From assembly GCA_025603075.1 (NCBI GenBank), contig MU626309.1, positions 52,968 through 116,967 of the forward strand: 64,000 nucleotides of DNA, written 5' to 3'. Both the position numbers and the translations under genes were made by a program. The notes beneath the pieces are model-generated. The model was not told the origin of the DNA, searched no databases, and saw only the letters and a list, made by a program, of their open reading frames with translations. This stretch comes from Neoconidiobolus thromboides FSU 785. Its lineage: Eukaryota; Fungi; Entomophthoromycota. This document shows positions 1 through 64,000 of the stretch, in pieces; position 1 is the first letter of the stretch, and the number at the start of each line of letters is the position of its first letter.

Positions 1-2
1 CC

Positions 3-443
3 AGTCTACTCTCTGCATGTCATAAAGGGTATTATAAAGTAGTTAAATTATTAATTCAATATGGCTCTGATATTAATTTTAACTATGGTTCTTCATTACG
101 CTTTTCTGCTTCCAGCGGACATTTTAAAATTGTAGAATTGTTAATTAAAAACAATATTAATTTAAATTCTCAATATTGTGGTATTAAAGCGCTAAGAGAT
201 AGTGCTAAAAATGGTCATTTAAATATTGTTCGTTTACTGTTAGAGAATAAAGTGCCAATTAATGGTCTCAAAGATGCACCACTATTATGTGCTATTATTG
301 CGGGACATTATGATGTGACGTTAACATTGTTAGAACATGGTGCAAATGTGAACTCGATTAATAGTAATTTGTTGACAGCGACATTTAGAAATCAAAGAAA
401 AGATATTATGGGCTTATTGAAAAGGTTCGGATATCAGTGTTGA
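3..443 (+). CDS. Ankyrin-repeat protein, 5' end outside the window
   Basis: Open frame from window start (SLLSACHKGYYKVVKLLIQYGSDIN...) with ~4 ankyrin repeats (A..GH..IV..LL..GA.VN pattern); stop at 443. Confidence 0.85.
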   Translation, partial: SLLSACHKGYYKVVKLLIQYGSDINFNYGSSLRFSASSGHFKIVELLIKNNINLNSQYCGIKALRDSAKNGHLNIVRLLLENKVPINGLKDAPLLCAIIAGHYDVTLTLLEHGANVNSINSNLLTATFRNQRKDIMGLLKRFGYQC

Positions 444-670
444 GGTCTATTGTATCATGTGTATTATTTATTATAAAACTTATTTATTACTCTGCCTTGT
501 AACTATTAACATTATTTTAAATAAAAAATCAAAATTAAATAGTAATTTGATATAAATAATTACTTAGATTATAACCCTATTATTATCTTTTAATTTGAAA
601 CATTTAATTTTAACTACAAATCCCATCTCATTTAGTTGCATTGTTTGTTATAATAGATTTTACAATATCT

Positions 671-767
671 GGGGATGTTTTTTTGACTTTATTATTTTTT
701 CCATTTTCTAAGTACTATTTGAGTGGAAAGATTATTGGTAAATTTTTAACAAAAAAAATATATCCCC
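671..767 (+). mobile_element. ~97-bp MITE copy
   Basis: GGGGATGT...ATATCCCC ends with the family core (CCATTTT.TAAG.. CTATTTGAG.GGAAA). Confidence 0.8.
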
Positions 768-837
768 ATCTGTTAAAGATTTTGAGGTAACTACGAATTA
801 TTTAATATTAAAATTAATATTTTATTAGTAAAATTAG

Positions 838-1054
838 AAAGATGTTCTTTTTGTTTGAGAAATTTATTACCATTTTCCACTTAGTGCCAGTTAAAAATAG
901 AAAGAGTAGTGAAATCAAAAAACACCTCCTCCATTTTGAAATTATAAAAACTAAATTGAAACGTATTTTTTGTCTAAGGATTTTACTAACAACCTTTCCA
1001 CTCAAATAGCGCTCAAAAATGGAGAAAGTAATAAAATCAAAAAAAAACAACCCC
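838..1054 (-). mobile_element. Two tandem MITE copies (838-929, 957-1054)
   Basis: Reverse-orientation family core in both; the first copy is more decayed. Confidence 0.7.
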
Positions 1055-1982
1055 AAATTTTATTTTAGGTTTCTTACCTCAGTAAAATTTCTATGCTATA
1101 GTATTCTATATAAACAGGCAATAAGTATTTATTGGAGCTGGATTTCAAGTTGTTTCAAAAAAAATTCTCTCACAGCCAATGATTAAGTCGAATTTAACCA
1201 ATTAAAAATGAGATTTAAGCAAATTATGCAACTTCAAATATTATTTTAAAAAATATATATAAACCAAAAAGAATGCAAATTACATTTAAAGGTTATATCC
1301 AAGAAGCTTGTAAATTTGTTCTAAAGTTAAGTGATTCATTTTAACGCTAATGCGCTATAAGGCTACTTACTAATCCTAATCCGATTGGTAGCGACTCAGA
1401 TGTATTTATCAATTAGTGGAAAATAGGGACTAGTGGACATTTATTGTTTAAACAAATTAATAAAGCTCTAAAAAATAAAACTACATCTTTAAATAAAAAC
1501 ATTATTAGTCTTATAAAACTCTTATACTCGGCCTTTTGACAATCTATATAATAAATACAACTCCCTGCTCTTTCAAACAGTCCAAGGAAACTTGATTTCT
1601 ATTGGGTATAGATGTAAGTCAATTCTATAGTTGCAAAATGTGCAAGGTGATCATATTCTGAGCTGACCTTAGTATTGACTTAGCTATTGACCTTCAGCTT
1701 TTTTAACCTCCTTATCACTCTGTCAACCAAGGAAAAATTAACGAGGACTTTTGTTGACACTGAATATAACTACTATATTCTTAAACTGATTTGATAAATG
1801 AAAGAGCTCAGGAAAGATCCAACATGTAATTTGGTATGGTCCCATTATTATAATATGAACCAGACTAACACTGTATCTAAATTTTCAATACTATGTACTT
1901 TATAATTTAATTTTTACAAAATATGCAGTTATAATATAGTATTTGTATTATAATAAACTTTAGAATATAGAGAAACATCCAC

Positions 1983-2074
1983 ATGTCTTTTTTAATTTCA
2001 TTACTCTCCATTTTTCAAGTGTTATCCAACCAGGAAAACTGTTAGTAAAATTCTTAAACGAAAAATACATCACT
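1983..2074 (+). mobile_element. Decayed MITE copy
   Basis: TTTCATTACT...GTTAGTAAAATTCTTAAACGAAAAATACATC. Confidence 0.65.
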
Positions 2075-2645
2075 GTACGGTGTTTTTAAATTATAAAATA
2101 GATTAATTCCACTCTATTTTTGCTGGTAGTAGAGGCTGTATTATTCAATATAAAGAAACTGTTATTTATAAGTTTATTTTTAAATCATGAAATATTATTC
2201 TATGATACTTTATATTTAATTATTAATATTTAATTATCCAGTACTTGATTTTGTGTATAGTAACTTAAACTTTAATTGAAAAGCACAAGATTTAGGGTAT
2301 AAAGTTCAACCGGAAATATAAATACTCAATACTGAAAAGCTATTACATTAAGATAAATATATATCCATGTGGTTAGAAATATACCCTATTTCATTTTATC
2401 CGTATCATTTATTTATGGCGATAACAAGATTTAAGCTTTTTATAGCATGAGGATTATTTCTACTCGTACTTTATATTCTTTCAAATAATTTTCATTTTTT
2501 ATTAATAGAATTGAGGTACAAGTTTAATTATAATATAAATACATTTAAGATACATTTAAACTAAAAGTTCATGCGATAAAAAATGAAAACTACCTATGAA
2601 TTTATCTTTATTAAAATGTATTTTAAAAAATTACAAACAACTTTA

Positions 2646-4321
2646 TCAATCCATAAACTTTGGTGCCTTTCTGGCTTTGGTTAAATCCTCCACAAGCTTA
2701 CCTAAAGCTAAAAGAGCGACTTCATTTGCTGGTCTGGAAATAAATGCAACCCCAAAAGGCTCACCATCTGGATAAAAATCTAAAGGCATAGCTATAATTG
2801 GATAACCTGCAATAGCAGCACTGGTAAAAAACATAGCATCTGGCTCAGCTGGTCCCATAAGTATATCACAATCACATTTTTCCATTAAAGCCTCAATTGC
2901 TTCAGTAGCTCCTAACTTATTCTCTTCATAACATTTAATATATTCTTCACTCGTCATACCTTCTGTGTTATTTGAATTAATCAGATGTGATTGACCATAT
3001 TCTGAAAGCTCCAACTCATGATGTTCTTCATTAAAGGATATAATTTTATCTAAAGAATCAATCTTTTCATCTTTTAGATAAGTTACCTCATTCTTTAAAT
3101 ACTGATTAAGATAATGTTTAAATTCATATTCAAACACCTTATTTTCTAATAATTTTGAGCTGTTGTTTCTTGTATTAATAGAAATAACTCACGTTTATAT
3201 AAACTAAAAAGATGAATATCCATCTCTGCATTTGGGATTAAAATAACATTACTCATTTGAGTTAACTTTTGGATTAAGTCATGGAACGAAGAAACACTAT
3301 TTTTAACCTTGGCTTCAAGTTCAAAGTAAGGTTTTTGTACAAAAGCGATTTTAAATTGCTAGAAATAAGTAGCTGTTAAAATAAATTAGACTTAAACTTA
3401 CGAATTGATTCTGGTTATATAAACTTAGGGAAACTATTTCATTCGAGCATATACTGGTCTTTTCATCCTTTGGATCAGTTTGATTATAAAACACACTTAA
3501 TACTCTGAAATTATCTTCCACATTCCTAGAAATAACACCCACCTGATCATTAAATTTAGTTATTTCAAAACAAAACAACTTACTGAATCTTGGTTATGAC
3601 TTAATGGTATAACCCCGGCTCTAGAGGTAAGGCCTACAGTAGGTTTTAACCCAACTAAAGAGCAAGTTGAAGAAGGAGCAGTAATCGACCCGTCAGTTTC
3701 TGTTCCTAAAGAAACTACAGCCAAGTTAGCGGCAACAGAGGCAGCGGATCCAGAACTTGACCCTGATGCATGTTTACTTAGAACATAAGGATTACATGTC
3801 TGCCCGCCCCTTGCACTCCAACCCAATGGATCGATTTCGTCTCGAAAACTAGATATTAAAAAGAAAAAACTTATTTGATATTATTACCCTGCAAACTCAG
3901 TCATATTTACTTTGCCTAAAATGATAGCGTTTTCTGCTCTTATTAGCTTGATCACTGTTGCATCTTCCTTTGGTTTAACGTCATATAAAGCCATCGAGCC
4001 ACAAGTTGTTTGCATAGTATCATAGGTAGCTATGTTGTCTTTAGCTAAGATTGGAATCCCAAACAAACTCCCTACCAATCCTTTCTCATTGAACAATTGA
4101 TCGAGCTCTTCAGCTTTTTTTATAGCTTCTTTATTGACTTCAATCACAGTGTTAAGGTATGGATTTAGCTTTTCAATACGTTTTAGATAATATTCAACCA
4201 ATTCTTTACAAGTAAACTTTTTAGCTTTATAATACCCATGAATATTCTCTATGCTCGTTTCACGTATATCTATTCCATTTAATTGGCTTAACTCTAAATC
4301 GATATCTGATATTGAATCCAT
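2646..4321 (-). CDS. Amidase signature family protein (multi-exon)
   Basis: Catalytic Lys in PILAKDNI, GSSSGSAASVAA, GTETDGSI..PS, GLKPTVGL, and C-terminal AAIAGYPIIAMP. The ORF pieces at 3884-4321, 3560-3826 and 2646-3137 are joined by short GT-AG introns. Confidence 0.92.
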
Positions 4322-5144
4322 CTTTGACTTAAAAAATATATTTTAATCTTTAAAATTTTGCATAATTTATATTCTACGTCACTCCTAAAAATGACTTCAT
4401 GAAGATCTAATGGTGTCAAATTAAAATCAAAATACTTTTAAGCTAACTCTTTAATTCGATATTATTTTATATTATACACTTAATAACGTAGGTAAAATAA
4501 GCGGAATCTAAAATTTTCAAAATAATATATTTTAAATATACAAAAATAATACAAATACAATTTAAGCAGCATGAAATAATAAACTCAAGCAACTATTTTA
4601 ATTTTATGACAACTCTTAATTTTAATATATAAACAAGTAATACTGAAACTAGCACTACAAGTTAATTAATGTAAAAAAAATCTTGATATGAATTTTGACA
4701 CTCTAAAATACAAATGTATCATCATTTCAATAGACAAAAGAATAGCTTATACCAAATACAAAATATAAAAAAGAAGTATTATCTAATTATTAGTAAATAA
4801 AAATATAGTAAAAACCAGGCTTTTGTTTAATATTCAGCCAAAGAAAATTTATGACTTCATCCTTACTCTTTTTCTCACAGTCATTGTGTTCAATTTTTTT
4901 CCACAAATGGGATCGATCATTTGGAATTATGAAACACTTGAACTATAGTTATTACGAAAACTGGAAGGCCAAACATTTTAAAATTAAATAGTGAAACTTT
5001 ACTAAAATTGGACACATCTACTAACTTACCTTTATTTACATCACAATTGGTCATTATCATTTGTATTCAAAACCAAGCAATGATTCATTATAAAAAGAGT
5101 TGAGAGTAGGTTTTTTTTATTACGTTTTTGCTTTCTACTTTATT

Positions 5145-6005
5145 ATGGCTAACTATAACTTAAATTATAACTCCCCAGGCTACAAATCTTTAAAAGGTTT
5201 CCTTATTGGTTTGAATATCCTATCTTCGGTAAATTATTATTTAATTGATTTTGTTACATCGTATTAATATGAATAAAGCTCTGTGGCTTAGGCTTAATTG
5301 GACTCGGAGTCTATGGATTGATGGCAAAAGGTTTTTCTCACTATAGTATGGCAATCCCAGGGGGTACCTTAGGTGCAGGGATTGTTTTATTCTTTATCTC
5401 CTTTTTAGGTGCATTTGCAGCTTTTATGGAAAACAAGAAACTTTTACATTCGGTAAGGATACTTATATTAGATTTTAAGTCATATTAACTTGTTTTAGTA
5501 TTTTGCAGGTTTGCTTGCTTTGGTCCTTTTCCAAGCTGGTACTTTCCTATACACTTTCTTTACTGGTCTCTCAGCTAATGATATTCTTGAGGCTGCTTGG
5601 GATAAAGCTTATAAAGAGAGTCCAAGAATTCTCAAGGCTGTTGAACAAGAGGTAATTTATAACAAGCTCCTATTTAACGTAAATTAACAACTTTAGTTTG
5701 AATGCTGTGGTTTCAAGACCATTTTGGATCGTGCTGTTCCAAAGAGTAGCCCAGTTACTTGCTCCACTAGTCCATTATACGGATATAAAACCTCATGTTA
5801 TGCAGTATTAATGGATAACTACAGAGAAGCTTCTGTTTTAATTACTACCATATCTGTTATCATAATTATCATACAAGCTACTACTTTAGCAGTTACTTGG
5901 ATTATGGCAGAAAAAACCCCAACTGAAGCTGAAAGAAGAGTCGCTTTATTAGATGAGCATTCTCGTTTAGTAGCCGATGGTCAATCTCATGGTTATGGAT
6001 CTTAA
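5145..6005 (+). CDS. Tetraspanin-family membrane protein (4 exons)
   Basis: Spliced translation MANYNLNYNSPGYKSLKGFLIGLNILSS/LCGLGLIGLGVYG... gives 4 TM segments and the large-loop CCG motif (FECCGFK) with further Cys. Introns begin near 5229, 5453 and 5652. Confidence 0.85.
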
Positions 6006-6405
6006 ACTTATTTGTGAATTACTATTTCGATACTCAATTAAATAAATTATTAAAATAGGCAATAGCTAATAGATGACTAAAGCTTTAGACATTTTGAAAT
6101 GTTTTCTATTTAACTATAACAGGATAGCTTTTGATTTTACACAGTAGTATCAATTTATAAGTTTTAAGTCATCACAAGTATTCATTAAACTTATAAAATA
6201 GTTATTAAGATAATTTACTAGATAGAAAATTAACAAAACGGAAATTTATACAATTTGACTTATGTTGTAAACCAATACATGTATCTAAAATTAATCAAAT
6301 CATACCTTGCATGGTGATAATTATAAAATTCATAATTCTACAATTATCACTAATGACACCTAAACCTGAAATTATACATCTACTATAAGAAATAGTAATA
6401 GATTT

Positions 6406-6502
6406 GAGAGTGTCTTTTTTAACTTCTATTTTTTCCATTTTTTAAGTGCTATTTAAACGGAAAATTTGTTAGTAAAATTTTTAAATACAAAAATATATCC
6501 TC
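6406..6502 (+). mobile_element. MITE copy
   Basis: Family core and decayed TIRs, downstream of the tetraspanin gene. Confidence 0.75.
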
Positions 6503-7815
6503 ATTTATTTAACTAAATATGACTACAGAATATTAAAAGAACTTGGTAGATAGAATTATAATTACTTTTGAACATCAAATATGTTTTATTTCTATAATTT
6601 TATGTCATTTTATAGATTATTTCAATGATAATACAACTCGGAAATATAATCTAAATGTATTTAATATTGAAGCTTGTTTTTATTTTGTTTGACAGTTATA
6701 ATTTCAAAACCTTGAAACTGGAATTTCCTAGACAAAACAAACCATCACAAAAATTTAATAAGTTCAAAAATGGCTATAAAAAACTTCAGAGGCTTTCTAG
6801 CATCTCACACATCTCCCATCTATTCTTTATACTATACTTGGCGTTATTATAAAACCGATATTCGCTTAATATACAGCATATTGTTTAAATAAAGGCAAGT
6901 AGTATAACGTATATTTAAACATAAATAAATAAAAATTTTCTAATCAATTCGAACAATAATTTGATAAAAAATGCCTACCTAGTTTTTCCGAGATATTTTT
7001 CCTAATCTGTCAGATCAGCCAACTTTGCTAAGCCTGTACTAATCGGATTAAAGCGCTTAGTAAAAGAACTTAATCTTAGCTAATAATTAAAGAATAATTT
7101 TTATTGTAATCAAATTTTCATATTACCATTAAAGAATTGTAATAAAGAAAACTAATTTCAAACAATATAGAAATGAGGTAAAGTGTAAGAAATATATATA
7201 ATTACCCTCAAGCAGAAAATTCGATCGCTACTCATGTTTAGAATATGCTTTAAAAAATCATATTACTCCAAGTGCCCACTCTAAATAAACTCCTCATTTT
7301 AAGCCAACATGAAATAATTACAGTATTTCACTATTCTATTTCAATGCAACTTTGCGTTTAATTAAATAACCATATTCCTTATTTGCTTCATTAGTAAAGT
7401 AATACCAATAAGAGTTGCCCAATTTGAAATTTAAGCTATTTATTATGAGATTGGGCTTTAAAATTTAATAAACTAATCAAAAAAAAGAATTCTTCTCAAT
7501 GATCACATTAACAGCCTTAAATTGAAAGGTTACTAAATAAAATTCTGTTAAGAATTTTTTTGAAAGTTAAATTGCTTTCAACCCAAAAAAGAATTCTGAT
7601 AGAACGTTAAATTTCTCATTTTTGAGCCATTTATAAATATATTAGAAGTTTAATTGGCTGTTTACTAATCTCCATAAAATGTGGATTCGTTCAACATTCT
7701 TTAAAATCTAAATTAAAATTGACCCAAATTTGGTGAAAACCTAATTTATCATTAGTATAAAGATAAAGAGAAAGGATGTAATAACAAAATAAATATTGAT
7801 TTTCTTTTGTACGAA

Positions 7816-8661
7816 ATGCCCAAAGCTACTTCACAATCCAAAAGCTCACCTTCTGGCACTGATAAAAGGTTTACTCCTATGCTTAAAGACCCCAAACCAG
7901 CTGCTAAACCATTTATAAACTTTATCCAAAAACTTTATAATATGGTGAATGATCCGGAGATATCTGCTATCTGCTGGAACGAGGATGGTACTGGTGTTAA
8001 AATATTAGATACATCCTACTTATGTTCTAATATTTTTCCTATTTATTTTAAACATGATTGTTGGGCTAGTTTTACTAGACAGCTTAATTTATATGGTTTC
8101 GTTCGTTACAGCCATGGTACCCCTGGCGAACAACATTTAATGTATAAACATTCAAATTTCCTAAGAGAGAGACCTGATAAGCTTAAATCTATTCAACGTC
8201 GTATTATTAATAGTAATAACATTCATGTTGAAAATCCAATTAGAAGTAAGCCTGAATATGGGATTGATACGAATCAAATAGCATCTCTACAAAGCCATAT
8301 CTCTGAGTTAGATAATAAATGTCGCCATCTTAAGACCGATATTGGCTATCTTCAAAATGATAACAGGAATTTAAACCAAATCATTGCACATAATCAAAGT
8401 ACCTTAAGGTATGTAATGGACATTTTATCAAGGTCTGTTCAAACCACTAATAATCCAAATAATGAATTAAATGTTGCTTTACATGCCTTACAATCCACTT
8501 TTAAATACAACAACGGATTAAAAGACGGACAAGTATGTAATGGATCAAATTCACCGGATAATCTCAGTTCACCAGCAATTGAAACTTTAAATCCTATAGG
8601 ATCTACTACATCTAAATCCACAAACACTGTTCAACTTCCTTCCATTAAGTTTCTTTTGTAA
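7816..8661 (+). CDS. HSF-type DNA-binding transcription factor (single exon, ~281 aa)
   Basis: PFINFIQKLYNMVND...ICWNEDG...YFKHDCWASFTRQLNLYGF...HSNFLR is an HSF DNA-binding domain, followed by a coiled coil (QIASLQSHISELDNK...). Confidence 0.92.
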   Translation: MPKATSQSKSSPSGTDKRFTPMLKDPKPAAKPFINFIQKLYNMVNDPEISAICWNEDGTGVKILDTSYLCSNIFPIYFKHDCWASFTRQLNLYGFVRYSHGTPGEQHLMYKHSNFLRERPDKLKSIQRRIINSNNIHVENPIRSKPEYGIDTNQIASLQSHISELDNKCRHLKTDIGYLQNDNRNLNQIIAHNQSTLRYVMDILSRSVQTTNNPNNELNVALHALQSTFKYNNGLKDGQVCNGSNSPDNLSSPAIETLNPIGSTTSKSTNTVQLPSIKFLL

Positions 8662-9287
8662 ATTATTAATTTAAAATTTCATGTTAAATAAAATTCGTTT
8701 AATTAATATACTAGCTTTTCATTTAATTTGGTGTAAATTTAAATATTAAATACTATAAATAGTAAAAAATAATGACCTTTACAAAATAATCTTGTCTTAT
8801 TGAATACAACATATATCAGATATTATAAGAAATAAATGTTATACTATAGTATATTAACTTTGGTACTAATTAATATCCTATCAGAGTTTTGTAGAAATAA
8901 AAAAATCCTAGTATCTCAATATTAATCCCTTGTAACATTAAATATACTATCATTAGTTAGCTTCATTCTTTCATTTACACCTTAAATCCCAGATAAAAAG
9001 GCACAGCATGATCAAGCTTCAAACACACTATTAATTTATATTTACAGTTAAATTAATATCCTACCAAATTTAGTAGATATATGGTTCTTTTAATAGAAGT
9101 TAGAATGTTTTTGAGAATCTTGGAGCAAAGGTAAGAAAGAATTGGAATCCTTTCATTCTTTTTTGGTTGGAATTAAAATTTAGAAAAAGTTAAAATAGTG
9201 ACTTTGAGATGCTTTTTTGGGCTATTTATAATTGTTAATTCATAAGAAGTAAAAAATTAAATTATTCACTCCTATTCAAAATAACAT

Positions 9288-9387
9288 GGAGATGTTTTTT
9301 TTGGTTTCACTACTTTTTCCATTTTTTCAAGCTCTATTTGAGCGGAAAAATTGTTAGTAAAATTCTTAAATACAAAAATACATCGCC
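9288..9387 (+). mobile_element. MITE copy
   Basis: AT-GGAGATG...CATCGCC-AT. Confidence 0.8.
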
Positions 9388-9989
9388 ATAAAATAAAATA
9401 AAAAAATAAATACTTTTCAATTTTTAAGATTTAAGAATATCTTGATATCTTATAAACTATAACTTTAAGAATTTTTTTTAATAAATACAAACAGCATATT
9501 AGATTTACTTATAAACAGTATTTGAAAATCAAAAGCAACTTGAAATAATTTATATTATATGTATGCATAATTTTTTTCAAATTAAAAACAAAACGGGAAG
9601 GTCATTTTCTCACTATTTGTCCGTTTTTTATGGGATATAAAATTTAAGAAAAATATAATAGTTAAATGGTGAACAGAAAAACATTGCGCATAAAATAATA
9701 TTATATTGTTATGTAATTTCAAAGTAACGTATATTAAAAATCACAATTCCTTTTGATCATAATAATATATAGTTACTTCAATAAGCTTGATTATTTAAAT
9801 ATGTGATAAACTTAAACAATTGGAGTAACTAATTTAAAGTGCTATTCAATGGATTAAATTTACTAAGAATGCTTGATGCTTTATAGCCCAATTAAATCAT
9901 CAGAATGAAATGGATAAAATTGAAAGATTTAGTGTCATTTATATGAAAAATTTCAGTTTTTTTATTTGACTTCCTTTCTCTTTGCAAAT

Positions 9990-11087
9990 ATGAATGCACC
10001 TGATCGTTTCGAATCTTTTATTTTACCAGATGGTGCTAAAAAGTAATTGTTTTTTAAAATAATAAAAGACCAGATAAAACGATACATTCATAATTTCAAA
10101 GTCTTATTATATTTCTTTTTAAACTGATATCTAATTTTTAGATTGGAGGCTGTAAAAACAATTTCCGGTGTTAAAAACAGCATGATTTTTCGCATAGAGA
10201 GGGAAGACCATACCCTTGGAAATATGATAAGGACGTAAGTGAGATAAATAAAACCAAGCATATTCTGCTCTTAAATAGTTAAAGGATATTAACCATTGTT
10301 TAAAGTGAACTCCACAAAAATCCAAAAGTTATATTTTCTGGTTACAAAATTCCTCATCCATTACAGCATCACCTAGAAATATATATCCAAACTCAAGATG
10401 GTTATAAACCAGCCACTGCACTAAATGAAGCATTAAGCACTTTGATTTCTGATATAGCCAAAATGAGAAGTAATTTCGATGTAAGTTTTACTAACTTCAC
10501 TAAAAAACATTTTTTTTAAAATTAATTCAAAGATGGGATTGGCAGATGTGCGTAGAAGGAAGAGAGAATATAAAGACAAAGATGCTGAATTAGAATCAAA
10601 GATTGGAAAAGAAAAACAGGATCGAGCTATACAACAAAGACAATTACTTCGTGAATCAAGGGGATTTAATATGAATCCTGACACTAATATTTTTGACGAA
10701 AAGTATAGCTTTTCAAATGGTAAGGATATCAGCCCAATAAGAGGCGAAGCTTCACATAACAATCGAACATCTGGACCCTTTGGTGGCGTAGGAGGTCAAA
10801 GTGACGGAATAGGAGGAAATTATCAAGTAGGCTTTAATGAAGGAAATGAGGGTAACGTTACTACAAGACAAGAACAGCCCTATGGTTCAAATTATGACGG
10901 TTTGACAGGTCATATACCACCACTTGGTGGAGCCTATAGTTCATCTGCAGGAATAGGCCAACATTATGGTGAAAATAATCCAGAAGATGAAGCAGCAACC
11001 GATGAAGAAGATTCTTATCCAACCGAAAGTTATCAAATTCAAGAACCTAGTCAGCGTCAAGAAAACTATGAACCTGATGACTTCTAG
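9990..11087 (+). CDS. RPB11: RNA polymerase II subunit RPB11, with a possible spliced 184-aa C-terminal extension
   Basis: MNAPDRFESF, EREDHTLGNMIR, GYKIPHPL and IQTQDGYKP..AL..A motifs. Introns at 10043-10141, 10235-10305 and 10481-10532; the last joins in frame to ORF 10533-11087. Confidence 0.88.
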
Positions 11088-12712
11088 ATTGATAGAAATT
11101 ATACTGCATTTTATCCATCTTTATTTAGTGATCTTAGGCTTTAATGTCTTAACTTTTAATAAGCTAACTTTATTTTAAAACTTTTTCAACTTAAATATAG
11201 TTTTATGTAAAAATATTTTTTTAATTTATGTATTGTCTTTGGTTTAAACGAGTACACTAATTAGTTTAACATTCTATTTGAATGTCAAAAAATTCGACTA
11301 ACTATTATTCTGGAATAATACAAAATGAAGTAAACGTATTTTATATAGTAAGAGCAAATAAAACCAAGGATCATTAACGTTTAATATATAAAACAAAGTT
11401 ACCGAAGTTTTTATAACATAAATGTCACCTCAATTACCTTAAAAGTTTGCTTTTCTATATTATTATAAGATAAGGAGGGTTGAGGTTCCATGGACTTATC
11501 TTTTATTTTTGCTGAACTTGATTACTGTTAATTTTATTTTCTATTTCAATTAACGCATTTTGAATGGAATCTAAAAATCTCGACCATTCCACAGTATGAA
11601 CGTTTTCATTTAACAATAATAAATAATCACATCCTATATTAAAATTTATCATAACAATAAATACAATATTTTATAAATAACATAAGATTACTTAAAGGAG
11701 CATAAAGAGGGAACATGATGGTAGCAGCAGCTCTACCTTTTCTACAAATTTGAGAACGTTTGACTTTAAGCTTACCAACTAGCTTTTTGAATACGATAAA
11801 ACTAACCCTATACTTAGTTAAATTTATGTCTATTTTTTTGTCTAAGAATTTTAGTTTTATTCGATCATCTAAAAACTCATTAATAATCTACCTTTGGTTT
11901 CTATATTTTTATTCCAAGGTATTGCTTTTAATGTAAAATAATCTGTTTTAACAAGCAGAGAGTTTAATTCTAAATAGATTCTAACCAAATCAGCAGAACA
12001 TGCTGGGAGGTAATACTTAATTTCAAGCTTTAATAGTGTATATATTATATTATAAATAGATCAATACGCTAAACTGAGAGTTCGGACTTCTACTATCTTC
12101 TATCTTTTTCCAGTCATATTTCAATGGTACCCTAGCTAACTTTTCCACTACTTTATTGTTAATTGTTGACAATGAGCCCTTTTTTGCAATCAAAGTATTA
12201 AGTGGATTCATATTTATTCTTTTCATTTAAAAAAGAATGTTTTTTATAACATAGAATGCTAAATAAACTTTCAAAAAATAAATCAAAGCTAAGGCAAAAA
12301 TGCTGAATAGATATTTTTTTTTCTGTAAAATATAAGCTTTGTATAATTTTTGTACTTAACATAGTCGAGTTTCATTTCTAATGCTTTCTATTTAAGTGAT
12401 ATTTCTTTTACTTTTAAAACAACCCTAGGATATCTAAACATGTTAACAGTTGTATATTAAAAAATGATAAACTTTATTAATATTTTATTTCATAGTTATA
12501 GTTAAAATAGATTGAGAACGGTATAATCTAGACTTTGAATAATTCTAGTTAAATCAAACTCTCATATGTCAGTAAAAAATTTGAAATTTGGCTTGTATTA
12601 GTTTTAAAAGTAAAATAAGAGTTATAATTAAAATTCAATAAGAGTAAAGTTTTTCGTTATAATGAATATAATTGTTAAACCTGGTATCAACTTAATATAT
12701 CTTAATTCAATA

Positions 12713-12741
12713 TTCAATCATTCAATCATTCAATCATTCAA
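12713..12741. repeat. (TTCAATCA)n short tandem repeat
   Basis: ttcaatcattcaatcattcaatcattcaat, upstream of the Sel1-repeat gene. Confidence 0.8.
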
Positions 12742-13002
12742 TATAATGTTTCACTTACTAGAATTATAAACAACAGCTACTATTTAATATTATGACACGT
12801 TAATCTGCTTGTGGCTAATCCCTATAAGAAAATTTCACCAATGATATTAATTGTATATTGCGTTAGTAAAAAATGATTGATGGCATTAACCCCATGACAA
12901 GAAAGCAAATGAAGCCTATTTAAATAACGGAAATTATACATTTATTTAATTGAAACTTTCACTCCTTACTTTTAATTTAAAACAATCTATTAATATAACA
13001 CA

Positions 13003-14982
13003 ATGGAAATAACTGACAACTATTCACAAAAAAAGGATGGTAAGATAATAACTTGTTAAATTTAAATCTTTTTATACCCTATTTTAGACTTAGTGGAAGG
13101 CATTTCAAAACTTAATATTGACTCAAGTAATAAACACACCCCTTCTCCTTTAGAATTACAAGAAGGAAGTCGCAATACTTTTTTTCCTAACTCTGACTTT
13201 TATATAGAAGCTGATCAACATTCACCAATAAAGACTCAGGCTCAAACTCCAAGTCCAATCTCCCGCCCTTTACCAACTCCTAAAAGTAAAAGTAAAACAT
13301 TACCTAGGGAAAATACAAGCCAAAAACCATCAAATCGTAGTATGGTTAGTACCCAAACTACGGATAATGACCTCACATCGACAGGTAGTGGGAGTCATAT
13401 ATCTAAAGAGGATTCATATGGAGATAATGTACTTCATCATTCAAATAGTGACAACTTAAATTATTCAAAACCCAACACAAGTAAAGATATTAATGTGATA
13501 AACACTCGCTCTTACGATAATTTAAATCAAAATAATAATGAAATTGGCAGATCTGAAAGATCAAATAATATACTCAATCCACAAAGAAGTCATACTCAAC
13601 CATCATTTCCTAGCGGCCTAAGCGATAACTATCATAGTTCACATCCTTCTAGAGCTTCAACGATGAACGAAAGCCAGACCAGTGGAGGTTATTCAAGAAG
13701 TGACAGTGAATCAAGATCAATGTACTATGATCAAAGCCGAACGGAGAATTCAAGGCAAGGTGATAGAGGTATGGATGACTATCCATCTCGAAATAGTACA
13801 AGTTCAGGATATCCACAAATCAATCCAACGTCGCCCCAAACTGAGCAAAAGTCTGAGATTCCAACTAAAGAAGCATTGGAAACTTATCGTCAAAATGCTA
13901 AGAAAAGTCATGATCCAGAAGTTCAATTAGACTTTGCCAAATATTTGATTGAAACAGCTGCTTTAGTACTTGAAAATCAAGATGATGCTATTGATCCCCA
14001 AACGGCTCGTAAACTTCATGATTCTTTAATAACTGAGGCTTTAAAATGGATAAAGAGGCTATCAAGTCAAGGTATCGGATTAGGCAAAGGAGCCTATCCA
14101 GAAGCACAATTTTTTTTAGCTAACTGTTATAATAACGGCTCTTTAGGACTCTCTGTTGATCATGATAAAGCATTTAATCTCTATGTCCAAGCTTCAAAAC
14201 AAAATCATCCAGCTGCTACCTATCGTACTGGAGTTTGTTATGAATTTGGGGCAGGAACAAAGCGTGATCATCATCGATCTTTACAATTTTTCAGAAAAGC
14301 TGCAGCACTTGGTGATACAGCTGCTATGTTCAAAGTTGGGATGGTTCTTCTTAAAGGAGGATTAGGTCAACAGCCTAATCCTAGAGAAGGAATTACTTGG
14401 CTTAAAAGAGCTGCTGCTGCTGCCGATGAAGAAAATCCCCATGCTCTTCATGAACTTGCATCATGTTATGAAAAAGGTGGAATTCCTTCTATTATAGCTG
14501 ATCCATCATATTCTAGAGAGTTATATACTCAAGCAGCACAATTGGGGTATGCTCATTCTCAATTTAAGCTTGGTGTTTGTTATGAACAAGGACTGTTAAC
14601 ATGCCCAATTGACCCTAGAAGATCGATTGCTTGGTTTACGCGTGGGGCAGAGCAAGGGGATCCGGAATGTGAGCTTGCGTTATCTGGATGGTATTTAACT
14701 GGATCTGAAGGTGTTTTAAAACAATCTGATACTGAAGCTTACCTTTGGGCGAGAAAAGCTGCTGATAAAGGGTTAGCAAAAGCAGAATATGCAGTTGGAT
14801 ATTATTCAGAAGTTGGAATTGGGGTGCGTCAAGACCTTGAAGAAGCACGACGTTGGTACATGCGCGCAGCGGCACAAGGAAATAAAAGAGCAATGCAAAG
14901 ATTATCTGAGCTTAAAAAAACAGGATCAACTAGAAAGGGGGGACCTAAATCAAAGGAGGAAGCAGGATGCAATATAGCATAA
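13003..14982 (+). CDS. CHS4: Sel1-repeat chitin synthase activator (Chs4/Skt5 family)
   Basis: Low-complexity Ser-rich N-terminus, then YRQNAKKS.DPEVQLDFAKYL and ~7 Sel1 repeats (YPEAQFFLANCY, LSGWYLTGSEGVL). Ends in a CaaX motif (CNIA). First intron 13040-13087. Confidence 0.9.
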
Positions 14983-15306
14983 GGGTATCAATAAGAATAT
15001 GTAAGTCTATATCAATACAATGATAAAAATTTATTGATAATATTATTAGCTATCTTCTGGAAGATCAAATTAAATCGTATCAGTTACAAAAGTTGGCATA
15101 GTAAACTAGCTTGCATATTGCGTTACATTTAACTTTAATTTTAGTCTTAATTTTATTTTTATAAACAACTAATTTATTTAACTTTTTTACAATAAAGTTA
15201 GTAATTATCGCAATGCTCTGATTAATAATTTTAGTTTATATATTTATTAATAAATAATATATACTATTTAAAAGAAATACAGGACTTTCATCATAAATAA
15301 ATATAT

Positions 15307-15402
15307 GGGGGTGTTTTTTTAGCTTCATTACTTTTTCCATTTTTTAAGTGCTATTTGAGTGGAAAAGTTATCAGCAAAATTCTTAAACAAAAATACATCC
15401 TC
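15307..15402 (+). mobile_element. MITE copy (a further partial copy lies at ~15436-15497)
   Basis: AT-GGGGGTG...CATCCTC-AT. Confidence 0.85.
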
Positions 15403-15552
15403 ATATTGTATAATAGTTGAATCTCTAATTATAATGAGATATATTTTGGTTTCATTTATCTGTCGATTTTTAAGGGCTATCTGAGTGGAAAAATCGCTAA
15501 TTAGATTTACAAATGTGAGATGTAGATTTTATTGTATTCAAATTTTGTATAT

Positions 15553-15649
15553 GAAGATGTATTTTGTATTTAAAAACTTTACTAACGATTTTTCTGCTCA
15601 AACAGGGCTTAAAAATGGAAAAAGGTAATGAAACCAAAAAAACATCCCC
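15553..15649 (-). mobile_element. MITE copy
   Basis: AT-GAAGATG...CATCCCC-AT, reverse core. Confidence 0.8.
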
Positions 15650-15768
15650 ATATGTAGACAAATTTAATACATAAAAGAGTAACATAATGATATTAGTACA
15701 AAAATTTAAATAAATAGATAACATATTTTAATAAGGTTAGAATAGATAGTGTTTTATTTTTTTGACAC

Positions 15769-16782
15769 TTACTTACGAGCAGCAGCATCACGGGCAATAG
15801 CAGCAAGCTTCTTACGAGTAGCAGCTTGAGATTTAACACCCATAACACCTCCACCCCAGGTACGACGAGCTTCATCGAATTTGTTGAGGTAGTTAGCATT
15901 AACGGCTTCAATTAAAGAAGCAAAGGCAGCTTTATCAGCTTCCTTGATATCAGTGATAGCAAGAGCAGTAGCAGTCTTTTGATGTACTACAGTACCAAGA
16001 CGAGATTTATCTTTAACAATGCAGTATGGGACACCCATCTTACGGCAAAGAGCTGGAAGCCATACAACTAACTAATAAAAAGAATGAGTTTCATAAGCCT
16101 CTATAAGGGGAATTTTTTAAGTTATCAACCAGCTCCATTGAGTCGGTTCTATTTAATAGAACGAATGAGCTCAATATCATCACCAGGATTTCATAGGGTC
16201 ATTGAGGCTTTGAAAATAATAGATGATAAAATTTAACTTACCTCAATTGGGTCAACATCATGAGCAATGACAACAAGTTGAGCTTTTTTGCTTTCAATTA
16301 AAGCAGTGATATGGTTTAAACCAAATTTGACAAAATATGGCTTTTCGCTGGCTGGCTTGTTACCAGTTTCAGCTACAGATTTAGCAATAGCTTCAAGACG
16401 TTCTTTCTTTTCAATACGAGTTTCTGGACGGTATTTGTTTAAAAGAGTGAAAAGATTGACAACAGTGTTACGGTCTAAAGTTTTGGTGAATTGGTTGATG
16501 GATGGTGGTACCTTAACACGGAGCTTAAGGATTTTACGTTGACGTTGTAAACGAACGTATTGTGGCCATTTGACAAAACGAGTTAAATCACGTTTTGGTT
16601 GGATATCATTACCAATAGAGTAGTTCTTTTGTTTTTGTTCGAAAAGTGGGTTAGCAGTTTGCTTTTTGTCAGCAACTTTGACGATGCTTGGAGCTGGAGC
16701 AACTTTCTTCTTGTTCTTTTGTGGAGCCTTTACATATGTTAGACTCTTTGTTTCTAAGGGTTGTAAATGTTGAACTTACCAT
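15769..16782 (-). CDS. RPL8: 60S ribosomal protein eL8 (L7a/L8)
   Basis: ATG-only first exon (16780-16782), exon 16242-16727 ([35 protein letters not shown]) and exon 15769-16071 ([26 protein letters not shown]). Strongly biased codons. Confidence 0.97.
16095..16210 (-). ncRNA. Candidate structured intronic RNA in RPL8 intron 2 (snoRNA-like or autoregulatory element)
   Basis: The 170-nt intron has a terminal stem AAGCCTC/GAGGCTT, internal stems (CTCAAT/ATTGAG, GTTCTAT/ATAGAAC) and a box-C-like GTGATGA. No canonical CTGA or ACA was found. Confidence 0.4.
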
Positions 16783-18137
16783 TTTATCTTATTAAATTAC
16801 CGATGGATGCACTAAAAAGTGTACAATGTCTTTAGACTGGTAAAAGGAAAGGACTACTCTTGGTTTTTTAAGTTTATAACTCAAACTTTTGATCCAAGTT
16901 TTGCAATTAGAATTTTCGAAAATGCAAATGATTTGAATTTGAAGCTTAAAAATTGGATATTAAGATTTTCAATTATAATAATTTCAATACAAGATTCTTT
17001 ATTATGTTTCTAATCATAGTCGTATCAAGTCCCGATTGACATAAAAATAAATGAAAAATCCGTTATATTGATCAACTTTAGCATTTAATACTCTAAAATC
17101 TTAGTTTATAAATAAATATAAAAATTGATTTAAACTTACTGATATAGCTACTATGTTTTGAACATATTATTTAATTGATAATATTCATACTATTATTCAA
17201 TACTTTTTAATTTGTGTATTTGAAACATAAGCTCATTACTAACATTTAAAAGAAATAGACAATTTAGTTAGGAATTTTAAACATTAAGCTTATTCATAGT
17301 TTAATTATTTTATTTGTGTAGTTTTTATAATTTATATTATATAAATAAAGCCTGTAAGTAATTATAAGAAATAATAACATCAATTTTAAAATCATCGAAT
17401 CTTTTATCTTTACAGATTATGAGGAGTGTTTTAAAACAAAACAAAAGGAAAGGAGGAAACTATAAAACGAATCGTTAAAGTAAGGGATGAAAAAGAAAAA
17501 GATAACAAAAAGAGAAGGAAGCCCGAAAAAGAACAGAAAGGTCATGGACAAAAGATAAGGTAGTAGTTTACAATCTTCATTTTACAGTTAAACAAAATAT
17601 TGACAAGTAATTTCTCATCTTTGGGAAAGATTTCTAATTTTTAAGAGGTTAAAAAAAATTTCTTAAAAATGTGAGTTCTTCGTTCTTTCACTGCAATATC
17701 TATAGGCAATAAAGAGCTTAAAGAGTTGTAGTTGAGCTTGTCAGAACGTTTGCAGATAATCCACACTACTATGCTAGCAATAAAAAGTAAGGTTCCTGGT
17801 GAGACTAAAGGAAACAATTATTCAACAAATGGCAATAAAATTAGAGAAACATTACTTCTAACTATTAAATTTTGAATAAAATTTTAAACTAAATATCCTA
17901 AAAACAGTTAATATAGTAAAATCAAAAAAGGTACTCTTAAGTTTATTTTAGTTGATACATAAAGTAATAAAGTAACAAAGTAAAAAACTAAAAATAAATA
18001 AATTTCAACTTATTAAAAATATGGCCATATTTTTATTGACATGTATGAAAAATAAAACAATGAGAGTGTTAATATTTTTTAAATAAAACTTAAATTTTAG
18101 AGTGCTTGTTATGACTATCCCATCGAAGTTCACTAAT

Positions 18138-19148
18138 TTATCCCCTTTTAAAAACATCATCAAGCAAGAACTTAATCCCTTCTGCTATTTTTCGATTAGC
18201 TCGGATGATAACAAAAGGCGTAATAAAGCAGCTTATGGAATATAATAAAGTATAAATACATTGAGTCCAAATTGGTGCTTCAGTCTGGGTTATGTTTTCA
18301 TATAATACAAAGCAGATAAAAGGTACATGGGTACAGGTGTATACAATAGTAGCTGGTAGAAACTTCTTTAAAATGGCTTTTTCAGAGGCGCTTGCTACTC
18401 TTTGTGGGCGTGACTCATTGATACAAGGTATCTTTGAGTTACTTGACTCAACATCTGATAGTTGAGTTGGTTCCGACCGTTCAGTTGTACGTTTAATTGA
18501 AGTGTTAAGGGTAGAAGAATTGAAAGTTGATTTTAATAAATCACTGAATTTAAGGATGATCATGAATGCGAAAAAAGCATGTGTTATACCACCAAGCATC
18601 ATGATACAAATGTATAATATAGTTACCACCAGAGATAGTGAATCATGAGAAGTATAAGGTATAGTCACTATCAAAGCACTTGAATGTGGTAAAAATGCAT
18701 TTAGCATAGCAACTGGTATTAACAATACTATGCATACAGCCCAATACATGAATAAAATGCCGAACCAGTATGTAGGCTCTATATTTCTTTCTAAAGCAAT
18801 TAACCAGAAGTAATAAGAGTATCTCATACCAACTGAAAAAGGAAAGGTCAATAAAGCTAAATTAAATGAAAAGCCAAGTAATTGATATAACCAGATTGGA
18901 AGCTGACTATGGTCGTTTGTAACCCATAGTATTGATAGGCCAATGGTTGATACTGAATACATCAAAACAGGTAGCATCATATGAGCAATTAATACATTGC
19001 CAACTGTGTCTCTTGAAAACATACGATCCCTTAACAAAACAAAAGTAACTAACATCATCGGAAAAAGGCTCAATGTGCAAAAGATAATATTTATTATATG
19101 AAATACATGAAGCAGTGTATGTTCGGCATTATTTCCACTCAAATACAT
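18138..19148 (-). CDS. Seven-transmembrane, rhodopsin-like GPCR candidate (paralog 1)
   Basis: Intronless 336 aa with 7 hydrophobic segments; MRY at the TM3 end (DRY position), C..P in TM6 and TPF in TM7. Confidence 0.8.
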   Translation of the reverse strand: MYLSGNNAEHTLLHVFHIINIIFCTLSLFPMMLVTFVLLRDRMFSRDTVGNVLIAHMMLPVLMYSVSTIGLSILWVTNDHSQLPIWLYQLLGFSFNLALLTFPFSVGMRYSYYFWLIALERNIEPTYWFGILFMYWAVCIVLLIPVAMLNAFLPHSSALIVTIPYTSHDSLSLVVTILYICIMMLGGITHAFFAFMIILKFSDLLKSTFNSSTLNTSIKRTTERSEPTQLSDVESSNSKIPCINESRPQRVASASEKAILKKFLPATIVYTCTHVPFICFVLYENITQTEAPIWTQCIYTLLYSISCFITPFVIIRANRKIAEGIKFLLDDVFKRG

Positions 19149-20249
19149 TTTAAATTGTAAATAGTAAGATTAAAAGTAAAATTTGGTTGCTTTGCTCTGA
19201 TTTCGTTAATTCATAGCTTCTATTTATATATTATTTTCAAACCCATATTTAGGTATTGGTTTGTTTTTAAAACCTCTCTTATTTTGAATCATAACAATTT
19301 GTATTAATTTTATTCCAAATTGGTTTATCATTAAGTAAAAGTTTATTCTTTAAAAGTTTGTAAAAATGAACAATAGTTTAAATTGGCAGAACAAACTATT
19401 TGCTTCTTGTAACTTATCCTAATGGACTAAATATACTATTAGGAAAAATATTTATAGTAGCGTCAAACATTGTATTTTTTTATATAGCCATAAGTTATAG
19501 AATATTAAAGATCCATATTAAATATATCACATTGCATAATAAAAATTAGTTACATTATAGGTAAATAGATTTGTGTCAACTTCTTAATTAAGGCTTAGAA
19601 ATAAAAAACAAAGCGGGCATATGGATCTTTATTAAGGTGCTTTTCTCTAGCTATATCAAAAAAGTCATTTTTCTATTCATTGAATTTAATCTAAGATTTT
19701 AGAATTTAAAATCAGAATTTTATATTTTCATTCTTATCGCAAAAAGATATATGAATTATAAAATAAGAGCAATGTGCAATTATTTTATTAATGCTAATAT
19801 AGTATTACAATCCTATTAATATTTCACTGTCAATTAGCTTATTTAAATGAATTATTAACACTATCAAACTTTAATGAATAGGCAATCCACTTATTTAATT
19901 TACTCTAAGATCATAGTAAAGTAGTGAGAAAAATAGACTTACCAATCCTCTAGTTCCTGACACCTTAGCGTTTAGTCAAAGTATACACAATGCTATCGAA
20001 TGAGTATGATGATTATATTAAGTTAAAAAAATAAGTTAGATTTTCAAAACATGCATTAAATAAATAATAACATAAAATTTGATTTATTGACTTTGATTAA
20101 AGCAACAAAATAAAGTGAAATAAAATAAAATAACTTTTATTTGAAGCTTATCTGGATTAATATTGTTAAACACTTACACTTGAATAATGTTTAGGCATAA
20201 CTTTTTTAATGTATAGAAATCAAATCAATATTGAAAATTTAAACCTTGT

Positions 20250-20346
20250 GTGGATGTTTTTTTTGATTTCATTACCTTTTCTGTTTCTTAATTGCTATTT
20301 AAGTGGAAAAATTGAGTAAAATTCTTAAACAAAAAAGTACATCCCC
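20250..20346 (+). mobile_element. MITE copy
   Basis: Family core ending ACATCCCC-AT. Confidence 0.78.
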
Positions 20347-20838
20347 ATATGCTAATTTATTTAAAACTAGATTGATAAATGCCATTGAATATATCATTAG
20401 AAAATTGTTATTGCTTATTAACATCATTCATAAAATTGGGTTGTAATCCTTATTGTTTTTTATGCTTAAGACTATCTTTTAATCTAAACTAGTGATTATT
20501 AATTTGAATTTACTATAATGTTTTCAATGACCTGTTATAGTGCTTTAAATATTTTGTATTGATCAAATTAAAGTCGTATAATTCTAGTTCAATTATCCTT
20601 ACCTTTAAATTAAAGAATTTACAAATATATAAACATTAAAATACTCATATATTAATTGAAGTTAATATTTTTAGTGGTGAATAAAATTAAGTATATTTTG
20701 ACCACTTTGTTTTAATTAGTACATTAAAAAAGTAAAGAGTAAGGGTGGGAATTAATTATAGTTTATTAAATGTGTATTCATATGCATGTTAACAAATATA
20801 GGAGATGAAATGATAAAAGTGTTGATGTTTTATAATAC

Positions 20839-21888
20839 TTATGCTTTGGTCATCCTAACTTGAAATTCATTATTTTTTCCCCCACACCTAAAGATTTCAC
20901 TAAACAAAAATCTGATATCTTTTGCTATTTTTCGATTAGCTCGAATAATAACAATAGGTACAACAAAACAGCTTATGGAAGAGAATAAGGTATAAGCACT
21001 CTGAACCCAAACTGGAGCTTCTCTTTCGGCTATATTTTCATATAACACAAAGCAGATAAAAGGTGCATAGGTACATGCGTACAAAATAGTAGCTGGTAGA
21101 AACTTCTTTAAAATGGCTTTTTCAGAGGCGCTTGCTACTCTTTGTGGGCGTGACTTGTTGATACAAGGTGCCTTTGAATTACTCGATTCAATGTCCGACA
21201 GTTGTATTGGTTCTATTTGCTCAATCGTATTTTTAGCTGAAGTATCGAGAACTGTAGGATCCAAAGTTGATTCTAATAAATTACTAAACTTAAGAAAGAT
21301 CATGAATGCAAAAAATGTATGCATTATACCACCAAGGGCCATGACAACAATGAACAAAATGGTCATTATTAGTGATAATGGATCATGAGAAGTATAAGGT
21401 ATAGTCACTATTAAAAAATTTGAATGGGGTGAAAACCTATTTAAGATAGCAACTGGCATTAATAATACTATGCATGTAGCCCAATAAATAAATAAAACAT
21501 TAAACCAGTATATAGGTTTTATTTCCCTTTCTAAAGCAACTAACCAAAAATAATAAGAATATCTCATACCAACTGAAAAAGGAAAAGTCAATAAAGCTAG
21601 ATTAAATAAAAAGCCAAATAGTTGATATAATTGGATTTTAAGTCGATTATGATCATTCATAATCCACAATATTGATAGAGCAATGGTTGATACTGAATAT
21701 ATCAAAACAGGTAGCATCATATGAACAATTAGTATATTCCCAAATCTATCTTTTGCGACCTTACGATTTCTTAATAAAACAATTACAATTACAATCATTG
21801 GAAAAAGGGACAGTGCACAAAAGATAACATTTACTATATGAAATACATGAAGCAGTGTATGTTCGGTGCTATTTTCACTCAAGTACAT
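20839..21888 (-). CDS. Seven-transmembrane, rhodopsin-like GPCR candidate (paralog 2)
   Basis: 349 aa, colinear with paralog 1, with long identical blocks (NLALLTFPFSVGMRYSYYFWL, RPQRVASASEKAILKKFLPATI). Confidence 0.8.
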   Translation of the reverse strand: MYLSENSTEHTLLHVFHIVNVIFCALSLFPMIVIVIVLLRNRKVAKDRFGNILIVHMMLPVLIYSVSTIALSILWIMNDHNRLKIQLYQLFGFLFNLALLTFPFSVGMRYSYYFWLVALEREIKPIYWFNVLFIYWATCIVLLMPVAILNRFSPHSNFLIVTIPYTSHDPLSLIMTILFIVVMALGGIMHTFFAFMIFLKFSNLLESTLDPTVLDTSAKNTIEQIEPIQLSDIESSNSKAPCINKSRPQRVASASEKAILKKFLPATILYACTYAPFICFVLYENIAEREAPVWVQSAYTLFSSISCFVVPIVIIRANRKIAKDIRFLFSEIFRCGGKNNEFQVRMTKA

Positions 21889-22579
21889 TAAGATTATAGA
21901 TCGTAAAAGTAAAGTTTGATTTTATCTCGTTTATCTGTATTTGTTATTTATATGTCATTTTCAAACACATCTCTAGATGTTACTTTACTCTGTAAAACCT
22001 CTCTTATTCTAAAATATAAACCAATCTATATTATTTACCCCAAATTGGTTTACTAAATAAATTTTTATTTTTCAACTTGAAAAATATGTGAAATAGCTTA
22101 AAGATTATAAATTAGTGAATTCGTTATTGCCAGCTTTAATAAGCTAAGTATACTATTATAAATAGTATTTATAGTAGCTTTGGTTACTTTGTATTTTCTT
22201 GTTACAGAACATTGTTATATTTTAATTCTATCTCAATGTCAATATTACTTGATAAAAATTAACTACATTATGAGTTAAATTAATTTATTATAATAAAACC
22301 CTTAACTAAAGCTTGAAATCAAAATAATGATATGTATTAGATATTTTTATTATCGAGTATGTTTATGGCTGTGCATTGAAAAATCTCTTTTTATTCACCA
22401 AATTTGACTTTAAGACTTAATACTTTATAATAAGAGTTCCACCTTTTTTATTATAAAATAATAAAATAAATAGAATTCGTTATTATTTTGCTATTATTAC
22501 AATTATACAAATATGTTACTGTAAATTACCATATTAAAATGAATTATTTTGAAACGATTTTAAGCTTTGACAAATATAT

Positions 22580-22681
22580 GGGGGATGTGTATTTTTATGT
22601 TTAAGAATTTTACTAACAATCTTTCTGGTCAAATAGCGCTTAAAGAAATGGAAAAAGTGATGAAGCCAAAAAAACGCCCCC
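22580..22681 (-). mobile_element. MITE copy
   Basis: AT-GGGGGATG...GCCCCC-AT, reverse core. Confidence 0.82.
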
Positions 22682-23216
22682 ATATGACCCACTTTTTTAT
22701 TTTAAGCTCTAATATAGTAAGACAACGATATGCTTACTATTTCGAACCTTTGTTACTTTAATATTTAGTCAATATATATTTAGTAAAATTCATAGTACGG
22801 CAGCATTTATATTTAAATTAAAAAGGATCCTCCATTAAATTTTGAGACATTTATTAATTTTATAAAAATAACGGTAATTCTAATAGATTAGTCTAACTAA
22901 ATAAAACACATCTACAAATAGACAATAACTGATATTGAATAAAACTTGATTTATAGACATTAGTACAATTTTTACTTAAAATCGATGCTTTAAAGTACAA
23001 ACTGATTTTAATAATTATTTTGAATGCCTTAATACAAACCCCAGCTCATACTCCTCTTTTCTAGATATTTTTTGGAGTTTCCAAGATAAAGGGTTCTTTA
23101 GAGTTTGTAGGCTTATTAGAGACAAATCCTCTCAGCTTTTACCACTAAAACCAAGTAAGATGAACCAGAAAAAGTTGCATTGTGTTTTAATGTTCATATT
23201 ATATGCAATCAATAAT

Positions 23217-23314
23217 GGGGATGGTTTTTTGATTTCATTACTTTTTCCACCTTTTAAGCGCTATTTGAGCGGAAAAGTTGTTAGTAAAATTCTTAAACAC
23301 AAAAATACATCCCT
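23217..23314 (+). mobile_element. MITE copy close to consensus
   Basis: AT-GGGGATG...AAGCGCTATTTGAGCGGAAAA...ACATCCCT. Confidence 0.85.
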
Positions 23315-24032
23315 AATAGTAAATATTAAACTACATCCTAATTTGTTTGTAAATTGGTTTGTTGAGACCAGAAAATAGATTTGTAAAAGCTCATTATTAA
23401 GCATCAAATAACACAAATTAAAATGTCCTTATTAATTATTAGTATGATTTATAATATTTGATAATTAATTATTGTTTCCTTTACGCTTACAGTTATTTTT
23501 AAATTTAAAAGAGCATATATTTAAGGATTATTATAGTATTTTCAATGACCTATTATGTCACCTGAAATGGTATAAATTAACAATTTTAAACCCACTTTAA
23601 ACTAAATTATGCTCATTTCTAAATTAAACAAATTATAAACAAATGTTAAAATAAACTGTTTTATCAAAACTGCTATATAATTACAGTCGATCTTTATTAC
23701 TTACCAACGGCTTTAAATCATTGAAATTTCAATGTTTGAATGTAATATATTTTAGTTACTAGGTCCAACTTTATCATATAATCAAATAGTAGTCAATTGA
23801 GCGGAGTCATCTTTTTTATAACAATAAAACTTTAATGCAACTTAGTAGTAATTTGAGATTTTTACTGCTTTATTAGTATATAAATATACTAAACTTAATA
23901 TTATATAATTGCTGAAATATATCTCTATTCTACAATAGATTCTTATTCTCTCAATTATTTGTCATTATATAAAATAATAAATGATATTGATTTTAATTTT
24001 AGCTTTAAGTTGTTGACCTTAAAGTCACTTTT

Positions 24033-24128
24033 GAGATATTCCTTTAAATTTTGTCATTTTTCTGTTTTCTAAGTGCTATTAAGTGGAAAGAAGATCAGTA
24101 TATTTCTTAAGTAAAAAAGACTTCATCA
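24033..24128 (+). mobile_element. Decayed MITE copy
   Basis: TAAGTGCTATT-AAGTGGAAAG core with decayed ends. Confidence 0.55.
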
Positions 24129-24344
24129 TTTAATAAAATTTGATGTATTTGTTTTTATCTTTTACTTGTTTTTAATTCTATATTGTAACCCAAGGCAAAA
24201 GCCATTGATTCGATTTTATTATAGTATTTTTAATAATTTGTTATAGCATTTCGAAGGTTTAAGTTATCACTTTAAAGTCGCTTTTAATTTTCATGTTTGT
24301 TTCTAAATTGAATTTGAAATTAAAGAATTTATAGATAAATATAT

Positions 24345-24442
24345 GGGGGTGTTTTTTTAGCTTCATTACTTTTTCCATCTTTTAAGCACTATTTGAGCGG
24401 AAAAGTTGTTAGTAGAATTCTTAAACACAAAAATCCATTCCC
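24345..24442 (+). mobile_element. MITE copy
   Basis: AT-GGGGGTG...CATTCCC-AT. Confidence 0.85.
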
Positions 24443-25278
24443 ATATGTTAAAATAATAACATATTAATTAAAATCTCTATGGAATCATAACCACTATTTT
24501 TAGCATATTAATAGATCTAGTACATCAAAAGATCAATATTTTGTTCTCATGCGTTTAAATATTTGAGATTAAATTTTAATTTATCTAAATGATAGTTAAA
24601 TATAATAAATCCTCTCTTTTCAAATAAAGCCTTAATAAAACTTGTAAAAAGTGGAACATTTTTTACTGTTTGATTAATAAAAATACATCAATATCGGTAT
24701 GGTATCTATCAATCTTGACGCTATCTAAAAAAATAGAATGCAGGTTAATTTTGTCATTTTACTTGAGACATTAGTTGACTATAATTTGATTTTTATTAAA
24801 ATAATTATTATAAAATTCCTTTTATATGTAAATAAATTAATTTTTATAGCTCAGGAAGTTTAAAATACATTACTTTATTACTAGAGTCTGATTTAAGATT
24901 CAAAAAATAAAACAAAATACTTTTTGATATCATTAAAATTGAACTAATATATTAATTAAGGCCCATTGAAAAGAATTCTTGTATTGTATCTTGTTTATAA
25001 ACTCCCTTCTACTTACCTGAAACTTGTGCTACTATTCCTTTCTCATTGTTTATTGTTACTTTTGATAAAGAACGAGATTTAGATTTTGTTCTTTTCGAGG
25101 TTCGATCCAAGAACAGTAACTAGGAGATAATGAAATATTATAATTTTTGATTAGAAAATAAACAAATATCGAAATTGGGGCAAACCAAATTTTAATTTGA
25201 GCCAATTAAATATTTCAAATAATTTGACTTAATTATTCTTAAAATTCAAAGTTGGTAGTTTATCTTTTAATTAAAAAT

Positions 25279-26235
25279 ATGAGTGATAAGTAAGTACAAG
25301 TTTAAGCTTATATATAAACTAATTTAAGTAATAATTTTAACTCTAGCAAAAACCAAGATACCGTTACTTTCTTTCGTAAACGTAAAGAGCAACATAAATT
25401 AAAGGAAAGAGATGCTAAGATCCAATCAGCTAAAGCTAAGGTAATTTTTTTACATTTTATTTTAAATTTCAGCTCATATCACTCTTCAATTCCAGTCTTC
25501 GAATGAAAAGAAAACTCGATTCCTTAGACCAGATCATTTTTTAAAAAATAGCTTAAAAAAAGCTAAAGAAGTACGTCGATTAAATCGTATAAAAAGACAT
25601 AATATTTTACCCAAAGTACCATTAACTGGTAAAGTTTATTTAGTTATTCGTAACAAAACGTAAGTGTTTTTTTTAAAGTTTAAAAGACAATGAGGTATTA
25701 ACAAGATTTTATTTAGTATTGGTGATATCCCAGTTACTGTTAAAAAAGCATTCAGTGAATTAAGATTAAGTAAAATTAACACAGCTGTTTTTGTTGAAGC
25801 TACAAAAGAAAACATGGATAAAATTCAATTAATTAGTCCTTATGTGGTATTTGGGTAAGTCAGTAAAATTAACTTTTATTCAATTTAACTAAAGTACAAT
25901 TAAATAGTGAGCCCAACCTCAATTCCGTCAAAAGTTTAATATATAAACGTGGTTATACAGAGATCAATGATAAGCGAGTAGTATTAGATAACAATAATTT
26001 AGTAGAAGAAAAATTAGGGGAACAAGGGATAATTTGTATTGAAGATTTAGTTCATGAAATTTCCACTGTTGGCGATAATTTTAATATTGTTTCCAACTTT
26101 TTAGCCCCATTTAGTTTTATCATTCCAAAAAATAGCGATAAAACTTTAAAAATGGTTAATTCAACTGTTATGGATCGTACATCAGAACAAGAAAAAGCAG
26201 ATATTATTAATCAATTAGTGGCTAAAATGAATTGA
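25279..26235 (+). CDS. RLP7: Ribosome biogenesis protein RLP7 / uL30-like (multi-exon)
   Basis: Spliced translation has KVYLVIR, FSELRLSKINTAVFV, ISPYVVFGEPNLNSVKSLIYKRG, LVEEKLGEQGIICIEDLVHEI and NFLAPF. The basic N-terminus and weak codon bias favour RLP7 over cytosolic RPL7. Confidence 0.8.
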
Positions 26236-26748
26236 GTGGATATTACATTATTATGCATACACTCAATAGATTTTATGGCATTTTACTACTCCCTTTTTAT
26301 TTCATATAGAATTAAATATTTTTCAAAATATTATTTAATAATAATTAGATTTGAGATATTTTACTAGAATAATTTTATTCTTTTATAGAATAGAATGTTT
26401 TAATTTTGTAAATAACTAATATTAATAATATAAATTTTAATCTAAAGTTTTAGTGTTTCATAATTTCAATTAAAATATTTTAATATACAATAAATTTAAA
26501 ACTCAAGAAATAATTTTTAATATAAAAAGATCAATTAAATTTGATAAGCTTTCATTAAAGTATAATTTTATTTTTCTACCTTTAAAATATTTAATAGTTA
26601 ATAAACTGATGACCAATTGTAATAATCACAACTTTGGTAATTTTTATAAAACTAATATTAAATTCAATAATTTTCAACTTATTCAACATTGACTTTTTAA
26701 TTTCAATCGTAACATTGTCGATTCGTACAATAAAAGTTACTTACAACA

Positions 26749-29700
26749 TTAATTCAGCTTGAACCTCAATACAATTGCAACCACAACCCGCTGGACAGGC
26801 TGCATTTTCGCCTTCAAAATTAGTATCGAACCATTCTTTCATATGATTCATATGTCCACCATGACCACAAATATTACAAAATGAAGAGATACCTTTTTTA
26901 TATATAAAAGAATTAACATGGAATTAGAATTTAATAATAAAACTTTATTACCTTTGACAAAAGTTTGACAAATTGTGCATTTTGGATACATTCGATGTTG
27001 ATAGCATTTTTTACAATATCTTTTTATTACATTTTCTTTATTCCCATTATTATTGTTATTCCCTAATGATGGTGAATTCAACCCATTTTCAAACTCTAAA
27101 GGAGATAAACAATGATAACAAGTAGGGTGAATTTCTAATCCAATATGATTTTTATCCTGCTTCAATATCTCTGAATTCTTTAATAATTCTGCTCTTTGAT
27201 CTAATAATCCCCATTTGTATAATATTTCAGCATATAATGCTCTATAAAAATTAAACTTCAATTGTTCTTCTATTGAAAATAATGAGTTCAGTTGTTTATT
27301 CTCTTTCATTTCCTTTTCTTCTTGATTCATTAATAACGAATTATTCCCACTTTGTTTACTTAATGTATTAAAGCTTAACATTGTTTCTCTTGAATGTGTG
27401 GTACTAAAACTACCTGGTCCTTCAAATGTATCTTTATTAAATTTACCAGTATCTTCCATTTTTAATCCACCATTGGGATCATAAGCATGTAATTCCATAC
27501 TATGTCGACCTAAACTACCATACAAACTCGATTTATAATTCATATCTAAAGAACTACCAAATAGATGAGAGCTAGTTCTTGAATGAGATTCATTATCATT
27601 TTCTCGTAAGAATTTTATTGGATGAGTGGATGTAGGTGACATGGAATATAGACCTAAATTAGTAGGTAGAATTGGGGTTGTTTTTACTAAACAAGAATAT
27701 TAGATTAAACTATTTTTACTAATTAAGTTAACAAAATAACTTACAAGCAGGAGAAATAGGTTTGTTAATATCAGTATTAACTGGTTTTGGTGGTAATCTT
27801 CTTGGAGATGCAATTTCTTTTTGATAAAATGAATTATTTTTTATTGTTGAATTAGTTTGTAATAATGGATTTTGTAATAAAATAGGTGATTTTCGATCAT
27901 TAATAGAATTTTTATGAAATAATCGACTTGCTGGTCGACTCAATGTTATTGGACTAAAGTAGTCTTTAGGTATTTCAGATGTTAAACTGTATGATATTGG
28001 ATCATGATTCAACTAAACAAATAAATTAAACTAAATTAAATTAAATTAAATTAAATTAAATTAAATTTTACTTTTGAAATTGCATTAATTTCATTAGGTG
28101 CTTCAATACTAGATAAAGAATCAAAAATTGTTGCTAATATTCCCAATGTTTGTATATCATTTATTAATTCATAATAATTAAATCTAAATCAATAATAATA
28201 TAAATAATATAAATAATATAAATAATATAAGTAATATAAGTAATATAAATAATATAAATAATATAATAAACTTACAAATTTAAAACTAATTTTTTACCAA
28301 ATGGATGAGAACCCCAGATCATTAAATTTTGATTATATTCCGTTAATATATATTTAGTACAATCTGATAATCTTTTTTCATCATAATTTAAATTTATAGT
28401 CTCATTTCTATTTTTTAATTTTGGTGGTTTGAATAAAAAAATTAAATTTAACAATTTCCATAATTTAGATAAATCTTTTCTTCCTTTCATTTTAGCTATT
28501 TTTCTATTGTGATTTAAAATATGAGATAATGATTTACCAAATATTTTATAATTATAAGCTAATTCAAAATCCGGATATATAAAATTAGTTATATTTCTAA
28601 TATGAATCTGTTTACTATGATTTTTTTTCATTGAAACTTTAGATCCACCCAAATTATCCGATACATTCGTAAATAAATTTTTTTGATTTTTTTGGTTTTT
28701 TTGTAATTGCAATGAAGTATTATTATGAGCATTTGGTCGATAATATAAAGAAGATACAATAAACAATTCATCTGGATCATCTGGATCATCTGATGTTGAT
28801 AATATATCTTCCATTTTATTTCTAGTTAAATATTGATAATTATTTGAAGAAGCTAATCTAAACATTTTTAAAGATTCATATGATCTTGGATGAATATGAT
28901 AAGATGAAAATAAATTATTATTATTATTATTACTATTGTTATTATTATTATTATGTAACATTGACTCAGTTGAAAAAAATAAAATTAATTGATCATTATT
29001 GCCAAATATACCTGAACACATTCTAGGAAATGGAATATTTTGATCTTCTAATTCTAACGCTGATACTAATTCTCTTGTATTTGATAATTTATTTGCTTTA
29101 TGATAAGTTTGGTTTTCTTCATCTGAGTTGTCTGAATAAGATTTATTATTGTTATTACCATTATTATTATTATTATTAGATAAATCATAAGGCGGTTTTT
29201 CACCTAACATAAAGCTAATACATGGAAATAAACAATGCAAATTTTTAGATACATGAGCTTTGGATATGTTTTGTAATGAATTTAATATAAATCCTCGATC
29301 TGCCATTGAAACGATACCTTGTTTTGATAACTCAAATATTGGATAATTTTGATTAGGATAATCAATTGGAAAATCGATATTTAATCGAATATTAATTAAA
29401 TTTCCTCCTTTTTGCAATAATACTGGTAATCCTAATGTACAACTTCTTCCTGGCACATCAATTCTTTCAAATTCAACTCCTTGATTTTTAAATTGTTGTT
29501 TCATTATAGCAAATTCCTCCATCAAACTTTTAATTGTCCATCCTTTATAATAAGATGCTAAATTATCGGATGGGTTTTTACTATAACCTTTTACAGCTTT
29601 AATCCATGAATTAACGAAATTACTTGTCATTATTTCAGTTCGTATTTCTTTTTGTGGTTGTAAGTTGGTTGGTAAAGGTAACATTGTATTACGATGTAAG

Positions 29701-31592
29701 GGTGATGTAGATATTATATTATTTGAATTAGGTGGTGATGAATTGATAAAAGATAAATTATCTTTAGATGATTTATTGCTACTCCATGCTGTATTAATAT
29801 TTATACAATTTGTTTGTGGTGAGGTTGTACTATGTCTCGGTGTGCGATAAGATATCCCTTTTTCTGTAGACGATTTACTATCAGGTGTTAATTTACGCGG
29901 TAAACTACCAACTGCCTGTAATAATAATATTAAATATATTCAAATATTAAATTAATATTTACCCTTAGTTGAGATTCGCCAATTGGCCAAAGTCGAAGCT
30001 GACGATCTAATGAAAAGGTCACCAATTGAAATTCCCTATCATCTATAATAATAATTAAATATAAATTATTTGTTTATTTAATTCAAACTTTACCTTCCAA
30101 ATTAAAAGTTTCGTTATTACCCCTAATACGCCATAAAAATTCTCTAACAATACCAGTATGACCTTTATACTGAAACACAGGTGCTTCTGGTTTTTCTTTG
30201 TCCCATAAATATAAATCATTTTCACATCGTAATGGTATACTAATTATTCCTCTACCAAAGGGCTATAATTTTTAAAAATAAATAAATATCAAATAAACAA
30301 AATTTAATATAATAAACAATAAATAAATAACATGTAATAAATAATATATAATAAATAACACATAATAAATAATAAATAATAAAAATATTACTGTGTAACG
30401 TGCTTTACCAATTGGAAATGTAGTATTAATTTGACCTTTTGGTTCACTTAAATTTTCAATATCCCAAAACTAAAATTAAATTATTATTTAATATTAAAAT
30501 TATTTTATTAATAATATTATTCTCTACTTTTATTGTTTTATCATAACTGCAAGTTAATAGTTCATTTTCAGTTGCTCTGCTCCAGTTAATATTAGCAATT
30601 TTTTTATCATGGACTTGGATAGAATGCAAGGGCGTAGAACCTTTCTAAAATCGATAAATAAATAAAAAAATCAATATAGAAAAAAGTGAAATTTTTAATT
30701 GAAACTTACTCTAGTATCCCAAATTTTTAAAATAGTTTCTTGAGCCGTAGCTAATAAATAATCTTTATGTGGATGAAAATCAATTTGAGATATTGATAAA
30801 TCCCAATTAATTAATGTTTGTGCAGCTTTATTGACATCTTGTCTTAAATCCCAAATTTTAACGGAAGTATCTAAAGATGCTGTACCCAGTATTTCGGGAT
30901 GTATATTATTCCAATTGACATCACTAATAGCTCTATCATGTCCTGATACTATAAATTCTACTGAATTTAATTTGGGACGCAACAAATTCCATATTAAACA
31001 TTTTTGATTGAACTAAATAAAATATTGTGATTTAATTATGCTAGTTTTCTAAGCGTAAATTTAAATAAAAATTACTGTTGTTGCAATCCAAGTTTCCCTT
31101 GTATGATGAGGGTTCCATTGTGCTTCTGCTACTTCCCATCGAGAAAAATAAGGTAATGCTCGAGGCGGATCAAAAGGATTTTCAAGATCAATAATTAATA
31201 AACCATTTCGACTAGTATTAAAAAAATCATTAATTTACATTATACATAGAAATATACATAGAATAATATATAGAATGTAATAATCCAATTAAAATAGCTT
31301 GAAATTACCTAGCCAAAACAATATCTCTTTTTAAGGGAGAAATAGACATTGCTGCAATTGGTTCATCAATTTTAATATTTAATTGTTGATAAAAAGAAGT
31401 ATCTAAATTCGTTTCAAAATAACTTTTCTTTTCTTCATGTTTTGGAGGTGTTTCTAAAGTTTCAAGATTATTTTTTTCATAAGATGGAGATTCTAATTCC
31501 AATGAATTCTTTTTTTTTTCGATGGTATCATTAATATCATTGATTGTTATTGAAGGTAATACAGGAGTTATTGAGGCACTTTCATCACTCAT
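26749..31592 (-). CDS. MTC5: GATOR2/SEA complex subunit WDR59/Mtc5 (WD40, RWD, C-terminal zinc finger)
   Basis: AMSISPLKRDIVLA, GHDRAISDVNW and WDLR/WDTR WD repeats; RWD-like INIRLNIDFPIDYP; FPRMCSGIFG; C-terminal CTICQTFVKG..FCNICGHGGH..H..EWF...CPAGCGC. Confidence 0.9.
28022..28066. repeat. (TTAAA)n intronic microsatellite
   Basis: Run of taaat units inside an MTC5 intron. Confidence 0.8.
28195..28270. repeat. (AATAATATA)n 9-bp intronic tandem repeat
   Basis: About 8 units of aataatata/gtaatataa in an MTC5 intron. Confidence 0.8.
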
Positions 31593-31799
31593 AATTAAAT
31601 TAAATACAAAATGGTAATCTTTTTATTTAGCTGTGACTTAAATTGAATTCTGTAAACAAAATGAAGTCAATTAATTTTATTACTTGAACTTTATTGGCTA
31701 ATGAAAATCAATTCTAACAAATAAGTTGAAGTAATTTAAAAGTAAATCAGATAGATAAATTTTAGAGGGAGAGCATTATCAATTACTTTATTAAAAGAG

Positions 31800-33964
31800 A
31801 TGAATCCCAACACCGATATGAATACAAATGAAACTGAGAATGAAGAAATACAAACCTTAACACGAGTCCAAGAATTATTGCAAAAAGGGGGAATAATGTT
31901 ACCTTCGTCAGCGGTTAAACCACCGTTGAAAGATAATCTTAAAGAATCTTCACCAGAATCCACATTACCTCAATATTGGTATCCATTAGGAGCAGGTATT
32001 ACACAAAAAATGGAACCAATGGATATAACTTCGGAAGGTACTATCTATTTGAGAGAAAGACCAAGTATTAGAGATAAAGCCGATGAAACTATTGGTAGGA
32101 TATGGGAAGAAAGTAGTATTAGTTTTGATAAGTTAACTAAAGATAACTTTATAAATAAATTTACTGAAAATGGAGATACTAAGTCGGATGTAGATGTAGT
32201 TGAAGAAGAAGAAGAAGAAGAAGAAGAAGAATTTACTACAGATAAATTTTTGGAAACTATTACTATGATGAAAAGACGTTTATTGTAAGCTATCATTATT
32301 TTAATAATTGATTTTAAATTTTGAAAAGGTTTTTACTAAAAATAATAAACTGATATTAAAACGAATTAATTAATTTAGAGAATGCAAACAAGAAGCAGGA
32401 ATAACGTATGATATGGTGAATTTGCTAAAAAATAACCCCACTACAAACCCCCAACTAAGTTTAGAAGATTTAATAAAAAGGGGAGAAACTTCTAAAAACC
32501 CAATGCCATTAGCACCAAATGCATTAGATTATTCTTTTGGTGCGTTAGAAGAACCAAGTTTAAAAAGGAAGATTGGGGATTCTAAATTAAATTTAGCTGC
32601 TAAGAGAAGCCAAATTGTTAACTCAGTGGAATTACTAAAACAAGGGGAACAAAGGTTGAAGTTAATGATTGATAGTGAAGCGTTATTTTGGTCCAAGATG
32701 TTTAAATTGAAACCTTTAGGCTGGGTTATTCAATCTACTCTTCAGAGGTTAGATAGTAATTTAAAACCATTTACAGTAAATTACGGATATAGAGATGGTA
32801 TTATTATATTCTGTTTTTATAATAATAAATTTTAACTGAAACCAATTTATTTTAGCTGGTTCAACCTTCAATGTGAATACAGTAGCTGAATTAACACATG
32901 ATATTAATGAAGCTGGAGCCGTATCCGTTCGGCCTTTTCTTGAACATCAAATACCAAAAACAGTGATTTTACAATTAATTGGAGAAAACTACTCTTCCTT
33001 AAAAGATAAGATAGATAGTAATTTTATTATACCATTTCAACATCCGTTAGAGCCCTTACCGAATGATTGGGACATGGATTTAGCAGTGTTAAAAATTCAT
33101 CGTACATTGCAATTGGCTCGTAGCACTTGTTTAGATTTAGAATTATTTCATCATTTAACTAAAGAAGCAAGAGATTTGGAATCTGTTATTAAAACTACAG
33201 ATGATTTAATTTTAATTCGTATCAATGATCAGGTAGATTTAGCTATTAGGTATGTACCTTTACCTAAAAGTTACATAGACGAGTTAAATCAAACTATTCA
33301 TATTAAAAATGGAAATTTAAATACAGCAGATGTTTGTCAAAAAATCAAAGTGACCATGTATTCTCAATTGAGAATCATTCATCAAAATCGGTTAATTCAA
33401 AGAAAAAATAAACTAATGAAAAACATTGTTTATGATAATGAACCACCATTAGAAGAGATTAAGTAAGTGTTTTATTTATTCATTATATTTATTTAAAATA
33501 TTTTTAAAATAGAAAATTTGAAAAAGTATCCCCAATATTATCCACCAATATAGATTTATGTAAATATCATTTTTTCCTACGAAGAATGTGGAAAGAAACC
33601 ATTAAAGCATTGAGTGAAATCAACCTACCAGAACTTCCAACCAAAGCTGAAATACCACGGATTGAAGCTGATTTAGCACTTCAACCAGGTGCTCAATTAG
33701 GTTGTTTTACAACTAGTCATTATATTACTATTGTTGTACTTGGAGCTCATATTATTCAATTTCATTTATCAGCCCCAAATAAGTTAGTGGCTCATTTGTA
33801 CTCCGGAGATATTGAAATGGATATTGAAATGGATTGGTTTAAAATTTTGATCAAAAATGAAGTTTTAAAAATTTTAAAAGTACATGATATGATCGAGGTA
33901 TAGAGTTGAAGAAAGTGTTGTGAAATTATTCAAGGTAAGTGAAGGTGTTTTGAAAAAAAATTGA
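31800..33964 (+). CDS. MED17: Mediator subunit Med17 (Srb4), multi-exon; 3' end approximate
   Basis: PSIRDK..E-like N-terminus, then LLKQGEQRL...EALFWSKMFKLK..GW and VNYGYRD(A)GSTF, which match Med17 conserved blocks. Divergent from MTC5 across a 207-bp gap. Confidence 0.72.
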
Positions 33965-34297
33965 AGGTTAAGATGTTATTGTTGATGGATTTAATAAAAT
34001 AGTAATGTTAATAAATTTTCAAATCGTTTTTTAATAGTATTTTATAAACACCTTTTTATAGATGAGAGTTATCTTTTTTATGAAAACTTATTCGATTATT
34101 AGCATTTCCAGAAATTAAAAAATTTCTTTAGTTAAAATAGAAATATTTATAAGATTAAAATAAAATTCAAAATAAAATACTAAAAACATCTTATAAACAT
34201 TCTAACTATTTTAAAAGAACAGTAAGTTTGTGGCTTAAAACTGTCTACTTTTTCTATAAAAAAAACCCAAAAACTTCATTCCCAAAAACCAACAAAT

Positions 34298-35360
34298 ATG
34301 TTTGCAAAAATTGGAAGCTTCCTATTAATAGTCCTCCTCGCCATTCTTTTTCGTAATAATTTTTCAATTAATTATAATATGACAAGTACTTTATTACCTT
34401 CCATCATTCGACAAGCTACCAAATCTCATACAGCTTCTGTAATTTTCCTTCATGGTTTAGGAGATAGTGGAAATGGCTGGTAAGTTTGAAAATGAAATCA
34501 ATTAAAAATTATAAAATTTAACAACCAATCTTCTCATTAGGGCACCAGTAGCAGATCAAATTAAAGCTCAATTCCCACACATTAAATTTATATTTCCTAA
34601 TGCGTAAGTTTTGATATTATTCTATTATTTAAAAAGAGAAACATTTTATTTATTACATTCTCAACTCAGTCCTAACCAACCAGTAACTTTAAATGGAGGT
34701 ATGTCCATGCCTTCCTGGTATGATATTACTTCTTTAAGTGATTTAGAAGAGCATCAGGATAAAGCTGGTATGTTAGCTTCGGTACAAAAAGGTAAAATTA
34801 TTTTATATTATTCAATAACTATATGCATGTTCATACAATTTTTTATCTTAAAGTTAATAAACTTATTCAAAATGAAATTGATATTGGTATTAATCCAAAT
34901 AGAATCGTAATTGGTGGATTTTCTCAAGGTAATTAGCCACAATTATAGTATTTTCAAAAAGAATGATGGATTTTTAAAATTTAACTAGGTTGTGTTGTCA
35001 GCTTGTTAACTGCCCTTACTTCCGAATACCAATTTGCTGGTGTTGTTAGTTTTAGTGGTTATCTACCAATAGTTAAACAAGTATTTAATATGGCTACTGA
35101 TAGTTCTAAAAAAGCACCCATCTTGTGGTGTCATGGAGAACAAGATGAAGTAATATGGATTATTTAATTTCGAATAAAATAACAAACTCTATTTTTAGGT
35201 AGTAAACTATAAATATGGATTACTCAGTAAAGAAGCCTTGACAAAGAATAAATACAATGTGGAATTTCATTCTTTCCCTAATATGGGACATTCTGCTTGT
35301 CAAGAAGAAATCATGATCTTAACTCAGTTTTTAAGGCGTGTTGTACCAGAGAATATTTAG
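34298..35360 (+). CDS. APT1: Acyl-protein thioesterase 1 / lysophospholipase (Abhydrolase_2)
   Basis: HTASVIFLHGLGDSGNGW, FIFPNAP, PVTLNGGMSMPSWYDI, GGFSQG (nucleophile), HGEQDEVV and MGHS. Confidence 0.93.
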
Positions 35361-36934
35361 GTCGGATTATAAATTGTAATTGAAATATTATTATTTATGT
35401 TTTATGGGTTTTCTTTAATCTTTACTGTTGTTATTTAATCATTTGATAGTTGTTTAAGTATAAAAAGGTAGGGCTTTATTTTGAAGATATATTTATTAGT
35501 AAATAAGCCAAATATGAAGGATAAATTGATTTGTATACATTTGCTATACACAGTTCATATGATTCCTATATAAGAATTGATATTAAACTATTGTTGTACT
35601 GATATAGATGTTATTTAAATTAAATTATTACAATAAGTTGATATGGTATTAACTCTTTTTTTTCAATTATTTGATTGATATTTTTTTAAACTTTTTGTTC
35701 TATAAAAACAAGTTAAAACAATAAACAGGAAGTATCACATAATGATATTAGTAGGTATCGAACAAGCCATATGACTAAATACTTTAGAATTGAACTCTAA
35801 TGATTAATACTAAGCATCAAAGACATTAGAAGTGATTAACATTGTCATTACATTATTTACTAGTGTTTCCGAATATCTACCTTAATGCTTAACATTATTA
35901 CATAACAAGATTTGCTTTGTAATGGGGAATTTGCTATAATAGTAGCAAAAATGTAAAAATGAAATAACGCTTTATTAATTCATCTCATTTATAGTTCCAA
36001 TTCCTTTTTACTTTTTTATTTAGCAATCCTATGGCTATTCTTTATACTAATACTAAAAGTTGAATACTAAATCTGATAAATTAAGTTTTATAAATAAAAT
36101 AAAATAAAATAAAATATTAATCCTAAACTTATGAATTGATAAGGTATATATTTAATATCCTCGATTATTATATGCTCTAGTAGTTTCACTGGAATAATAG
36201 TTAATATAGTGGAACTTTTAATGCTGCTAAACAAGTGAAGTTTATAAAATAGTATTCCTTTAAATTAGAGAAAATAAACGTTTCATCAAGAACTTTATTT
36301 ATGAGTAGAATAAAAGAACAAATAATTTAGATGAAAGGATAATATACAAGAAAAAGATTAGTGATAAAAAATCATTAGACTCTAAGGAGAATATTCAACT
36401 TGAATGCATCTGCTTTGGTTGTGAGCAGTCTAAAGTACACATGTTTGTAACCAATGCGATATAAACATGTTCAGCATTTGAATGTAGAAACAGATGCGAT
36501 ATAGTAAGATACAACAAGAGTTCAAATATTCAAATATTAAATAAAAAGATTTTCAATAAAATCAAAAAAATTAGTCTTTAATGAATTTTACTTGCCTTGT
36601 TTCACTTTAACTGTCATGGTTTTTTAGCAATTTTGGCTAATGAATATAGGGGATGTCTGAATTAGTTTCATTATTTTATCCAATTTTTAAATATTTTGTA
36701 TCAAAACTTCGCTTAAAATCTTATAAAAACAATTCTTATTTACTAAAAAACAAGTATCTGGACACAGTTCTAAATCATTCTATTATAGTTTATACTTTAA
36801 GTTGGTTGAATTTCTACTAGACCTTAAATACACATTCTTATAAAACTTTATTGAGAAATATTTATTATTGACCGCTTTATAACCAACATTACAGATTTGC
36901 TATCAAATAAACTATTTTAATATTATAATTATAT

Positions 36935-37029
36935 GGGGATGTTTTTTTAACTTCATTACTTTTTCCATTTTTTAAGTGCTATCTGAGCGGAAAGATTATT
37001 AATAGAATTAAACAAAAAAACAGATCTTC
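36935..37029 (+). mobile_element. MITE copy
   Basis: AT-GGGGATG start, family core and decayed right end. Confidence 0.8.
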
Positions 37030-37863
37030 ATATATTTGTTATTTAACATTAATCTTTAATCAAATTTCAAAATACTCAAATATCTTTATTTAATATTTAT
37101 CAAGATTGATGTTTAGTTTTTATCTCATTATTTTTTTAAGACTTAAAATATCTTTTGACCTGATTTTAACTAAATTTTCTTCTTAAATAAACAGTTAGAA
37201 GAACGTAAAGTTGTAGCAGCTGTCAAAAAACCTAGATTTTATTGTTTTATAAATTTGAAATAATTTAAAATTATTGAGGATAGTTAAAAAATAAATTGAA
37301 ACAAAGCTTTTATTTTTAGACTAAAAATATCTTGAAAGAAAAGATGAAAGTTCAAAGAATAAGTTGAATGGTTTAGTTTCAACTTTTAAAAGGATTAGTT
37401 AATATTAATTAATATTAATTAATATTATTAATATTATTAATATTATTACTATTATTAGTATGAGTTTAATTTTAAAAAAATCAAAAACTTAAAAATCACT
37501 CGTTATGATGATAAAAAGTAGTATTTTAGCTTAACGTCAAAACTCAAAATTTGGATATCATGTCATTTAAAACCTGAGCATGGGCTTTATTATTAAGATA
37601 ATCATAAAATTTATTTCTTAAAAGAAAGGCAGATCATTTACTAAAAATGGAACTTCCAGTTAATAAAGCCCATTAAATAGCCAACTAAAAACAAATCAAT
37701 ATCTAAATGAGATCAATAAAAAAACAACTAGTTACAAACAATTAGTTGAATTGTTGAGTTGGGAATCAATTGCTCTTTTTTTCATTACTTTAATTATTTA
37801 TTTTATTTTATATTACGTATCTGAATGAGTAACCCGATAACAATCACTCCCTCAAGTTATACT

Positions 37864-40800
37864 ATGACCGAAGAAAAAGTAGCTTCCAAGAAAAAATTAA
37901 CAAGAAGGAATTGTTATTCAATATTACTCAATATTATCACCTTATTTCTACCTAATAAATTATTTCATCAATTAGGTAAATATAATTATCTATTATAATC
38001 ACTTATTAATTAATAACTTCTAACTCTTGTTTCTCTTATAGGTTATAAAACTCCCTTACGAATCTTTCGATTAAAAGAAAAAGTATTATATTCATTAATA
38101 TTTCTAATCCTTAATGGACTATTATTGTTATTACTCATCAATAACATCATCACTTTAAGTAATAATTCATCTACTTATATACCATTCGCCTCAATCTCAA
38201 ATCAACCCAGCATCATTTATGGACAATATTATGCTGATATCCCCAACAATGAATTTTCAAGTAATAATAGTAAGAGTAACTTTTATGATTCTAGTTTCTT
38301 ATATCAAGATCGAAATGAAGTATGTGATAATTTTTGGAATGTTCATGGATTAGGTACTTATCTACCATGTTATTTATTGGATTTCAATAACTCTACACTG
38401 TTACAACTATCAAAGGAGAATAAAACATGTTTATATAAAACAGAAGAATTGAAAAGAACATTGAATAATCAAAAGAAAAAGAAGTTACTATTAAGTTATA
38501 AATTCATTCAAATACATGAAAATTGGATTGTTTATAAAGACAAAGTAATTGATTTAAATCGATTAAAGTATTTACATCCCAATTTAATTAAAGCGGAACA
38601 ATTATGGGTTAAATTAATAATTGATAAAATTATTGATTTAACACAAATTCGAAAAGAGAATATAATTGATGTTACTTATTTGATACAAAATTCATTAAAT
38701 TACCAACAATTGAATTTGTTAAATGAATGTATATTTAATCGTATTTTGATTGGTTATATAAGTCCAATGACGTATTGGTGTTTAATGTTTTATTTATTTG
38801 TTTCTATTCTTTCAATAGTTACGTTTCTATTTCTATTTTGGAAATTAAGTAAGTTTATTGTGTTTAAATTATTTAAATGGGATTATATATTTGATTGGAA
38901 TTTCAATGGGGGTAAAGTAGCTACAAATTATTCATATCTGAGTTATAAGAAAAATGGAAAAGAAGAGGTAAATAAAATAATATAGAATAACATAATTCTA
39001 ATTAACTATTTAAATTATTTTTATTAGCATTTATCTTGGTTACAATGGTTAAATCAACAAAACGAAAATGTAATTAAAGAAGAGAATACAATTAATGAAT
39101 TGATATTAATGGAGAAAACATATCCTAATTTATTAAAATACCAAGATAATGAATTTAAAAAAAATAATCAAATATTAGCTCAAATTGAACCAAATTATGA
39201 ATTAGAAAATGGTCTAGATTATGAACCCTTACGTAGTATATTTTATATTAATTCAAATGGAAGAGGAAATGTAACTAATTTAATCAAATGTTTAAAAAGT
39301 ACATGTGAAAATGAATACCCAAACACACATAAATTAATAATTGTTATGATTGATGGTAGAAGTAATTATTTAAATCAGTTATTAAAATTAATGATAGATC
39401 CAATATTACCTACTAAAGATATTCAAGCTTCAAGTTATTTAGATGATAATCAACAAATTAATCAAATCAAAATTTATGCTGGATATTATGAATATATTAA
39501 TCCTAATTATAAAGATAATAATATTGTTATGGAACAACAAAGTAAATATTTAAAAGTACCTTTAATTTATTTATATAAATTAGGTAATAATAATGAAAAT
39601 AACAATTATTGTGGCATTCGTGGTAATCGAGATAATTTAATACTAATATTAAGCTTTTTAAATAAGATTCATTTTAATTTACCATTAAATAATTTTGATT
39701 ATGACTTTTATAAATCAATTAAATTAATTACAAATTGTAATATTAAATTATATTGTATTTTATTTACAATGAATTATAATGTAATAATGAAATCCAATGC
39801 TATTATTAATATGTTACGTCCCTTCATTTTTAATGATAAAGTGATTTGTGTTCATTCCAAATTTCAATTTCAATCTAAGGATTTATTATTAAGTAGATTG
39901 TTTAAAGTAATTATTAATTCATTTTATAATTTATATTATTATCATCCATTAGCTAACAATTGTATTGCTTATAAATTATATGATCAACCAAATCGATTAA
40001 AATATATAGAAATTAATAATGAAATGAATTTATTACAATATAATAAATTAATTAACCCAATTTTATTAAAACAATATCAAATCAATAATAATAATAATAA
40101 TAATATATTATTACAATATTATAGACAATATTGTTATGATTATAATTTAATTAGTTTATTAAAATTAAAATTAAATCATGTTCAATATATTCAATTAAAT
40201 ACATCTCATATAATATATCAATTACCAATTACAATCAAATCATTTTGGATTACTAGTTGTATTGAATATTTGAAATATTTATTTATTTCATTTAATGAAT
40301 TTATAACTTCTTTTTCATTTATTCATTTTATTTTATTCAATATTTTATTATTTTTACCAACGTTATTATTATTGATTAGTTATATTATTTATTATATAAT
40401 CATTACTTTACAATGGAATAATTATAATATTAATGATATTAATATGATTTATTTATCATTTGTTATCAATGTTTTATTTTATTTCATTATAGCAATATTG
40501 ACTCAATCAAAACCAAGTATTAAGAATATTTTATTAGATAGTATTATTACAATATTATTTTTACCAATTTATTGTATAATATTGCCTTTGTTATCTATCT
40601 TTAATATTGATGAATTGTATAGTAAATATTTTTTAAATAGTATTTATCCAAATTATGAATTAAGTTCCATTCAAAATGAAAACCAACAACAACGACAACA
40701 ACAACATGATAGTAATAGATCAAAATTAGATCCAAAAGTATTTGTAAATACAGATTCATGGCATACAACTAATTTAACTAATGATAATTTAAAAATAATG

Positions 40801-41967
40801 AGTTCATCAACAACCAATAATAATATAATTAATAATAATAATAATAATAATAATCAATTCACTCCTTCCTCTCATAGTAATAATACTTATTTACGAAATT
40901 TAAGTATGCCATCTAATACATTACATGATCAAAGTAGTAATTTAATAAATAATCTTAGTTTAGAAGAAAATACAACAATTACTAATAATAGTTATCAAAT
41001 GGATCCAATATTAAATCGATGTCGATTAGAAATGGATCAAAATCAAAATCCATTTTATATGTCAATTGAAAGACAGACTTTAGAAATTCAATTACCTCAA
41101 AAAACATTAACTTCTTGGTTATTATTTCAATTAAATTATCAAGTCAATTCAATTAATAATATTAATATTAATAATAGTAATAATAATAGTAATAATAATA
41201 GAGAAATTCAAGATACAATAGATATTATTGAAGATTATAATAATTCAAATGAGTTGATATTATCTCCAAGTTCTTCCAATGCATTACCTGATAATTACTA
41301 TTATCAAGCCAGTGTACAACACAAATTGGAAAGAGAAATACAATATGAAAATCAGCAACAGCAGCAAGAGCAACAATTAAAAGAAGAAAAGATAAAACTA
41401 AGCAAATATCCTGAAATACAAGTAGCATCCAGTCCAAATAATTATGCTGAATTTGAAGATTCAATAATAAGAAATAGTATTAATACGCAATTAAGACAGC
41501 CCTCTGAAGTCGGGAGAAAAATGATTGATTTAGAAAATGAAGCCAATAAAATTTATTCTTCATTATCTATTCGGAATTTATTAAATGACATTAATGAACA
41601 AGAAAATTTTGAGACTGAAATTAATAATCAATCCAATTTCAGTGAAAATCAAGATGTTGAGGTAGAATCAGTATTAGATAATTATCTGGTCTTTAAACCA
41701 GGCAAAGTTGAAACTAAGGAGATTAATCAAATTCATACAAATCCTTTTAATTCAAAATCTAATTCTTCGCCTGAAACTACAGGTAAATTAACTCAAAGTT
41801 TACCAGATTCTGTTGGGGATACTAATTTTCCTACAAATGAAGGATTAAATGATACTCAAATGACTAATGATACTCAAATAACAAATGAATCTAACTATGT
41901 ACTTTCGCCTAAATACAAATATAATTCAGCATTGCTAGATTCGAATACATCATCGTTGATACCATAA
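37864..41967 (+). CDS. Chitin synthase-like (division 2, class IV/V-type) protein with degenerate catalytic motifs
   Basis: N-terminal TMs (FRLKEKVL at the WREK position), IDG, YAGYYEY, VPLI..YK.G and RGNRDNLILILSFLNKIHFNLPLN match Chitin_synth_2 blocks. The DADT, EDR and QRRRW motifs are absent at their aligned positions. Confidence 0.75.
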
Positions 41968-42178
41968 TAAGGTGAAATGAGAGTGGGTTAATAAAAGATG
42001 CTATTTTTTTGATGATGTCATTTATTTTATTATATTATATTTGTTATTTTAATAAAAACATTGAAATTAAATTCTAAATTTAGTAAATAAATATTAAAAA
42101 CATCAAAATCTACATCATTTTAAAAATCTTAATTCGTTTCTTTTTTACTCATCTAATTTTTAAATTTTCAAATAAAAA

Positions 42179-44804
42179 ATGTCTAAAATCAATAATGACA
42201 AGCAACAAATTAATTCAACATGTTATCAATTAATACCAAATCAAAAATATTTAGTAATTGAACATCCAGGAAATATAGAAAATAAAGATAAAGGGTTGGC
42301 TACTTTAGGTGGACTAAAAAAAATTGAAAAGGTAAGTAAAGTTATATAAAAAAATAACATTAATAATATTAAATAATAATTCAAAACAAAATAAAAACAT
42401 ATATTTAAAACTAATACAAAATTAATTATTTCATACAATAATTGTAATAATTTTATTAATTTTATTTTTTTTAAATATAGAACTTTTTCCAAAAAAAAGC
42501 ATTTGAATTAAAATTACGTCCAGATGATTTCTATTCAAGTCCAATAATTGGTAGGTTGATGACAAGTAAGTCTCAATTAATAAAAGTAAAAGCAAAGTAT
42601 AAAAGGAAAAAGAAAAAGAATGGAGATGATAAGAATGGAGATGATAAGAATGGAGATGAAGATGAAGATGAAGATGAAGATGAAGATGAAGGAGAATTAT
42701 TATCTATGGAATCTGAAATCCTTGGCTCCATTGAGAATGTGGTTCGATTTAGAGGTAACTATATTTACATATTTGAATTAGAATTATCATATAAAATTTA
42801 AAAATAAATAAGTTAATAATGTTTTCTCAATTAGGTTTAGCGGATTATCAATCCATATTTAATGATCCTATTTCTAACAAATTAGCAGATTTTTTAAAGA
42901 ATGTGAGGAATATGGAAAGTAAGTTAATAAGTTTTATATTATCTTTAACTTTAGTAACTAAATTTAATTTCTTAGTTGAATCCATGTACAAAACACCCCA
43001 AGACATTAGTCAACTTGAACAAACACTTGGACCACGATTACTTCGTCCAACCATGTATGGCATGGTTGATCAACCCTTCAATTATAATTATGAACAAGAC
43101 AAAAATATATTAAGAGTTAAGATTCGAACAGCTGATGGTAAAGTGAAGATTAAACTAATAAATAAAACAAAAAGAGCCAAATTTTTTGCTGTTTCAGTCA
43201 AATGGGATAAAGAAAAAGAAGAATTTATAGTCCCTAATGAAATGCCAGAGAGAGTGAGAAAAAACCTGGATCGAATTGATAAGGAATTATTAAAAAAAGC
43301 AGAAGAGGTAAGTAATTAGAAAAAATTAAAGAGTGAGTTGTACAAGTGTTAAATGGTTTAATTTTTTTACGTTTATTTAGTTATTTAATGAAAGACCAAT
43401 TTGGAATCGATTGGCTTTTTGTAATCAATTTGAAAAACTTTCAGGGCTAAGATTTAAAATGTATGTGTTATATATTTATATATATTTATATATATCAAAA
43501 TAATTTAATATTTTATTTATTTATTTTATTTCTATTATAGGGTATTACCTGCTTTAGCATATTTTGTGGCATCTGGACCCTATAGAGAATGTTGGATTAA
43601 ATACGGATATAATCCAACATTGGATAAACAAGCACGATTGTAAGTTTTTAATCAAATTTTATAATAATAATTGTTTATTAAAGAAAGATTTTTGTATTTT
43701 ATTTAGTTATCAATCTTTAGATTTAAGAAATCCAGATAAAGTTATGAGAATTCATTCCAAAGATAAAAATGAAGAAAATGAGTTTAATAATGAAGCAATG
43801 AAAATGTAAATAAGAAAAACAAATTATTCTTACTATTATTCTTATTCTTATTTGATTTTTATAAATTGGATAATAATAATATTAATTTATTTTAATTTAT
43901 AGGAAAGACAATCATATATTAAATATTGATAATTTAAAGTACAATTCCATGACAATAAAAACTCGATTATTTAATTTATATGATGTTCAATCTAAAGAAA
44001 TTGAACGATTAATAAATAATCCAGAAAACATATTAGATGAATTTAATGTAAGTAAGAAATTATTATTAATCTTTAGTAGATAACTACAATATATATAAGA
44101 AGATTTTAATAAACAACCCATTGATTTAATTTACTTATACTAATTTTTAATTTCAACAATTAGATAAACACCGGCTGGTTTGAACCTACTATTCTACAAC
44201 AAATCAATGATATTATATGTAAAGTATTTTTCCCACATCCAATGAATTCGGAAGAGATACCTATTTGGGAATATACACAGAAAAAAAGAAAGGGCAAAGT
44301 ATTAAAATTACCAAAATTGCAATTTCAATTAGAAGAAAGTATGTTTCCAAAGTTACAAGAAGAAAATAGTCTATTAGAAATAGAAAAAGGGTTGAGTGAG
44401 TTACAAAAATCCGAGTTGAAGGAGATGGGAGAGATAGAAGAGATGCAGCACACATTCACATTAGATGGATTAAATAGTCAAATAGGCAAAGTAAGTATAA
44501 TACAATTGATAATATATATAATTGACAATTGATTTAATAATTCTATATTGTACCAGAAATTAGATCAACCAATGGAAATGAATATGGAAGAGCTAAGTGA
44601 AAATGAAAATGAAAATGAAAATGAAAATGAAAATGCTGGTAAGTTAAATTATTTTTAATTTTGTTAATTTATAATAATAATAATCTTTATAATTTTTTAA
44701 TTGTAATAGATGATGAAGGGTTTGATATGGATTTAGAAGAGTTAGATTTTATGGATGTGTTCGGGGAAAATTCTGATAAAAGTTCAGAAGATGAAATAGA
44801 ATAA
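42179..44804 (+). CDS. TFC1: TFIIIC subunit Tfc1 / tau95 (GTF3C5), multi-exon
   Basis: VIEHPGNIENKDKGLATLGG, ELKLRPDD, VRFRGLADYQ, LFNERPIW, LAYFVASGPYRECWIKYGYNP and YQSLDLR; acidic C-terminus. Confidence 0.88.
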
Positions 44805-45067
44805 AAGGAAGAGTTTTAAAATTAAGAAAATAAAATTCATTTCAATATATAATGTTATTATTAATGTAGCTGTTCTTTTATTATAGTAATTTATCTGATA
44901 ATTGGAGATTATTAAAAGTAATTTTAAAATAATTAGTTTAATATCTTTATTTCTTAGTATTCAATGATAAGTAAAATTTAAATAGAAAATAAATAGTTGA
45001 ATTTATTAAATAAAATCGACCAATTGTAATAAAAGAAATAGAAATCAATATTTTGATAAAAGTATAT

Positions 45068-45163
45068 AAGGATGTTTTTTTACTTTATCACCTTTTTCAT
45101 CTTTTAAGCGCTATTTGAGCGGAAGGATCGTTGTAAAATTCTTAAATAAAAATGTACATCCCC
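45068..45163 (+). mobile_element. MITE copy
   Basis: Family core ending ACATCCCC-AT. Confidence 0.8.
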
Positions 45164-45301
45164 ATATGTTTATAATTTTAAATTGAATTTTGTTATACAA
45201 TAAAAGGAAGATTAATCTATCTTAAACTTAATTAAGATTTTGCTTGTAACTAAGTTCAAACGTACAATTAAATATTATGTCTATTCATCTTACTAATATA
45301 T

Positions 45302-45498
45302 GAGAATATATTTTTTTGCTTAAGAATTTTACTAATATATTTTCTGCTTAGTAGTACTTAAAAATGGAAAAAGTAATGAAACCAAAAAGTATCGCTATAT
45401 GGGGATGTATTTTTGTGTTTAAGAGTTTTACTAATAATTTTTCCACTCCAATAGCGCTTAAAGGATGGAAAAAGTAATGAAGCCAAAAAAATATCCCC
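45302..45498 (-). mobile_element. Two abutting MITE copies (45302-45396, 45401-45498) separated by ATAT
   Basis: Reverse family core twice; junction ...ATCGCT-ATAT-GGGGATG. Confidence 0.85.
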
Positions 45499-45625
45499 AT
45501 GTATTGTCCCTCTAACTATATAAGCATACTAAACATTTAAATCCATTTTAAACTACTTTTATTTATGATACATGTTGTCAAATTAATGTATTCATATCTG
45601 AGGAATACAAAAAAGTCTCTAGATA

Positions 45626-45724
45626 AGGGCATATTTTTTTGGCTTCATTACTTTTTCCATTTAAATACTACTAAGCAGAAAATATGTTAGTAAATTAAAT
45701 TCCTTAAATAAGAAGAGGTATCTC
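45626..45724 (+). mobile_element. MITE copy (sibling of 45302-45396)
   Basis: Shares the variant TACTACTAAGCAGAAAATAT. Confidence 0.72.
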
Positions 45725-46046
45725 TATATTGATAATTCTTTAGGTTGGATGTAGTAACAAAACCTAATTTAATTTAACGAAGTACTCCTGCTATTATGAT
45801 TTAAGAATTTAATCTATTTTATTCAAAATATAAATAAAATCAATTCAATAATTTATAACATCAGATGATCTTATCTTTTTAGATTAGATAAATACAATAT
45901 TACTCACTGTCTTATGACCTTAAGTCTGACAATTTAACCCTAAATTCTTTAATTTAATAAAATTTGATTGGCCAATTAAAGAATTTAGATTCAAAAAATA
46001 GGGGAATTTTTAAATTATGCAATAAAGTGACTGTTTTAAAAAAAGT

Positions 46047-46053
46047 TGAGTCA
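46047..46053. promoter_or_regulatory. TGAGTCA, Gcn4/CpcA (AP-1-type) consensus site
   Basis: Exact consensus ~150 bp upstream of the LEU2-fusion ATG. A 7-mer can occur by chance. Confidence 0.35.
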
Positions 46054-46198
46054 TCAACTATCATGAATCATAAAGAAAAGTGAACACTAAAAATAAAAGA
46101 TAAAAAGTATATAAAGCTAAAAGAGAGTCCAAACTAATCAACTTTAATAAAAAAAAATAAGATTATAAAACAGAAAATATTAATAGTCAAAATCAAAA

Positions 46199-49100
46199 AT
46201 GAAACAAGTTAAAATAGTAGTATTGCCGGGAGATGGTATAGGGCCAGAAGTCACTTCACAAGCTGTTCGAGTATTAAAAGTAGTGGGAGATTATTTAGAA
46301 GCTCAAAATACTCATCAATTTCAATTTATTGAAAAAAAATTTGGTGGTGCTGCCATTGATGCTTATAGTAAGGATTTTTATTAAGTTTACTTTATTCCTG
46401 TTCATTATTAATCCTATTACTTAGATGATCCCTTCCCAAAAGACACAAAAGAAGCCATTTTAAACTGTGATGCTATTTTATTGGGGGCCGTAGGTGGTCC
46501 TCAATGGCCAAAATTAATTGATGTTAATGATCAATCTAAAGGATATGGACCTCGACCTGAACAAGGATTATTAGATTTACGTAAATTATTAGATTTATAT
46601 GCTAACATAAGGCCTGTATTTTTTCCATCTCAATCTTTAATTGATAATAGTCCATTAAAACCAGAAATTGTTCAAGGTACTGAATTTATTGTTATTAGAG
46701 AATTAGTGGGTGGTGTTTATTTCGGAGATAGAAAAGAAGGAGATGAGGATGGTAAAGGTAAAAATTGACTAATTTTAATGTACGTTTTTAATATTAATAT
46801 TTTTTTAGCTTTAGACACAATGCCTTATAGTAAAGAAGAAATCTATAGGATAGCTAAGTTAGCTGGAGATATGGCTATGAAATCAGAGCCACCATTAAAA
46901 ATTCATTCTATAGATAAAGCTAATGTATTAGCTACTAGTCGACTTTGGCGTAAAGTAGTAACTGAAACAATAGAAAAAGAATATCCAAAAATAGTATTAG
47001 ATCATCATTTAGTAGATTCTGCAGCCATGTTAATGATTCAAAAACCCACTGCATTAAATGGAATTGTATTAACTGAAAATATGTTTGGTGATATTTTATC
47101 GGATGAAGCTTCGGTTATTCCAGGTTCTTTAGGTTTGATGCCATCTGCTTCACTTAATGGCTTACCAAATGAAAATTCTTCAGCTATTGGTTTATATGAA
47201 CCAATTCATGGTTCAGCTCCAGATATTGCTGGTAAAAATATAGCTAATCCAATTGGTACTATTTTATCTGCTGCTATGTTATTAAAATATTCTTTATCTT
47301 TAACGAAAGAAGCAGATCATATTGAAAGAGCTGTACGTAAAGTATTAGATTTAAAAACTCAAGGTGGTATTGGTTTAAGAACTAAAGATTTAAAAGGAGA
47401 AGCAACAACCAATCAAATTGGTGATAAAATAGTTGAATATTTAAACAATTCATTAATTAGTGGTAGAATATCTCCAATACCAAGATCCTTAAAAAATAGA
47501 TTATTAACAAGACCAAATGGAAGAAGAGGCATGAATTTATGTGAAAAGATATTATGCAATGCAGCTATTGGACTAGAAGCACCAGGTAATATTAGACCAG
47601 GGGATATGATATGTGTCAATGTCGATTGGACTTTAGCTAGTGAATTAACATGGAAAGGTATGAATAAAACATATGAAGAAATGGGAAGACCATCAATTCA
47701 TAGAAATGATCGATTTTGGTTAGCTATTGATCATACAGTTGATCCAAGAATTAATCACTTACCTAAACCAAAAGAATTAATTCAATCTTCAGAATCATTT
47801 GCTAAAGAAGCTGGTTTGATTGATTTCCATGGTCCAAATCAAACGATTCTTCATACTGAATTTTACAGACAACGTGCTCAACCTGGTATGGTAATTTGTG
47901 GTGCTGATTCACACTCTTGTTCTGCTGGTGGACTTGGAGCATTTGCTGTTGGCTTAGGAGCAGCCGATGTAGTCATGCCATTAGTAACCGGAGAAACTTG
48001 GTTTAAAGTACCCGAAGTAGTTGAAATTAAATTTGTTAACCAACCACCCTTTGGTATTGGTGGTAAAGATGCCATTTTATATGTATTAGGAGAATTAAAA
48101 CGTAATACGGTGGCATTTGAAAGAGCAGTGGAATTTACTGGTCCTGGTTTGAAATATTTAAGTTGTGATGCTCGATTTGCTATTGCTAATATGACCACCG
48201 AATTTGGTGGTATTGCTGGTGTATTTGAAGCTGATGAAATTACAGCGGCTTATATAGCTAAACGTAAATTACCACAACATAAAAATTCAGCCATTTATTT
48301 CCGTAAAGATGAAGATGCCGAATATGCTGCTTCCTACGAAATCGATCTTTCCAAAGTGGATTCTTTAGTAGCTTTATATCCATCACCAGATAATGTAGTA
48401 TCCGTTGAAAAAGCATCTGACACTAAATTAGATGGTGTATTTATTGGTGCTTGTACAACGGCAGAAGAAGATCTTATTTTGGCTGCTTTGGTACTTGAAG
48501 AAGGATTAAAGAAAGGGATGGTACCAGTTGTCGGTGCTAAACGAAGAGTTACACCAGGCTCGGTACAGATTGTAGCTAAATTACGCAAACTAAATTTATT
48601 AGAAATTTATGAAAAATGTGGCTTTGAAATTGGTGCACCCGGATGTTCTTATTGTATTGCTGTTGCAGCTGATAAAGCAGATGAAGGGGAAGTTTGGTTA
48701 TCATCCCAAAACCGTAACTTTAAAAATCGAATGGGTAAAGGTTCCATTGGTAATTTAGCTTCTGCAGCTACAGTAGCTGCTTCTTCTTTTGAAATGAAGA
48801 TCACCGATCCTAGACCATTTTTAGATACTATTGATCGTGAACGTTACGAACAAATGTTAGAAATTTGGTTAGCTAAAGGGGAACCTATTGTATTATCGGA
48901 ACCTAATCCAGTATATATTGGTAAACATGATCATGGGGTGGATGGTACTGGTGCAACTACTCAAAGCAGTGTCCAAGAAGATAGCAATGAGACTGAAGAG
49001 TCCTCATTCCAAGGAGTTATTAAGGGCAAAGCCCAAGTATTTGGCGATCATGTAGATACTGATGCTATTATCCCAGCACAATTTATGCCCGGTATTAATG

Positions 49101-49612
49101 ATGCTGATTTGGGTACACATGCTTTCCAATACGTTAAACCCGATTTTGTAGAAAAAGCAAACCAAGGCTTTGATATTGTAGTTGGTGGTGTTGGATTTGG
49201 TTCTGGATCTTCAAGAGAAGAAGCACCAAGAGCATTAAAAGGAGCTGGTATTAAAGCAGTGATAGCTAAATCATTTGCTTTTATTTATTCTAGAAACCAA
49301 CCTAATATGGCTTTATTGGGTATTACTTTACCCGATGAAAAGTTTTATGAATTAGTATCCGAAGGTAGTGAAATTGCTATTGATGTTACTAAACGTACTA
49401 TCTACGTTGGTGACCATCAATTTAAATTTCAATTATCAACGATGGAAGAAAATCTTATGGCCGGTGGTGGTGTGTCCGAAATGTATTCCAAGTTTGGTAG
49501 TAAATTGTTTAGGGTTGCTATGGGAGAAGAAAACCCAAAGAAACATAACAAAACTAAGAGTAAAACTAAGGAATGCCCTTCAGCAGCTGATAACGAGGTC
49601 TTAGCTTGGTAG
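46199..49612 (+). CDS. LEU2: Fusion of 3-isopropylmalate dehydrogenase with an aconitase-family [4Fe-4S] dehydratase (large and swivel domains), ~1,100 aa
   Basis: Exons 46199-46367, 46425-46757 and 46809-49612. IPMDH motifs ([45 protein letters not shown]) run without stop or intron into [46 protein letters not shown] and [10 protein letters not shown]. Confidence 0.93.
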
Positions 49613-49837
49613 TTTTGGAGAATCATAATTGTTATATAATTTAAATTTCTATTTTGTAGTTTTCATATTAGTCAAAGGAATTCACTGCTTTAAAAGCATT
49701 TGTTGAAATAATAAATTAGCTTTTTTATTTATAATATTATTTGGTATTTCATATTATTATCAGAATTAAATAATTATACAATAGTATAAAATTATAGTGT
49801 ATACATTCCAGTTGTAAAGTAGTTTGTTTAACAACAT

Positions 49838-50031
49838 AGTAATGTCTTTTTGGTTTCATTACTTTTCCATCTTTTAAGCACTATTTGAGCGGAAAAATTG
49901 TTAGTAAAATCCTTAAATATATCCCCATATATATGACTGTATTTTTTTGTTTAAGAATTTTATTAATAATTTTCTACTTAAATAGTACTTTAAAAAAATG
50001 GAAAAAGTAATGAAACTAAAAAAACACCCTC
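49838..50031. mobile_element. Two opposed MITE copies (49838-49926 +, 49935-50031 -)
   Basis: A plus copy ends ATCCCC, then an (AT)n spacer, then a reverse copy ending CACCCTC-AT. Confidence 0.8.
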
Positions 50032-50618
50032 ATATAGTAAGAGTTAGAATTAAAGCAAGGTTTAATTCCTAATTACTTAAAACGAGTTGGTCAGCTTCTG
50101 TTCACCTACTACCCACTTACTGTCTAAATTGATTCTTTATCAAAATAAATAAATCTTTGCAAAATGATCTTTATTATTTTGACTACCACTTGCTCATCTT
50201 CTACTTTTCTATATATTTGAAACATTTTTATTATTTAAAATGATAGCCTTCTTTATTTATAAAGCATTATTATACTTTCTAACATGAAAAAAAGTTATTT
50301 AATTAACATCAATATATTGGTATTTAAACTAAGTTAAATTAAATAGATTAATCCATTTTTGTTAAATTGATTTGAAAAATTAAATATTATACTTCTAAAA
50401 TTTATATTATAACAAATGTTCATACTTTAAGCAAATTTTTCAAATTCTTCATCTTTTTTTATTAAACCCATCTTATACTTGATAGCATATTGACTTAAAA
50501 ATAAATATTTGCATGCTATTAAACTATTTCTATATTGTATTAAGATATTTACTTTTGAATTTGGTGTTTAGAGCCTGTAGTTAATATTTTATTTTTGGTC
50601 TCCTAACTAATTAGGAAA

Positions 50619-50690
50619 GCCGATGTGGCCCAGTGGTAAGGCGTCGCTCTCGTAAAGCGAAGATCCCAGGTTCAAACCCTGGTATCGGCA
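50619..50690 (+). tRNA. tRNA-Thr (anticodon CGT)
   Basis: Cloverleaf with acceptor GCCGATG/TATCGGC, anticodon arm TCGCT-CTCGTAA-AGCGA and T-loop GTTCAAA, followed by a T-run. Confidence 0.95.
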
Positions 50691-51170
50691 TTTTGGGTAG
50701 TCTTTTATTGTTAGTGTAATTTAAATTTTTTTAACTAAAAAATATATCCCCACATATTGACAAATTAATTTAAAGTTAAGTTGAAGGACTATAATAAAAG
50801 TGTAAGCTTATCATGATATAAATAATTAAATATCTGGAATTCCTATTATAAAAACGCTTTTGATTAGAAGTAAACAAATAAATTGTTTTTGCATAAAGTA
50901 ATTAGCTTTCTAAAATGTAAGTTATTCGAAAAATAATTCATGGAGTAATAAAAAGTTTCATTATGTGAGACGCTACCTTCTAATACTCATGTTTTTGGTT
51001 TTCTGATGTTATTAATGATCAATTTATTTTAGTAAAATATCAAAACTTCTACATAACATCAACCATTTTAAAAATAAATATTAACTTATGAAAATCAGCA
51101 TATTTATATAAAATATTTTTCAAGATAAAATAGTGCAATATTTTTACTTTTATTGCGCTTGAAGAAAAGC

Positions 51171-52645
51171 TTATTTTTCCTTTTTCTTCGCCCTCTCAAG
51201 CTTTAGATATCTCATATTACATGACTGAGGTGTCCTTGTACCCAATTCAAGTGATATTTTGGCCCAATTTTTACTATGCTTAACAACTAATTCTTCCAAC
51301 TTAACGATCTCTTCGGTATCCCAATTTCCAATCTTTAAGTTTGGAAGGTGAATCTCATACCACTTTTTTTGACATGCATAAGGTGTTCTAGTAACAAGTA
51401 TCTGAGAAATAATTGGCCATTTCTTTTTATATCTTTTAGCATATTCGATTAATAAATCAACTTCCTTTTGCTCCCATTGCCCATAATTAAACTCTGGATT
51501 GATTTGAAGCCATCTAGTATAACAATTTATTGGTGAACGTTTATGATCCTCTAAATCTTTAGAAACTTTAATCCAATTCCTCAACCCATGCTTATTTATC
51601 GAATTAAGAAGCAAATCATCTTCTTTTTGAGTCCAGTTGTTTATATTCTTTTTATCTTTCATTATGTATCGATACCTAGAAATTAGCTGGAGATAAGTTT
51701 TAGCTGAGCCAAGCTCCTTTGCCAAAAAACTCCAATTGCCAGTACCATGCTTCTCAACTAATTCAATTAGTTTTTCGGTCTCTTTTTCTGTCCATCTCTT
51801 TTTCTTGGATAAATCAGTACCATGTTTTAAATATAAGTAGTTAGTTTTGCATTGAAGTACAGACCTAGTTTTGACATGTTCGGCCACCTTTTGCCATCCA
51901 TTTCCATATAACTCTATACCTTTAAATAGTCTATCAATCTCTTCTTTTGACCAGAGCCCTTTATTTGATACTAATCGTTCATGGTGGTTTTTTAATAAAT
52001 AGGGCCTTTTGTGCGGGAAATCAAATTCTGATACCAATACAAAGTCACCATATTTTTTATAACTGGCTAAAAGTTTAGCATCATCCTCTGCTGTCCAAGA
52101 TTCATAACCAAATTCTAGATTTTTATACTCCTTCTTCTTGGGTTCTTTAAATTCCCCTTTCACAGCTAAATATTAGCGATGAAAAATAAATAATATATAA
52201 TCTTACTTTCGCGCTCATATTTTCGTATATGGTAAAGAACCGTTCTGTAATTCAGCCCAGGGATAGCATCCCCTATTTCTTTATAAGATATCCCTTTTTT
52301 GTTTTTTAAATCAACAATAAATTTCCACAACTCTTCGTAAGTAAAATTTTTTATATCAATCTTCTCCAGATTAAATTTTGGGACATCTGTTCCGTCTACG
52401 CCTCCTTTTGCATCTATTTTGCTTATATCTATCTCGCTTATTCCTTCTTCATTTTTCTCTATTTCATTTCTACTTTCTTTTCCACTAATCGTTTTTATGT
52501 CTGGTAATATTGTATGTGTATGAAATTCACTAACTTTATTTAATTTCAACGATGTATAGCATATTGAAATAACATTTTTTGAACTGTAATTCGAAATGCT
52601 TCCATTGAAAAACGACCTATTAATTATTTTCCTATAAAAATTCAT
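51171..52645 (-). CDS. Multi-repeat Myb/SANT protein (~477 aa) with a mitochondrial-presequence-like N-terminus
   Basis: Six W-T-x-EE-D...W...R-T...C..RW/Y repeats. A 41-nt intron (52166-52206) joins the two ORFs in frame. Confidence 0.85.
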
Positions 52646-53126
52646 TTTTCATAAATCATATATACTGTTTAACTATTTGAGGTTATCATTAACTATTTAC
52701 TTTATTTCTTATAATTATCTTACTTTCTACTTAATTATTTTGAAAGAATAAATTATAAAAATAACAGTTTTATTTAAAGGACTTTTTAAAAACGAATCGC
52801 TTTTTTTGGAAATAAAGTGCCGGCCCAAAATAGTCAACTCATAAAAGTTTCTTTGTAAAATGATTTAAAAACTATTTAACATCAATTTAAAAAATTGGAT
52901 CAAAAATACCTATGGGATTGTCTTATACAATCATTAACGAAAGACTATACTATATTACTTTTTATTTTTACTTTTAATTTTTTGATTTTTAATATATAAA
53001 TATTTTATTTTATTTAATTCAAAAAAAAACTGTTAATTTAAAAGTTTTATTTATAATTATGCTAAATAAAAAATTGAAGATATTAATAAAAAATGTTTTC
53101 GCTGTAGTTTAATCAGCTATATATAT

Positions 53127-53224
53127 GGGGATGTATTTATGTGTTTAAGAGTTTTACTAATAATTTTTCCACTCAAATAGCGCTTAAAAGATGGAAAAGT
53201 AATGAAGCCAAAAAAAACACCCCC
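53127..53224 (-). mobile_element. MITE copy close to consensus
   Basis: AT-GGGGATGT...ACACCCCC-AT. Confidence 0.88.
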
Positions 53225-54769
53225 ATATCCCAAATTGAAACTATACTAACAATTGCAAAACAGAATTTTAAACTATAACTTTTATATTAAATTTTTAATA
53301 TAAAGTTTCTAAAAAAAATATTATTACAAATATAAATATAAATATAAATATAAATATAAATATCTTATTTTGATATAATTACTAATCATTACTAAATAGT
53401 AATTTTTGTATATAGTTTAATATAAAAATTACCTTAATCATTTCATATAAAGCACTATAAAACTTAATAACTTTATTAAAGGTATAATATCAGAAAAAAA
53501 ATCCAATTAAAAAGATTTAAGCTATTATGTTAAAAACTTTATTTTATATTTTAATTAAGTGGCTGTATATATGGAACACAACAACAGTTATAATTTGTTA
53601 TTGCAATTGCTAAATATAGATATCAAAATAAGAAAACAATGTTTTTTACAATTAGGTGGTAGAAATTCTTATAGCGGATTGAAACGAGGAACTCTGAATT
53701 GGCTGTACCACATAAATCACGGTCAAGTTGATTACAAATCTGTAATTAGTTTTGTAAACAAATTAGATGACTACTATGCTATAATTAATCTGAGAGCTGG
53801 AAAGTGATGTCACAAAAGTAGAATATTTATAAATAATTTTATAAAACTATTATCATACTAATCATATCAAAAGATGTCTAATATAAGAAATATTGTCGTT
53901 ATTAATATATTCATAAAAAGTACTATTTTAGATAATGATGCTTTATACATGTTTTTCAAGCTATTAAGCTGATTCAAGATATTGATGCAACTATTTATTT
54001 TTGTTACTTAGAAAGTTATAAAAATTTAAAATGTATTTAGTTAATTCACTTTTCGAATTAATTATAAAGCATATTTTAAAACAATAGTATAAAACCATCT
54101 ACTAATTTATTAAAAGCTTTTAAAGTATTTTGATAAATTAAAATAAACTTTTTAGGATAATTGAAATGCATATTTTTTAGTTTTCTGGATTTGTTTTTAT
54201 TTAACAGCAGCTAAAAATTAACTTTATTATCAAAAAATATTTAGCATTTTATAAATAATCTATTGTATTGTTTATTTTTAATTATAAATATTGTTTTTAA
54301 TGATTTATTACTATTTTGTTCATTTTTTTAATGATTATTAATAAAAAAGCTTATAGGACATTAAATAATATAATTCAGCTTAAATAAAATAGTTTTTAAG
54401 TTTGATTTTTAATTTTATTTGAAATTGCTAATAAGTTTCAATAGTAATAGATAAAAATGTTAATTAATTTTCCATTTATAATAACTATAAAATATTATTT
54501 TACCAGCTTTATAATTAACTCTAATTTATATAATAAATTTAATTAATTTTAAATAGTTTTACTACTAAAAGTTATTATATTTTTAAATTTAAGTATAATT
54601 AATTTGAGGTGTTTTATTTAAATTTGATATAAGGATTTCTATGACTTGATTATAAAGATGTTATTTTTATACTTTGATGTCTGTATTTAGCAACTATAAT
54701 AAAAAATAACTACTATTATATTATACGTATAAATACTAAGTTGAAATATAATTTTTTTAAATATAATAG

Positions 54770-55001
54770 TGAAATTCTTAAACGAAAAAATACATCCCCA
54801 TGTTAAGAAATAATTAATAAAAAACTTTAAGCTAACAATTTTTCCACTCAAATAGCGCTTAAAAAATGAAAAAGTAGTGGAATCAAAAAAATATCACCAT
54901 ATGGGGATGTATGTTTGTGTCTAAAAATTTTACTAACAAATTTTCCGCTTAAATAGCGCTTAAAAAATGGAAAAAATAATGAAGTCAAAAAAAAACACTC
55001 C
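54770..55001 (-). mobile_element. MITE cluster: solo right end (54770-54799), partial copy (54830-54898), full copy (54903-55001)
   Basis: Junction ...ATCACC-ATAT-GGGGATG; the full copy ends ACACTCCC-AT. Confidence 0.8.
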
Positions 55002-55192
55002 CATGTGGTACATTTTAATAAAACTGCTAAGTTTTATAATATTTTATAAGTTTTGTAGTAACATTATTTATTTTTTATAATTTATAGATTGTTATATGCT
55101 ATTTTTATTGATTTAAGTTTATTTTATTTATGTAAATTAAGATTTTTTGATTTACATTCAGTTAATTAAATAAAAACTGCTCTTAACTCCAA

Positions 55193-55337
55193 TTATTTAA
55201 TTTGAATTAATACTTAGGAGTGTATTTTTTTCGACTTCATTACTTTTTCTATTTTTCCACTTAAATAGCGCTTAAAAATGGAAAAAGTAATGAAGTTGAA
55301 AAAAATACACTCCTAAGTATTAATTCAAATTAAATAA
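55193..55337. repeat. Near-perfect 64-bp-arm palindrome derived from a MITE plus its flank
   Basis: Arms 55193-55256 and 55274-55337 are reverse complements with 2 mismatches; 17-bp spacer. Confidence 0.92.
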
Positions 55338-55608
55338 ATTTTAAATATTTGCAAAATAAAAAACGAAACCATTATCTTTTATAAGAAATAATTCAAAAAT
55401 TTAATTATGCAATAGCTACTAAAAGAAATATATAATTATTGTTATTATAAAAGTATTTTTAGTTATGAGTATTAGATATAAGATTTGATATTTAATGAAA
55501 ACAAATAAATAAATAAATAAATAATGTTAGTAGTAAATTGTATAAAAAGCCATTAAAAAATAATATAACTAAAAGATAATAAAATTATTAAATAAAATAT
55601 TATAACAT

Positions 55609-55705
55609 GGGGATATTTTTTTGACTTGATTACTTTTTCCATCTTTAAGCGCTGTTTGAGTGGAAATTTTTTTAGTAAAATTCTTAAATACAAAAACACA
55701 TCCCC
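55609..55705 (+). mobile_element. MITE copy
   Basis: AT-GGGGATA...ACATCCCC-AT. Confidence 0.85.
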
Positions 55706-56645
55706 ATATAGTTAATTCTTTATATTTTTTATATTCTATAACTTAGTAAATCAACTTATTTAGTATTACTTAATGTTAATTAGTGTTTATCAATTTATTA
55801 ATATCAATAAGTCTATTTTATATTTTTTAATTTTATAGACTATAAATATTTATTTTAAAAAGTATTATAATAAAAACGATATTTCTAAATAAAAGTTTTA
55901 AAAACATATTAGTAAAATATAACAAAGTCAATTAAAAACACTATAATAAAAACAAATATAAATATGCCATTTTCTTTATTTTATATTATAAAACATAATT
56001 TTAATTATTAATGTTAATTTTTATACTAAATTGACTGCATTTGTGATTAAGAAAAGCTACTATTTATTAAGAAAACTTATAGTAAAAGCTTATTTTCAAG
56101 TCATTATATAACATATAATGCTGTTTTTAAATTTGTTATATTAAGTTAACAAATATATTTGATATTAGCCTAAAGATAATTAAAAAGATCTATTATTTTA
56201 AAACTAAAGCATGGTTAAATCCATTTTTCACTTTTTGATTAAATTTATTTAGTTTAAATCAGTACTTTATTTCTAAAAAAGGAATTTATTTTTTAGAAAA
56301 GCTTTAAACTATTTTAATGTAAAATCAATCATACTAAGAGATTGAGCAAATGCTTTTTTAATCATTACTTCTAGTAAAATCCTTTAATATCATCACTTAA
56401 ATAAGAGCATTTGAGCTTAATATCAGTTTGACTTATAATATAAATTTCATTATACTAAAGTAAGGTTGGAGAGCCTAAATATATCAATTTTAATACTTAT
56501 TTCTACACCTATTTGTATCTTTTAGGTTTTCAAAATACAAAAATTCAATTTTAAAGCTTTATTGAGTTTTGCAATTTTCTATCATAGCTTTATTTTTCTA
56601 TAAATCAACAAATATTTTAAATTTTAAGGAACAAAATAAATAAAC

Positions 56646-58587
56646 ATGGATCAGTCTAGAAGAGGGAAACGTAACATAGAAGAGCTACAGACATTTCCAG
56701 ATAATGTCGCCTTGATTAATATGACATCTGAGTTGACTCATTTGTTAAAGAATTCTTCACAAACTACTCCTTTAGATTTTCCACAAAGCGAAGAACTTAA
56801 CAAGATTAGTGATTTATTAAGTGAGACAGAATACAAAGTCGATGTTTTTGATATAGCTTTAACTTCGCTTTTAAAAAACTATGATGATGTATTGATAAGA
56901 CTACAAAATAGAAGCTCTCATCAAAGATATAAGAATAATTCTTCACGTCAAGCTCAAAGTGCTACTAATTCACCTAATCTTGGTGCTACTGGCTCTACAA
57001 GTTCAAGATTCTCTTCATATACACCTGTGCATGCTAGCTCAAATTCTGCTATTCGTAAAGCTTCGCTTACTAAGATGCCTATAAAAAAAGGTAATATTAT
57101 AATTATTTTATTTTATTTTATTTTATTGTTTACAACAGAAACCGTCGATGAAGCTATTGACAGTAGGTAAAACAATTAATATGCTTCACATAATTTTTTT
57201 TAAAATTAATTTAGAAAAGGATCAACACCTAATTTATATAATTCTGATAAAAGGCCAGTTAGTAAGTTTTTTTTCTTAATAACGATTCACAAATTAAACT
57301 TGAAAAGTAAATCGAAGGAGAACAGCAGAATCAATTAAAGCAAATCCTTTAACTAAGACGCCTGAAACTCCAACTAAAGAAAATGTTTTAGCTAAACCTG
57401 TAATCATTTTATTAAATATATAAAATAGTAATAATAATATCATATTAGACAAACAATAGATTAGCATCCTTAAAAGACGAATCTTTTGAATCACCTTCAC
57501 CTTCTCTGGCTTCTCCTGTTCACACAAATACAATGTCATATGATCCAAATCATAGATCAAGTCTTTTAATTGCCTCAGAATCGGAACCAACCTATGCTCA
57601 TAATGCTACAGCATTTCAGGATTTTAGGCCAAAAATGGTAGTCAATAAGGATTTTAGCAAAGCTAAAGGAACATTTTCAGTACCAATCCAAACCTTTTTA
57701 AACTATGCCGAAGGCTATTTAAGACCTTTGACTGAAGGAGATTTAAAAATACTTGAACCAAAAGAAGTCGATCCTTCTCTTTATGAAATCCCAGAAAATG
57801 GTAAAAATTATAAAGAAGTATGGGAAGAGGAAGACAGAGATGCCAAGGCCTCTTCAAATGGTAAAGAGCCCGAATTTACCCCTGCGCCTGATCAACCTTA
57901 CTTTGATGATCCTTCTTTTTTTACACATAGACTGTACTCAGCCCTTTTACCTGTTGTGGGAGACCGAGATGATGCATCTTCAGAAGCTGGAAGTGAAAAC
58001 AGTGAAGAAATGAGTCCATCGGAAACTCATCAGGTAATATTAGAAAACAAACCAAATCCAACGATATTTGAAGATAGGTTAAAAGAAGAGCTTTGTCCAA
58101 TCGGATTATTAGACGCAGAAGCTAAACCAGAACCTGAATATGATGAAATAACGTTAGAGCTGATAAAACTACAGACTCAACTTAGGGATTTAAACAAATA
58201 TAATAATGCCAAAAAAATGAAATTGAAAAAAATTGCAGAAGAACATTTGGCTTATCAAGAGTATACCAAAGCAATGGATACCTTGGATTCAAAACTGGAA
58301 CAAAGCTATGCAAAAAGACAGGTAAACTTCAATTTTTCGAATTGCTTTTTATTAATCTTTATCAGAGTGCAAATAAAAATCGTCGTAAGAAAAATAGTAC
58401 ACAACCAAAAGGATTACCAGAAGGAGCATCTCAAACCTTAGAGTTAAGAAACCGAGTCATAAGGAATATTGGTTGTTTTTTTGATCCTGAAAGACTTCTC
58501 CTTCCAACTAGTTCTATTTTTAAATCAATTCCTAGACCTGAGTCGTTAACTAATGACCTCTTTGAGGTTGAGGAAGTGTCTGAATAG
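56646..58587 (+). CDS. NGG1: SAGA/ADA subunit Ada3/Ngg1 (multi-exon)
   Basis: DFSKAK..VPIQTFLNYAEGYLRPLTEGDL..L...IPENGKNY.EVW, FTHRLYSALL, FEDRLKEEL..IGLL and DEITLELIKLQ..L match Ada3 domain blocks. Confidence 0.85.
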
Positions 58588-59257
58588 TTATAAATTATTT
58601 TAGTTGTTTGTTTTATTTCTGTTGTTTCTTATTTGCAAATTTCTTATACTCTTCATTTAACTTTATCTAGGAATTAAAAATATCGATATTCATACATGAT
58701 GATTATTATAACATGATTTGTATTAGGCTTTGAAGCTTAGTTATTTAAGTAAATCTGTTTTACTATTACTATAATTGACTATCAATTTAGTGTATTTTTT
58801 TTGAGTTCATGTATTCTTTTTTAATGAAATATTAGCTACTTCATTTAACTTTAAACTATATCAATTAAAATGATTAAATGTGATAAAAATCAATCAAATA
58901 GTAACATTAGAAATAGCAGATTATTATATAGCTTGAATGAAATATTAAAATGATACTACATATACAAACACTCTTTTAAAAGGTCTTTTATTCAATATAT
59001 CAGCTTAGTTGTATTTTAGCAACTATGGTTCATATGGTCTGACTAATATTGCGGCTATAATTTTGTCCCGATATTTAAAACCATATCTATTGTTTATAAA
59101 ATAAGCACCCTGTCTAATATAAATATATTAAATAAAGATATTAATGAATCAAAAGATAGTCCAATTTATAATAATCTAAATATTACTCTATTCTTTTACT
59201 TTTAAAATTTATTTCTAATTTTAAATACTCACTCTATTCATAAATTATATCTAAGAG

Positions 59258-59329
59258 TCCTCATTGGTCCAGTGGTTAGGATCCCACGCTCTCACCGTGG
59301 TGGCCAGGGTTCGATTCCCTGATGGGGAG
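59258..59329 (+). tRNA. tRNA-Glu (anticodon CTC)
   Basis: Cloverleaf with acceptor TCCTCAT/ATGGGGA, anticodon arm CCACG-CTCTCAC-CGTGG and T-arm CAGGG-TTCGATT-CCCTG, followed by TTTTT. Confidence 0.95.
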
Positions 59330-59664
59330 GATTATTTTTATCCTTTTCTCTGAGCAGTTGTTCAGATTGTAACTTTTAATTATATTAAATTAAATAGTTA
59401 AGTAAGAACGTGTGACGTAACTGTACTTTTTTATTCATAAAATATTACATTTTTAGATGGTATTAAGCTATTTGTATTGCCCATAAGTGATTTTTATTAA
59501 CTAATCATTTCAAACATAGATATTGGTATATTTGTTAAATAAATTTGTATTAATAGTTTAATAATCAACAGTTCGAAAGTTGTTTTGTAAATAAATTTAT
59601 ATAAATACATGAAAAAATACATTTTAATTTAATAATATAAATAAGGTTAATATGACTATAGTAT

Positions 59665-61513
59665 TTATAACTTAATGAAAGTTTTAAAATAGCTTAAAAC
59701 TTTCTCCACAGATGCATTCGATTGATTAAAAGAAATATAACCATCAGGGCGTACGATAAAAAAGGTAGGGATCCCACTCGAAAAGCCAAAATCCCTAATA
59801 CCCCATTTCTCAATATCTAAATAAGTATTATTTTTTTCAAAGCTTTGTTGAACTATCTGTAAGTCGGTTTGATCTAAGCCTTGAATTTCCTTCTCAATAT
59901 AGTAGCCCCATTGCTTAATGTTAAACATTTGTTGATCAAGTATGAAGCTTAATTGGAATAAGCCACCATTCATTTTAGATTGTAATTTATTCATTTCTTC
60001 GTCATGCTTTAATTCTTTGATAAACTTTACTAATTTGTTGAAGGATTTAAAGTTTAACCAAGATTCTGGGATATGAACAAAGATTTCAAACTTATCTCTG
60101 CCATTTAAAATCTTGTGAATGGAGGTTGAGTTGCTATTAATGTCAATTATTAAGTTATCAGGGACTCTTAACCCAACTCCTGGAATTTTAGAGTTGCTAA
60201 TCCAACCCCGAGAATATTTTTTAGTTAATTCATTCTCATTATACTCGATTCCAATTTCTGAAAGGGTATCTACTGCTTGATTCTGTACAAACTGAAACGA
60301 TAAAAAGAAAGGTACCAATGTCTTTTTCAAGTAGGATACTAGCATATTTGATTCACTAAATAAATTTCTAATTGCAGCCCCTGAGTTTTTAATTACCATA
60401 TCTGCTACTGAACTTCTCTCTTCATTGAAGGTATTAAACAACTCTCTTTCTTTCCCTACCCCTTTAAGAACCAGAGATAGTTTCCATGCTAAATTATAGG
60501 AATCCTGGATTCCAGTATTCATACCTTGACCACCAGCTGGGGAGTGAGTATGGGCAGCATCGCCACATAAAAATACATTATTCTTAAAATGAGTCTCAGA
60601 GGTACATTCGTTAATTTTGAATGTATTTTTCCATAGTATTTGATCAATTTCTAGCTTTGTACTCCCAGCTAATTTCTTTACTAATTTAATAAATTCTTCG
60701 TTAGTAATCTCATCTTTGTCTTCTTCTTTTTTCAAAATAAAACGACCATAATCTTTTTTCACCCAGATTAATCCCATCATATCTTTTTCATCTGTCAAAG
60801 CTCTAGTTTATCATTAGAATACTATGTTTATTATCAAAATAAAAAACTTACAATGCAAAAGGTTCTTGTGTAAAGTCTGTGTTTACCATCGCATCAATGC
60901 AAGTTAACTGGATGTTGACACTTTCTCCGGTAAATTTTATGTTTGCTATTTTTCTTACGACTGATCTGGCTCCATCACATCCAATGACGTACTTGAACTT
61001 AATTCTTTCCTTTTTACTATCTTTCAAATGCTTAACAATTGCACTTTCAAACACTTTTTTCTCATCATTCCACTCCAATTGCTCCAATTCTACACCATTA
61101 TGAACCTCATGACCAACTTCAATGACCTTTTCAGCTAAAATACGTTCGGTTTCACTTTGAATTAATCCAACAACGGTGGGATGAGGGGAGTGGCTTAAAG
61201 GTAACTTAAGTTCAAAAATTTTCTCTCCATTCTTATAAATATGAGAATAAAAAGGCCCACTTTTACCTTCTTTTTTGATTGTATCAATAACCTCCAGTTG
61301 ATCAAAGATCTCTTGCGTTCTTGAATGAATCGCAAAAGCCCTAGAATATGGATAGATTTCCGTCTTCTTCTCAATAATTTTAAAGCTAATATTATCTCTA
61401 GCTAGTAAATTCGCCATTACTAAACCTACTGGTCCTGCTCCAGCTATAAGCACATCTACCTCGCTTTCAAGGTCCACTTTATTATTATTGTTTATTTGGT
61501 TTTGTTCACTCAT
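59665..61513 (-). CDS. FAD-dependent aromatic monooxygenase (FAD_binding_3, PheA/TfdB-like), 2 exons
   Basis: GAGPVG, GCDGARS, GDAAH...GGQGMNTGIQD and C-terminal IVRPDGYI; intron 60803-60851. Confidence 0.92.
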
Positions 61514-61606
61514 TTGATTTTTTTACACTGCGAGGATTCAACTTTTACTCCTTATATAGTTTTCTCACCTTTTCATAAAACAGATTTTGACTTTTTTTGC
61601 TAAGTT

Positions 61607-61643
61607 GTGTCGGTTTATTTTGATTAGGAATGTAAACCGACAC
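61607..61643. promoter_or_regulatory. 11-bp perfect inverted repeat with CGG/CCG cores in the monooxygenase promoter
   Basis: GTGTCGGTTTA-N15-TAAACCGACAC, ~95-130 bp upstream of the ATG; GTCGGTTTATTT recurs at 61822. Confidence 0.45.
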
Positions 61644-63329
61644 GTAATAAAGTTCATGATTCAGCTTAAAATTTTAGCCTATATTCACCGAAAAATTTTG
61701 ACATAATTTTGTTTATAATTTTCCGCAGTTAAGTAATAGTTTTGCTGTTATAATTTTTCATCTTATATCTTATATTAATGAAGTTTCATTTTATTTCCGT
61801 ATTTTTTATTTAATAACTATAGTCGGTTTATTTATGGTTTTCGTCAATTGATATATTATCGGTATTCTTTTTTGTATTTTATTTAAGAAATCAAAGCAAG
61901 TTACTCTGTTTATGAAATCAATTGTTAAAAATAGTTTAAATACTTATTTAAGATCCTACAAATCTAAACAAACCAAGCCTTCTAATGGATGAGCAATACA
62001 AAAAGCTAGCATATATTATCAATCATATAGCTGAACTTTATTTAATATACAGGATTTTAAATTAGCTAGTTATCAGCCATGTTTTCCAGAAATTCATTTT
62101 GAATTTGTTTTTTTAGGTAACTTTTAATCCTTGAAAGTTAAAAGGGTATTTTTGTTCAGATTAACTTAGTAAATAGCCCTTTTAACTCTTAGCGTTCTGC
62201 TTTATGCAACTCTTTTTCTTCTCCTTCCCCAATCTTAACCATTAGAAGCTTTGAAAATAAAATACTCTAGAATTTTGGTTTTTTTCGTGATTTATAAAGA
62301 AAACATGAAAGTAGAGAAATATTTTTGGTATTGTGTCTTTAATAATATTAAATACCATCACTAAAAGCACGAAATGTATAAAAAAACCTTTTGAATGTTG
62401 AATAATGTCATATTATTGAAAGTTGAAATTATTCATTAATGCTAACGTCTATTTAAAAAATAACTACACAATAATGTACTAATTCGTTAGTAGCTATAAA
62501 TCTTATCTAATTTATTACTAAATTTTAATAAAGACAACAAAATTGATAATAGATAGCCCCATAAATAATGCTTCGAACATAGTTTAAAATAACGATAAAG
62601 GTACATTATTTTCATATGTAGCGATTAAAACTGTTTATGTACTAAAAACGTCTGCCTTTTGACCTTTTTAAATATAAAATGTTATCTCAAGTTGAAAGAT
62701 TATTCCTATTAGCATCAGAGCTAATAGAAGGAGCTAATAAAGGAATCATAAAAATTCAAAAACTACACCAAATACTTTAGTCTAACTTTCAATTTAAAAG
62801 TATATTAAACTTTAGAAATAAATTTGACATATCTGAAAAATTATGTTATTACTAAAGTAGCATAAAATTAAAAATTGTAGCTTTAAACATTACAATTTAT
62901 ATATTATTATAAAGTAAAAAATAGGATATTTTTAAAGATTTGAAGTTAAATTGAGTTTATTAAAAAACTACTAAAAAAAGTAACCGAAATTCATTAAAGT
63001 GTGCCCAACCTAAGAAATGTGCTATTAAATTTTTAAAAATCCGTTACAACAGTAAAATCATTTACCCCTATCAACACATGTTTCTAAGTAAATGTAATAC
63101 TAAGAGAGAACAAATCCATCATATCATTGTAAAAAATAGTCCTTTTTATGATGTATATATCTTCCTTTTAATTAATGACCCCACCTTTACCATATTATAA
63201 ATATGAATATATGAATATATGAGAACACTTTATTGGTCATATAAAAAGAAATAATAATACAGTTTAGAATTTTTAAAAAATCAGTTAATTAGATCTTTAT
63301 ACTTTAAAACAACAGTACTATAACATAAT

Positions 63330-63968
63330 ATGCAACTTTCTAATATTATCGCTTTTTCTATTGCCTTGATCGCCACTTCAATAAATGCTTTATGTAATCC
63401 AACCTGTGTATCAACTATCCAAGGTCAACTTCAATCACAATGTGGAAGTGGCACAAACACAAATAGCAATATTTGTTTATGTAACAACTATTCGCAGTTG
63501 ATGCAATGTTTCAATGGATGTAATGATGCACAGAGTCAAAATGAACTCATGAATTATCAAGCACAAGCTAGAAATGTATGTAATACTGCACTTCAAGGAG
63601 CTAGTTTACCAGTCAATAATAATTTTATTGGAATGAATGGACAAGCTACTCAAATCCCTAATGGTCCTACTCCAACCATTAATGGCCTCTTTGCAGCTTC
63701 TACAATAGGTACCGATTTACATATCAGTGCTGGTAACACCGATGTTATTGTACCTTTCTCTGGGTCACCTCAAAATACTAATGTACCAGTTGTTGGATCT
63801 CTTTATTCTTCTTATAGTCTTGGTTCTATTACTGTTGGCTACAAATCATCTGCTGCACCTACCTTTACATTCCGTTCTGCATCCAATTCCAATACCATTG
63901 ATGGTAAAACAGTATCAATCATATGTATTTCTACTACTGTTTTATCTATCTTATCATACTTGTTATGA
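63330..63968 (+). CDS. Secreted, probably GPI-anchored protein with an 8-Cys CFEM-like domain
   Basis: Signal peptide, C-x3-C-x11-C-x10-C-x-C-x8-C-x3-C-x19-C spacing, Ser/Thr-rich stalk and hydrophobic C-terminus. Confidence 0.75.
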   Translation: MQLSNIIAFSIALIATSINALCNPTCVSTIQGQLQSQCGSGTNTNSNICLCNNYSQLMQCFNGCNDAQSQNELMNYQAQARNVCNTALQGASLPVNNNFIGMNGQATQIPNGPTPTINGLFAASTIGTDLHISAGNTDVIVPFSGSPQNTNVPVVGSLYSSYSLGSITVGYKSSAAPTFTFRSASNSNTIDGKTVSIICISTTVLSILSYLL

Positions 63969-64000
63969 TTCAAACTTTATAAAATACTAAATAATAATTA

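What the first reader, a model, noticed from the sequence alone, without database searches (positions are those of the whole stretch)
46199..49612. Single ~1,100-aa polypeptide fusing LEU2 dehydrogenase to a complete aconitase-family dehydratase
Seen: the last exon (46809-49612) is one uninterrupted frame. The IPMDH domain ends near 47450, a ~25-aa basic linker follows ([27 protein letters not shown]), and a LeuC-like large domain starts at 47531. After a short acidic linker, a LeuD-like swivel domain starts near 49020. The three [4Fe-4S] cysteines (GACTT, PGCSYC) and the dehydrogenase metal/NAD motifs look intact. Established: in yeasts and filamentous ascomycetes the isomerase (LEU1) and dehydrogenase (LEU2) are separate genes catalysing consecutive steps. 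Inference: this could be a bifunctional isomerase plus oxidative decarboxylase that channels an intermediate in leucine synthesis or another 2-oxoacid chain-elongation pathway. I do not know of a characterised example.
Basis: partly seen in the sequence, partly recalled or inferred. Interest (0 to 1): 0.8.

Follow-up and report, generated by a model that had tools for sequence, protein, structure and literature searches.

The report
Fused leucine dehydrogenase–isomerase gene
This insect-pathogenic fungus makes one 1,101-residue protein that joins the leucine-pathway dehydrogenase (Leu2) to an unusual iron-sulfur dehydratase; the same fusion is conserved across most early-branching fungi, seems to stand in for the separate LEU1 and LEU2 genes of yeasts, and has not been tested biochemically.

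Summary
Exons 46199-46367, 46425-46757 and 46809-49612 encode a 1,101-aa protein identical to the NCBI model for Neoconidiobolus thromboides FSU 785. One spliced 3,589-nt transcript contig covers the whole CDS, junction included.

- **N-terminal half:** passes the LeuB equivalog cut-off, with all catalytic residues intact.
- **C-terminal half:** a complete aconitase-family module with three Cys ligands and the catalytic Ser. It belongs to a deep lineage closest to archaeal IPMI/homoaconitase, not to canonical LEU1 (30% identity).
- **C-terminus:** a disordered tail ending L-A-W, like the cytosolic Fe-S targeting tail of Leu1.

The fusion occurs across several early-branching fungal lineages, Neolecta, some holozoans and Physarum. 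Fused and stand-alone LEU2 interleave along the species tree.

Pezizomycotina copies have a dead or vestigial dehydrogenase but an intact dehydratase. That points to fission by duplication and degeneration.

Three things argue for a bifunctional leucine enzyme (confidence about 0.65):
- a published KOG table with no canonical LEU1 in two fusion-bearing genomes;
- linkage to ILV genes in Mortierellaceae and Calcarisporiella;
- a Gcn4 site upstream.

I could not check for LEU1 in this genome, and channelling is untested. The scan noted the same stretch before (s1-241667).

The parts
46047..46053 (+). Gcn4/CpcA-type site TGAGTCA, 146 nt upstream of the ATG
   Evidence: 7 sites in the 64-kb window against 4.6 expected, so the site is only suggestive by itself. 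It lies just upstream of the transcript 5' ends (46153-46180).
46199..46367 (+). Exon 1 (aa 1-56 plus 1 nt); starts directly with the IPMDH Rossmann motif [12 protein letters not shown], with no presequence
   Evidence: the splice joint 46367/46425 appears in RNA contigs of four runs.
46368..46424 (+). Intron 1, 57 nt, GT..AG, phase 1
   Evidence: joint table. A gap at the same position in Basidiobolus LEU2 suggests a shared intron.
46425..46757 (+). Exon 2 (aa 57-168)
46758..46808 (+). Intron 2, 51 nt, GT..AG, phase 1
   Evidence: One search reports the joint as 46755/46807 with a 2-nt ambiguity; the placement 46757/46809 reproduces P0001 exactly.
46809..49612 (+). Exon 3: rest of the dehydrogenase, the linker, the whole dehydratase and the stop TAG (49610-49612)
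46199..47422 (+). 3-isopropylmalate dehydrogenase domain (aa 1-372, introns included in the span). Key residues: R109/R119/R148, Y155, K204, D237, D262/D266, the [10 protein letters not shown] loop and the [13 protein letters not shown] motif
   Evidence: TIGR00169 leuB, 453.4 bits against a cut-off of 353.2; residues; Foldseek TM 0.92-0.93 to Thermus IPMDH.
47423..47530 (+). Inter-enzyme linker (aa 373-408), ending in the conserved basic RPxGRR motif just before Met409
   Evidence: alignment; pLDDT below 50 at aa 386-391.
47531..48922 (+). Aconitase-family large (LeuC/HacA-like) part, aa 409-872. Key residues: D475-H476, D534-S535-H536, N628/E632, cluster ligands C716 (48452), C780 (48644), C783 (48653), and N802-R803...R808
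   Evidence: Pfam Aconitase 5.5e-76. Best PDB matches are M. jannaschii HACN and IPMI large subunits, 2.9e-58 and TM 0.90-0.91. Residues.
48923..48997 (+). Acidic, disordered linker between the large and swivel parts (aa 873-897)
   Evidence: pLDDT below 50.
48998..49531 (+). LeuD/HacB-like swivel domain (aa 898-1075), with the substrate loop [13 protein letters not shown] (49055-49093) and the catalytic S968-S969-R970 (49208-49216)
   Evidence: TIGR02087 LEUD_arch, 119 bits against a cut-off of 109; alignments to 2PKP, 3VBA and 1V7L; loop conserved in all eukaryotic members.
49532..49609 (+). Disordered C-terminal tail (aa 1076-1101) ending ...C-x10-L-A-W: a putative recognition signal for the cytosolic Fe-S assembly (CIA) targeting complex
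   Evidence: pLDDT 32-36. A terminal L-[AS]-W occurs in most full-length orthologues, fused or not, and almost all of them end in Trp. Leu1 uses such a tail (bioRxiv 10.1101/2023.05.19.541488); canonical LEU1 P0250 ends LEW.
49710..49731 (+). AATAAA (49710-49715) and the poly(A) addition site (about 49731)
   Evidence: (loose A-run behind 49731 in X2).

Best explanation
The gene encodes a cytosolic, bifunctional enzyme of leucine biosynthesis. The C-terminal [4Fe-4S] dehydratase module is a single-chain LeuC+LeuD-like enzyme of an archaeal-type lineage. It would isomerise 2-isopropylmalate through isopropylmaleate to 3-isopropylmalate. The N-terminal Leu2-type domain would then oxidise and decarboxylate that product with NAD+ to 4-methyl-2-oxopentanoate. 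IPMDHs are obligate homodimers, so the likely assembly is a central dehydrogenase dimer carrying two dehydratase modules on roughly 36-residue linkers. The floppy C-terminal tail ending in Trp would recruit the cytosolic Fe-S assembly machinery. In fusion-bearing fungi this one gene would do the work of yeast LEU1 plus LEU2.

Shown here: one gene, one mRNA, an intact LeuB-class dehydrogenase, an intact aconitase-family active site, and wide conservation.

Inferred: isopropylmalate as the dehydratase substrate, absence of LEU1 from this genome, the quaternary structure, and any channelling.
For: (1) Single spliced transcript and exact agreement with the public gene model.
(2) The dehydrogenase passes the LeuB equivalog cut-off. 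No other N. thromboides IPMDH appears among the 120 best stand-alone hits, which run down to 58% identity. On the tree, fused and stand-alone LEU2 interleave in species-tree order, so the fused domain is the LEU2 orthologue.
(3) In a published KOG table, canonical LEU1 (KOG0454) is 0 in R. irregularis and M. elongata, both fusion-bearing, each with one KOG0786. It is 1 or more in all nine genomes from stand-alone-LEU2 lineages, although B. graminis scores 0 for KOG0786 itself (PMC4771724 Table S5).
(4) The fused gene sits in a branched-chain amino-acid cluster, ILV2-ILV5-ILV6-fusion, in Mortierella. It lies next to ILV5 in Dissophora and next to ILV6 in Calcarisporiella.
(5) Bacterial relatives (45-55% identity) are clustered with an IPMS/homocitrate-synthase-like gene (22 of 80 loci), an IPMDH-class gene (21) and a thiolase gene (23).
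(6) The specificity loop has no Arg: FMPG here, against YLRT in methanogen homoaconitase and YLVY in methanogen IPMI.
(7) The protein has a Leu1-like C-terminal Trp tail and no presequence.
(8) A Gcn4 site lies upstream.
(9) An earlier scan note reports an isopropylmalate synthase gene elsewhere in this genome (s1-269450; I did not check it).
Against: I could not search the N. thromboides genome for canonical LEU1.

The dehydratase scores below the cut-offs of all NCBIfam IPMI, HACN and aconitase models except LEUD_arch.

In Pezizomycotina, which have LEU1 and LEU2, the dehydratase stays intact while its dehydrogenase partner decays. There it has a role that is independent of, or additional to, LEU1.

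Two bacterial loci carry canonical leuCD right next to the relative. The bacterial relatives also have a different loop, FCHL, so the operon evidence speaks to the chemistry class, not the exact substrate.

The KOG table assigns one KOG per protein, uses gene catalogues from about 2013, and covers only two fusion-bearing genomes. The Gigaspora transcriptomes score 1 for KOG0454, which could be a fragment of the fusion or a real LEU1.
Confidence: 0.65

Rival explanations
1. Only the dehydrogenase half serves leucine synthesis. The fused dehydratase acts on a different 2-hydroxy-acid (citramalate, another alkylmalate, or an unknown substrate), and a separate canonical LEU1 elsewhere in the genome does the isopropylmalate isomerisation. 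The fusion then couples two related but distinct activities, or simply co-regulates them.
For: The dehydratase belongs to a lineage far from LEU1 (branch lengths of 5+5 substitutions per site; 30% identity). It passes no IPMI equivalog. It persists with an intact active site in Pezizomycotina that already have LEU1, while its dehydrogenase dies. Canonical leuCD coexists with the bacterial relative in L026 and L058. The closest solved enzyme, M. jannaschii IPMI, is itself a dual isopropylmalate/citramalate isomerase.
Against: KOG0454 is absent from two fusion-bearing genomes. A fusion kept for this long usually joins steps of one pathway. The gene is linked to ILV genes. No alternative synthase partner is known in fungi.
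Confidence: 0.25
2. Both halves belong to a non-leucine 2-oxoacid chain-elongation or secondary-metabolite pathway, of the kind that uses homologous synthase, isomerase and dehydrogenase trios, and the fungus has separate LEU1 and LEU2.
For: Bacterial relatives sit with a divergent HMGL-like synthase, a thiolase and sometimes a wax-ester synthase, which is not a classic leu operon. The Pezizomycotina copies are sporadic and fast-evolving.
Against: The dehydrogenase is a bona fide LeuB equivalog with the IPM-specific RPEQGLLxLR loop. No second IPMDH from this species appears. The protein is 60-84% conserved over the searched region (query residues 150-650) across the early-branching fungal fusions. 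It is linked to ILV genes.
Confidence: 0.07
3. Artefact: two neighbouring genes joined by an assembly or annotation error, or by read-through.
For: None found. Some public 'stand-alone' relatives are clearly truncated models of the fused gene, which shows that annotation of this locus is error-prone in the other direction.
Against: The frame is continuous with no stop or start signal at the junction. A single spliced contig with 0 mismatches, plus junction-bridging contigs in four runs from three studies, cover it. The same architecture appears in more than 90 independent proteomes.
Confidence: 0.01

Closest known systems
Leu2 / LeuB 3-isopropylmalate dehydrogenase (yeast LEU2; Thermus thermophilus IPMDH, PDB 4F7I, 2Y41)
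   Same: The N-terminal 372 residues have the same fold (TM 0.92-0.93, 43-44% identity to Thermus IPMDH). All substrate, metal, catalytic and NAD residues are present. The domain passes the LeuB equivalog cut-off and is orthologous to stand-alone fungal LEU2 on the tree.
   Different: It is covalently followed by a roughly 690-residue Fe-S dehydratase. Stand-alone LEU2 ends where the linker begins.
Methanocaldococcus jannaschii isopropylmalate/citramalate isomerase (LeuC 4KP1/4NQY + LeuD 3VBA) and homoaconitase (4KP2 + 2PKP)
   Same: These are the closest solved relatives of both the large and the swivel parts. They share the Cys ligands, the SSR motif and the general layout.
   Different: The archaeal enzymes have two subunits, whereas here the two parts are one chain with an acidic linker. 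The specificity loop is FMPG rather than YLVY (IPMI) or YLRT (HACN). Scores fall below the IPMI_arch and hacA_fam cut-offs.
Canonical fungal Leu1 (LeuC-LeuD fusion of bacterial type; reference P0250, Golovinomyces)
   Same: Same superfamily, same large-then-small domain order, cytosolic, and a C-terminal tail ending in Trp for the CIA machinery.
   Different: Only 30% identity. It lies on the far side of the longest branch in the family tree. TIGR00170 leuC scores 150 against a cut-off of 560. LEU1 is never fused to LEU2.
Single-chain bacterial 'PRK07229/PRK00402-like' aconitase-family proteins of Myxococcota, Planctomycetota, Ktedonobacterales and others
   Same: 45-55% identity over the whole module, the same fused large+swivel architecture, and sister clade to the eukaryotic module. 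They are often clustered with an IPMDH-class gene and an IPMS-like synthase.
   Different: They are not fused to the dehydrogenase. The loop is FCHL(T), not FMPG. They have no Trp tail. Their function is also uncharacterised.
Aspergillus fumigatus AcoC (XP_747512), the third 'aconitase-like' protein of Fazius et al. 2012 (PMC3556520)
   Same: It is probably the Eurotiomycete form of this dehydratase module: described as only 15% identical to AcoA, barely expressed and not studied further. Similar roughly 800-aa Aspergillus, Thermoascus and Penicillium proteins are in the family.
   Different: I did not have the AcoC sequence, so the identity is unverified. The Eurotiomycete proteins seen here keep only a 90-130-aa vestige of the dehydrogenase.

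Membership tests
3-isopropylmalate dehydrogenase (LeuB/Leu2, TIGR00169) | Whole-domain score above the curated equivalog cut-off | tested here: met
   453.4 bits against 353.2 for aa 1-372. The next-best models (homoisocitrate, tartrate and isocitrate dehydrogenases) all fall far below their cut-offs.
3-isopropylmalate dehydrogenase (LeuB/Leu2, TIGR00169) | Catalytic Tyr/Lys, three substrate Arg, Asp metal triad, IPM-specific E-x-G-L-L loop, NAD motif | tested here: met
   R109, R119, R148, Y155, K204, D237, D262, D266, [10 protein letters not shown] and [10 protein letters not shown] are all present.
3-isopropylmalate dehydrogenase (LeuB/Leu2, TIGR00169) | NAD-dependent oxidative decarboxylation of 3-isopropylmalate | not testable with these tools
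   Needs an enzyme assay or complementation of leu2.
Aconitase superfamily [4Fe-4S] (de)hydratase | Three Cys cluster ligands plus the Asp-His, Asp-Ser-His and Asn/Glu motifs and the Ser-Ser-Arg catalytic motif on the swivel domain | tested here: met
   C716, C780, C783; D475-H476; D534-S535-H536; N628/E632; S968-S969-R970. These are invariant or nearly so across 51 fused orthologues. Pfam Aconitase 5.5e-76 and Aconitase_C 8e-17.
Canonical isopropylmalate isomerase (LEU1 / LeuC TIGR00170 + LeuD) | Score above the leuC equivalog cut-off; clade membership | tested here: not met
   150 bits against 560, in two stretches. 30% identity to LEU1. Separated from it by the deepest branch of the tree.
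Archaeal-type IPMI / homoaconitase (TIGR02086 IPMI_arch, TIGR01343 hacA_fam, PRK00402; small subunit TIGR02087) | Scores above the subfamily cut-offs for the large and small parts | tested here: inconclusive
   Large part: 305/385 (PRK00402), 281/386 (hacA_fam) and 275/410 (IPMI_arch), all below cut-off. Small part: LEUD_arch 119.4 against 108.95, above cut-off. So this is the nearest known family, but the protein is an outlying lineage.
Archaeal-type IPMI / homoaconitase | Specificity loop on the small subunit: Arg for a gamma-carboxylate (HACN), hydrophobic for an alkyl group (IPMI) | tested here: inconclusive
   The loop is F-M-P-G. It has no Arg, so it is unlike HACN, but it is not the YLVY of IPMI either. 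This is compatible with an uncharged substituent and is not proof.
True aconitate hydratase (PRK07229 / TIGR01342 / AcnA / mitochondrial) | Score above the equivalog cut-off | tested here: not met
   297/612, 239/719, 159/825 and 134/686.
Cytosolic Fe-S (CIA) client with C-terminal targeting tripeptide [LIM]-[DES]-[WF] | Unstructured C-terminal extension ending in Trp or Phe with the consensus tripeptide | tested here: inconclusive
   The tail is disordered and ends L-A-W. The Leu and the terminal Trp fit, but the middle residue is Ala where the published motif has D/E/S. L-[AS]-W is conserved in most full-length orthologues and almost all end in Trp. Binding to the CIA targeting complex is untested.

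The most novel reading that the evidence does not exclude
The IPMDH-dehydratase fusion is the ancestral leucine module of fungi, and perhaps of the common ancestor of fungi, holozoans and amoebozoans. On this reading, the stand-alone LEU2 of Dikarya, Mucorales and Chytridiales is a fission product, made by duplication and complementary degeneration. The bacterial-type LEU1 then took over the isomerase step in those lineages only. Most early-branching fungi would therefore make leucine with an isomerase that is not homologous in the orthology sense to the textbook enzyme. The surviving dehydratase-only copies in Pezizomycotina (AcoC-like) would have a new, unknown function.
Probability: 0.45. 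Interest if true: 0.7.

Novelty: new variant of a known kind. Interest (0 to 1): 0.6.

Why it matters
Leucine biosynthesis is textbook fungal metabolism. It supplies the classic LEU1 and LEU2 markers and is a proposed antifungal target. If the reading holds, most early-branching fungi run two of its steps on a single polypeptide, including arbuscular mycorrhizal fungi, Mortierella, insect pathogens and rumen fungi. The isomerase half would come from a different lineage than LEU1.

That would change pathway annotation. These genes are now labelled only '3-isopropylmalate dehydrogenase', 'aconitate hydratase' or 'hypothetical'. It would also explain apparent LEU1 gaps in these genomes and give a natural system for testing substrate channelling between an oxygen-labile Fe-S isomerase and its dehydrogenase.

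The fusion also offers a clean example of gene fission by duplication and complementary decay: an intact fusion, then a dead dehydrogenase, then a vestige. The conserved L-A/S-W tail adds a predicted client to the cytosolic Fe-S targeting system.

Tried and rejected
**Searching for LEU1 in this genome**
- I tried to learn whether N. thromboides or other fusion-bearing fungi have canonical LEU1. A bacterial LeuC from locus L026, searched against the representative library, yielded a canonical fungal LEU1 (P0250).
- The last homology search was designed to exclude short bacterial LeuC by length (P0241, region 407-887). It returned only Gemmatimonadota LeuC and synthase-LeuC fusions, so it says nothing about fungi.
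- The Atlas search with P0250 gave only Ascomycota-dominated clusters.
- P0255 and P0265, which looked like possible early-eukaryote LEU1, are bacterial LeuC with inserted domains.
- Scan notes for this genome under 'aconitase', 'LeuC', 'Leu1' and 'dehydratase' hold no LEU1 record. That is not evidence of absence.

**Literature and supplements**
- The supplements of three genome papers had nothing on isopropylmalate enzymes.
- The M. alpina metabolic model lists the hydro-lyase and the dehydrogenase under different gene ids, but gives no sequences.

**Gene calling in the bacterial loci**
- Two naive gene-calling schemes failed on the high-GC bacterial loci because of shadow ORFs. I replaced them with clustering of all ORFs plus Pfam.

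**Readings rejected**
- True aconitase, homoaconitase, or a tartrate/D-malate dehydrogenase paired with maleate hydratase: rejected on model scores and residues.
- Mitochondrial location: there is no presequence.

**Context in this window**
- There is no ILV gene next to the fusion in this window.
Full report
**What is there**

The ORF 46778-49612 on the plus strand is one open frame of 944 codons. Pfam places the C-terminal two-thirds of Iso_dh, a full Aconitase domain and Aconitase_C in it. Two short upstream ORFs carry the missing N-terminal Iso_dh segments. Joining 46199-46367, 46425-46757 and 46809-49612 at GT..AG borders, both in phase 1, gives 1,101 residues. These are letter-for-letter identical to the NCBI protein '3-isopropylmalate dehydrogenase [Neoconidiobolus thromboides FSU 785]'. 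The contig is MU626309.1 of GCA_025603075.1.

**One transcript**

Four public RNA runs from three studies hold the locus. In run X1 a single 3,589-nt contig runs from 46180 to 49876. Both introns are removed, there is no mismatch, and no joint lies anywhere in exon 3. In X2, X5 and X6 other contigs bridge 47400-47600. X2 ends in an A-run after 49731, 16 nt past an AATAAA. Assembled contigs cannot exclude minor internal starts. Even so, with the open frame and the conservation described below, an artefact is very unlikely.

**The dehydrogenase half**

Residues 1-372 score 453 bits on the LeuB equivalog model, against a cut-off of 353. All other Iso_dh family models fail. The three substrate arginines, Tyr155, Lys204, the Asp triad, the isopropylmalate-type [10 protein letters not shown] loop and the NAD motif are intact. 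The AlphaFold model (pLDDT 85.7) superposes on Thermus IPMDH at TM 0.92-0.93. There is no N-terminal presequence.

**The dehydratase half**

Residues 409-1101 form a complete aconitase-family enzyme in one chain. It has:
- a large part holding the Asp-His, Asp-Ser-His and Asn/Glu motifs and the three cluster cysteines (C716, C780, C783);
- a disordered acidic linker;
- a swivel domain with the Ser-Ser-Arg motif.

It is not a LEU1. Identity to a canonical fungal LEU1 (P0250) is 30%. The leuC model scores 150 against a cut-off of 560. In a tree, the eukaryotic module and its bacterial sisters are separated from LEU1 and E. coli LeuCD by the longest branch.

Its nearest solved relatives are the two-subunit isopropylmalate/citramalate isomerase and homoaconitase of M. 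jannaschii. Only the small-subunit model LEUD_arch is passed. In the loop that sets specificity in those enzymes, homoaconitase has YLRT and the isomerase has YLVY. This protein and all its eukaryotic relatives have FMPG. That means no arginine for a gamma-carboxylate, which fits an uncharged side chain but proves nothing. An earlier scan note on the same stretch (s1-241667) reached the same 'neither Leu1 nor Lys4' reading.

**C-terminal tail**

The last 26 residues are disordered and end L-A-W. Most full-length orthologues, fused or not, end L-[AS]-W, and almost all of them end in Trp. A conserved Cys lies about 11 residues upstream of the terminal Trp. A preprint shows that yeast Leu1 and other cytosolic Fe-S proteins are recognised by the CIA targeting complex through a C-terminal [LIM]-[DES]-[WF] tripeptide on such a tail (10.1101/2023.05.19.541488). 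LEU1 P0250 ends LEW. This argues for a cytosolic, cluster-loaded, working enzyme.

**Distribution**

The Iso_dh+Aconitase+Aconitase_C architecture (about 1,040-1,130 aa) appears in:
- Entomophthoromycotina, Kickxellomycotina and Zoopagomycotina;
- Mortierellomycotina, Glomeromycotina, Endogonales and Calcarisporiella;
- several chytrid orders, Blastocladiomycota and Neocallimastigomycota;
- Neolecta, some Sordariomycetes and one Aspergillus;
- outside fungi, Physarum and holozoan protists.

Unfused modules of about 700 aa occur in oomycetes, Creolimax and Syssomonas. Many 'short' hits are truncated models of the fused gene.

**Evolution of the dehydrogenase**

In a tree of fused domains and stand-alone LEU2 proteins, the two forms interleave in species-tree order:
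- fused Jimgerdemannia is sister to stand-alone Umbelopsis plus Mucorales (98);
- stand-alone Basidiobolus groups with fused Syncephalis;
- chytrid forms are mixed;
- the non-fungal fusions fall outside a fungal clade (96).

Basidiobolus LEU2 is truly stand-alone and appears to share intron 1 with this gene. So the fused domain is the LEU2 orthologue, not a paralogue. No second IPMDH of N. thromboides appears among stand-alone hits listed down to 58% identity.

**Fission caught in the act**

In Sordariomycete and Aspergillus thermomutatus fusions the dehydrogenase is degenerate. RPE has become EPE, the NAD motif is deleted, and in A. thermomutatus Lys, Tyr and a metal Asp are lost. LeuB scores drop to 289 and 208. 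Proteins of about 750-830 aa from Aspergillus section Nigri, Thermoascus, Penicillium and Xylogone keep only a 90-130-residue vestige of the dehydrogenase C-terminus and linker (E 1e-9 to 1e-12). In all of them the dehydratase active site is intact.

This is the pattern expected from duplication followed by complementary decay. It also shows that the dehydratase has a use of its own in fungi that already have LEU1 and LEU2 (A. nidulans luA, leuD and leuE, PMC8262921).

**Is the dehydratase the leucine isomerase?**

For:
- Table S5 of PMC4771724 lists KOG0454 (LEU1-type dehydratase) as 0 in R. irregularis and M. elongata. Both bear the fusion and each has one KOG0786. The same KOG is 1 or more in Rhizopus, four basidiomycetes and four ascomycetes, although B. 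graminis scores 0 for KOG0786 itself.
- In Mortierella sp. GBAus27b (two assemblies) the fused gene lies in an ILV2-ILV5-(ECH)-ILV6-fusion cluster. In Dissophora it is next to ILV5, and in Calcarisporiella next to ILV6. In M. alpina a stand-alone Iso_dh occupies the same slot.
- A Gcn4-type TGAGTCA sits 146 nt upstream of the ATG (noted before as s1-241839).
That matches PMC2904702 for early-branching fungi.
- Of the 80 bacterial loci fetched, 22 hold an HMGL-like synthase, 21 an IPMDH-class gene (397 bits on PRK03437 against a cut-off of 393) and 23 a thiolase near the relative. Most of these loci are Myxococcota.

Against:
- The Pezizomycotina evidence above.
- Canonical leuCD lies beside the relative in two bacterial loci.
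- The bacterial loop is different, FCHL.
- The KOG evidence is thin.
- I could not search this genome for LEU1 (see Tried and rejected).

**Verdict**

The best reading is a bifunctional Leu2 plus non-canonical isopropylmalate isomerase working in the cytosol (about 0.65). The main rival is that the dehydratase has another substrate (about 0.25). The architecture is publicly annotated but, in the literature I could search, uncharacterised.

Noticed in passing
L088:1-10433, L089, L090:4268-10373, L091:5680-11457, L087:1468-7236, L001:5612-9219: Branched-chain amino-acid genes are physically clustered in early-branching fungi. Mortierella sp. has ILV2-ILV5-(enoyl-CoA hydratase)-ILV6-fusion. Dissophora has ILV5-fusion. 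Calcarisporiella has ILV6 divergent from the fusion. M. alpina has ILV5-ILV6-stand-alone Iso_dh-2-oxoacid dehydrogenase E2. Basidiobolus has ILV5 next to LEU2.
   Followed up: partly
P0241, P0410-P0528: Many Gemmatimonadota and metagenome proteins of about 850-1,000 aa fuse an HMGL-like synthase (PF00682 + PF22617, sometimes with the LeuA_dimer domain) to a canonical LeuC. This is a different fusion of consecutive leucine-type steps.
   Followed up: no
L083:3001-5196 (P0255); L085:3001-5127 (P0265): These are bacterial canonical LeuC proteins with a foreign domain inserted inside the Aconitase domain: a GNAT acetyltransferase in one and a HAD hydrolase in the other.
   Followed up: no
L007, L008, L010, L011, L016, L018, L024, L028, L029, L032, L033, L038, L049, L050, L056, L063, L068, L074, L077: A conserved, mostly Myxococcota gene cluster: aconitase-family gene, small ORF (~221 aa, no Pfam hit), thiolase, HMGL-like synthase, and (nearby) an IPMDH-class dehydrogenase. 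In a subset a wax-ester synthase/DGAT lies just upstream. Its pathway is unknown.
   Followed up: partly
window 49574-49609 (aa 1090-1101): A nearly invariant Cys lies about 11 residues before the terminal Trp (C-x10-L-A-W) in fused and unfused orthologues. It sits inside the disordered tail, and its role is unknown.
   Followed up: no
window 47101-47161, 47447-47645, 49161-49441: RNA contigs of runs X2 and X5 (coded organism B) differ from the window at scattered single bases, several spaced at multiples of three. They probably come from another strain or a close species with mostly third-position changes. At some sites two variants co-occur in one run.
   Followed up: no
window 46368-46424 vs L001:8169-8232: A tblastx gap suggests Basidiobolus LEU2 has an intron at the same place as intron 1 of the fusion gene. 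Intron 2 is absent there.
   Followed up: partly
P0020 and P0059 (Dissophora globulifera); P0047 and P0073 (Tieghemiomyces parasiticus): Two full-length fused paralogues occur in single genomes. These are the raw material for the duplication-and-decay route to fission.
   Followed up: no
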